Shown: positions 1-64,000 of the stretch, piece after piece
Position numbering within the stretch: position 1 is the first letter of the stretch
How the letters are laid out: every line of letters begins with the position of its first letter
NCBI GenBank assembly: GCA_965645245.1
Contig: OZ287077.1
Coordinates: 992,001-1,056,000 of the forward strand
DNA length: 64,000 nt
Direction of reading: 5' to 3'
Source: Massalongia carnosa
Lineage: Eukaryota
Position numbers and translations under genes: made by a program
Notes under the pieces: generated by a model
The model's input: the letters and a program-made list of their open reading frames with translations, nothing else
Databases searched by the model: none
What the model was told of the DNA's origin: nothing

Positions 1-61
1 AAGCTCTACACTCATTCGCCAATCATAACGCCATGTGAATGCCTTCAAATGCGTTTGAATG

Positions 62-836
62 CTATATTGACTTCGCCTCTACAATCTCTGCTTTCATCTC
101 GGGCACATCATTTACCCTTGTCCTCCCATCAAACTTGATCAGATTCTGCTTGTATGGATGCGCAGCCCCTTCAAACACTAGTCACCATATGTTAGCTACG
201 TTTTCAGCGCAGACCATTTTCGTTCCCATCTCCTAAGGAATGCTCCTTCTCCTCCCCCGGGCCCCCCCTCCCTCCTCGGCTCACCTAGAATCATCAACCG
301 CCTCTCCAATTGCCCCTTTAGAAAGAAACCGCCCTCTCACCTTTTAACCTCTCCAACATTGGAGCCCTCAACCGATTCTTCGGCAACATGCCTCTAACCG
401 CCCTCTTCAGCACCTCCCCCCCCCCCCACTTGCTCATCAACGCTCCCATGTTGGCGCTCTTCAGCGCCCCGGGCCTGGTCGTCTGCTTGTAGTACAGCTT
501 CTGCTGCATCTTGCGGCCCGTGACGAGCAGATCGGTGCACCCGGTAGCCACGACGTAGTCGCCGCAGTCAGTGGATGGGTCCCAGATGGGCTTGTGCTTC
601 CCCATAAGGAGGACCGCGATGCGGGACGCGACACGACCGAGCGGGGGGGACGAAAGGGAGGAAAGGGAGACGTGGTGCCAGGTTCGGGAGTAGGCTAGGC
701 GGGTCTGTTTGAGGAAAGGAAGTTAAAACTTCGGAGGGAGAGAGGGGACGGGTATAAAGGGAATCGAATAAGTTTTAGGGAAAGGCAGGAGGAGGGGAGG
801 GATTAGTTCTCTTACTCGGCCTATGTTTTGCGACAT
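62..836 (-). CDS. MRPL23: Mitochondrial ribosomal protein uL13m (3 coding exons: 836-816, 704-341, 177-62)
   Basis: Spliced translation MSQNIGR|TRLAYSRTWHHV...GKHKPIWDPSTDCGDYVV...AVRGMLPKNRLR...ERLK|VFEGAAHPYKQN; uL13 family motifs; GT/AG boundaries keep the frame; TAG stop at 62-64. Confidence 0.93.
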
Positions 837-1145
837 CTTTGGGTGGGGGGATTCTTCGGTTGAGTTACTTATAGCTGCATTGGCGGAGGGTGGAGATAGG
901 GTGCGTAATGATTGCTCGGTTCAGGATTCGAAGATATCTGAGAGAAGAGTACCTAAATCCCGTTGAATCTAGTACACGCCGTACTAGAGCTCTTAATGAT
1001 GATGCGCAGGCGCACGGGCAAGGAAGAAAATACATACCAGTCCTCGGGTCGGAGAAACCTTAGTTACCCCCAAACCATGTTCGTCCTCCCCGCCAAATTA
1101 CTTTTTTTTAAAGATTTACCCCCGCCCTTCTCCCCCTTCTCTGCT

Positions 1146-2364
1146 ATGAGCGTGCTGCTCCTCAAACGAGCCACCTACGCCACCAGCATTGCCAGTATAT
1201 CCACTGCCATTATCTACCACCAACTCTCGCCGAAGACGTCCACGCCGGAGACCGCGGGAGGAATGATTCTACCCACCTACCAAGCCACCTTTTCCGTTCC
1301 CCTATCCTGCGGTTCCTGCGTCAGTGATATCTCCACCGCGCTATCGGCTCTGCCCGGTATATATACCTTTCTCATCCCCCCCCCCCCCAAAACCCGGGCA
1401 TGGCACTCCTACAACATTCACTTTTAAAACTAGATGATGGATTTGTGAACATAACGGTCTTAGTCTATGGTTATGAGCAAGAATCTTTGCTTTAATATTA
1501 ACTAACCCCCTCCTTTCCAAAATTTATAGGCGTCCATTCAACCTCCTTCTCCATCCCCTCCCAAATTGTCACCACCACAGGCACTGCAGCCCCCTCATCA
1601 ATAATAACTGCCATCCAATCTACCGGCCGCCCTGCCATTGTCCGCGGCTCCGGCGCTCCAAACTGTATTTTCCCATCTCCTTCCCTTTCCCTCCACAACA
1701 ACCCAAAAACCCTATTCATTTTCCCCTGTCCACCTCCCTCTTCTAAAATGCCCAAATAAAGTCCCTCGCTAAGTTCTTAAAAATTTTAGCCGCAGCTGTA
1801 ACAATCCTTGAACAATCACCCTCCCCCAACCTCAACGCTAATTCCTCGTCCTCGCCCTCGTCCTCATCCCCAATCCACGGCCTCATCCGCCTCATCCAAC
1901 TCTCTCCTAACCGCTCCCTCATCGACGTTTCCCTCTCCCAGCTCCCGCCCGGCACATACGCCGCCACGCTGCGGCAGAGCGGCGACATCTCGCGCGGGGC
2001 AGCGAGCATGGGAGGCCTGTTCCAAGGGGAGCGAGGAGTGCTGGTGGAGAGGGTGGTGGTTGATAGGGAGGGGGTGGGGAAAGCGGTGGGGGAGGTGGGG
2101 TGGGGTGTTGCGGAAATGATAGGGAGAGGGATTGTTGTGAGGAAGGTTAAGGGAAGGGGAGAGGAGGAGGAGGATAGAGATGGGAGAATGGAAGGCCGAC
2201 GAAAGAAACCGGATGAGGCAGAGGGAGAAAACCAAGACGCAGCAGTGATAGGAGTCGTAGCGCGCAGTGCGGGCGTATGGGAGAACTCCAAGGTGGTATG
2301 TGCGTGCAGCGGGAAAACGGTTTGGGAAGAGAGGGAAGAAATGGTTAGCAAGGGCATCTTTTGA
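1146..2364 (+). CDS. CCS1: Copper chaperone for Cu/Zn SOD (exons 1146-1356, 1530-1664, 1790-2364)
   Basis: HMA-like domain with LSCGSC, GRPAIVRGSG linker, SOD-like domain (IGRGIVV...GVVARSAGVWENSKVVCACSGKTVWEER) with C-terminal CxC; introns restore the frame. Second in-frame ATG at 1263. Confidence 0.92.
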
Positions 2365-3094
2365 CTCTTATGTTACTTTAATTTCATGATATGTATGTAC
2401 CTGGCGTGCCGTGGCACCTACTTTGTGTCCTCAAATACTCTGTATGTTATGTTAGGTCTTAGGTTACTCCATATAGTATACTCTCCTAACTGCACACACA
2501 CATTCTCATCCTCACCAACTCGAGTTTACTCCGAATTACACAAGGATAATTTATTCAAAAATGTGCTTGATTGAACTCTGAATGAACCATGTAATCTTCA
2601 GTCATTTCAATCTCGTTTGGTAAAAAGGACAATTACAAAATAGTACGGAGATATTTTGTGTGGGAAATTTTTTTTTTTAACTCACCCGCGTAATATGTGT
2701 GCAGGTACAAATGGAAGTTTGTTGATCTCTTATGTGACGATTATTCCGAATAATCGCGCTAAGTGAAGATGAGTCTCGTTCTGTCAAATCTAGCCATCAA
2801 AACCATGTCAAAATTGACAAATATAAGGTCAAACAAACATCTTTCTCATTATAAAAACAGATGGTTATTACAAAAGACAATGGAGAAGACTTGAAAATCT
2901 AGTTGAACTACTCGCAGCAGCTCTAGCGAACAGTTTTTAGTGTTATAATTTCTGTTTGAACTCACTGAGTTCTGACATTGATAGATGAAAGATGTATTAT
3001 TGGGCTGTAGGTGTATTTTCATCTGCGAATGATTGTAAATTATCGCCTCCAATAGATATAATATATTAATAATTAGACCCCTTCAATAGCAATA

Positions 3095-3234
3095 GATCGC
3101 TTAGCTCAGCTGGTTAGAGCGTGGTGCTAATAGATATGACATCTGTCAACGCCAGTAAGTTTATCTTCTACATGACGCACATGGTACTAGCTAAAACTTT
3201 AAAGAGGTCGCGAGTTCGATCCTCGTAGTGATCA
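3095..3234 (+). tRNA. tRNA-Ile(AAT) interrupted by a canonical tRNA intron (~3133-3148) and a spliceosomal-type intron (3155-3204)
   Basis: Mature sequence GATCGCT-TA-GCTC-AGCTGGTTA-GAGC-G-TGGTG-CTAATAA-CGCCA-AGGTC-GCGAG-TTCGATC-CTCGT-AGTGATC-A; all four stems pair; A and B boxes intact; oligo-T run follows at ~3245-3256. Confidence 0.9.
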
Positions 3235-3244
3235 CCACCAAAAA

Positions 3245-3256
3245 TTTTTTCTTTTT
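3245..3256 (+). terminator. RNA polymerase III oligo-T terminator of the tRNA gene
   Basis: TTTTTTCTTTTT about 10 nt downstream of the discriminator base. Confidence 0.7.
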
Positions 3257-5244
3257 GTATGTACATCCCATTCAAACGCTTTCGAGAAAAGATGGTGACG
3301 TTTGTTATCTTACTACTATCCAAAGTTCCTCAGCGGCTTCAATACCCGTGCATGACATTCTGATCTATTCCTTGATTTCTTGCGGCTCTCTTCGACTCCC
3401 TTCCCTTAGGTGACTGCAGTAAATGTCAATTATTGGTTTGAGACATATGTAACACGCGTATCTATACATGTGAGCCAGCCATCGCTTCGTCATGAAAATT
3501 ACCGATCAGTACCGTTAGGTCGATCTCACATTTCAGGCGCTAAAAATCAGAAGTCATCGTAAAACGGCTGTCGAGACCATCACGAATTGGACGCGTTCTC
3601 ATCTGCACACAAAGTATCCGTATCCCTCAAATACATACGGAGTACATACTGGATGCTTGTTTGCACCGTTACTGGGTACCATCGAATGCTCTCTGTATGT
3701 AACAGTTAGAAGACCTTGCCTAGTTATACTATTTATTAGCACTTCAGAGAAACTTCAGCTCTCATAATTCCGTTCATTTTACCTTTGCCTTAGTGAGCAG
3801 AGTTTTGGCTGTAATAGCAGAGGCTACTCACCTTGGCTTGGTGGATACACCGCCAGCATACTGATTTCCGGAAGTGATGAGTTCGTACAATTGATAGGTG
3901 GTTAATACTGTGCCTCTTGTGATATACTGGTATCCGAGCCACCGCAAAAAAAATATCAGCGGAATACTTCTCGGTGTCAGTCCTTGCCAGCGTTTCTTAG
4001 CTTCCTCACCTCACGAGAAGCTCGCCGTACATCTATCAGGCGCGCTAACCCAGAAAGACCGAGTGTGATGGATTTCCTGAGTACCTCGCCCACCCTTAGG
4101 CCCTCAGAATGAACTTCTGAAAAGGTTGTCCTTCGTCAGTAAACCCAAATTTAAAGAAAAAGAAAGCGTTTCCGTGGAACTCGCAAACTCAGGAGACGCT
4201 TAAAATATCTGTAGCATCATGTTCAGATCGCTAATATATGTTTCTCCCAGTCCTTTCCGTCTCCGCTTTCGGGGCGTGCACTGTGTTCACGACCTCCGTA
4301 CCCTATAATTTGGCTCCAACAACGTACCTATCGCGCCAGGCGAGTACTTATATCTACCAAATGAATGCCTGGGCACCAACGGGATTTTAGGCTGCTGATC
4401 TCTTGGACGTTCCCTATGACTCTCCCACCCCCATCAAGATTGCCGGTTATCAGCACACAGCTTTCAAGTCCCCTCAGGAATCGCATCTCGCCGACACAAA
4501 TCTCTTGGGAGCTAACTTCGTCAATGCGTCCCCGCGTGCGTTTATGACCTAACTTTAGGGATAAGAGCGTAATGTTGCTTTTTGGGATGGACTGGGGATT
4601 TCCTCGGCGGGGGGAATGATTGAGCTTGCTTAATTGGGCAAATTGTGAAACTTTGACTTGGTGGAATTGGAAAGCTTCTGCTCGCTAGCTCTATGGGCAA
4701 CGGATCCTTCCCTTATTATTGCTGCAGCTTTATCACGGCACAAACTACATTCTAGTCCTGGCCATAAAGTACTCTATACTAGATCTTTCGAACCGCGATT
4801 TTTTGCGGACCATGCTATTGTGAAGCCCGAAAGCTGTACGCCTCCATTGGTGTTGTTGTGAGCGTTAAACACGATACGGAAAGTTAAGGCAGCGAGTTAT
4901 CCTACCCTAGAGTAAGTCACCCTCTACATAATCAATCCCGCTCTCGTCCGAGTCTCACCGAACGAACCCTATTGAAATTCTGCACAGGACCGAAAGAAGT
5001 ACGAGAAAGAAGGGGACGTAAAATCACGCCCAGTCCAAAGTCATCAATTCCCCCCCCGCACCTAGAAGCGCTGCATTTGTATCATTTCTCCATCAGCCTA
5101 TCTATCCCACATGAAAGATCACCCTATAGCTCTTCAGCTCCGGATTTGTCTTCGAGAAAAAAGCCTCCACTTTACTTAAAGGTTACAGAATATTTCAAGT
5201 TCTCGGATATCAATAAGGCCCCTTGAGATTTTCGTGCAGAGGGC

Positions 5245-7358
5245 TTAGACGACTTCCTGAATCCAAATCTGTAATAACGGTACGGAGTTAGCAGGTAGCC
5301 CGTTTTCTTTGGATAAAATTGCAGAGGTGCGGATTCGGATCCCTCGGGATTAGCTTTGAAACGTAGGATGAAAATGTGAAGAAGTGAAAGAACCATCCTT
5401 TAAAAAAGCCGAAAAAATCCACGAAAAGAGAACAGAAAAAGATAAATCATAGCTAACCTCCATCTTGCCCATCTCTCCACCCTCACTCCTCACCTCCTTC
5501 CACACACTCTGCACCGCCATCTCCCAGTCATCACGATCCCCCATCGTGATCAGATCTCCTTCATCCCTGACTTTAAGCTTGAAACGTGTGCGAATTCCAA
5601 ATTTCTCTCGAACCCGATCAACAAAATCCTCGAATGGTACTTGAGGCGTAACCATAATATATCTTGTATCGTCTCCTGAATGCACTTTGACCCGAATATT
5701 TTTTGGCTCGGGAGCGCGCCGCGATCGCGAGGCACCCCTGCTCCGACTGCGGGTGCGGACAGATGACGCTGGTGGGGGATGACGTGAGAGGCTGCCACTG
5801 GCGTTGTTAAGGATTTCAAAGTCAGAGAGGGATGATGTGTTAGAAGGTGGGTCGGCATCCTCGCCGTTCTCGGATATATTCTCTGAAATATTTTGAGGTC
5901 GCTGGCGGCTTCTAGAGCGATGCCGTGTTCTTGACGGCCGGCCGGCGTGTGGAACTGAAGGCTTTTGCTGTTGCTGATAACCATCGGAAGCGCGGTCAGG
6001 GTGGCGGTTGTTGGGGCCTTGGTACATATCATAGAGTTCCTCGGGGTACTCGTCGATATCGGCTTCCTTGCTATGGCGGGATGGGGTTGTTTCCATAAAT
6101 AGACGGCCTCGACTGGAATGAGGTTCTCGTTGAGATCGCGGCGAGCTGTAGGTTCTGTTGGGGCCTCGAGGCTCTGACGCTGTCCGGATTGTGCCGAGCC
6201 GGGGAAGATCTTTGTTCAAAGAAGGTTTAGAAAGATCGAGCTGTTCGGGGCGAGATGCATGGTTGCGGACGGAGTTGGCACGGGTTGTCATTGCTGGACG
6301 GATGATTGTTGCTGCAGGAGGATTCGGTGGCGGGGAGGTACTTTGGGGGACGAATGCTGGCCTGATCTGATCGTGATCTGGTGGGGGCGTAGGAGGGAAC
6401 ATGTTACGATTAACTGGGGGTTCGGACTGCTGTCGTGATCTGCTTTGTAACCCCGGTTTCACAAGATTCGAGGCAGCAAATGAGATACTATCAAGCGGTC
6501 GATCGTCTTTGCTAGTATCAGCTGCTACCGTCACATTCCTTTTAGCCTCGGAGCCGGCGAAGCCAGTGAAAGTGTTTCCTTGATCAGCAGCAGCTATCAA
6601 TCTTGCTTTCCCCAGATAGTCCTTGGTCTTCAGGTTCTTGACTTTCGCACTGTTTGGCCGATACACCACCCCGACCGGTATAGAGAAGACCGTATATCCC
6701 TGAAAAATATTAGTATATTGGAGGACGATCTTAGACGAAGTACCCACCTCAGCCTCCTCTTTGATGGCTTCATCTATAACATCGTGGTCTGGAGTAACCT
6801 TCTCCTTCGCTGCGTAATTCAGATCTGCCAATCCAGTTTGTATTTGACTCATATAAATATACGACAACCCGCGATTGAATAAGACTTCACATGAAAATAA
6901 CTTGAACTTGAGCCCCAACTGCTCGTAATCGATAAAGGTATTCCCTCTCAAGAACTTCAACGTGTCGTTAAAATTTACTAAAGCTTCCTCGAAATCACTA
7001 ACGAGAAAGTTCGAAACCCCCTGCTGGAAGTATGCAACGGCGAGGTAGTGGTCTAGTCGCACAGCTCGCTGGTAGCATTCAACCTATTGACTAATAAGTA
7101 TCTAACTCCTTTATGTTTTTATCCTGGAGACACCCACAGCTTTGTCATGTTCACCCAATGTCGCATGGATCACCCCACAGTTAAACAATATCTTCGATGT
7201 GTCTGAGATGCCGTCAAACGTCTTGAGCGACTCTTCAAATTCATTGTTATCATAATGTCCAAGGGCTTGCACCCAGGTCTCGATTTCCTAAATTCAAGGT
7301 TCGTCAGTGAGAGCATTCGTCGGAGCAACATTTCACAACATACCTGCTTCAAAGACAT
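5245..7358 (-). CDS. noxR: NADPH oxidase regulator NoxR (p67phox-like; TPR N-terminus, PB1 C-terminus), multi-exon
   Basis: MSLKQ|EIETWVQAL..., LAVAYFQQGVSNFL, LRGNTFIDYEQLGLKFKLFSCEVLFNRGL, GYTVFSIPVGVVYRP, PB1 region IRVKVHSGDDTRY...DEGDLITMGDRDDWE; last exon IWIQEVV* at 5268-5245. Confidence 0.95.
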
Positions 7359-8262
7359 CGTTACTATTCGAGAGCTTCAGTAGCGGCAATTGGCAGATCC
7401 GCACTCATGCGGAGATATCAACCTTGGCTGTATCTGCGCGATGCCAGTTCGCAGCACTCTCGGAAGATGCTTCCAAGATGAGTTTTCGCTTGATGATTCA
7501 AGTCTGGCGATGCGCAAAGATTCGTACAGAACGATTTGAAACTCCAGCGTGTGCTTGGGAGGTTAAAATTATACCAGGTCTGCAGTTGGCAAGCGAGCCA
7601 GCGTCAATGCCCAAGGTTCGATGTAGTTAATATGAATCTGGTAAGATCGAATCGAAGGAATTAACCGCAAAGTTAGACCTGGAAATATGAATGAAAGCAA
7701 ATGGACAGTCGTCTACCTGAGGCGGGAAAATGAACGGAACGACACGAAAGCCAGCGCGTAGAGAGGAATTGGGAAATTTCTCGAGTGACGCCGAACTAAT
7801 GTAGTGTGAGCGATGCTGCATGAACCAAGGCGCGAAAAGAGGGAGGAATTTCAAGCTCGCCTAAGAAAGAAGTTTGGAGGCACATGGCGTTACAGAAAGG
7901 CAAAGGTAAGGCAAAGCAAACGGCGCAAGAAATAGCTGGATTGCCCCTGCATTTCCAAACTCAAGCTTTTTCTCCTGGAGAAGTGGAAGTGGGAAATGGC
8001 AGAGAGGATGTGTCACCCACCCGCATTCTCGCCGATTGGCTGATGACTTCATCCGAATCCGAATCCTGGCGCTTAGGGCTCGGTTTAAAAAAAAGCGGTT
8101 GGATTTTATTTTCTATGGTGTTGGTTCGCAAGCCATCTACCCCCAATGTTCATACAAAGTACGGAGTACTTGTTCTAATCTTTCAATCATGGAAAGCCGA
8201 ACAAAAGAGCATGTTGAACTCTGGGCTATGCAGAGCACGGAGAAAGGTACTCTGTACTAGTA

Positions 8263-9488
8263 CAGTCAGATCGGGTTATAAGAAACTGCTGATTAAGAAA
8301 TCTCGGCTAGTAAGAAACCCGGACGAAAAGACCGGTTTTTTTCTGGTGAGGGATAAGAAACCTCGCTGTATTAGAAAGTTTCTTAACTTTCTCTAAAAAA
8401 TTTGCGGTGGTTTCTTATAGTAAATATGACTTCTCCTTCGACTTCTTTGAGATATAATAGTCAAAATCCGGAGACTCCATCTCGAAATCCTCGAAAACGT
8501 CCTACATCCCCGCTTTCTCTCAGAGAGAGAAGCAGAAAAAAGGTAATACGGGTACAGCTATTATCATACGATCAGGAAGATATCTACAACGTGGATGAAA
8601 CTGCGTTATTTTGGAAGGCTACAACCAGCACTACATTGGCTACGGAACAGCTCCCAGGCGGCAAGGTGGAAAAAGCGAGAATTACTGCAAATTTCTGTTG
8701 CAATGCTACTGGAACTCACAAGCTTCTCATATGATTCATTGGGACGGCCAAAAATCCGCGTGCTTTTGGTTCACAGGATGTTCACGCTTGTAACCTGCAT
8801 ATGATATGACGCAGTAACAGCAGAGCTTGGATGTCGGGCGATATATTTCGGGAATATTTACGCTGGTTTAATGACAACGTAAGTCGTAAGGTTGACTGAA
8901 ATCTCGTGTAATCGGGGCAAAATATGGGCCAATGACTCGAGAAGAGGCAGAGAAATATGGCTATCTCAATGAGACTCGGGCGCAAGAGCAAGAAACGGAG
9001 CAACGACTACAGATGCAAGCTACAATACGGCGTTTGGAAGACCGTGGTCATATACAAAGCGCCATGCGTATTGGCGAATTTCTGAACCCTGTTGAAGAGG
9101 TGGTAGAGGATACCGAAGAGGATTTGGAGGATCACATCGTTGCTATATATGATGGCCATGAAAGGGAATACGAGACGGAGGAGGAGGTCATTGTATCACG
9201 TGTCCAAAACAAGGACGCTCTACGAGCTCTTGAAACGTTACGGTTATATGAGGAGCAACGAGAGGTCGGTGACGATGATTTGATACGTCGTCTGAATCGT
9301 AAAGAGTGGGATATCAAGACCTCAATGGCGATAAGCTCTAGGCAAGCTGTAATGACGGATTTCTTTGTCATTAGATAGTCGATAGGTATAGTCTTGAAAA
9401 TATGCCAAGAATTTTGATATTAGAAACCTCGCCTAATAAGAAACCTAGATGCTACGATTTTGGAGTTTCTTATAACCCGATCTGACTG
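8263..9488 (+). mobile_element. Internally deleted pogo/Tc1-mariner DNA transposon (non-autonomous)
   Basis: Perfect 25-bp TIRs CAGTCAGATCGGGTTATAAGAAACT (8263-8287 and 9464-9488) flanked by TA on both sides; subterminal TAAGAAAC-like repeats; pogo DDE fragment DIYNVDETALFWK...RITANFCCNATGTHKL with in-frame stops at 8732 and 8807; no HTH region and the middle of the DDE domain is missing. Confidence 0.93.
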
Positions 9489-9633
9489 TACCTGGTATGT
9501 AAACCGAGCATGTTTTGTAAACCCAGGCTGAGAAGCTTTGGCAATGCTTGAAACAGTCCTTGCAGCAAGATCAAGTGCATGAACTACAAAGCATGGAAAT
9601 CCCTTTGTCATCACGTCAGATCCGTATAGAGAT

Positions 9634-11510
9634 TAGGCCTGGGACGGCTAATGTAGCGCTACTATCGCCTCGCGATATGTAGCGGATATATATCGCTAGG
9701 TTTGAGAATAAAAATCATTCCTATAAATAGATTATACCTATTTCGAGGAATCTTTACGGCCCGTCGAAGTACCCTACTATTCATGTAGATATAAGTGGCC
9801 TGATTGCCCCTTTCCATCTCCATACTCGTCCTGAACTTATCAATGATGTAGTTCATAGCGGAAAAAGAACGTTCACTTGGCACCGAGTTGGCAGGTGTTG
9901 AAAAGATACGATAAGCAAATTGACCTAGCAAAGGTGAAATTGACTTGCAATGCTGCCAAAACAGCTTGGGACGTTGCACCAGAGGGAGACTCCAAATGTC
10001 GCAAGGGTTTTGTCGATTGAATTTCCCCTGTTTCTCTCGAAATTGAAAGAAGTCTTCTATAATTTCCACCCAAGCTTCATCATTACAGTATATGTATTTT
10101 CGCAGGAAAGAAAATACTTTGACCTGGATCTCCGCTGCAAGAGGCTCATCAACATTGGACGGATCAAGAAAAAAAGCCACAGAATGAATGTCGGTTGTTT
10201 GTTGCTGATAGAGATCGTCCCATATACCACCGGGTCTGCATACTTCCTCCAAGCTAGGGAAAGGATTGCCGGGTCGATCCTTCAAGCGTGTGAGTGCTCC
10301 TTTAATGTCAAACCATCGTTTGATTACATGACCCAAGTGTGATCCGTCTGACTCAGATGATTTTTGGGCTTCATGGATGGAACGCAAGATTTCCTCCAGA
10401 TCACTGATAGCTTGCCAAAACAAATTATCAAATAGCCAATAGGAGATGTCCTTTTTACTGAACATAAGAGAAGCACGAGTGTCCGCTGCATAAGCTCTCA
10501 ATGCATCCTTAGATCGAAGCAAGGATTTAAAGAGGCCATATTGCGTTCCCCATCGTGTAATAACCGAAATAATTAAAGCCATGATCTTTCCATTGTACAA
10601 AGACTGCTGGTGCTCTCGAAGAATACCCAATTACAATCTGCTATGAGCAAATCCAGCAACAATAATTTGCGCATTTTTTATCAATTTTGCATAGTGTGGT
10701 AATTCAAGAATCCGTTTAATCAAGAGTTGAATTCCATGAGAGTCGCAAAGTACAAAGAACACATAAGAAAATCGTGGGTCTTGTTCCATCAAGTGATGCA
10801 TGGCTCTCATGACTGCACAAGTATCAGTAGCTAAACTATTGAAGCGACTGAGATCAATATTGCAAGCCTCGATAATTTCCGGAATAATAAGAGAAGTCAA
10901 GAAGGACGCTGTTTGATTTTGTCTTTTGAAAGTTCCGTAAGAAGAATGCACCTTGCTGAGGAGTATTTACTGATAGATTTGCTATGCGACGACGTGCTTT
11001 ATCATCGGACTCATCACAGACAAAATTGAGGAACTGAACATCTCCTAGAAGCTCTTTGACATCTGACGATACCTGATTATAAATTTGAGGAAGCAGTTCC
11101 TCAGCAACACGATGGCGATTAGGAACTTTATATGCTGTGTTCAATGCACGAATGACTTCCCACATATCAGGCTTGATCCATTTATCAAGAGTACTGAATG
11201 GGAGTCCTCCAGCCAAGATTGCCATGCCTGCCAGCTTGTCCAACCTCTGTTGCTCGATCGGTCCACACTTATGAACGTTTGCGCTGATATCCGTAGTCTT
11301 GTTTTTTCTTGCTAAAGACTCCCTATACGGAAGACATTTCTCGAGATGGTTTGTCATTCTATTTGCTTGCTCAACGAGGGAATGGCCGCAGTCTATTTAG
11401 TCCATAGTACTCATCTCTATTAGGCCTGGGAAAGTAGCGCTAGATATTTCAACCTAGCGATATATATCATTTAGCGCTATTTATCGCTATATATCTTCTG
11501 TATAATATTA
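9634..11510 (-). mobile_element. Decayed hAT DNA transposon with rearranged 5' end
   Basis: Transposase remnants on the minus strand: partial BED finger (CGHSL...HLEKC), VCDES, LATDTCAVM, LCDSHGIQLL, TRWGTQY, dimerisation motif FSTPANSVPSERSFS; stop at 10631-10633 and frameshift near 10925; TAGGCCTGGGA termini at 9634 and 11421, each next to an 8-bp TSD-like sequence; TAGCGCTA/ATATATCGCTA subterminal repeats. Confidence 0.9.
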
Positions 11511-12657
11511 ATAGTCTCAAGCATGTGCTACTCAGCTGCCCCAGGTTTGTTAACGGCCGAAGCAACATGTGCAGAGACGCCGGAACGACGGATTATCGCC
11601 GCCTTCTGACCACCGAAAAGGGCTTACGAGCCTCCGCTCGCTGGCTTATGCGGATCAATCTACTGACACAGTTTTCGCTAGCTGTAGAGTGTCTTTCTTC
11701 CTCCCCCTGACTGTCGCGTAGTGATAGTCACAAACTCTAGTTATAACAGAGGCAGAAGGTAGTCTCTTGATACGCATGTGTGTCGTAGACGTGGCGCTGG
11801 CGAAACGTAGCATTCGCGAAGTGAGGTCGAGCGATCACGTGTAGGTATACAGATGAAGGTTTTTTTCCCCTCGATGAGGGTTTTCCTTCGAAACTTTGAT
11901 AGCTTTTCTCGCATGGGTCGGCTGTAGCTGATGTCACAACGAGTATGAATTTAATAATAATAATATTAATAGTATTGATGCAGCTATTCTACGTTCCTTT
12001 ATTATCTTTTGTCACCTTCTTGTCATCCCTTCATTGTCGTTATCAATAAATAATGCGTGCTTATTATTTTTTACACCCGGACGCGGGCGGGCCGAGCCCA
12101 AAAAAAATCTCGGTAAGTTTTTACTTGATTGTAGATGACCCCAAGGCTATACATACATGATTATATCATCTACTATTAATTTGACAGAAAATTCTTAAAT
12201 CAAAATTATGGGAAACATCAAGGCCCCGTCCACGAGCAGTTCACCACCGAAGCCAATGAGCTAGGTGCCTTTAAAACCACCCGCGTACGATGCAAACAAC
12301 ACGTCACGATTGAGTTTTGTCCTTAATCTCACACGCGGCTCTGCACTTATTATGTTCGTGAACAATATCGGCCAACGGCTGGTTCTCTCCAAGAACTCGT
12401 AGTAGATAGTCATAAAGATGACAACTTGTTCTTAGCTCGTTTTCCATCTTCCCCGGAAGGCATCCAATTGGTAAAACTGAGTAGGAAAGTTAAAATTAAT
12501 GTCACAGGAGGCTCTATAATTGCCCAAGCGAAAACTACAACATTGCCGGTTTCTTTCATCAGAGAGATTGCGCAAAAAGCTGAATGGCCGATTTAGCAAA
12601 CACCAAATTTTCCAGAAAGATCTTTGGACGAATCTAGGTGATCTGGCCCTGGCCATC

Positions 12658-14426
12658 TCATCTCTTCCTGCGAAGACCGATGTTCTCTTTGCCATCGATC
12701 TGCTGCATCTGCACTTTGAGGCAAGCATCTTTGAAAATCCGAACAAACTCCCAGATCTCAGTGTACGTGTTATACAGAGGCGCTGGCGCTACCCTTATCA
12801 CGTCTGGCTTTCGTTCATCCACGACTACCCCTGCCTCTTCAAGTGTCTTCATTACACCTTCTAGAAGCCCTGGACTCAACTGTAGACTCAACTGAGCGCC
12901 TCTCTCTGCCGGATTTGGTGGCGTGATAATCTTATATGCTTTACAAATTTCCACTTTGGCATTTTTGGATAGAGGCTCAAGAAGAAGGTTCTCCAGATAT
13001 TTGGTGAGCTTAATAGATTTAGAACGGATGGCAGACATAGATGTGAGCGCGAAGACCTCTAGGGATGCCAGGAGGGCTGTAAGAGCCAATACAGAAGGAT
13101 TGCCAACTTGAAACCCGGCAGCGCCGGGGATAGGTACGAAATCTAAGGAGCTATCAAAAGGTGGGAGACTAAGGAGGCATAAACCTCTAAAATACAATTT
13201 TTCTTTGGCGATCATAGGACTTACCATTGCCCATCTCGAACCTTGTGGTTTTATCACCACCCCACCAACCGCAAAGACGTGGACGAAAGCCTTCTCTTTT
13301 ATCTCTTGCTGCAGCTGCGTCCACTACGCCGTGCTTGCTATGAATGAATAGTCCGGCAATTGCCCCTGGACCTGAATTGACATACTTGTAGTTGCACCAA
13401 GCCGCAAAGTCCACATCCCAATCATGCAATTGAAGGTCCACATTTCCTACCGCATGGGCAAGATCCCAGCCGATGATTATACCGTGGGAATGCGCATGGG
13501 TAGTGATGCGTTCAATGTCCAGGTACTGGCCTGTATAATATTGTACTCCAGGAAGCAATATTATGGCAGTCGAAGAGGCATATTTATCGATGGTAGAAAT
13601 AATATAAGCGGTGCTAATAGTTGAAAATCCTGCATCGGAAGGCTCAATCAATATCATTGCATCCTGTGGATCAAAGTTGTGATGACGGATTTGGGATTCT
13701 ACTGCAAACTGCCACAATATCCCTCAGAAAATGATCAAGACATATTGTTTCAAGGTTAATGGCACCCACATGATCGCTTGGAAATGCTTTCCCCTCCAGA
13801 ATGATTCGATATTTCTCTTTTGTAGGTTGATAAAAGCTAGCCATCAGCATATGTAAATTTGCCGTAAGGGTCTCCATCAGGGCAATTTCATGACTCGAGG
13901 CTCCAACAAGAGGCGCCATTCTCGCAGCCGCTACATCGTCGATATTGAAAAATGCTGGCAGATCAGAGTCATCATGTTGTTTAAAATGCCCTGTGACAGC
14001 TTTGGTTGCCCATGCAGATAGATGGGCGCTGATGCGCTCTGCCGTTCGGCGAGGTTGAAGTCCCAATGAATTGCCGCAGAGATAGATGCAAAGCTCAGAA
14101 GCATAGGGGACATCGAATGCTTCATTTTGATAACCCATGTCAGTCAAAAATTTGCAGGATATGCCTGAAAACTACTTCCCTGAAATGCTAGCAAACATAA
14201 TAAATACAACGTGCCTAGCGCATAACTGAACGAGGATTTCTCAATTTCAACGAAACCTTGAGAACGTACTGGACTTTGCCAATGTTTTGCGCTTCAGATC
14301 ACCCTTCGTTGGAATGATAAACTCTGACCTTAAATGCTTCAAGCTATCGTGATCATCAAGATTCTGTGCATAAATTCGACTGTGGTAGTTCTCTTGCACC
14401 AAAAGATTTCGTTCAGCAGCATCCAT
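12658..14426 (-). CDS. BNA5: Kynureninase, multi-exon
   Basis: [64 protein letters not shown] (PLP lysine), [18 protein letters not shown]. Confidence 0.95.
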
Positions 14427-14703
14427 TGCAGTAAATATCTCTAGGGTCGTCAAGAGTAGAGAATGGAGGGTGTTTTGAATATCTAATCATAGATGGAATT
14501 TCGTTGATAAAACAATCACATGCCATACATGTACTGTCCCTTGTAGCCTAGCACGTCATAATACGTGTTGAAGTCACGGCTGATGTTGACTAACGATTAT
14601 GGGTCCAAAGCTTCAATAACCAAAGGGTTTCAAAGCTTTAAGGTCTCAAGCTATAAACTTATTATGACTAGCATTTGTTTGGGTCTGTCAAAGCACTTCT
14701 AAG

Positions 14704-15431
14704 ATGGCAAGTAGGACTTCTCCACAGCTTCTCGTGCGGCTTGCCGCAAAGAAGTCTGAATGCTTAGCAAATCTAACTTCGAATGACCGCTGTCAACTCA
14801 CTGAGTCCATCCTATATATCTACAAGCCTCTATTTCATCCAATTTTACCTTCCAGTTTAACAAGATATCCTTTGTTATTCCATGCAAATCGAAGAATTTC
14901 TCAGCCTCTGGGGAGACAAGTTATCCTCAATGTTTTTAGTCAAGAGCGAAGTTTCTCTAAATCTTTCATCTTTAAGAGGGTGGTAGTCAAATCTAATCCA
15001 CGGAGAGATGAGAACGGGAATGAGATGCTTATTGATATAACGTCTCGCGCGGCACTAGTAAGACCTACTTAAGCTCGATGTCTGCAAATTGGCCCCTACT
15101 AACAATGATGAAGCGTCTTAAAGAGATAATGTCTAAAGAATCTAACCCTCTTCTGGCCTTACGAATCACTGTGGAGTCTGGAGGTTGCCACGGTTTTCAA
15201 TATCTCATGTCACTTACAAATATATCAACGATATCTCCGGATGACACAGTGTTCGAGGCAAATGATGGTACTGGAGCAAAAGTTGTAATGGATGAACCAA
15301 GCTTAGAACTACTCAAAGGAAGCCAGATTGACTACACAATGGAGTTGATTGGAAGTCAGTTCAAGATCCTGGGGAATCCGGCTGCGACGAGCAGCTGCGG
15401 CTGTGGCACTAGTTTCGATATCAAAACATGA
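14704..15431 (+). CDS. ISA2: Mitochondrial A-type iron-sulfur cluster assembly protein (one intron ~15058-15113)
   Basis: LRITVESGGCHGFQY...GSQIDYTMELIGSQF...NPAATSSCGCGTSF; presequence-like N-terminus. Confidence 0.9.
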
Positions 15432-16331
15432 CATTACTGGTTGTTTTGGTCATGCAATAGCCATTGTGCAAAATGGAACTGGAGATTAGTATGTTCTATT
15501 TCTCGCTCGACGAGACCTCTACATTCAGAAGGGAATCCAAAACACCATACAAATTGCTAATTAAATTGGTTGAGGTCGGCTCCTATAATATCTTTAAGCC
15601 TCTGTTATCTTTGGTGATTGAGGTTCTCATGTCTTATCTAGCTTATAATCTATAGATGGTCACATTGTAGGTGTGACGCGTCTAGTATGAACAGATTTAT
15701 CGTTCATTGGTAGAAAGCTGGGAGTGGGCCGCAAAGCCAAGCAAGAATCAAGCTATGGTCAAAGCGTGCCTAGCTATTCAATAGAGATAGTAAGAAGCTT
15801 ATCAAACCACTGTTCCATATTTTGGAGTTTGGGCAGTTGAATCAATGCGGAGAAAAAAAGAATTGGCTTCTAGAACTAGTCAGCATGATATTTGTGTTCT
15901 ACGCATTCTTGCTTCTAGCATGCTCGATTGCTCGGCCTTGCGGTCTGCCTAAGCGTTGATATCTGATCATCAAGACTGGGCTCAAAGGGTAATTCTCAAG
16001 CTCTCTAGCATCACGAAATTTGAGGCTGGGGGAAATATTAGGATTCAAAACGGACTTGCAAATACAGTTTCTCATCAACCTTACAAGGGAATACCTTTAC
16101 TTGTGAATAGCAAGTTTATAGGATATGTACGGGACTGGAAGAATGGAACGTAAGGGCAATATCATACTCTCCCCTAAGTCAAAGAACCAAACCTAGATAA
16201 TAGACAGTCGTGGTCAATATTGCCATCGAGCCTGTAGCCGTATCTACGGCCACTCTCTAGAAGTATTTATGCTGTGTGTAGATCCAAATGGGAAGTGTGG
16301 CAAACGTGATGGCTAATTTTCAATCTACCCC

Positions 16332-16423
16332 TGATGAGTCAGCGGCTCATCTTGCCGAAATAGACTTAGCTACACACTAATCTCCTAGTCTAAAGATCTT
16401 CGTGCGACAAAAAAATTTGAAAT
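16332..16423 (+). promoter_or_regulatory. PAC-like (GATGAG/CTCATC) and RRPE-like (AAAAATTT) motifs upstream of DBP2
   Basis: CTGATGAG at ~16331, GGCTCATC at ~16344 and AAAAAAATTTGA at ~16409, 130-220 bp before the ATG of a ribosome-biogenesis gene. Confidence 0.5.
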
Positions 16424-16552
16424 CTCACTTAGACACCTCATCATAATCTACCTTTACTGAGATACATTAACCTTGTCCCATCATCATACGTCAAAGTAAA
16501 ACTTCACCTTCTGGAAAAACTCATATATCATCGATATCGATAAAGCGACAGA

Positions 16553-19086
<2,534 letters not shown>

Positions 19087-22000
19087 ACCATTTGATGTGA
19101 TAAATGTCATGGTTGCCGTTGAAGCGCTCTCAAAGTGGGTTGCGCTTCGCCCTGTCGCTGGTACTTTCTTCAACGGTTGCTGGTTTCATGTTTCGGTGTT
19201 TGCAGAAGCATCCCCCACGCTCTGGGTGGAATGGGCTTCAACGTGCGCAATAGATTTTTTATGCCTTGCAGTTTTTGCAGGCCATTACATTTGTGGTGGG
19301 AGCTCAAGGTTAGTCTGCGATTCATCGCAGGATCAGGAGGAATAGACCACGCGGTAACTGACATGCGATTCTCCAGGGTTGTAACTTCATCACATCAAGT
19401 AGTTAGATTTTCTCCAAGGATACGCGTTTTTTAGAATGAATTCGTTAGGTACAGGACAATTTCTGAGACCTGGAAATTACTCGCCTTAAATTTATCATCG
19501 TACCTGACCAGTAAACCAAACTATTTATTTCTCCACCAAAGCTTCCAACCGCTAAAAAAAAGTCCCTTGGGCTACCGATTTACCCTTCTTCCATTTATCC
19601 GACGACTCTTCGACAGGTGGTCCAAGAATGGCCGTCCCCTGAGCGAGGATTGCCTAGTATTAGTAATTCAAAATATGAAGGTCATTCAAAGGAAGGATCA
19701 AAATTTACTTGTTGGCAAGCCAAAGGCGCAAGCCTCTTTGGAGTGAAAAAGCAAAAAAGACACACCTAATGCTAATCAAATCCTACAGGACTTACGCTAC
19801 ACCTACCACATGGCTGGTCGGGACTTCTACTCCATACACCATTACGCACTGGCTTCATACCTACTTTAGCAGGTAAACTAGATAGCCGATCAAAATAGTT
19901 ACCCCTAAGCGCTAGAGTAGGATTTCTACCCGCATACATGATTGCGGAATACTGATGGAACGAAATGCCTATCAGAATCACCTTAAAGGTTGGCTTGAGT
20001 GGCAGAGCTAACAAATCGCCAGCCGCACCTTACTTGAGCTTGAGCCATACCCAATCACACATCCCCGGCCCAACCTATCGAATCGGTATGACTGGGACTT
20101 CGGCGTAGTCGCCGATCACAAGGACCTAGAGCCTTCATCAAGTGGAAGCAAGTTTTTGGCATTTATGATAATTTACGGGCTCTGAGCAGAGGGGCTAGGA
20201 TCGGCAATCACAAGGGTGAGAGAAACGCCAACAAAACGCCTCTTATACTGGGGTTTGCAAAATCCCTGCATTACATTGAGCATTTCCACAACGATGATAG
20301 GGCATAGACGGAAAACCGTGTATCTGCATTATGCGCGAGCACTTTACGATTACGTATGGTGATTTGGCTGAGGTTTGGTACTCGTTATGTTGTAAAGCTA
20401 CGGAGAATAGAAAGGGGAGCTCACTCAAAGAATTGAAGCAGTCTCTTCTCAGGAATCATGCAAGAGGCTCTTGGCGTAGCGTCAATAGCAGCAGATATTT
20501 CTGGCTCCAATGCGTGGGGTTTGCACCAAGATCACCTAGGCAAACCCAAGGACACAGTCCTGGGTCCACTAGCAACATAGTGGCCGATGAACTCGATGTC
20601 GCACAAGGAAAATCTTGATGGAACTTTAATTCAACACATTGACGAGATTCAGAACAGACAATTTACCAACATCACGCAATCCACTGCGGCTCTCTATCGA
20701 CGGCATCTCCTGTGATCAACAAATGCGCTTTGAGCGTGATCGGACGCTGACTGCATCTTCCACGCGGTCCGGTGACATCAGTAACACGCAAAGTTCAACC
20801 CCGTCGCAGAACAAGTCTCGGAGGATGTGCCTTTCGCGGGAAATGTTCTACCTGCACATTTCAATGTGTTCCCAGTCGCCAAAAAGCAAAGTGACAGAGT
20901 TACAGCGCAGCATGCACACGGTGTTGTTCACGCTGAATCATGATCAGACGATAAGTACAAGTGATTCTTGAGGGGAAGTCGATGTGCTTGAGTGTTTGTG
21001 ATATTGGGGGGGGGGGAACTCATGATTGGTGGGAAGAGCCTTGGGTGGAAAACTGATATCCGCCTGCATTAATGTGCGACTAGGATTACGACAGGGAACA
21101 TGGAACAAGGATGATTAGGGGGGGTAATCAAGATCATTAGCGTGCTGGTGTACTCTGTACATACAGCGTACGGAGTACTCTGTCGAGGTTTACATGTAAG
21201 AGTTCTATACCCTGTGCTCGTACGCTGTGAGTAGGTATTGTGTGCCTCGATCCGAGGACGTTTCTCTCCCCCCTCGACTTGTAAAGTTTAGCGTCCGTGA
21301 GACGAGATGAGACTCCACATTCTGATCATCATCTTGTCACAGCGTCAGCCAGTGCACAGGCCAGCTCGGGTGCAAACTAGTTTACTTACCTCCTTGTGCT
21401 AGCGATGACGGGGCGGGGCATGACGATGAGGGCGGGGACGTGCAGCACAATTCCCTCAACTCCGAGTTCCAGGTACATAATAGGCATTCTTGGTCCGTAC
21501 TGGACAGTGAACGGAACAGGGACAGATTGCAGAGTAGAGATTACGGAATACTTGTCAGAGGCATTATCGTTTAGCCAGCATTTGGCCTTGCGTGGCGACC
21601 ATTGGCGAGCTTTTGTCTAGAGCACTCTACATTGATTATCTGATTTCGTTCGCCGCTTCTTCCAGTCCAATCAGGCGTCGGGAGCGGAAGCGCCCTCACC
21701 TCTTTCTCCTCACCTTCTTTCTCACCGAGTCACCGGCATCAGCTGCCGGTTATCCAGAGAAACTCTGACCGGGGGCCGCGCGACGTGAAGCCCCGCTTTG
21801 CCCGGCGAAATGTCTTTGATTCCCTTCTGCCTTTCGCTTCCTGGTCCAATTCCAACGATGGCAAACAAAGCATACTGGATCCAAGGGTGGGGGTGGGTTC
21901 GGAACGGCACCAAGGAGGGGGCCGAAAAAGGGACATTGGCTTGTGGTGTGCTCCCACCTCCTTATGAACCCTCTCTCTCCTTCACCTCCTTCGATGGAGA

Positions 22001-25000
22001 GAGCAGATGTCGTTTTAGCCATCCGGCATCACTTGATATGATTGCAAACAAGCACGCAGGGTTTACTGTCTTCGGGCAAGTAGAGGCGCTGAAAGCTCAT
22101 TCGCTTAAAGTCAGTGGCACTTGCAGGTAATAGAAAATAGAATGCTGGAACGAGGATGCTGACATTCTACTGGAACCCTGAGATGCTCCAAATACTGGGT
22201 GGCCGATTCTGCGCGTCCGCTGTTTGTTGTTGCCATGAGGTTCTGGTAGGCACAGAGAGGGTCGAGTAAAGGCGAATCTGAAGTACCAGGCTACCTGGTG
22301 CACTGTACTCTATTGGATTTCTACATCTTACACCCTTGATCAGAACCATAAAACGATGACCTTGCAAGATGTGAAAAAGGTGAAAGCGATGGAGCTCAAG
22401 ATGCCCTCATCCCTTATACCTGAAGTGACCGATTTTGCCGCCTGCGATGTGGTCTGCCCCGCGTATAAAAACCGTCCCACATAAACCAATCATCATCAGC
22501 AGCGCAGAGAATTCTACCCTACCCCCTACTACTCTTACTACTACCTCTACTTTGCCCCTCTCGGTCCCCCTCCTTTCGACTTTGTTACTGAACATTGTAA
22601 GTTACTCTATAAGTTACTCCGTAAGCTTAACGTGATCCCCCCTCGCTAATAGATACGAGCGCACTGATGAGTTGAGCACCGCCGGGATCTCATGTGCGGG
22701 CTCCGGTTTCGCATTTAGTATTATCGACGGGAGAGAAAGATGTGCACCGAAAACGGAAGGACGTGGAGAGGAGAGGGCAATAGTTGCCTCTCCCGTCAGA
22801 CGTAGAGAGAAGGTCAGGAGTGCCTCAGGTTTTCCGTTTTCTTCGGCTCTCGTAAGCTCGATCTCCTTCATTCCGAGTATCTACATGTTCTCCTCCTGTT
22901 TCTTTTTCTCCCCGTCCCTTTCGGACTGTAGCCGAAGTGCGGCTTCAGGATTTAAGCCTGACGCTACTGCAATCCAAGGGGCTTGTCAGTCGTACGCAGC
23001 CTGAGCAAGCTGCCTTAGCCAAGCATTAGCGGACGCGACTGAATTCCCCTCCGGCGCTGCCTAAACCTAATGAGTAATTGTAGATCGTGCTAAAAGGAAC
23101 GCTAAGGCGCGAGGGTCGAGCACATCGCCTTTTTCTCCGTCAAATCTTTGAGGATTTCTATCGTCACACACTCACACTATCCCGGCTTCTTCCATAGCCC
23201 GATCCATAACCTCGCCCTTGCCAACTCCCAATTATTACCTCTAATTTTCCCTTTCGCACGTGCACCGCCATCCCAATCCCTCTTCCCCCAACCACCGACC
23301 CCGCCGTCCACCATCCACCATCCACCAAACTTCATCACGCTTAGTGTTGTTCATAGCGTCTTTGCCCCGGACATCGTTCCTCCGGTCGTTATCCGGTTGA
23401 GCATTGCTTCACAACGAGTCGTGAAGTACCCGTAACACTAGGACCTCCGCGTCGAAATAAGTAAACGGTGAAGCGCGTTGCCATTCGCTCAACAACACAC
23501 TGCTTGACGAGGCAGTGAATGTTGTCTGCGCGTGAGGGACGCTGGGCATTCTGAACGTGAAGCATAGTCATCACACCTGTAAGGAATCATCGTGGATAGC
23601 CACACCCAAGCACCGCGCTTAATTACGTCTCTGACCAGATGCTTCTTCACAGGCATCCTGAGCAGCGTGAAGCGAATCGTGTATGCTGTTCACGCTTCAT
23701 TTCCAACATCATATATTCAATCACCAAAGTGATTCGAGTCGAAGTGTCAGTAGTGAGCCAGTGAAATCGCGGTTGGTAGCTGGAAGTGCAGTGAAATAAA
23801 TATATTTGTGCCGGTCCGATCCCATTCTGGCAAAGAGACCCAAGAGAGATTGAAGAGTTTGAGCGTAAAAACGTACATTAAACATTTCACCAACTGAAAG
23901 AAAAAACGCGGAGTCGATGCGGCTGTGTGCCTTGCCATATTATTGACCTTTGCGTATTCAACATCAAGCCTGTTGGGTTTTGTGCAGGTCCAGTCCGGCG
24001 TTGCTGATCCTGAGGTGTTAAAAGCACGGTGGTGAAGGAAAGAAGGGCGCCTAGAAGGGGATTATTAACAGTACGGATAGTTCAGGGTAAGTTTTATCTG
24101 AGCCTTGAAGGAAAGAGCATAGCTGCTCGTATGCTGCGTAATCACCAAATACACCAAGAATCCCCCCAGAAACCCACCAAACACCCCATCCGATCTCTCT
24201 CTCCACAGTGTGTTTCTCTCGAGTTCTCGTACTGATCTCTTTTGGAGTACACAATCGCCACACATACGCCTGTCTGCATCTGCGTGTGAACGAAACCTGC
24301 TCCTTGCTAGCTTCCGCGAAACATCTTTAGCTTGGGAACACATCATAGCTTCCGGTCTCACTTGGTCACTTTCGAGTTTCGACCCATTCATAAGGCGGTC
24401 ATAGCTAATAGCTTCCCCCTCCCTAACGCTACCCCATTTTTCCCACCGCCGAAACCTAAATCCCCTCGAAGATCCCGATTATCTCTCATAGTTCTGCCAC
24501 CATCCCGTAAGACGGCGCTGCCTCTTCCTTGAAGCCTTTAACTCCTTTCTTGTTAAGCTTCGCACTACTGGCCTTCAGAGTACCAGATACGCCAATCTGG
24601 ACTTGCTTGCCGTCTTGTTAGGCTTTGTACGGTCACGCTATCGCCGACGCTTATTGCAGTCGGTTCTCTCTTAGCCTTGAGCTAGACCGACACGCAATTA
24701 TTATTCTCCTCCCTCAGACACTAGTCGATAGGACTGTCGATCTAAGACAAGGACATTGTGCAACGGAAAAAAGTTACCACCACGGTCCCTGAAAAAAGCA
24801 GTCTTGTCGCTACTTCAGACCGAGCATCTGTCGCGTGGCTTAGTGTCGTCGTGATCACTTTGACATCTAACCAAAACACCGGCCATTGCGGGCTAACATT
24901 CTATCCGCCACGAGCTCGGGACAACACAGCACAGTGAGGGAAAGGACATCGATCGTGATACCCGTAAGTGTTCAGTTCAACGCGTTGCTGCTAGGGCGAC

Positions 25001-25033
25001 ATAGCTGACATGTCACGTCAACAGCTACAATTG

Positions 25034-26474
25034 ATGGACAGAAGTGCCACCGAACAGTACAGGCAGCCAGGTTTGCACACACGTCCACAATCAATAGTGG
25101 CCACCGAGTCCCAATCCTAAGAACCTGCCGTAGATACCCCATCTGCTGCGCAGTACACTTCGGCATCAGAAGGACGATCATCCAACTTTCCAGCAGTCGC
25201 CACTCAAACATCTGAATTCGGTGTCGCCTCCTCGTCAGCGCGTCCAGCCCACCTGAATTCTGAGTACCTTGCGCGACAACAATACGCACAACACCAAAGT
25301 CACGCCAGTACAGTCAGTATGGCTCAAGCAACAAGTCCGTCCATGTCCTTGCAAGATGGACATCAGAATAACCATCATAACACAACCCATGTAAAGTCTA
25401 ACCCCGATGTCCCTATAGATCCATCCATTGCCGCGTCGAGTCCTACCTATCCACCTTATTCGCCCTACGCCCAGCAAGGCCACGATATGTCCCAGTACCA
25501 AGGCCATCCACCTCCAGGGTACCAGCATTGGCCCCAGCAGTATGCCGGACATCCACATGGATTACCCAATGGACCATACAGCTCGCCTGGCACAGCTGTT
25601 TCTGCAGGTGGCGCGGCCGCGACCGCCGGACCACGTCCTGGCCAGGTGCGTCGCATATGGACGCTGTTCGTGCTCATTCTACTGACACACAACAGAACCC
25701 TCACCCTCTCTCCCAGGTATACTCCTTTGTGCCAATACCGGGTGCTCAGCAGCACAAGCGACCCCGTCGTCGTTACGAAGAGATTGAACGCATGTACAAA
25801 TGCGGATGGCAGGGTTGCGAGAAGGCTTACGGCACGTTGAATCATTTGAATGCGCACGTCACCATGCAGTCGCACGGAGCCAAACGCACTCCAGAAGGCA
25901 AGTTTCTTTGCTGTTTTGTTTTTTTAAAAGTCCGTCTGTCGCAAAGTCGCGTTTTTGGTTAGTTTGTGTTTTTGGGTTTGCATCTGCTAGTCGTGTTACA
26001 CAGCCTGAGCCTTGTTGTTGGCGTTGGCACTATAAGTGCATTTGACCCCACGCTTCAGAGTTCGTGGTCGACGCTAGTATGGATTTAGCGCCTTTCTAAC
26101 TCAAGTTGAGCCCTACAGAGTTCAAAGAAATCCGCAAAGAATGGAAGGCACGGAAGAAGGAGGAAGATAATCAACGAAAGGCGGACGAGGAGAGACAACG
26201 ATCTGCCACTGGTGGACCTCCCGTTGACGGCCAGGCCAGCGAATCTACCCAACCTCCTGCAAATCAAACCTACCCTCCGGGCGTTCGTCCTCACCTTCCT
26301 CCCATCGGCTACGCGCCAGCTAGTGGCCAAGTCTCTGCTCAGTACTCGGGTGCAGTGGATCAAATGTACTCACAAGGCAATGGCCAAGTTTATCCAGGGT
26401 ACCCGCATTCGCCTTACGGACAAGGTCAACAAATGTACAGCCTGCCTTGTTCTCAAACGCAATCAAAATGCTGA
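25034..26474 (+). CDS. con7: Con7-type C2H2 zinc-finger transcription factor (introns 25071-25133, ~25646-25717, GC-AG 25898-26118; 3' end uncertain)
   Basis: VYSFVPIPGAQQHKRPRRRYEEIERMYKCGWQGCEKAYGTLNHLNAHVTMQSHGAKRTPE|EFKEIRKEWKARKKEE matches the Con7 family signature as I recall it; preceded by a ~6-kb non-coding region. Confidence 0.88.
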
Positions 26475-27629
26475 TTGGCCTTAGATCTTAATCTCCAGAC
26501 AACCCCATAGGCTCGCTGATCTGAAGAAGTCATTTCGTCATTTCACCGCAAAGGATAACCACAACGTCTCAAAAGCAAATCAGGTGGGAGTGGAGGAAGG
26601 GTTCTGGTGGCGGTTGTCTGCTGGTAAAATCAGGAGTTGACGCACAGGCATGGAGCGGCGGACGGTGTTGCTGTCAGTGGGCCCACCAACACGAATGATG
26701 ATGTTTTTTCTGTGCTGCCGTGATTTCCCAAACGTCGTTGCTGGTATTAAGCAACGCCCATTCAGATACGTCATATGTGGATACTCGTCCTCGGTAGTTC
26801 CTTACAGGGTCGTCCTGAGGGATTGCGGTTCACAGTGTTGCCTAAACCCTTTCTCTTTTGTTCGATGGCAAGCATGCAGGGAGAGCATGGGGCCGGATAA
26901 TTGGTGGTTTTTTAGCTCTCGTCATCTTCTCAGTCCTTCTTTGACATAGCTCTGGCCTATGCGCGAGTAAAGCAATGGATGACCTTTGGGGACAGAAAAA
27001 AAGGTTCAGACAGAAGGCTAGCTTGGCGGGGTTTCGTTGCGTTTCAGTGCGGCATCTTGAGGATCGTGATTCTTTTATGCCGACCTCAATAGGAAGCAAA
27101 GGTCACCCGCAACGGATTGTGTGTCTTGATGCAAGGTTGTCGTGAATTCGTTTGTTGCATGGAATGAACGAAATGGAGTGAGTGCGTCTAATCCAACCAC
27201 TTTCTTCAATGATAGATATAACACGAGACAAGGCGGGACCGAAGCTAGCTTTTATGTTTGCAACGCAAGTTTTTTTTTTTTTGCATTTACTAACTACTAG
27301 CACCATTTCCGATAACAGCTCACAAGGCTCTTAGTTTAGGTGTGGTTTATGAGTGTCTACCTCAACTTGCAGCTACTCCGATTCTGTTCTAGACAGTGTT
27401 GCACAAAGCTACTGCGTGCGGTTTTTAAAAAGTACAACTAGGCTGCGTGCTCTCCCCAAGGACCTGGAATGCGCTTGTAATGCCGTCGGGACCATGCTAT
27501 GTCTTGGTAGTATTATACCTTGTCTTTTAGAGGCGGATCTGAGTTTAAACTAGTTAGCTGCGGCGGCCGTTGTTTGTGCGACCGTGATCGTTTCCATCAG
27601 GTCGTTTCGCTATCTGTACCTACAAAGCT

Positions 27630-27673
27630 TTAGGGGCTAGGGCTTAGAAGCTAGGGCTTAGAGGCTAGGGTTT
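27630..27673 (+). repeat. Short tandem array of GCTAGGGCTTAGA-like units (telobox/Tbf1-like TAGGG sites) in the PPR gene promoter
   Basis: ttaggggctagggcttagaagctagggcttagaggctagggttt, ~115 bp upstream of the ATG at 27787. Confidence 0.6.
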
Positions 27674-27786
27674 ATGGCGATGACGTGATAGTGGCTTACG
27701 TAAGAGGCAAAAAACTTCCTAGATGCTAAGATTTTGCCCCAAGGTGTATATGTATGTCGATGAGATTCGATTGTTCGTTTTACTAA

Positions 27787-30203
27787 ATGCTTACCTGCCA
27801 TGCATGCTCACGTCAACGTGTTCGCACTGTTTTGGTTAGCCTGTTGGACACATCTTCCTTCCGATCTTTGACGCTTCCTGTACGTCCATCTGTTGGCTCT
27901 GCTTGGTTGCCGTTATGGCTTCGTCGAAGCTATGCCTTGACGCCCGCTCTGGTGCAATCGGCAGATTTAAAGCATGGTTCAGTTTCGATGGGGTTGTTCA
28001 GCGAGCATAAACAGAGGGCAATTGCTGATAGCGAAGTCTTCAGCAAGCAAAGTCTCGAGCAAGAGTTGCGCTACCTGAGAGATCCCCTAAAACTTGCTAG
28101 GTATGTGCTCAGCCTACTGCAGAAGGACGAGAATCGAAAGGCAACCGAGCTAGTCAAGATGGCCAGCAAGCAGTTTGAGTGTACTGTCAGCTGGAACCAT
28201 CTTGTAGATCACGAGATGGGAAAGGGGAGGGTCTCGAGCGCATTGAAGCTCTACAATGATGTACAAAGCTCCAATGCACACACCTTCACCAGCTAAGCTT
28301 TCCGCAGATGAAGAAGCGCGCTCAGAAGCCGGATGCTCAAACATTTACCATCCTTTTCCGCGGGCTCTCCTGGTATCCCGAATACCCCCATTCCTTAGGC
28401 CGCGCTCTTTCAATCTACCAGTCAATGTTCGCTGAGAACTGTCCTGTCAGACCCTCCATCATTCACACCAATGCTGTCCTTCGGGTGTGTTCGCGGTTCA
28501 AGGATACAGATGCCATGTTCGGCATTGCCGCAAAGCTTCCTACTCATGGGCCAGGTGCTGCCAACGCCCTTACCTTCACGACCATCCTGAATGCTATCCG
28601 TACTACTGCCTGGGAGGGCATCAGAGATGACAAACCGGATGGAAAGGCCGAACGGCGGCGTCGAGCTACGATGCAGGGTAGAAGGATGTGGGATGAAATC
28701 ATCGGCCGGTGGCGGAAAGGAGACATCAAGATGGACGAGGATCTGGTGTGCGCGATGGGCCGCCTCCTTCTTCTTGGGGAATCCACGAATGACTATAATG
28801 ATGTGTTTGCGCTTGTTGAGCAGACAATGGGAATAAAATATGAGTCTCCTCCAATGAATCGGCGCAACTCCCAGGCTATTTCGAATGAGCCAAATACCAA
28901 GGCTATCAATAACTTTGCAAAAAAAGCGTTGGCCCCTGCAGATAACTTATTCCCGGACGCTGCTAAGTGCTCCGATGAGTTTTCCCAGGAGTCTGGGGGA
29001 TTCTCGGACGTGCTTTGCAAGGAACCCTCCGACGAGTCATCTTACGAGACTCCTGGTGGCGAATTCACCCCATTCACCGATCCAAATTTGAAAAAATCGC
29101 CACACACCCAGCCAGGCCGCAACACTCTCTCCATGGTCATGGACGCCTGCCTTCGCCTCTGTGCTACTTCCTTAGCCCAGGACTATTGGGGCCTGCTGAC
29201 TGACTCCCGCGGTCCTTATAACATCAATCCCGACGCCGAAAATTACCATGCATACATGCGCCTCTTGCGCCAGCAGCGCGCCAGTAAGCTCTGCGTGGGA
29301 ATCGTCACCGAGATGCGCAACGGGCTCGGCGCCATAGGGTCCACGCTCGCACTCGCGCCTAAGACCTTTCGCATCGCGCTCAGCACTTGCGTACGCGATT
29401 GCAACAATCCGAATGCACTGGAGAACGCAAGCAAGTTGGTGCACATCATGATGGAAACGTTGTCCACGCCGGACGTCAAGGCGCTGAGCATGTATCTGCA
29501 TGTGGCCACGCACCGCCAGAACCGTGAATGGAAGTCGCTGATGACGGTGCTGAAGATGACAACCCAGGGGTTCAAGAACCTGCGGAGTCGTTTGGCCTAC
29601 GCGGGCGCAAAGTTAGGGACGACTGACTCGAGGCTTGAGCAGCAGGAAATGGTGAGCTTAGCGACGAGGCTAATCGGAGCATACGACATCGCGGTGAATC
29701 TAGGCTGGGAGTCGATGAGCAAACCAGAGCGGGCCGAATGTCACGAACAACGGAACGCCCTTAGTGCATGGATCACGCGGATCAACAACATGAGCAGGGG
29801 GAAGATCAGAGCTACGGAGGCTCTAAAAGATAAGGAGAAAGAGGAGGCTCCGGCCAAAACAGCGTCAACTCCTACCTTTGCTCCTCATCGTGCCTCTGTC
29901 CCCAACGAAACGGACCCGTATTATTCAAACTCTGCTTCTTTTGTTTCTCATCAAACTTCTTCAAGTTTGGAGGAGCCCTTGCACCAGCCATCGCGACGTT
30001 CATTCCTTGGCCGGGATCATAAGCGGCCTTTTATGCTGGAGAGGCGTAACAGCAGCATGGCGTGCTTGAAATTCCCACGCAGCAGGGATGGCGGCATTCC
30101 GAGGTCGCGGACTAGGGAAGAGTTTAAGGTGGGGACGGAGATGGGGATGGTGAGGAAGGCGATGAAGAATGATCGGCAACGCTGGGGGGAGGAGAGGTGG
30201 TAG
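27787..30203 (+). CDS. Pentatricopeptide-repeat protein, probably mitochondrial (intron 28261-28307)
   Basis: PPR-like units TVSWNHLVDHEMGKGRVSSALKLYND|MKKRAQKPDAQTFTILFRGL, PSIIHTNAVLRVCSR, ANALTFTTILNA; Arg/Ser/Leu-rich presequence. Confidence 0.85.
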
Positions 30204-31156
30204 TGAGTGGTAGCCGGTGGATACGCAGAGACTTGACGCGCAGGCAGGGGATGGGGGAAGTATTTTCCAAGACTTTGTGCGGCGAAAAGACGAAGCTGCA
30301 TGAAACCTATAATTATTTAGGCCAATACGATCCAAGCGGACTCACCTTTAGAGTCCTTCTTTACAGATTTGGGTGAAGAGCACATGCAGAGCGTGGCCGG
30401 ATCGGATCGGATCGGATTGGGTTGCTTAGTAGGTAAATCTATTCTACCATACTCTGCTCTACTCTACTCTACGAAGTGGAATGGAATGAGAGGAGAAGAT
30501 GAGAGGAAAGAGTCCCTGTCTCCTTAATGGATCCCAGAAGAGGGAATTAATGAACGAATCTAATGAATAGATGGATGAATAATAGGGGGAACCGCGCCTT
30601 CCTTCTCCTGAGAACTTGTTGTCTAGGGAGATTGACTAAGGAAGGGGGGGGGGGGGGGGTAAAAGAGAGAGGAAGTGAAAGAAGAAACTCTTTAAAAATA
30701 ACAAAAATGTGCGTCAATAAATGTCCGTAACAAGCCATCGTCGTCCGATGAAATGAACTGAACGAGAATCGGCAAGGTGATATGCGTTCGGATCTACCTA
30801 GGTTAGCTATTGTTGTTGATAATTAAGGCGACCTGATCTCGGTACACGGCTTGGAAGGTGGATTTGGAGGAAACCGGGAAGGAGAGAGGATGGACGGATG
30901 GAAACTCCGATTTCCAACTGTTTTGTTTCGGGGGGAGCAATGTAGAGGAGGGGGCATTTTTGAGTGATTGGAGGAAAAGCTTGACAGCTCAAAAACCTTA
31001 GCATTTTTGCAACGAAAACTACAGCTGCCTTGGCCGCGTGCTCGGCTATGTTTCCAGTCCCGTACGGGAGATATCCTTGCTTTCGTAGACCAAGGCCTTT
31101 GATACTTTATGTGATCACAACTCGTAGCGTTTCCCCAAGACTGGATTACAAACGTT

Positions 31157-33069
31157 TCAATCCTCGGAATCTTCGCTAGAAAATGACAGATCCGGATCTG
31201 TGGGCGGATCAATATAGATGGATACAGCGGAACAAATTAACACTCACCTCTGCTTAACGTGAACTCAAACTTTCCATCCACCTTCGCGGCCAACTCATCT
31301 TTAATCAGCGATTGCTCCCCGACCGTAAGATCGCTCTCCATCTCCGCGTTCATCACCGCAATCACCAGACCCTTGTTTCCCGGCCCAAGGTGCTGAATAA
31401 AATCCAGGATGCCCTCGGCCGAGAAGTCAGTTAAGGCGCTCAGTTCTAGTCTCCGCAGCGACTTCAAAGATGACACGTCGTGCCAGATGTAATCGGTGAT
31501 CCCGTATCCGCCTGTCGACCAAGTCTCCAGCTTCGGCAAGCTTCGAGCGACCCGGGAGATTTCTTTGTCGCGGAAGTAGTCGGCGATATCTTTTAAGCAT
31601 AGATCCGTCAGATTTACCAGCTTACACACTGATTCCACCAATACATCGATACCGTCCGTACCTAGATCGTCGGTTTCTCCTCGTAGCAAGAGGGTTTCCA
31701 AGCTCGTTTGATTGGCAATGGCTTGGTGGAACGCCCTCACATCTTTCATTTGATACCCTTCATACTCTAAGCTTGTAAGGTGAATGCCGTTCTCCAAGAG
31801 AACGGGGGTCATTATATCGGAAGCATGCAGAAAATTTTTGAAGCTAATATATCGCAGCTTTTTACAGTTCTTAAGCCACTCGATAATCTCCGAAAAGACG
31901 CCTTTATGCGAAGTCTTGAGATCGGTGTATGGCTGAATAGCTTCTGCCAAGGATAGTGAGACCAAGTTTGTGCAGTCTTTTAAAAACGAGATTCCAGGCA
32001 TGGCCTTTGGTGGGATTCTGTTAAGCTTGAGATCAGTAAGTGACTGCGCATGACTGTTCAGGGCCGTAAGACTTTCGATCCCAATCTCGGAATAACTAAA
32101 GATCTCAAATGACTCAAGGGACCGTGGGCGTAACTCGTTCAGGAAGGCAGACATCAAGTAATCGGCATCACAGTGCACCCTAGAAAGGTTAGAAAATCTT
32201 CCCTCGGGCGAACGTTAACCATTACCAGGCCCAGAATTTTAGCGTTTTGAAAGAGGGACAATGACGATGGAGCAGATCCCCGGTACCAGCGAGACAGCCT
32301 CCTTGCCATGGATTCAAGTGTTTTAAGCGAGGCAACCGAGGTAACCATCGTGACAGGAAGGGGTTGAGCACTGGATGAGGAATGTTAGCGGCTTTGCTGA
32401 GCATTGGCATGCCGCTGCATGTCTTACCATTCCCTATCAGTTCTTCTATGAGTGGAGCCTGTTTCGTAATAGCTATTGTTATTTTTAGAGTACAGCTTGT
32501 ACGACGGAAACGATCTGTTACCTTCTCCTATTATGTTGATAGTCTCCACCGCATCCAGTTGACGTCGTTTACTCCCTGTACTGTTTTCAACTCTAAAAAC
32601 TGCCATTTCCCCCCGGAAAAACTCTCTTGGTTCATGTCAGTCGAGTTCCACTAAAATGAATCGATTCGGCTCACTGGCTGACCCCTTCTTTGAACTTTGG
32701 GTCGCTGAGCAGCTCCTCCAGATCTCGAAGATTCAGCGTGCGGATATAGTGCGAGTAAGGATATAGTGTCTTGTTAAGGCTAGACAGGATAAGGCTACGC
32801 CACAACCCAGCCCATTTTATACAGATGACGGTCCCTTGCACCCAACATCCAAACCGTGTGCTGTCCCACTGATCTTGGTTTGAAACTCTAAGTTCATCAC
32901 TGCCGCCATTGATGACAGGTGCTACATCATGCATGCGGTACAAGTTCATCAAGGCCGGAAGCGAAAGGCGTTTCCCTGCGCAAGCGCAACTAAAGAGTGT
33001 ATTGAAGTCCCGCTGATGATATAGCTGCACGCAGATCATGTACAAGATATCATCTGGAAGGGATGCCAT
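31157..33069 (-). CDS. F-box-like/leucine-rich-repeat (RNI-like) protein, multi-exon
   Basis: N-terminal SLPDDILYMICVQL (F-box-like), YPYSHYIRTLNLRDLEELL, repeated LxxLxL units; last exon DPDLSFSSEDSED* at 31197-31157. Confidence 0.75.
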
Positions 33070-34816
33070 ATTCGCAAAGGATTTCGAAGTCCGAACTTGA
33101 ATTTTTATAAGAGACGAAAATTATCGAATATGAACAGAAACATGGAAACGAGGCCGAGAAGGAGCATGGGCAAGAATTTGAAGATATGGATTTTAAGAGT
33201 CCACGATCAAGTGCATGGGCAAGAAAGTATACGGATACGACAGGCGCGGTTTGACGCGATCACTATCCCCCTTTAGTCTAGCGTACATCAGTCATATGAG
33301 GCCTTAGTATAACGTCGTCATGGCTCCGGCCGTGGGCTTTGACTCAAGATCATTTATATTTTGTTAAGCTGCTCTACAAACTTTGTCTACAACAGACTAA
33401 GGCCCTTGAACTTTCCTCCGCCATAGACAAAACTTATTTGTTGAGAAACGCGTTGGAGTTGCATCTTTTCGTTGGTTAAGCTGCTTTTAATCATGAATGA
33501 AGAAAATTCTGAATGATCAACGTTCCAGCGTTAGGATCTGAAGCGTTGAGCTCATTCGCGGTGAGCAGCCTCTCTTTTAAATATTACTGCTGCTAAGAAA
33601 AAGCCGCTGCTGAAAACTTATCGAGCTTCATTATGCTGAAGCCTATCGACCAAAGTAGTTTCCACTTAATAAAGGACGACGATAGCGATACGACAATTGA
33701 TAAGAAATGGGCTAGTACCTAATCCTTGACGCCAAATTTCCAATATCTTGGTAATTCTTCCAGGCGGACGAGTTCCAGAGTCCTGACGCATTTAGCTCCG
33801 ATGGTTTGCATTAGGAAGGGCTAAGGCGATTTTGTATCCTTGCTATTCTGTTTACTATAATAGAAGATCGCCAAATATGAGTTGAGATATTTTACCTGGT
33901 ACACACTGATGTAGCTCATGCACTATTAGACTTTCTCTGTTATCATGATATCGCATTGGCTAATTAAAAAATCTGGTTTCTAGGATCGTCCAATTGCATA
34001 GTCATTTCGCTGATCTCAACCATTAGGGGGGTAAGCGTTTTAGAAAGGTTGAAGTTGGCAAGGTCGCAAATCAGCAAGATGGCGTTTTTGCTTGTAAACT
34101 GTTCTGTAATATAGTGGCTTGAAATTTAGACAGCTAGATGGAACACTACTCGTAAACATAAGATCAACTGAACAAGATATCAATTTCAAAAGTATTCAGG
34201 CAATGGCTTACCAAGTTTGAGGACAGCTAGATCAGACATACATTGGTGTATATTAAATAAGTACGCAAACTTGATAAGATCAATTTCAAATTGAAAGGTG
34301 GAAAATATGCATTAAATATCACTGAGTCCCACCAATAACTAAAATGAAATTGCTCAATTTGCACCCACTATAGTTTTCGGTCCGCTTGTTTTCTGTGGCT
34401 TTCCGTCATGCCTGGGTCGACCAGTCCTATGTATACAGCTCGGAAGAGCCAAGATAAGTAAACTGCTGAGGACTTGATCTTCGCTGCCAGCTCTCTTGCT
34501 TTATTAACTCCAAACCTCTTCCCCCATATTCCCTCCCAACATCCTGCGCTGATAGTCAAAAACAGAACAAAGATCGTTGCGCTGCAAGATTAAACCCTGC
34601 TAGTTGAATCTAATAATATTTATTAGAATAACTTTCCCAACGCTACAGCAAAGTTTAAGTTTACCAACGGGTATAAGTACAAGCAATAGAACGATAACGA
34701 GTGGAGCTTACAGTATATTCGTAGGTATCATGGGAGGCCTGTTGCCATCTAGTATCACCGCGGTCAATGAGCTGGATGACAGCGGCTATTTGAGCGCCGT
34801 TTGATCGGGTTTCTGT

Positions 34817-36670
34817 TTATTCCTTGAGAAGTTGCTGGAGGACAGCAATCTGCTCCAGTATACTTGATTTGCTCTAGCCGGATCCATCAGATTGAATGGG
34901 TTTTCGCACTACGCCAGGTTGGGGTGAAGGAAAGAGCTTACGGTTCCACCCGTTGCAGTTCGCATCTCCACGCTCTTCTCATGGTCAAAGACAAAGTCTG
35001 CTCCCAATCTCTTGTCCACCGATTGAAGATCCTTGTGCGAGAGCTTGTCCATGGGCGTACACTTCTTCTCCGCCAAGGCTACCACTTGACCGGAGATATG
35101 ATGAGTTTCGCGAAACGGCACACCCTTTCGGACAAGGTAGTCTGCAAGATCTTGGTGGAGTATTAGTGAAAGCGTTGGTGGCTGCTCGGACGTACATAGT
35201 GGGGACAGACCTGTAGCTAGCATATCCGGCGTTATGGCAGCAAGCATATCTCCAGGTTGAATGGTCAAGGTGCTCATCACGCCTGTCAGGATTTGGATTG
35301 AGTCACCTACTGTCTTCACACAGTCTAGTAGCGGCTCAACTGACTCTTGTAAATCCCTGGTCCCTTGTTAGAATTTGGTTTATCCTTATTGGGGCGGAAA
35401 TTTGATATATACATACTTGTTATATGTAGATGGTAGACCCTGTATAACAGCTTCATTTAGTGGCAAGGAACGACTAAGTCTAGGTATTGAGTGCTTACTT
35501 TGGTTGAGACCATAAGTCCAACCATCTGGCCGATGACTCGGCCGCTCTTTCCTCGCAACAGCTCTAAGCTATCAGGGTTTTTCTAAACCTGCGTTAGAAG
35601 CAAGAAACAAACCGAGCCACAAACGAAGGATAAACCACCTTCTGCGGCATCAGCGAGCTTCCGGTGCTATACGCGTCTGCAAGTTTGACAAAACCAAACT
35701 CAGCGGTGCTGTATATGATGAGGTCTTCGCTTATCCTCGAGACATCCCCCATAAGCTCTGCTGCCCATTGCATTGTCTCAACTGCGAATTTTCGGTCTCC
35801 AACTGCACCCAGCGAGTTCATCAATAATCCCTCGAATCCTAGCTCTTTCGCCATTGCTTCTCGGTCGACTCCAAAAGGATTTCCCGCCAGGGCTCCGCAA
35901 CCCAACGGGCTCTTATTTACCCTCTTAATGACCTCTCTTAACCTTTCCAGATCCGAAGCGAAAGCAAAAGCATAGCTGCATATCCAATGTGACCAGCGAA
36001 TCGGCTGGGCTCTTTGTAGGTGTGTATAGCCAGGCATACAGACATCTATCTCAACCTTTGCTCGCGCAGTCATTGCTTTTACTAACTCTTCGGACCATTT
36101 CTCGATCTTCCGTAGTTCTTGTACAAGCCATAACCTGGATATAGGTTAGGTCATATGATAGACGTCGATAAAAGGTTATTACCTCATATCTGTTGCAATC
36201 TGTAATATTACATTAATACCGTCTCTAGACATAACACTTTCAACTTACCTGTTCATTCCTTGACCTTCCCGTGTGCAATTTTCCTCCAATCTCTTTCCCC
36301 ACAAGCTCCGATAAACGTCGTTCATTCGCGGTATGGATGTCTTCGTCTACTCCCGGCCTGATATTGAATCTGCCATCCTCCCATTCTTTCTTTACCTGAT
36401 TTAACCCTTCCTCTATGGTGGAGAACTCCTTCGCAGAAATAATACCACGATGATGGTTTGCTCGTGCCCAGGCTACAGACCCAGCAATATCTTGGGCATA
36501 AAAGGCCCGATCGTAGAATATTGACTGATTATATTCTATCATCAACGGATCCAGGCCGCCTTTAAAACATTAGTCTGAATAACGGAAACGATTGGACGTT
36601 GAAGCGGTTTACCTGTGAAGCGGCCGCCCCATAGCTTGCCCGACGCACTACTATTTGGCTGATCCTGCAT
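34817..36670 (-). CDS. ARG4: Argininosuccinate lyase, many short exons
   Basis: [75 protein letters not shown]; last exon [18 protein letters not shown]. Confidence 0.96.
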
Positions 36671-37007
36671 ACTTATTTGGCGGCAATTTCTGTTTGAACA
36701 AAAAACTATTGGTCAAAGAATCAATGGAAACTCGGTGTGGGTACTTTTGAAAAAGAATTTTAAATATTTTGACAGTCAGGATTCTATGAAGGCATTGGTG
36801 TGGATTTAAATACTTAATTAGTCTCGTACGCTTTACTTTACAATGAGCCCATTTAACTCATCACGTGCAAGTGCCTTTCGTTTAAACCCTCAGGTACTCT
36901 GTATGTATTTACATTTGGGGTTCAATTGCAACATTGTCACGTGAGAAAATATGTTGAAAGAAGGTACTACATTGTTTGACCTCAGAGTTTGAGACATAGT
37001 TGGAAAG

Positions 37008-38681
37008 ATGCCTACCCTGAGCTTCACGCTTTTGCCAGAGGGCGTTTCCCGAGTTCATGATGCCGTTGTATGCCTCTCGAAATTCAGCGAGTCAGTGTCT
37101 ATAGAAGCTCGTCATGACAAAGTGGGTATCTGATCTTGAGGGAGTAGGCATTATGCTGATGCCTACGTATTTTTAGTTTGTTCTAACTGCTTTAAACTCA
37201 TCAAAATCTGCATATGCATCTTTTTGTCTTGATAAGACGGCCTTCTTTGAAAAGTATTGTTACGGCTCCACTCAATCCAGGGCGTGGCAAGCTCGTGGCG
37301 ACGCGGAGCCACGTTTCACCTGCCAAGTTTATAATAAAGTATTTTCAAGATTTCTGTTCTACATTTTCCGAAGATTTGACCCGGTTTGATTCAGGCGCTG
37401 CTTTCGGTATTTAGATCGCGCCTGCTAGATGTCCGAGAAAGAAATGCTGCGGTAGAAAAATGCGAGGTTTCCGTTCAAGAACAATCTGACAAGACCGAAT
37501 GCCGCTTGGTGGTCAAGCTAATTTGTAGACATGGTGTGTTGGTTGGGCTTCTCTTCAAGGTTTTTCTAATAATATGGCTCGCCGCAAGGAGTCACAAAGA
37601 CGTACAAACTCACCTATGAGTCGGTAGAGGTCATGCAGGCTTTGTTTGACAAGAATTCCGCAAAGAACAAATGGCAGATCAGTGCAAGCATACTACGATC
37701 ATTTATCGAATATTTCGGGGCCAATACGGAACAGCTTGATATGTACTCAGAGGGCGGGCGTGCTCAGTTCACAAGCTATACCGAAAAGATCATGAACGGA
37801 AAGGGTTAGATAAGGCATTTGCTTGACAAGATTTATTTTCTAATGAGTGGTAGAGGTCTTGAAACAACCGTTGCAAACCTGTGTTGCCATAGATGTGCTG
37901 GAATTTGAGAGTTTTAACGTAGAGGAAAGAGTCCATATTGGCATAAGCGTTAAAGACTTCAAATCCATTGTTTTGCATGCCGAAACGCTCAAAGCAAGCA
38001 TCGCTGCCTCGTTCTCCCGGCCAAGTCATCCCATGCAGTTGTCATACCGCGAACGTGGAATGCAATGTGAGTTTACGCTCATGACCACTGGAGAATACCG
38101 CGGCGGCTCTGTAACACCTGCTCCTGCTGTGGCTCAGAACTCTTCAGCAACGCCAAGCGATCGACAAGCCCCACGCCAATCTCCCGCCACCCAGTCGTTG
38201 ACCGAAAAGCTTCCTCGAGAATCGAGCAATGCGATGCCTCCCCCAACTCAGCCAGCATCACGCAGTTTCGCTCGAGAGTTTCCAAGTCAACGGCCACCTA
38301 GACCATCTCCGCCGCCGCCCAAAGCCAGCCTGGATGAAGAAAGCTTGTTTATTCCAGCTGAGAGCAATGATGATCGGAGATGGGGCGAAAAAATTTTCGA
38401 CGAAGATGAAGATATCCTAGGATGGGATCCAAATGCTGAAAATGTCGGAATTCCTGTTTCGTAAGCATTGATATTTGCTTATCATAATCTAGGCATCTCT
38501 TTCAATTGGTCTAGGTGACTCTCGCGAAGACTTAAAGACTTCATCAAGATTAGGTGAATGGCCAGATGGCAATGAGGAGCGTTTGGCGCCTACTCAACGA
38601 CTCTCAGAGGTATATGATTTGATATTCTTGGCTGGTTATTCACTGATTGCTCTCAAGATAACTACTTTGTTTGGCGAATGA
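37008..38681 (+). CDS. rad9: 9-1-1 checkpoint clamp subunit Rad9/Ddc1, multi-exon
   Basis: HDAVVCLSKFSESVSIEA, LTALNSSKSAYASF, CRLVVKLICRHG, LKQPLQTCVAID, HIGISVKDFKSIVLHAE; Pro/Ser-rich acidic tail. Confidence 0.88.
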
Positions 38682-38939
38682 TGCATCTCTGCCTCCACTT
38701 CGCCTATTACTCTTCAGAGTGAGCGAGTGTTAAGGTCATATGAGAGCTATCAAAGAATCTATAGGCTTCCAAACCTATAATTCCAAACACCAAGGAGCTT
38801 ACATCACAATTCTAGTACAGTGGGTTGCCAACAGTCTGGCAAACATACCCATGGATCTAGCGGGCAAGGTGCTCCAGCTACAGAACTTTGAGAGCATTTC
38901 ACGAGAAAACGGCAGATATCTCGTGTCATCGTGGGATGC

Positions 38940-39989
38940 TTATGTCCACAGAAAGCTGGTTGCGCAACCAGCAGCGATTTTCTGCGGTACAGCATTTTCG
39001 TCTATTGATGGTATTGGAATTTCACTCCACCGATTTTTCACGTCTCCATCTGGATCTGTGTCAGCACCGCAATTACCGTGCTCACCCCAACCCCAGCTTA
39101 TTATCTGCCTGGATTCTGTCAATGCAAGAACATGTTCACTTCCCACAGCCATTTTGTTTATTTCTGGTAGATTTTCAGGACCAAGCTGGCCACGATCGTT
39201 TCGGCCCCAAGATATTATCTGACTAGTTGCTTTCAAAACGAAAATGCTACCCCAGCTTGCTCCAATATCTCTCCAATCACATAGGTTCAGGGGTGCGCTA
39301 GACCTAACGCTCCATTTGTCTGCTCCTAAAACTGCATGGTGTCCTTTTTGCGGGTCTCCTACGAGATATGTGAAATCTTTGCCACATACCGCACGAACAA
39401 CCTTGAAGGTAAGGCATTCTATTTTGCGGGGCGTCCATATGATCTCTCTTGGCTCCCCAAGCTGGCCTTTACGTCCATTTCCCCATCCATAGACTTCTCC
39501 TGTTGACAATACCACAACTGTATGACTAAGACAGCTAGCAACGTCTACCACGTTAGTCTCAGCTGGGAAAAATTTGGCCAACTTTTGAGGCTTCGGTGAG
39601 ACTGCACATCCCGTCCCCAATTCTCCTCTAGGTCCACTCCCAAATGTGTATATATGATCATCTGTAGTCACCACTACCGAAGCCTCCCATGTTGCGGAAC
39701 ATAATTTAACACTAGGAATCGATGGGCCTAAATCTATTCTTGTAAACTTCTTAATTGATTCTTGCGCCGAGAAATGACCTGCGCGACCATTTACGTTTGA
39801 CCCGACTGAATATAAGAATCCAGATTCAAAGAGAGCCAAGGTATGATTGCCTCCAGCTGCAATGTGCATGTGTGGTTCATTCTTTCCTTCATGAGTGTCA
39901 TCGAAGTGACACCGCTTGGGATAGTTTACATCCCCTTTACCGGAAATACCTAACTGGCCCGATCCATTAGATCCAAAGCCATAGAGCAT
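38940..39989 (-). CDS. ATS1: RCC1-repeat protein, Ats1/Kti13-like
   Basis: MLYGFGSNGSGQLG, IAAGGNHT, YGWGNGRKGQLG, SWGWGEHGNCG, IAAGCATSF; single exon. Confidence 0.8.
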   Translation of the reverse strand: MLYGFGSNGSGQLGISGKGDVNYPKRCHFDDTHEGKNEPHMHIAAGGNHTLALFESGFLYSVGSNVNGRAGHFSAQESIKKFTRIDLGPSIPSVKLCSATWEASVVVTTDDHIYTFGSGPRGELGTGCAVSPKPQKLAKFFPAETNVVDVASCLSHTVVVLSTGEVYGWGNGRKGQLGEPREIIWTPRKIECLTFKVVRAVCGKDFTYLVGDPQKGHHAVLGADKWSVRSSAPLNLCDWRDIGASWGSIFVLKATSQIISWGRNDRGQLGPENLPEINKMAVGSEHVLALTESRQIISWGWGEHGNCGADTDPDGDVKNRWSEIPIPSIDENAVPQKIAAGCATSFLWT

Positions 39990-40212
39990 CGTCAACTATC
40001 GACTCTTGAAATTCTTTGTGTGATATTTAGGCGGTTTGTACTATGGTTGGAGACATCCGGGATATATGGTGACCCTCGACTGTTAATTTACAGCTCACCC
40101 AAGCTAACTAAGCGAAAAATTAGCGCAGCCCTAGAGCTTCCCACACACGCTAGCCATCGGAATTTCGCCGACCAAAGCCCAAACGACAGCAACAAAATCC
40201 ATATCGACCATA

Positions 40213-40875
40213 ATGGCACCTACGCAAAGCGTTCAGTGCTTCGGCAAGAAGAAGACCGGTATGACGGTCTCTAGACTTCCTTCATGAGAAATCAAAGCTA
40301 ACAACAGGACCAGCAACGGCGGTTGCGCATTGCAAGGTATGCTTTCGCGATTCGCGACTACAATCTCAAAAGCCACCTCCTACTTACCAGCCCTCTATCT
40401 CTTTACAGGCAGGTAAAGGCCTTGTCAAAGTCAACGGCAAACCTCTGTCTCTCATGCAACCCGAAATCCTCCGTTTCAAAGTACCCTCCGCCCCCTTCCC
40501 CCCTTTCCCCCAGCCTCTCTCCCTCTCTCTCCCCCTCTCCACCCTTACACTAACACCACCCTTCCCTTTCCCCCCAACTCCCAGGTCTACGAACCCCTCC
40601 TCATCGTCGGCCTGGACAAATTCAGCGCCGTGGACATCCGCGTCCGCGTCAATGGCGGCGGCCACACCTCGCAGATCTATGCCATCCGCCAAGCCATCGC
40701 CAAAGCCATCGTGGCCTACTACCAGAAATACGTCGACGAATACGCCAAGAACCATATCAAGCAGGCCCTCGTGCAGTACGATCGCACCCTGCTCGTGGCC
40801 GATAACCGGCGGTGCGAGCCGAAGAAGTTTGGGGGGCCGGGCGCAAGGGCGAGGTACCAGAAGAGTTATCGTTAG
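40213..40875 (+). CDS. RPS16: 40S ribosomal protein uS9 (S16), 4 exons
   Basis: [36 protein letters not shown]...|VYEPLL...[24 protein letters not shown]...[19 protein letters not shown]. Confidence 0.98.
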
Positions 40876-43800
40876 GTGGATGGTGGTGGTATCGAACAAA
40901 GGGGGGTTGGCGACGGGTGAGGTGAGAAGCCGAATGTGGATCTAGAACTAAGACCGGGGGTTAAGGAGGCCATCGAAAAGGACTTTCAAGAGCTTGTGCT
41001 GCAGCCATTGCGAAACGGTGTTATTGGCAGCCCTCTGGCGCAAGCATACCTACAGAGTACCTACACTGCACGAACGAGCCCTTGAACTCTTTTCCACCCC
41101 CCCCCCCCCCTCCCCCTGCCTCATATCCCCAGACCAGACTAGAGAGCAGAAAACAACTTATTCATCCGTCCATTCTCGGACTCTCGGGCGACTGATGGAT
41201 GGATTGTTGCGCTACATGCCTACCATCTACTTGTCATTCGCTTGCCACCTGCCTGATTGTCATCTCTCTCCCCCTCCACCTTCCGTCTATCTGGCTGATG
41301 CTCGGGTCACGATACGCTTAACTTTTACTAACCTGTTCGTTTATTTTATCTCTTGCTTTTATGCCCTCCCCCCCCCTCAAACCGGCAAAAGTTATCTCGC
41401 CTCTCCCCCAATCTTAAATACGACAGTGTTCATATGAATCCAGCCAGAACACACAAAAGGAAGGAAAGGAAGAAAAGGCCAAAACAACAACAACCCCCAA
41501 ATATTAAACAGACAGCTAGATACATTATCTATTTATCCATTTAACTTATATAAATGCTTTTCTTTTTCTTTTGGGAGACTTGCTATACTACCTAACATAA
41601 CATAACATCATACCTGTCTATCGTTAATCCCAGTTATCAGTTTCCTTTCCCGGATTCAGCAACGGTTTGTATGTATGCATATTATATATATATGCATCCC
41701 GCCAATTCGTTCGGCTGGTTCGATCGTCTATCTATCTATCTAGCTAGCTAGGTAAGTAGGTAGGTAGGTAGGTAGGCATCTATCTATCCATATATCTAGC
41801 TCCAAGATAAGAAAAAGACACCTCTCCTAATCCACTGCATATGAACAACCTCTTCTCCATCCCTTGGATTTCCCCTCCTTTCCTCATCTCGTAGATAGGT
41901 AGCAATCGGATGAACGCAAAAGCGATGAACGTAAACTACGCAAAAATGAGTTTGATCTAAATGTTTTGTTGTAGTTCGCTTGCGTAGGGCAGAATCGTTC
42001 GCATACCTTATTTTTTTGATTTTTTTGAGAGAGTATGGCTAAGCTCAACGTTGGAGATAGATAGATGGTATAGAGGGATTCAATTCATTCGTTTTTCAGG
42101 CGGTTAGTCTGTTCCTGGGTGCAGGGGCTGCTATGGAGGGGAGATGTGTGCCCCCCCCCCGGCTCTTCTAGGACGTTGTTGATGGATGCCCTGCCTCGCT
42201 AGTACGTCCTAACGATGCTGAACTTGCTCTTAGTCGTAGCTTAGTGAAATCTCTCTCTCACACACGGACAATGGGATTCCTTTCCTTATCGTGCACGACC
42301 ACGGATGTATGTACCTACCCCCCTCCCGGTAAGCCCTGCCGAGAAAAGCCTGGGAAACGGGAGGAATCAAGTCATCCATCATGCTCATGGCGGCGGCGCC
42401 TTCCTTCCGCTCGACATCTCTTCTAAGGTTACATATACACATTTTCTAGGGCTTTCTCACTCCCCGAATGCAGCGATGATATGGGCCCCTCTGAATCGGC
42501 CCCGTTTGAAGACATAATATGTTCGAAACCGCTGAGACAGGAAGCAGCTCGGGGTTTGCACGAACAGGCGAAGTTTCTCCAGCGTTGAAGCGATCCGAGG
42601 CCGAACCATCAGCGCGTGTTTTCCGACCCAATTCGCAACTACGAGTATATTTTGGTATATTCGAGGAAACCCTGGTCCTTTCGAATAACGACGATTACTA
42701 TAAGCTTTCCCTTCGTAGGCTGATGGATGAGAGAGCTCTTCAAGATCTCGCAAGAAAGCCCAGCCGGCGGCTTTGGCAGGATTTAAATTTCATCTTCGGC
42801 CAGAAAAAAGGGGGCAATGGTCCATGTTCTCTGCCGTCTCGAAAAGGTCGAAATAGCATCGCAGTCCAATCCAGCTTAGTCAGCCACTGATATTGCCATT
42901 GCCTGGTATCTGCTCATGTTATCAACAAGTGTTGCGTCAATATGCCTCACCATAACAGTCCTAGGATCTTCAAGGAGCTTTGAAGCGTCTATCTGTTTGT
43001 AGCATTGGAGGGGGCGTGGCTAATGGGTGCTCAGTACTTGCAAAGTAGAGAAACCCCCATAGCCTATTCTATCACCAGTCAACTAGAGTAGTATGGCTTT
43101 GGATAATCTAATAGCTTTTTGAGAGTAATTCATAGACTGGGGTGCAGCCAAGTCTCCCTACCTTTTCTGCTGCGGAGAAGAAGACGCAAGTCGTGTGTGA
43201 TGTCAAAACCAGCTTCTCTCCTGTCAAACGCTTTGTTTTGGATTGAGAAACGCTCTCATCAGCGGTCATTCAATACTGATGAACTCGACAGGCCTCACTG
43301 ATTTTAGATAGACCACCTATATCGACTCCCTTGAACGTTGTCGGAGATCATGCATTAACAAATTCGGGAATTGTAGAAAGCCCTTCCGGGTTGAAGGTGG
43401 CCTATGAAAACGAGAAGAAGTGTTCATACTTCCATATCTGATGAAGAACCTAGTCTTGGATCCATAAATTAGGAACTGCTAACAATTAGAAGTACCTTGT
43501 ACAAATCGCAAGAGAGGGCTGGGAAATGTATAGAATACGCCATGTACAAAGTCATAGTCTCCTACTGCTGAATATCGGTGTCCCACAGCACAAAATGTGC
43601 AATTTTTTCGACGTTGAAGCGTGTTAATTCTATCTGAAGCTGAAAGGTTTTGTACATGGAGCTACCGATTCTGCAAGTTGTCTCTTCATCGCGCAAAATC
43701 CAGCCAGCTTTGCGCCTGCGTGCTCGAGAGTATAAATGATACTGCCATCTGAGATCTAGAGACACTCGGTTATCGAGTGATCGTAATCTTCGGTGTATCA

Positions 43801-45866
43801 AAAGCGTTATGAGATTGTCTGGGTGGCCCATCTATAAGAATGGTTACTGTATGGGTTAATTGAATAAAATCAGCTTAATAGCCCAAAAAATTAATTTTCA
43901 CATGCCGATCTGGCATGATGGTATGCTGGATGAAATAAGCAGCTTTTCAGACTCTGCAACTGAATTATTTTCAAATCAAGATCCCGGTGTGGTATACACA
44001 TGCCAAACCATCAGCAGCGGGGCCAGTGGGGACTTCCAGACCCCCTGGTCGAATCAGGTGTGCTGGAGGTTTGAATGGGCTAAAGAACAAGAGAAAGGAC
44101 GCATGCAGGTTCTGGTTTGCCACCAATGTTCAGTCTGTTCGTTAAGCTATTCATTTAGCTTCTCAGTCAGCTACAATCTCGCTATCCATACAGCCAAAAG
44201 AGAAGACCATTGTCAGCGAAGCACTAGCAGTAGAGGATCGATCACAAAAAAGCGACGGCTGGGTAGTGCAGTGAAAAGCTAGATGAGTGGATAAGTAAAC
44301 GGCTAAAACGGCTGGACGGCTGAAAATTGAAAATTGAAAATCAAAACATCGAGAAATTGAACGACTGAATGGATAGATAGGTAGATAGATGAATTAGCGA
44401 TATGTGTAACTAGGAGGCTCACTGAATGGATGACGGAGGAAACGTGCATCCACCAATCTGATCGTATCATCCTCTCATATTACTAAGAGGCAAGGGCTGA
44501 AGATCCAATGTTGCAATTTATCCCAGAGGGACAGTTTATAAACGGTTTAAGCTGCCATGTAGGTAGTAAAACTGTATGCTAGAGCCCTATTGGTGCAAGG
44601 TCGCCTATGAGTACCTGATTGCCCATAAAGATGGGAAGATGAAGCAGAAGATCTTGCGGGTAAGAACGAGGCCCAGAACTAAAGCTTGGTGGTAACCCCT
44701 AAAGGACCCCTAAACTTAAAGTTCGGTCTCTCTCTCTTACTCTCTTCGGAGTAGCCGAAGATGTGACTACCACATAAGCGGGTGAGAACTTAAGGATACC
44801 TTGGAAACAAGCGACGCAAGTTCGAAGACATAGCGCCAAGGAATAGTCAAGGGATATTTAGATAGGTGGGATTTTAAGGCTGCATTGGGAACGAGGGTGC
44901 CCATTCCTTTTTAGTCAACGTAATCACCCCATAATAGCCGGTGGAACGGCATACCTAGATGTAAGGTACGGATGAGAACACATGGCAACAAGGTTGGCCG
45001 GCAAGGGGGGTGAAATTGACCACACCGCTGGGTAGGATTGGGGCTTATAGTTCTGCAGGAACACGCTGGAAGGAGAACGAAGTCTTCCCAACCTTTTCTA
45101 GAAGCATACCCCTCCAGCAAAGAACAAACTAGGTATTCGACACCGATCAGCCTGAGGATAAAAATGTAGTACTTACCCTATAGAATGCATGGGGATTCCA
45201 AACTAAGACACAAGTCGGCGGAACGAAGCCACCTCAAAGTGTTTCTAGAATAGCCCCAGGACGAAAGACACATGCGAGAAATTTGACAAGACGCAGGTAC
45301 GAGACGAGGACGGATGGTGATAGCAAGGTGTTCACCACGAAGGATTGCTATTCTTGTTGGTATTGTATTGTATTGTATTGTATCGTATCCGATTGGAACA
45401 CAGAAGTTGATGCTTGTTTCAGCATTCAGCGTTTAACATTACATCGATCGTTGGTAGTTCGCCGAATAGGAGGATTGGGGAGAGCTGAGGTAGCGTAGCA
45501 TCTCGCTTATCTTAGGCCCACGTGGAGACCAGGGGGATCAATGAATCCGGGGGGTCAGGGTAGGATTAGCTTGAGGGATGGAGATTGACAGGGTATCGAA
45601 GTTAGTAAAAGACGCTTGCCGAATGCAGGTGCAGGATTTACGCATAAGCAATATTATTGGCCTGCGGAGTCAGCGTGCAGAGTGACGGTGAGCTGGGAAA
45701 CTTTCGACATTCTCAGATGTCGGGTCATTTCGCCAGATCCGGCCTTGTCCGTTTTGCTATGCTGGCCAAATAGCGTCAGGTACGGTTGAACAAAGAAACG
45801 AAGCCAGCATGACGGCAGCCCCCAAGCCTCATAAGGAGAAGGCAGCCAGACTCCAACATTGCCATC

Positions 45867-45921
45867 ACCAACTTCCAACTTCCAACTTCCAACTTCCAAC
45901 ATCCAACATCCAACATCCAAC
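45867..45921 (+). repeat. 7-bp tandem repeat CCAAC(T/A)T, about 8 units
   Basis: ccaacttccaacttccaacttccaacttccaacatccaacatccaacatccaac. Confidence 0.9.
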
Positions 45922-48424
45922 AAGCATGCTCCGGTGTCTGCTGAATCAATTGGTGTTGGTCTTACAGAGGAAGTCGGCTACCCAACGGCGTGGTCAGTCT
46001 GAAACTTGATCGGTTTATTACTTGAAGAAGAAGGCTGGGTACTCGGTACCTTGTTACAGAATAGATGAGAACCGATAAAGGTCTTTTGGCTTTCCGTACT
46101 CTGTACCCTGTACTCCGTACTTACAAAGGGCTGTCTGCCATTCTACCAATCGAGAAGAAAGTTCCCCCACCGCCAAAAACATCCCGATTAGGATTCGGAT
46201 TGGAATAAATTGGGATTAATTAGGGTAAGACACTTGCAGATAACCTTTCCTTTAGAGTTTTATTGCACGTGTGATTTCCCTGGGGTTGTGTCAATCCTTC
46301 AGGCGCCAGCCATCTTCAGTGATCTTGGATTACCAACCTCTTTTGAATGTCTTGATGATGTGGATTTTCATGTAATCAATTGCAGTCTATCCTGCGATTG
46401 CTCCGACAATGATTGATAATGTGAATACTCCCACCAATAAATCGTGTGACGTGTGACGTTCTGATCAGTTATGATTCATGCCGATGGTTAAGTCATCGAT
46501 GACTCTAAGGTTCCAATCCTGGTCGTGATTGGAGAGCCACAGGACCATATTGGCATTATTGAAAGGGAGGTGTGGTGCTACCCTTTGTCTCGTGGCATTA
46601 AGTATGATGATGACTGCAGCGGAAGCATTGTAACCTAACCTAGGTACGTAGGGACTTCCCACGAGGAATTACTACGGAGTACCTCCAATCTCACATAGCC
46701 GAAGGACAACCAACGGACAACCAACGGACAACCAAGACAACCAACGAATAAAAAACCTTCTACGAGCCTTCTGGAAGGGGATACTCAAATTGCGCAAAGG
46801 CCCAGAGGCTCATGCAGCCCATTGGTTCCATTCAGAGACGTCCTTCCACTAGAGTTAGAACCAGGCGGACAAGATACGCATGTGTTTGAGGCTATGGGAA
46901 CTGATACATCATTGGTGGGCATGACCAATGTGGACTCGCGGTCAAGAAGAATCGCGCATGCTCGCTTTGTATTTCATCCACTCCAGCAGGTAATGAATGC
47001 GATTGGACCGTTCGCATGCTTCCTTGGCCGTTATTGCCCTGCAGCTTTTCCCCAGATGTACAGAGTACTCCAGTGGGAGGAGAGAAAAGCACTACGGAGT
47101 ACGCATTACATACACATTACGCCTTACGCATGGTTATGGAACATTCGGCATCGCCGTAGCCCTGATGGTCGCAATCATTTCCTAGATTCCGATTAATCAC
47201 ACCAAGTTGAAGCTGCCTATCATGGTTTGCTTTTGCGACATGGAACGTAATGTGAGAGTCATCGATGGACTTAAGACGGAGCTTAGGACATTTGTCATAA
47301 ATGCAGGCAGCACGTTACCTGGGCTGGTTAGAGCGGAAGATTGGAAATACAAATCCTGAGTCAGAATCAAATGACTCCCTACGAACAAGAAACACGGTGG
47401 AGGGTAGAGTGGAAAAACGGAAACGGAAACGGAAACGGAGATATCGACAATGTATTCCGTCATGACCGGATACTCCGTAACTCTCATGTGCAGGAAGACG
47501 GTGGGACATGATTACCGGAATCGGATTACTCTGCGAAGAGTGACTCTGCCTTTGCATTTTCCACGGAAATTGTCACGGAAATTGTCACTCGACTAGTTAC
47601 GACTGAGGACCACGAGGAAAGGACTCTGCACTTCGATATTTAGTTCGATATTTAGTGTAGGTGTTAAGGTCACGTGCTCTGTCCAGTCTATACTCCGTAC
47701 CTGTCGAGGATCGATGATTGGGGGTGGGGGATTTGTTGATTCGTAAGACGATTGCGAAAAGCGGTCTGATGGTTTAACGTTAGCGCGAGTCGGAGGTATG
47801 AGTGATTTGGTGTCCGACTATCTGTACAGAGTAATCCGTACGGTATCCCGGGGAGGTGGTAACACCCATGATGCGAAGCCTTGTGCCTTATGCCTGATGT
47901 CTAGTGGCTAATGCCTAATCCCCTACTCCGTCCTCCGTACTAGGTATTCCATCATTCACCGTCAAAGAATACACCCACCCCCCCGGGAACTGCGGACTGC
48001 GGTCTGGGGTGAGCTGAGAACCACATGTTACATACAACACTTGCAGAGTTACCCTTAATATTCCTATCGTAATCCATCTGCTCTGTACTGAAATGAAGCA
48101 ACATAAAGTATCCTCATCCCCCCCCCCAAATCGAGCTTATTTTGACCATCAAACCAAACTATCTCATCACGCACACAGAAAAACAACTAGCCTCATCAGT
48201 CTTGAGCAAACCTCAACTGCACAAGCCTCCACACCCGACTATCTACTCCCACCCTAACACCAATCTGGTTTAATAGGTTAGTCACTCTCTGGTTCCAGGC
48301 AGTCTTGAGCCTTCCCCCAATCACCGTGGTCGAGACCGAACAGAGTGGCTTCCCCATACTCACTGCCTGGCTGGCCCGTTTTGCAATTTCAGGCATCTGA
48401 CTCATTCATAGATAGCAAACAGAT

Positions 48425-49243
48425 ATGTCTTCAGGCCTTCGATTCTCCATCTCGGCTACCTTCTCGCAATCACCTCCCACTCCCGCAATTCAAAGAAGCT
48501 TACCACCACCGCTCAAAAAGAAGAAAATGAGCCTTACCCAAACCTATTTTCTTGCGCATACCGCCCGGGCCAAGCTCTCCAAGGAGGCTGCCCGGTCCGA
48601 CCATGATCTCCGCCTCCTTGTCGGCCATGCCAACCTTCTCGACGGCTTGATGCTTGATCTTGCCGACGCCGAACGGGAACAGGAGAGCTGGTTCAACAAC
48701 ACCGTACGAGGTGCGGCCAAGGCATCGGAAGAGCCCAAGCACATCCACTGGGCAGACGCCATACACGAGGAGGCATTGGAGGAGGACGAGGAGTCGGACG
48801 CAGAAGATTCCGACAGCGAATCCGATTCGGACGACGAGGATGTTCGCTATGCCCAGCCTATTCCTCTCCGCCACCAACAGCAGTTGACCTCAACCATCAC
48901 GACTATGGAGCTTGACGATGACGACGACGAGATGGAAGACGATGACTACGAGGACGGTCTCATGCTTACCCGAACATCATCGCATCCTCCAGAGCTTTTG
49001 CACGAGTTGGACTCGGAGTCCGATGATGACTCAATGCCGGCATCACCTCCACAAACGGAGATGCAACTCGACTCCTTTTCGGAAAAGCAACGGCAAGCCA
49101 TCGCTACCACATCCTTCTATCAATCGCTACCTAAATCATCGCCAATGGCCGCATCGTTACCGGAATCCGAACAAGCTTCCTTCTTCGATGAAGGCTTCTA
49201 CCTTCCGCAACGGCAGCAAACAGCCATACTCTCTGCCTATTAG
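48425..49243 (+). CDS. ECM13-like acidic protein (alternative ATG at 48527)
   Basis: MSLTQTYFLAHTARAKLSKEAARSDHDLRLLVGHANLLD motif followed by long D/E-rich tracts; single exon. Confidence 0.75.
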   Translation: MSSGLRFSISATFSQSPPTPAIQRSLPPPLKKKKMSLTQTYFLAHTARAKLSKEAARSDHDLRLLVGHANLLDGLMLDLADAEREQESWFNNTVRGAAKASEEPKHIHWADAIHEEALEEDEESDAEDSDSESDSDDEDVRYAQPIPLRHQQQLTSTITTMELDDDDDEMEDDDYEDGLMLTRTSSHPPELLHELDSESDDDSMPASPPQTEMQLDSFSEKQRQAIATTSFYQSLPKSSPMAASLPESEQASFFDEGFYLPQRQQTAILSAY

Positions 49244-50310
49244 GTGTCATTACGGGCGCCGTGTATTGGTGATAGTCTGGATTTACGAAAGCGATTGATA
49301 CCCGAGCAAGCGTTGAGCGGTTTATACATGTGTACAAAAAACATTTTCCGTCTTTGATATTCTTATTTGGGGTGGGACACTTTCGCACAGGATGCAAAAA
49401 AAATCTCCTTCATTTCTCTGTGGCACGCGTTGGCTACATCGAGATCGTTTACATGGGATTGTACGGGAATGTTTCTCTCTCATCGAGGGGGGAGGAGGAG
49501 TTGTGAGAGGCTGCTCACTTCCCTCCCCTGCACTCTGGAAGTTTGAGGTCGAGATAGATAAAATAAGGTAGCAACAAAACATCTCGCACTCACCATGTGC
49601 ATTCTGCTCTCCCAACCTGATTCTCCCATGCGCTTACCTCAGCTACCCGTCTACCTTCCATCCCAATTCTTCTGTCCATCTTTCATCCACTCCCGCCAAA
49701 CTCAATCGTGGCCTCACTTCCAACTACCCAACTGATTTTATTGCGCAAGTGCCTGCCTGCGAATTCCCCCCTCCGCCCCCTCACACCAAGGGACACAGCA
49801 GCCCAACGGAAAGTTGCCTGAATTCATTCATTGTCATAACAGGTTCGATATCTGTTACGAGTACATAGCGCTGGCCCAATGATGGGGTAGTAGTCTATCA
49901 GATAAGCACGGAGTTAACAGCAAAAACCCGTCCCCCTACCTTGACCAGGTAGGCTCCAGCTCCAGCTCCAGCTCCTTTCACCGCTTCGCTCAATTCCTTC
50001 CATCGGTTACAGAGTGCAGAGTAGGCAAAGTTGGCGTTTTTGGTTTTTTCTTTGGTTTGCGTACCTTCCTCGTTTCTTTCCTGGTACGGAGACACTTAGG
50101 TACACAGGACAAGCGTACGGACCCCCTACGTAATCATTCCCCAGGGCGAGTCTCGGTACTGAAACTCTAAATTCCCATCTCTTAAGGCCGAGAACACCCT
50201 TTCCGAAGATACCCCTACCAACTCACAAATTACCTCGCCAGGCTACTTCCTAACGGGGCAACTTTACTCCACGCTATCTATATGTCTAGGCACGCGCATC
50301 GAGATGGCAT

Positions 50311-50354
50311 TCGCATCCGCATCCGCATCCGCATCCGCGTCCGCATCCGCATCC
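50311..50354 (+). repeat. CGCATC hexamer microsatellite
   Basis: About 7 copies of cgcatc/cgcgtc. Confidence 0.9.
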
Positions 50355-51527
50355 GCGCCAGGCAGCAGCAGTCGGTTCCCCATGTAAGGTTACGGAAGCG
50401 AGAGCGAGCGAAAAGAGCAAAATCAAGGCAAAGAGAGGAGAGTAAAGGGAAGGGAAGGGAAGAGGGGAGAGATAAACTCCCCGAGAGCCCGAGGCTCCGA
50501 ACCGAGCGGATGGGATAGGTAAGGTAGATGGACGGACGGAAGCGACAGACAGCCGGACGCGACGGACTTTTGGCGAGGGGATGAGGGATGATGACGCATG
50601 TGATGTGATGGATGTGATGGATGTGATTTGATGGATGTGATTTGATGGAGATGCGTGGAAGTGGAGGCATGTCTCGGTGGATAGGTGGGTGCTAGTCGGG
50701 ACATACCTGAATGTAAAGTCCGAGCTTCTGTTTGGGACAGTTCACGGGTTTTGTGGAGGGGGGGGGGGAAGGGGGGGGGGAGAGGGGGGGGAGAGGGGGG
50801 GGAGGGAAGGGAAGGGAAGGGGGGTTGAAAGGAGTGTTTCAGCAGCGGTGTGATTGGGGGTTTGGGAAAGAAGAGTGGGGATTTGGTGTTTCGTCTCTAT
50901 CTACTCGATACAGAGTTCTCTTGTGGGGAGGGGGAGGATTTCAGAGGCTGATTGACAATGATGGGGCAACATCTGAGCTGGTTGTGTAGGATGGTAGGAT
51001 GGTGGACTGTTGAGCCTCACGTAGGTACGGACAGACGGAGTGATGCCCAGGGGGTTTTCCAATCCTGAAGCGATCATTACCTAATCATGATTTGGATATT
51101 GATGAACCTGCAAAGGCCCGCGAACAGCGCAACCCGGTCTCTCATCAAAAAACACGCTTGTCGGCCAGCATGTATGACGCATCCATTCGTTGCTTCATCA
51201 TTGATATCGTCGATCTACCGACAACATACGCGCAGCATCACATTCTTGAACGGGCGTGAAACTCGCACCTCGGCTTGTAGCGTACGTATTTGAAGTTACG
51301 TATGGAAGTTATCCCACGAACCGAAGTGAGTGAGCATTGAAGCCGACTTTCCCTCCATGCCAACTCAATTCCATAGTTTGCTTTTCACCGAACCAAGCCT
51401 CATACACGCCTAAGCCCGAAACATCATCCGGAACACCCCCTCCCCCTCGCCTCCCACACTTCCCTTGGGCACAGCAATCTTGTCGTGCAAAGTAGAGTTG
51501 AAACCTGTCATAGGACTTTCAGGGCTG

Positions 51528-53199
51528 ATGGCCCGACCATCTTCCCCCACCTCGTTATCTCCCAACTCCTCCGCGCCGCCTCCTGCGGAACCACAGGATC
51601 GCAACAGTGCCAATCAGCAACATCCTTTCCGCCCCAAACTCACCTTTGCTGAGCTGGAAACGCGGCGCCCTTCGGTGCAGTTCGCCGCCCCGAATGATCG
51701 GGGCCTGCGCGCGGCGAACGCGAAGCCACATCCGTCGCAGCCTTTGAGGAGGATGTCCTCGCCTCCACCGCCTTCGTAAGTGATCAATCCAGCCGCACCT
51801 GGCGCAGCATTTCTCATTGGGGTGTTGTTGGCCATGTACGTGAGATGTGTGATTGGTTTCTGCCTCGTCAGTGACATTTTCCGACACAGGGCGCGAGACG
51901 CTAAACTCGCTTAAAAGGAGCTGCTAAAAAGTCGGGGTTTCAGTTACCCAACTATCGGGAGACGTTATCGATATCTAATCTGGTGTTTGCATTATCGCAT
52001 TATCGATAGCAATTCTTACGCTGACTGTTGCCAACCTTGTACCAAGTAGGACCTACGAAAATCGCGTGTCGTTCAATACCTTTGATAATCGCGATGCCAC
52101 GGACTTTTCTTTCTCGTTGGCTTCAAAGCACAAAAACTATTCATACAGTTCGAGATCTCGTACTTTTCTGTGCGGGACGGACCAAAATGACTATTCGGAA
52201 TTTGCGCTGGAATGGCTGTTGGATGAGTTGGTGGAGGATGGAGATGAGATCGTGTGCTTGAGGGTGGTCGACAAGGATAGCAAGATCAACAGCGATGCCA
52301 GTGTGCAGCAAGGCAGATACAAGGTCGAGGCTCGAAAGCTCCTGGAGCATATTCAGGAGAAGAACCAACAGGATGCAAAGTGTATCAGCTTGATCTTAGA
52401 ATATGCTCTTGGGAAGGTCCCGGAGACCATTCAACGGATGGTTTGTGCCCATCACCCGTTTCTCGATGTGCGGGTAAAAGGGTCCATGTTGACGCACAGA
52501 TGCCTCTAGATCACCATATACTCTCCTGCTTGCCTCATCGTCGGAACACGTGGTCGCTCCCTCGGTGGTTTTCAAGGTCTACTTCCTGGCTCGGTCTCTA
52601 AATACTGCCTGCAGAACTCCCCCGTCCCGGTGGTTGTTGTCCGCCCCAGTAACAAGCGCGAGAAGAAGAAGCAAAAACGTCGCGAAGATCCAAGGAGGCA
52701 AAGCTACCGCAGCATATTGGAGCAAAGCGGCGCGGATGGAAGCCAAATGCTCGATAAAGGGGAAGGGGAGACGATGGTTCGGCACCCTGGTGGCGAGGCC
52801 AGCGAGAACGAAGCCGACGCCGTTGCGAGAGCAATCGGCGCTTTCACCGAGTATCAGAAAAAGCCAAGCGGCCAAGATGGCGAGGAAACCCTGTCGCGAG
52901 TTGCAAGTTCCAAAAGTAACTATACAAGCGGTCCAGATAGCCCTGGCCCGACCGGACGTTTGAGCCCGGACGAGCCAACGCCAGGCGACTCGATCACTCC
53001 CGAGTTCGCGGCATTGAACACTCCAGAAATGAGCGAGGAGGAAGACGAGGGTAACGAGGCGGTCGATGAGGACGTTGATGAGGAGGCCGATGATGAAAGG
53101 CGGGTCCGGAAGAAAGCACCCATCCTTAAAGCAAGGAAGATGGAAGCCGGGGAAGGGAAGTATTTGAAGCCCGACTCCAGCATCACCGATGACACATGA
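51528..53199 (+). CDS. Universal stress protein (Usp) domain protein (exons ~51528-51775, 52050-52440, 52510-53199)
   Basis: SRTFLCGTDQNDYSEFALEWLLDELVEDGDEIVCLRVV, LIVGTRGRSLGGFQGLLPGSVSKYCLQNSPVPVVVVRP. Confidence 0.88.
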
Positions 53200-53218
53200 A
53201 GGGCCTGTAAGTTTCACA

Positions 53219-53287
53219 GGCTGTTGGCATAAGTTGTTGGCATAGGCTGTTGGCATAGGCTGTTGGCATAGGCTGTTGGCATAGGCT
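53219..53287 (+). repeat. 14-bp tandem repeat GGCTGTTGGCATAG-like, about 5 units
   Basis: ggctgttggcataagttgttggcataggctgttggcataggctgttggcataggctgttggcataggct just after the Usp stop codon. Confidence 0.9.
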
Positions 53288-53568
53288 ACGATGTAATGGA
53301 ATACCCCTACGCTTGTGCCAAGCGGATGCTGATGGAGATTACGTTGGAGTTGATAACCCATCGAACCACCTACACCGACGTGCTGTCAATGTGAAACCAA
53401 ATAAATGCTACCTTTGCCTATTTCTTACCCGTAGTGCCGTATCTATTCGTACTCGCCACGCCGGGTCCATGTTTTGCCTCAAATCGCCTTTTCAATAACA
53501 GTCTCGTCGGAAGCACACCAAAGCACATAAACACGCCGGATGAATCGGATCTCTTGCGCGACGCATCA

Positions 53569-55221
53569 ATGGTCTCCATGACCGGCGATTGCGACGACTG
53601 TGTGCCTGGGCGCCCGATTCAGGCTCCTACAGCAATACTATCCTCGTCTCTGCCGTTCCTGGTCACTTTCCTTGTCGTTTCCGCCCTCGTTTTCCAAAAA
53701 CTATTCCCAATCCTTTCCGGCGATGCTGCATCCAAAGGCCGCGAGGCGCAAGCTTCATCGAAGAATGGCCACATTCGTCCGCCACCGTCCCTGAGCCTCG
53801 CCGGTCAGGCACGGCCTCAAATCAAGCGATTATCCGCCCTCGCCTTCTCCACAACCATTGCGCTGGCTGCGGTGCTTGCGGAGCTGATCCTATGCGAGAT
53901 CTCGAATACCATCAACCCCACGGCGCGGAGGCTAGCGTTTCATGTCACTGTCTCTCTGCTCCTCTTCCTCCTCGTAATCGCCATTCCCCTCCTCGAAATC
54001 CACTCCATCGTCATAGCCGCGGGATGGGAGTTTACAGGAAACAAAAAGGGAAGACTCAGGCTGGCATGGCTGTTACAACTCGCGGGATTTATCGCATGGC
54101 TGCTCGGATTCTGGTGGAGCGGGGAACGACTGCTCGGTCAACCCAATCTAAAACGACCCGTTGAGCACCCCCAAAGCCTCAGCGAAGCCTGCCTCGAACG
54201 GGTGGGCATCATCGGCATCTCCCTCATGTCTCTCCTCTCGGGCTTCGCCTCGGTTAGCTCCCCCTGGCAAACCTTTGGCTCGCGCCCCCGCCCCGTCACC
54301 GACACCGACCTCGCCCGCAAACAAGCCGGTCTGGACGCCACGATCGACATGCTCGCAGCTAAACAAGCGCGACTCCACATGCTTGAGCGGAAAATGTCCG
54401 AAGCAGCCCCCGGAACGTTTTTTCAAAAAGCGCTCGGCTCCATCCGCGGCACTGCCGACCAGACCGAGCGCAAAGCCCTCGAGCTCGAGATCTCCGGCCT
54501 GCAAACCATGGCCTGCTCCCTCTCCGCCACGTACGCCCTCCTTCAATCACGTCTTCGCCAGCAGTCCCGCTCCCGCACCCCGACCGGCCGCCTCCTCCTC
54601 GTAGTCTCTTACCTCTTCTCCCTCTTCTGCCTCTCTCGCATCATCACTACCTCTCTCGCCGCCGCTCGCCGCATCCTGCGCGCCGCTCCCGTCCCCTCGT
54701 CCTCCTCCCCGTCGTCCGACCCCATCACCCACGCCCTCGCCCTCCTCGCCAAGCATTACGACCCCCATCTCAACCAAGGCGCCTGGGCCCGCCAAATCTC
54801 CTTCCTCCTTTCGGGCATCATCCTTTTCGCCTCCTTCTCCTCCGCCCTCCAGACCTTCCACCTCCTCGCCCGATTCGCGCCCGGCCTCCTACGTGCCGTA
54901 CGCGCCAACCTAGCCCTTGTCGTCGCCCAGCTGTGCGCCGCCTACGTCATCAGCGCCGCGCTCATGCTGCGTGGCATGATGCCCGGCCAGGTGGTCGGCG
55001 AGGGGCTGAGGGGCTTGGGCGGCAGGGAAGAGATGGGGTGGGTGGATGGGTGGTTTGAGGCTTGGTTCTTGGGCGGGGCAGCGGTGACGGCGACGGGGAT
55101 CTGGGTAGGGAGGAGGCTTGGAGGTGGAGGGTGGGAGGACGAGGAGTGGGAGGTGGAAGGGGGTGGTAGTGGTGGTGGTAGTGGTGGTGGTGGTGGTGGT
55201 GGTGGGGGGAAGATGTTGTAA
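53569..55221 (+). CDS. GPR89/Golgi pH regulator (ABA-GPCR-like) membrane protein
   Basis: Multiple TM segments; LAELILCEI, CLERVGIIGISLMSLLSGFASVSSPW, SDPITHALALL, RQISFLLSGIIL, YVISAALMLR; single exon. Confidence 0.85.
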   Translation: MVSMTGDCDDCVPGRPIQAPTAILSSSLPFLVTFLVVSALVFQKLFPILSGDAASKGREAQASSKNGHIRPPPSLSLAGQARPQIKRLSALAFSTTIALAAVLAELILCEISNTINPTARRLAFHVTVSLLLFLLVIAIPLLEIHSIVIAAGWEFTGNKKGRLRLAWLLQLAGFIAWLLGFWWSGERLLGQPNLKRPVEHPQSLSEACLERVGIIGISLMSLLSGFASVSSPWQTFGSRPRPVTDTDLARKQAGLDATIDMLAAKQARLHMLERKMSEAAPGTFFQKALGSIRGTADQTERKALELEISGLQTMACSLSATYALLQSRLRQQSRSRTPTGRLLLVVSYLFSLFCLSRIITTSLAAARRILRAAPVPSSSSPSSDPITHALALLAKHYDPHLNQGAWARQISFLLSGIILFASFSSALQTFHLLARFAPGLLRAVRANLALVVAQLCAAYVISAALMLRGMMPGQVVGEGLRGLGGREEMGWVDGWFEAWFLGGAAVTATGIWVGRRLGGGGWEDEEWEVEGGGSGGGSGGGGGGGGGKML

Positions 55222-55614
55222 AGTTGGGGGGCGGGGGGGGCGAGGGGGAACCTGTTTTTTCTTTGTAGAATACTGTTGATTGAATTGGGTCACAACTGCT
55301 TGGGTGGAAAGATGGACGGGCGAGTGGGTTTCGGGGCTTGGGTCGGGAGGCGTGCGGATTAATTGCATCCACATCTACCAGGGAAAGCGGAGTATTGGCA
55401 GGGTATGGTACGGTGGTAACTTACCTGGACCACAACAAAAATGTAATTCTTCTTCCCTTCTGCTTGAGAGGGTGTGCGGTTTGTGTTTGCATCCCATTTC
55501 CCGCCTTCGCCCTCACGCCTTTCCTCCCTGCAGGCTCTCCCCTCCCAAGACGCTATGCGGGGGAAAAAGAACCCTAAAAAGCAAAACGAAAACCCCCCCG
55601 AACGGAAAATCAAA

Positions 55615-57206
55615 TCAAATCAGCTTCAACCGAAACCCTCCGCCCCTCTCCTCCTCCTCCTCCCTCCGCCCGAAAATCCCCCGAAAATCCCCCTCCTCGC
55701 CCCGGATGCGCGGTGCATGCTGGCCCCTCCTCGGTGCAGAGGGGCTCGCCACGCGGCGCGCGCGGCGCTCCTGGCCGGCCTTGGACGGGAAGGTGGGGAA
55801 CATGCGCGCGGCTTTGGGCTTGGGGTCTTCGGCGAAATACGGGTGGGCCAGCACGGCAGCGGCGCTGGGCGGCCGGGCGGCTGGGTTGAGCGCTAGGAGG
55901 GAGGTGAGCAGGGAGGCGCCGGAGGCGGTGAGGAGGGGGAATTGCGCGCGCAGGATCGGGCCGGTGGTACGGGCGGTGGGGAGGGGGAGGCGGAGCGATT
56001 TGGCGTTTGGGAGGCGTTTGAAGGTTGGCCATGTGGTGGGCGTGGGGATGCCGCAGAGTTCGAAGATCTAGGGGTTTGGTTGGTTGGGGGAGAAAATAAA
56101 GGAGAAAGGGGGTGGGTGGGTTTGGATGGGTAGGTACCTTGGAGAGCTGGTCGACTTCGTTCTTTCCCTGGAGGAGGGGCTCTTTTTTCAAAAGTTCGCC
56201 GAATATGCAGCCGATGCTCCACAGGTCGATCTCGGCGCCGTACGTCTCCGCCCCTAGAAGCAGTTCCGGCGCGCGGTACCAGAGCGTGACGACCAGCTGC
56301 GTGAGCTTCGCGGGCGGAGGGTCGCCGTGATAGCGCGCCATGCCGAAATCGGCCACTTTCAGTTGCCCGCGATTGTTCATGAGGAGGTTGGACGTCTTCA
56401 GGTCGCGGTGCAGGATCCAATTGGAGTGCAGGTAGTCGACCGCGGAGGTGAGTTGGAGGAGAAGGGTCTTGATCTCCGAGGGGAGGAAGGGCTCTTGCAT
56501 TTCTTCCTGCAGCGTTTTGAGGTCGTGTTCGATGAAATCCATGACAAGGAAGACGCTGGTCTTGAAGATCAGTTTTGCGGAAGCAGGAGATAGTCAAGGC
56601 CCCGTGGCAGGGGGTTAGGAGAGAGGGGATTTACTCGTCTAAACTGTCGCCCATGACCACTTCACGTAGAGCAACTATATTCGGGTGCAGGGAGGCGCGT
56701 AGGGTCTGTATCTCGCGCAAGCCGGTGACGGGGAATCCGTCGTTGGCGTTGTCCATCTTGAGCTTTTTGAGCGCCACCACTTCCCCCGTAGCGATCTCTT
56801 TGGCCCTCGATACCCATCCGTAAGAGCCCTCTTCGATGTGATTCAGCTTCTCGAAGTTGTCCACATGGCGGCAAGGGCCCCATTCCGGTGCTGGGAAGCG
56901 GAGGAGCTTGGCCGGTTGTGATTTAGTCGTTGGAGCTGGAACGTTGGGCTCTGGGGAAAGTCTCCTTCTCTTCAATGGACGATCGGTATCCCCATTTGCA
57001 CTGCTGTTGTCGTTGCCTGGCTCGTCTGACAGTGCAGCCGCGCGGAGAGATTCCTGCTGCCGGGCGTTATCCGCCGCCTCCAGCTTCCGCTGCTTTTCCG
57101 CCTTTACCCTTCTCTTTTCGTCCTTCTCCAATTTTCGCTGGGCGTTCAGGGCACTGTCCTTTTCATCATCGGCCCAGCGGGATTTGATTTGACTTGCCAT
57201 CTGCAT
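55615..57206 (-). CDS. CDK11/PITSLRE-like cyclin-dependent kinase (3 exons)
   Basis: [71 protein letters not shown]. Confidence 0.92.
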
Positions 57207-57344
57207 GACTTGTGTAGTTGAGCTTTGTTGACTCGGATGGAGTAGAATTGTTGAAGCGCATCAAACCATCAACATCCTTCTTCCAATCTGGCTCAAACCT
57301 AAATCTCCTGCGAAATTGTGGTAGGAAGGTGTGTTTGAGCAAGT

Positions 57345-59031
57345 ATGATTCTGAGAGCATGTGCGAGAGTGTCAAAAAGCCAAAGATCACTCGGAAGCAT
57401 AAATCAATGTTCTTGTAGACCTTTACACCACAAATGGTCTTCATCCTCAACTCGGCAATGGTCCACTCCCCTTGCCAAGAACATTGCAGAAGCAATCGCT
57501 GTAAGTCACACTAGACATACTCCCAGACCATTGACTGATCGCGCCCATCAGACTACCGGCCCCATTTCCATAGCGTCGTACATGCGCCAATGCCTCACTT
57601 CCCCCGGCGGCGGCTACTACACCTCTCATACCCATGGCAAGGACCAATTCGGGCAAAAAGGTGACTTCATCACCTCGCCCGAAATCTCGCAGATCTTTGG
57701 CGAACTATTGGGTATTTGGATGGTGGCGGAATGGATGGCGCAGGGGGAAATAAGCCATGGGGTGGAAATCATTGAGGTTGGGCCGGGGAGGGGAACACTG
57801 ATGGATGATATGCTACGGGTATGGTATGAACCTTAGCCTGGACAGGCAAGGCATGGAACTGATGCGCCGCATAGACCCTCGGCAACTTCAAGTCCTTGGT
57901 ATCGAGCATTGAACAAGTCTATCTCGTTGAAGCAAGTCCCTCGTTGAGAGATGCCCAGAAGCGACTTCTATGTGGAGATGCTCCCCTCAAAGCCGTCGAG
58001 ATCGGATTTCGAAGCACGAGCAAATATTCCAACCTCCCAATAATATGGTGTGAAGACATCCGCTTTGTCCCCAATGGTATGCCCTCTTCTTCCGTCCACC
58101 ACACGACTCTAACCCCTGCTCAGACCCATCCAGGACCCCATACATATTCGCCCACGAGTTCTTCGACGCACTACCAATCCATGCTTTCCAATCAGTCGTT
58201 CCTGCCCCGTCAACTCAGACAATTATCACCACAACAGGTCCTCTTCATCTCTCCACTCCCCAAAAGCCACCCACCCCCCAATGGCGCGAACTAGTCGTCT
58301 CCCCCGCGCCCCTCCCATCGACCATCGCCACCTCCACAACCTCCACCCCTCAGCCTCCAGATTTCCAACTCTCCCTCTCCAAAACCCCCACAACCTCCTC
58401 CATCCTCCTCCCCACCCTCTCCCCTCGCTACGCCGCCCTCCTCCCGACCTCGTCCGCCCACATCGAAATATCCCCCGAATCCCGCTCCTACATCGCCGAC
58501 TTTGCCCACCGAATTAGTGGCTCGCCAACCTTACCTCCCAAATCCAAACGCACTACCACCCCAACCCCGCCATTCAGAAGGAAACCTCACCCTTCTGGCG
58601 CAGCGCTGATCTTTGACTACGGCCCCTTCAGCACCATCCCCGCCTCCACCCTCCGCGGCATCCGCGCGCACAAACTCGTCTCGCCCTTCTCCTCCCCAGG
58701 GCTCGTCGATCTGAGCGCCGATGTTGATTTCACCGCGCTAGCGGAAGCAGCCCTGCGCGCGAGCGATGGAGTGGAGGTGCATGGGCCTGTGGAGCAAGGG
58801 GGGTGGTTGGAGGAGATGGGGATTCACGAGAGAGGGGAGATGATTTGTCAGGGAGGAGGAGAAGGAGGGGAGAAGGAAGAGCGCGGGAAAAGGGTAAGAA
58901 GGGGAGTGGAGAGGTTGGTGGAGAGGGGCGGAGGGGGGATGGGACGCATCTACAAGGTCCTGGCTATTTTACCGGAGAACGGCGGGAGGCGGAGACCCGT
59001 TGGGTTTGGGGACCGGGTGGCGACGGGGTAG
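57345..59031 (+). CDS. NDUFAF7/MidA SAM-dependent arginine methyltransferase, multi-exon
   Basis: GPISIASYMRQCLTSPGGGYY, GDFITSPEISQIFGELLG, IEVGPGRGTLMDD, AHEFFDALP, DYG, DLSADVDF, GMGRIYKVLAI. Confidence 0.9.
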
Positions 59032-60045
59032 GTTCAAGGGGATGGAGAAAAGGAAGGAAGCTGTTTGCTACGTTCGCCAGGGGATTTGTAGTGGTGAATG
59101 ATATATTTACTTCTAGCTATCTATCTATATATATAAGTTACCCAGAAGGTGATACGCTTACTCTAGAGAGTAACTCATTATCTCGAAGTTCATTCTTTAC
59201 CCCTCTTTCCTTTCCTTTCCATTCCATTCCATCCATTCCAAATTCCAGCCCCTTCCCTTCTTCTTCTTCCTCCCTCACTTGCAGCCCAACTCTCCCTTCC
59301 CTCCCCCATCTTCTCCCCCCCCCACAGCCAACCAGCCAACTAACTAATCCTAATCAATTCCCAACATTAATCAACAAAACCAACTAACCTCCCCCTTCCC
59401 CCAGAAGCTGCCTCAGTGATTGGTAATCTGCAACCCGCTTTCCTGGAGCTTTTAGGGGCTCTAGAAATCGTGGAGCGGAGTCCGTTCGGGCCCCCGTAAA
59501 GGAGATGCAAGGGAAAAATGTGATGGTGTTGTTCAGAAATATATGGTGGAGACCCTTGCGATGGTAGATAAAAAGAGAGTGGAGGGTTTATGTAGATCAT
59601 GACTGGGCGTTTTATAGAGATAGGATGGAAATCGGGTGTGCGTTTAGAATGGCCGATGATACTAAGAATAGAGAAAGAATAGGAAGCTGCAGCCAGTGGG
59701 AGTGAATACTTAGGTCTTTCTTGCTAAATTGAAAATGTGGTGTGGGAATGATACATGCAAAAAACTCCGGCCAACAACTCGCAACGCCGCCGATGTTGTC
59801 GATGATCCAAATGCGCTATTGTAGGCTTGAAATGTGAGCCAACGCCGCTGGTAAATCGGATTATTCGCCGTCATGATATCGTTAAGCCTCATAAATTTGA
59901 GATAGTAGCGCACACCGGTATATGTCGCCCTGTGGGTACGACTGAACGCCGCAAGGTGTAATGGTTTACAGCGATCGAGTTATCTTATCAAAAAGAAATA
60001 TAACAGTTCCCTCCCGGTATGATCCAGGAGGGGCTACTAGAATCT

Positions 60046-61845
60046 TCATGTAGACGGAGTAGTCCTGGCTGTAGCAACATTAGGTTGTGAAGCCGGGCTT
60101 GGACTTACAACGGCAGGGTTTGAGGCCAACGGAGTTAATGAGGACGTCCATGTAAGAATTTCGGCAGTTATCAAACTCGTCACCGGTATTGGAGGTTTGT
60201 CGAGACATCGGCCAAACCAACCATACGAGGAGCAAGTCACGGTCGAGGAAGATTGGGATGTGGTAGATGTCGTTGTAGGCTCATCCGAATCACGACAGCC
60301 CCACCAACCTTGACAATCGTTAGCAATGAGAAGCTGAATGAGAAGAGCTGGACACATACCGGGTGTATGGCATGTTGTAGTTCGTGTCAAGGTAGACGTT
60401 GGAGAGCTGCTACTACTAGACGCTATGGGTTCGGTATCGTTACTCTCGAAATATTTCCAGTTAAAACAATCCACGCATTCGATATCAGAAACACATGTGG
60501 CTACCTCGTTGTAGGCTCTGATAACATTCGCGATGACGTTCCGGATCTTGTGGTTTCCAATCCCAACTCTCCATCCCTTATCTTTGACTGTGTCGTAGAT
60601 ACATACTTGCCCAGAATGGCACTGGCTTTCCATGGCATAACCACCCAAAGTGCAACCTGATGTTGCAGCGTTACAAGTTCCCATGAATATTGGATCAGCT
60701 GTATGACCGAAATGATAGGCGCCGGTGTTCTTCCTGCTTTGCGGAGCACTTGGATGCGCGTATGGCGGCGAAGGGAGACCTAATCTTGCTGCAGCCAGCG
60801 CCTCGCCAGGTGCCTCATAGGTTGTCACGGGAAGTCCAAAGGTCAGACCGAGCAGGCTGCTGACAGCGCCTCCTAGGGAGTGTCCCGACAGCCAAATCTC
60901 CGAGTTGGGATAAATTTCCGTGACATTTCCATAAAGCTCTATGGCAGCCTGGTAGTATCGATTTTCCATTCTCAAAGCCTTGACAAGGCAAGATTGATTG
61001 CAAGTAAATGCGGAAGTGGCGCATTCGCAGACCTTCCGCCAGAGGTAATGTCCGCCTGCTCCACAGCAGCAACCGAAGAAAAGATTGTCATTTTCTTTGT
61101 CGTTGGAGGTTGTTTCGGCGCCGTCAAATACCGCTGGGGTCGTTCCCTTAATAGCGATCACGACCGTCGCGTTGTCATTATCCGCAAAAATATGACCACG
61201 TAGGCCATCACCTTCCCATCCAAAACTATCTGAGAAGTTAAATGCTCCATTCACGTCTTCCCACTCACCAGTCCCTGGTACCAGTATATACGAGTTGGCT
61301 GCCATAAGCGCCAAGGTTATTACCGTCTCTTTATCTTGAACATTAGGCCCCATGACTTCATCTGTCCGCCAGGCCGAGGGTGCCAGTGTGGCGGAATATC
61401 CACTAAGTCGAGCGGCGCTGACCAGAGACTGCACAGCAGCAACCCTTCGATCCGACAGTCTTTGTATAGAGATCTGCCTGGATTGTGCGCGCAAAGGGTT
61501 TTTCTGAGACCTCTCATGCACCCTCTGAGCTATGATCCCGATTTTATCGTCCGGACGAACATCGAGGCGTACATGTAGATTAGGATATGCATGTGTTCCA
61601 TGGTGGAAAATGTGCCTAAGCGTGAAATCATGGCTCTTTGGTGAGGATATAGGTGATTCATATTCTGATGATGGTGAAGGACCAGGCTGAACCATAGGGA
61701 TTTGGTTATCGCCATTTATCCAGCCACCTGACCATGTCCCTGCGACAAGGTTTATTGAAGATGCAGTCAGAAGGGAAAGAAAAACTCGAGCTGTAACTCT
61801 GCCTGCAGAGCGGCATCTTTGAGAAACAGGCTGCCTTTGAATCAT
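60046..61845 (-). CDS. ATG15: Autophagy lipase Atg15 (probable in-frame 54-nt intron near 60308-60361)
   Basis: FTLRHIFHHG, FGWEGDGLRGHIF, VIAIKGT, NDNLFFGCCC, lipase GHSLGG, FGHTADPIFMGTC, DCFNWK. Confidence 0.93.
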   Translation of the reverse strand: MIQRQPVSQRCRSAGRVTARVFLSLLTASSINLVAGTWSGGWINGDNQIPMVQPGPSPSSEYESPISSPKSHDFTLRHIFHHGTHAYPNLHVRLDVRPDDKIGIIAQRVHERSQKNPLRAQSRQISIQRLSDRRVAAVQSLVSAARLSGYSATLAPSAWRTDEVMGPNVQDKETVITLALMAANSYILVPGTGEWEDVNGAFNFSDSFGWEGDGLRGHIFADNDNATVVIAIKGTTPAVFDGAETTSNDKENDNLFFGCCCGAGGHYLWRKVCECATSAFTCNQSCLVKALRMENRYYQAAIELYGNVTEIYPNSEIWLSGHSLGGAVSSLLGLTFGLPVTTYEAPGEALAAARLGLPSPPYAHPSAPQSRKNTGAYHFGHTADPIFMGTCNAATSGCTLGGYAMESQCHSGQVCIYDTVKDKGWRVGIGNHKIRNVIANVIRAYNEVATCVSDIECVDCFNWKYFESNDTEPIASSSSSSPTSTLTRTTTCHTPGMCPALLIQLLIANDCQGWWGCRDSDEPTTTSTTSQSSSTVTCSSYGWFGRCLDKPPIPVTSLITAEILTWTSSLTPLASNPAVVSPSPASQPNVATARTTPST

Positions 61846-62396
61846 GATGGATGAGAGTATTTGCAAAGTGTGAAAGAAAAGGATGCTAAGGCTTAGATCA
61901 GACGAATATCAAGCGTGAAAATAAGGATGAAGAAATTTAACGTGATGGATCATGAGGTGTTGTAAAATCCTCATGATATCCTCATGGTTATCCTCATGAT
62001 GTCTACTCATGGAGATAAGGTCTGTTTATTTCCGAGAGGCGTCATTGTTTGCAGCCTCTGGATCACGTTACCTAAACGCCGCCTCGGTTAACTAGCTTCG
62101 GTATTACTAAGCGAACGGACTATATCTGATTGGTCAGAGGCTAAGTTTCAGCAAAACGCTGCTCTGTGAAACACATACCCGTTATGCGTGTACGATTGCT
62201 TCTTGGCACGTTAGGTAACTCCTAAATGCTCAAGCCATCCCAGTTGTTCTCAACCCGATTTCTCCGAGTCCCACGCATTTGACTCATCTCCACCAAAGCT
62301 GTTGGGACATCATGGACTGGAGCCTGATGTCTCGGAGCATTTCCTTACTGTTCGGCTCTGCTTGAGCTCCCTTCGTTATTGAGAATTATTGTCAAA

Positions 62397-64000
62397 ATGT
62401 CAGAAGGTGAGCTTTGCTTTCATTGAGCCTCTCAAAATACAAATGCCCATGATTATAAATAGCATTTTGTCGATTGTGTTCTGGAACTAAATAAGTACAA
62501 GGTCTACTTGCTTCCATTTCTCGAGCCCATACTGTGGGCGAGCATGGTACAGGACGCCTTCAGTCTTCCCATACCATACAGTCTTTCCCACGTCTTGAGT
62601 CACCACGATCCTCTCCGCGTAGTCGCAGCAGAGCCAGCACTTTGCAAAGTGGGATCATTCCCGAAAACATGAGTCCAGAAATCAAAGCTATTCGTCAGGG
62701 AGATACCGGTGAGTTACATTCCAGGGATTGTCGAAGGAGGATAGGTCTTAACAATGGCTCTGCAGAATCGACCGGCATATCCAATCCGAGATCACCTCAA
62801 AGCGTTCTCGAAGGCTTCGACGAGCTTCCTATCGAACTCGTTAGCTTGACAGATCGGTACGAACACCCGCCATGCTATTTTCAACATCTACTGACACAGG
62901 ACAATGAGCATTAGGTTCATTGAATCTCTTACTACTGCAAAAATACATAATACGCCTCCCTCGGCTGATAAGCTCTCGGATATCTTCCAAGAATTCTACG
63001 TAAAAGCTGCATCCCACATCTCCACCCACATAAGCGCTCTCTCCAGCCGGCAGTATCATGGGGTATCCTTGAGTCCATCGATGTCCTCAAAAACGTCAAT
63101 CTCAGCCAAAGATGCTAGAAGGCTAAGATCGACGTCTTCCAAGGACTCCGTGGAATTTCTAGAAAAACCTGCCCCTGAACAGCAGATGCTCACACCTCAA
63201 GAGATTTCAGAGCGTCGAAAGGCTCGACGTTTGCTCGAACAGAAAGGGCTGGCTTTTGAAGAAGCTATTGAAAGGAGAGTATGCGAGCGCCTCTATGATC
63301 GAATTTGGCGTCATAGGAGTACATTGGATGAAGTTAGAGATGAGAAGCTACGTTCAAGAACAGCTGCGCTTGCTCTGGTTGGAATTGGATTGGAGGATCT
63401 TGGGATTACGTTCGACAAGTCGAAGTTAAGGCCAGAGCAGCCGCACACTACGATAGAGGCTCAGGTTGAGGAATGGATATCCAAAGCAAGAGAAGGTCTG
63501 CTAAAGATGAATGATGCAAAATGCCCTTTAGGAAAACTTCAACATTTAGCCGCTACGCATAAATGTATAGTGGAATTACTCACAACTCTTCATCAGTCTT
63601 CATCATCTGCGGATGAAATATTACCCACCCTGATCTATACGCTAATAACAACCCCGCCAGAAGGTATTAATGTCATCAGCAATCTAAATTTTACTCAGCG
63701 ATTCCGAGCCGCAAGCAAGATTGACGGTGAAATGGCTTACTGTTTGACCAATCTTGAGGCTGCCATAAGCTTCCTAGAAACGGTTGACCTAGCCAGCCTT
63801 CGGTCAGACGAGCTGCTTGAGGGACCGCCGAAGTCCTGCAGCCGACCATCAACACCACGAGATGATGATCACAGAGAGTGGCCTCTTGGAACACCAACTA
63901 GCGTGGGAGGTCCTTTCAACAATACCATTACGCCAGCTACGGTAAATTTGGCTCGGTCGGATCCAGTGACAGTCTCCCATCCCTTGCAGCCCCAGGAACC
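62397..64000 (+). CDS. VPS9-domain Rab5 GEF (Muk1/Vps9-like), truncated by the window end
   Basis: ATGTCAGAAG|GT exon 1; FDELPIELVSLTD|RFIESL; SSSADEILPTLIYTLI...NLNFTQRFR...GEMAYCLTNLEAAISFLE. Confidence 0.88.

Follow-up and report, generated by a model that had tools for sequence, protein, structure and literature searches.

Three unrelated types of introns are distinguished in the available text of a 2025 article (PMC12530127), which places the introns of spliceosomal type in mRNAs and further transcripts of RNA polymerase II (Pol II), and has tRNA introns removed by the tRNA endonuclease. The accessible part of PMC5855946 lists spliceosomal introns in the genes of U6, U2, U5 and U1 snRNA and of rRNA, and describes the determinants of intron insertion into non-coding RNAs as unclear. 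For lichen-forming fungi, ectopic spliceosomal introns have been described in the rDNA, and yeast removed such an intron from Pol I transcripts, as reported in the part available of Armaleo and Chiou 2021 (PMC8527467); their presence in ascomycete nuclear rDNA is also credited to Bhattacharya et al. 2000, known to us as a citation. For tRNA introns, the text available of PMC3978253 states that in archaea and Cyanidioschyzon the endonuclease depends on a bulge-helix-bulge (BHB) motif, made of two 3-nt bulges around a 4-bp helix.

An earlier note on the DNA described here, made from the letters alone, held that no well-described case of a spliceosomal intron exists in a nuclear tRNA. The literature searched agrees with it: no report of a spliceosomal intron in a nuclear tRNA gene was found by a full-text search, the range of which leaves out most subscription journals and does not prove absence from print. 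The term 'spliceosom' is absent from the text of two reviews, one from 2014 on tRNA introns (PMC4090602) and one from 2026 on photosynthetic tRNA gene repertoires (PMC13578239), and the term 'tRNA' is absent from that of PMC8527467. Nothing was added on spliceosomal introns in nuclear tRNA genes by PMC11782384 and PMC6652019. Spliceosomal splicing of a pre-tRNA that RNA polymerase III (Pol III) has made is without precedent in the literature found, which counts against the reading favoured below.

The window, by which the whole analysed stretch of 64,000 nucleotides is meant, carries a tRNA-Ile(AAT) gene at 3095-3234 of the plus strand, split by two inserts of 16 nt (position 37/38 of the tRNA) and 50 nt (position 43/44). 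Exon 1 (3095-3132) holds the 5' strand of the acceptor stem, the D arm with the A box, the 5' strand of the anticodon stem, the anticodon AAT at 3129-3131 and position 37. It is followed by insert 1 (3133-3148), which is of the canonical tRNA type by position, and by exon 2 (3149-3154), the 6 nt ACGCCA that supply position 38 and the 3' strand of the anticodon stem. Insert 2 (3155-3204), of the spliceosomal GT-AG type by its signals, separates exon 2 from exon 3 (3205-3234), where the variable loop AGGTC, the T arm with the B box, the 3' strand of the acceptor stem and the discriminator A are found. The acceptor stem GATCGCT/AGTGATC has 7 pairs, one of them G-T; the D stem is GCTC/GAGC, the anticodon stem TGGTG/CGCCA with one T-G pair, and the T arm GCGAG-TTCGATC-CTCGT.

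The earlier note had proposed this two-insert cloverleaf, with stems, A and B boxes and an oligo-T terminator all intact. Each of its features was confirmed by reading 2950-3400, including the T6 run at 3245-3250, and the Rfam tRNA model (RF00005) aligned the regions of both boxes. The match of this model to 3095-3234 reaches 36.2 bits (gathering score 29, E 6.2e-4); the D, T and acceptor arms are covered, while in the region of the anticodon arm 83 nt are passed over, against 17 positions of the model. Neither at gathering thresholds nor with E up to 1 do the 64 kb contain another Rfam match. A loose B-box pattern matched the window four times, and a T stem accompanies it only at this gene.

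The parse into three exons and two inserts was compared with uninterrupted genes. The comparison set (L010-L020, n=11) contains every exact match to the 21-nt 5' half of the gene in two other collections, namely 2 short contigs in bacterial assemblies and 9 contigs of a viral collection. The 2 contigs from bacterial assemblies look like stray eukaryotic DNA. In 11/11 of these genes CTAATA is followed by ACGCCA and then by AGG with no gap, and the joined exons of the window equal L010 at 55 of the 58 positions between 8 and 65. Joined exons of the L002 type fold into a full cloverleaf. Since cutting exactly both inserts restores a widely conserved tRNA-Ile(AAT) junction, the two-insert parse is not arbitrary. 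For insert 2, the cut bounded by GT and AG is the only one that restores the junction, and a shift by a single base breaks it.

Related copies were collected from metagenome contigs by a pattern made of the 5' half of the gene, a gap of 0-30 bases, ACGCCA and one non-A base, a design that is blind to uninterrupted genes. Nine loci (L001-L009) were obtained from six assemblies, and all nine are the same two-insert gene: the acceptor stem is the same, the insert at 37/38 measures 10-18 nt, the insert at 43/44 measures 49-50 nt, and the Rfam tRNA model scores 36.5-37.3 bits. Together with the window they make 10 copies; the six assemblies have neighbouring accession prefixes and the copies are related, so that the statistics given below count lineages that are not independent. 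About five lineages can be told apart by sequence (the window; L002/L004; L006/L007; L001/L003/L008; L005/L009), and neighbouring lineages are 82-86% identical over their alignable parts.

An element upstream of the gene, at 2706-2987 of the window, is matched by BLAST at 75-77% identity in seven of the nine loci. It is missing from L006 and L007, which share by BLAST a downstream flank with L002 and L004. The common upstream element and the common downstream flank indicate that the copies represent one syntenic locus. The reading of the relatives as scattered paralogues was rejected, on account of the upstream element that they share with the window.

The claim of the earlier note that standard tRNA finders miss such genes holds for one of the two tools used and fails for the other. 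ARAGORN found 0/10 of the interrupted copies, that of the window included, whereas it called tRNA-Ile(aat) in 3/3 uninterrupted controls; the Rfam covariance model found all 10. Since ARAGORN misses every copy, genomes of this kind may be wrongly reported to lack tRNA-Ile(AAU).

Insert 1 is present at 37/38 in the window and in all 9 relatives, where it is 10-18 nt long. Its sequence is free, being 19-63% identical between deep lineages, and its ends vary. For the window, L002 and L006, the fold predicted after deletion of insert 2 consists of the anticodon stem, an anticodon-intron helix and 3-nt loops, and a 3-nt bulge holds the 3' splice site of insert 1. In all of these features insert 1 behaves, as far as its sequence tells, like an ordinary nuclear tRNA intron of the endonuclease type. 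Its variable ends also mean that exon borders are not conserved as such, which makes it an internal control for the signals of insert 2.

The GTRNGT-like hexamer is the consensus of the 5' splice site of U2-type spliceosomal introns. Insert 2 begins with the donor GTAAGT (3155-3160). A branch-like GCTAAA occupies 3190-3195, and its branch-type A (3194) is 10 nt from the end of the insert, where AAG supplies the acceptor AG at 3203-3204. Insert 2 is 49-50 nt long in 10/10 copies. The donor is GTAAGT in six copies and GTAAGA in the other four, so that GTAAG is invariant, as is the terminal AG. A CTRA motif lies 10-12 nt before the end in 9/10 copies, the exception being L005 with TTGA. Compared with the fungal CTRAY, the final Y is confined to 4 copies, which have CTGAT; CTAAA, CTGAG or CTGAA occurs in the others, and TTGAA in L005. 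In 10/10 copies the tRNA is restored by the first AG that lies at least 5 nt past the branch A. The departures from CTRAY, and the base 5' of the donor, which is A and not the commoner G, count against a spliceosomal reading.

These signals were compared with those of mRNA introns from the same window. Intron discovery by flanking open frames was no better than in shuffled sequences (20 candidates vs 10-19; 444 vs 42-129). Introns were instead verified by the continuity of a Pfam profile over the junction, which was obtained for 3 of 9 candidates, the other 6 having no usable domain on both sides. The first, at 58077-58123 (47 nt), has GTATGC, CTAAC 11 nt from the end and CAG, and interrupts Methyltransf_28 (profile positions 43-87, then 93-249). 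The second, at 37534-37588 (55 nt), has GTGTGT, CTAAT 19 nt from the end and AAG, and lies in Rad9 (profile 66-105, then 107-175). The third, at 18040-18087 (48 nt), has GTGAGC, CTGAC 8 nt from the end and AAG, and belongs to a DEAD-box helicase, with the DEAD domain upstream and Helicase_C resuming from profile position 45 at residue 2 downstream. Insert 2 falls into the same range of lengths. That it follows the same grammar as the mRNA introns of the window, a point raised before from the letters alone, is borne out by the three verified introns, from which it deviates only in the last letter of the branch motif. Taken together, the signals support the identification of insert 2 as a spliceosomal-type (GT-AG) intron, and from them we infer that it is spliced.

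An alternative is that the gene is functional and that insert 2 leaves by an endonuclease-ligase route, cut by the tRNA endonuclease at a non-canonical site or by an unknown enzyme. Non-canonical tRNA introns of eukaryotes are indeed removed without a spliceosome in nucleomorphs and in C. merolae, according to the accessible parts of PMC4090602 and PMC3978253, and the endonuclease would already be needed by the same transcript for insert 1. However, a BHB motif is absent at the junctions of insert 2 in 9/9 distinct copies, where 1-2 of 4 pairs form in the central helix and a single one of 2 in the outer helix, and insert 2 has no conserved secondary structure. The letters that are conserved are GTAAG, CTRA and AG, the last one in agreement with the first-AG rule in all ten copies, and the endonuclease needs none of these. 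Removal by this route is therefore considered quite unlikely.

Class II tRNAs carry a long variable arm in their variable region. Insert 2 sits one base before the site of that arm, and a loop at this place would be topologically compatible with the L shape. The 50 nt could be retained, so that the variable region would open with a giant extra arm, giving an odd tRNA or a tRNA-like RNA with another role. The folding of insert 2 speaks against such an arm: over five lineages it is no more stable than in shuffled sequences (z between -1.4 and +0.6), the minimum free energy structures differ between lineages, and the consensus fold amounts to a few pairs at -2.8 kcal/mol with no conserved hairpin. 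Its interior also diverges freely, while the letters expected for splicing stay fixed. A retained arm is for these reasons extremely improbable, and a structured one was rejected, there being no conserved fold and a stability like that of shuffles.

A functional gene with insert 2 as a spliceosomal-type intron is supported also by the way in which the different parts of the gene diverge. Between deep lineages, 72-74 of the 74 exon positions are identical (97-100%), while identity falls to 48-54% in insert 2 and to 20-69% in the nearest 100-nt flanks (30-53% for the upstream one). Of the exon positions, 27 were fixed by the search pattern, which by itself set the conservation of exon 2, leaving 47 positions free to vary; among these 47, two columns are variable, 16 in the D loop and 60 in the T loop. 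Column 16 is C in the window and T in the other copies, the rest of exon 1 being identical in the 10 copies. Exon 3, which lies outside the search pattern, is identical in all of them save for column 60. If these 47 sites diverged like insert 2, the probability of seeing no more than 2 differences would be about 1.5e-12, which rules out a decaying pseudogene. The view that this is not a decayed copy is thereby upheld, and a functional gene is supported, as far as can be judged from patterns of divergence.

Within the alignment of insert 2, 14 of 52 columns are invariant. The signal columns, defined as GTAAG, AG and the branch-motif letters C, T and A, account for 9 of them (9/10), against 5/42 for the other columns; the corresponding Fisher test (4.9e-6) is descriptive only, owing to the kinship of the sequences and to a search pattern that partly determined the first G. 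The earlier note had named orthologous loci with conserved signals and a diverged interior as a check, and a lack of such conservation in relatives as a refutation. The outcome favours its reading, as the nine contigs keep GTAAG, AG and, with the exception already given for L005, CTRA while the interior of insert 2 diverges. The exons are thus under purifying selection, and the three splice signals are selectively conserved in a diverging intron.

Conservation of the exons could have a different origin if insertion had inactivated the copy, so that it makes no tRNA, and its exons were kept for a role at the DNA level, for example as a boundary bound by TFIIIC, or were kept alike by gene conversion from intact copies. 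Intact uninterrupted tRNA-Ile(AAT) genes may exist in these genomes, since the scan pattern excluded them, and, as the available text of the Yoshihisa review has it (PMC4090602), eukaryotic tRNA genes that are odd in having non-canonical inserts are as a rule regarded as pseudogenes. Conservation, however, extends over all 74 exon positions and not over the A and B boxes only; both inserts, the terminator and the TATA-like element described below persist in about five lineages; and the inserts would tend to be lost if uninterrupted copies converted the gene. The conservation of splice signals in insert 2 is left unexplained by an inactivated copy, which we regard as very unlikely. A redundant and tolerated copy is conceivable, and would need some other reason for the conservation of its exons.

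Four public sequencing runs, none of them on record as RNA, provided contigs that were aligned to 2400-4000. No contig joined the sequences on both sides of either insert (X4 has no coverage of 3190-3214). A relative diverged by about 1% (X5), from a run labelled as lichen metagenome, keeps both inserts, its sole change within the gene being T>C at 3198, in insert 2. Besides the locus itself, one low-depth contig aligned to the exons, and it carries an uninterrupted tRNA-Ile(AAT). With a depth of 2 as compared to 405, this contig is attributed to another organism. The lack of further high-depth contigs on the exons was not counted as evidence for a single copy, the matches being of about 30 nt.

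The signals expected for transcription by Pol III are found around the gene. A TATA-like element at 3056-3067 of the plus strand includes ATATAA, TATAAT and TATATT, at -39 to -28 of the tRNA start, and a TATA-like hexamer occurs between -39 and -30 in 10/10 copies despite the divergence of the upstream flank; it is presumably a promoter element. Downstream, a terminator-like oligo-T tract at 3245-3256 of the same strand consists of T6, C and T5, and a run of 5-8 T begins 5-36 nt downstream of the gene in all ten copies. Runs of 4 or more T are absent from all precursors, which is not significant, the probability of finding no TTTT being 0.49-0.85 per lineage in shuffles. On both strands, 2400-5100 is free of overlap with open reading frames of at least 70 codons, and its stop-to-stop frames are short. 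As neither a long frame nor a recognisable gene extends over it, the tRNA-Ile gene is considered intergenic.

The conserved upstream element lies 110-390 nt upstream of the tRNA in 8/10 copies. No frame stands out in a six-frame comparison, and it is regarded as non-coding; no credible match was found in Rfam, the best having E = 2; and no fold is supported, as the covariation term is unfavourable and 2 of 66 pairs are compensatory. The element leaves a minor possibility of a longer transcript made by Pol II. According to such a scheme, a longer non-coding RNA would lose the GT-AG intron co-transcriptionally, and the tRNA would be freed by RNase P and RNase Z. Several observations could be accommodated: spliceosomal introns are normally tied to Pol II transcripts, as stated in the parts available of PMC12530127 and PMC8527467; the TATA-like element, at -30 to -39, could suit either polymerase; and a conserved non-coding element at that distance fits a longer transcript. 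Set against them are the oligo-T run directly behind the gene in 10/10 copies, the intact A and B boxes, the lack of a long frame or recognisable gene over the tRNA on either strand, and the lack of an RNA family match or a supported fold in the upstream element. Transcription by Pol II is hence unlikely, though it would alter the first step of the favoured explanation only and would leave the nature of the intron unchanged.

The explanation that is favoured, and that we hold to be probably correct on the strength of these sequence comparisons, is that an ascomycete-like fungus in lichen samples has here a nuclear tRNA-Ile(AAU) gene that works, and that the transcript of this gene contains two unlike introns. 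Pol III, or less likely Pol II, would make a precursor of about 150-190 nt. Pol III would start downstream of the TATA-like element, by way of the internal A and B boxes, and stop at the oligo-T tract. GUAAGU, the branch motif CURA and the AG that comes first downstream of it would then be recognised by the spliceosome, and the intron of 49-50 nt taken out. This step would restore CGCCA-AGGUC and leave an ordinary intron-containing pre-tRNA, the ends of which would be trimmed afterwards. Insert 1 would finally be cut by the tRNA splicing endonuclease, the halves being joined by the tRNA ligase, and A34 would be deaminated to inosine, as is usual in tRNA-Ile(AAU). The spliceosomal step is placed first because it is nuclear and because the insert at 43/44 interrupts the core from which the endonuclease measures. 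What we infer here is the splicing itself, its order relative to the cut at 37/38, and the polymerase.

A more far-reaching proposal, which is possible but on the whole doubtful, is that the two-intron gene is the sole source of tRNA-Ile(IAU) in these fungi, so that the decoding of AUU and AUC would depend obligatorily on the action of the spliceosome on a Pol III transcript, and that it is part of a wider spliceosomal colonisation of the stable-RNA genes of lichen fungi. If so, the capacity for translation would be tied to the availability of the spliceosome, in line with the throttling of lichen growth by rDNA introns discussed in the available part of PMC8527467; with regard to wider colonisation, the rRNA case is already known and the tRNA would be the new one.

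If the favoured explanation is true, this tRNA would be the first known to depend on two unrelated splicing machineries, and the substrates of the spliceosome among Pol III transcripts would extend past U6. The gene would then also provide a natural test of intron gain in abundant non-coding RNAs that do not lie near the spliceosomal active site, a question called open in the text available of PMC5855946, and would connect with the idea that growth is held back by the ectopic introns of lichen-fungal rRNA genes.

Among the known systems, the canonical nuclear tRNA introns at 37/38, as presented in the parts available of PMC4090602 and PMC12530127, are matched by insert 1 in position, length (10-18 nt), free sequence and anticodon-intron helix. 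Insert 2 differs from them by its place at 43/44, by its spliceosomal signals and by the absence of a structure for the endonuclease. More than one intron, with one outside the anticodon loop, is a feature shared with tRNAs of archaea, Cyanidioschyzon merolae and nucleomorphs, according to what is accessible of PMC3978253 and PMC4090602. The introns of those tRNAs are, however, defined by a BHB motif or very short, whereas insert 2 has no BHB and combines GT, branch motif and AG with the length of the mRNA introns of its host.

The ectopic introns in the rDNA of lichen fungi and other ascomycetes, known to us from the same accessible part of PMC8527467, are of the same class and likewise reside in a stable-RNA gene outside Pol II; the host group is taken to be the same, because one run is labelled as lichen metagenome. 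Their host RNA is rRNA, a product of Pol I, whereas here it is a tRNA. A further likeness exists to the introns that fission yeast and other fungi have in U6 (Tani and Ohshima 1989, 1991, cited via the available text of PMC5855946), where a short GT-AG intron interrupts a small stable Pol III RNA and the spliceosome must act on a transcript not made by Pol II, as is proposed for tRNA-Ile. Unlike the tRNA, U6 sits in the spliceosomal active site, and its introns are explained by reverse splicing into nearby RNA; U6 also has no second intron of another class, which the tRNA-Ile gene does have. Ectopic spliceosomal introns in stable-RNA genes are known as such, and what would be new at this locus is the tRNA as a host and the combination with a canonical tRNA intron.

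The two-intron tRNA-Ile(AAT) gene (window 3095-3234, + strand) is preceded, 110-390 nt on its 5' side, by a block of about 280 nt (window 2706-2987), which is retained with 75-77% identity in seven of the nine metagenome loci carrying the same gene (at 115-407 in locus L001, 172-395 in L002 and 877-1157 in L005), and is absent within the available sequence of the other two, L006 and L007. No coding frame stands out in the block, a search of Rfam gave a best E-value of 2, and the covariation term of its consensus fold was unfavourable.

Two of the metagenome lineages, L001/L003/L008 and L005/L009, are 83% identical over 743 nt, comprising the upstream element and the tRNA, and become unrelated immediately 3' of the tRNA gene. 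Both versions co-occur in the same assemblies (prefixes JAABUI and JAABUP), one of which also contains the L004 type. This pattern has two readings: a single sample contained several related fungi, or a segmental duplication has the tRNA gene as its endpoint.

An uninterrupted tRNA-Ile(AAT) is carried by a 7.7-kb contig from a public sequencing run (X1), aligning to window 3100-3132. Its acceptor stem differs from that of the window gene, and the contig has a depth of 2, versus 405 for the window's own contig; it probably derives from a second, rare eukaryote of the same sample.

Elsewhere, GC content reaches 0.58 in window 52001-56000, compared to 0.43-0.53 across the rest, and long ORFs overlap there on both strands (53434-55221, +; 55610-56542, -). 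Short-intron genes of the ordinary fungal kind were observed at four places, encoding a DEAD-box helicase (window 17025-18572), the C-terminus of an argininosuccinate lyase (34912-35355), a Rad9 homologue (36993-37806), which appears to contain an additional frame change or intron near 37380, and a Methyltransf_28 protein (57875-59028).
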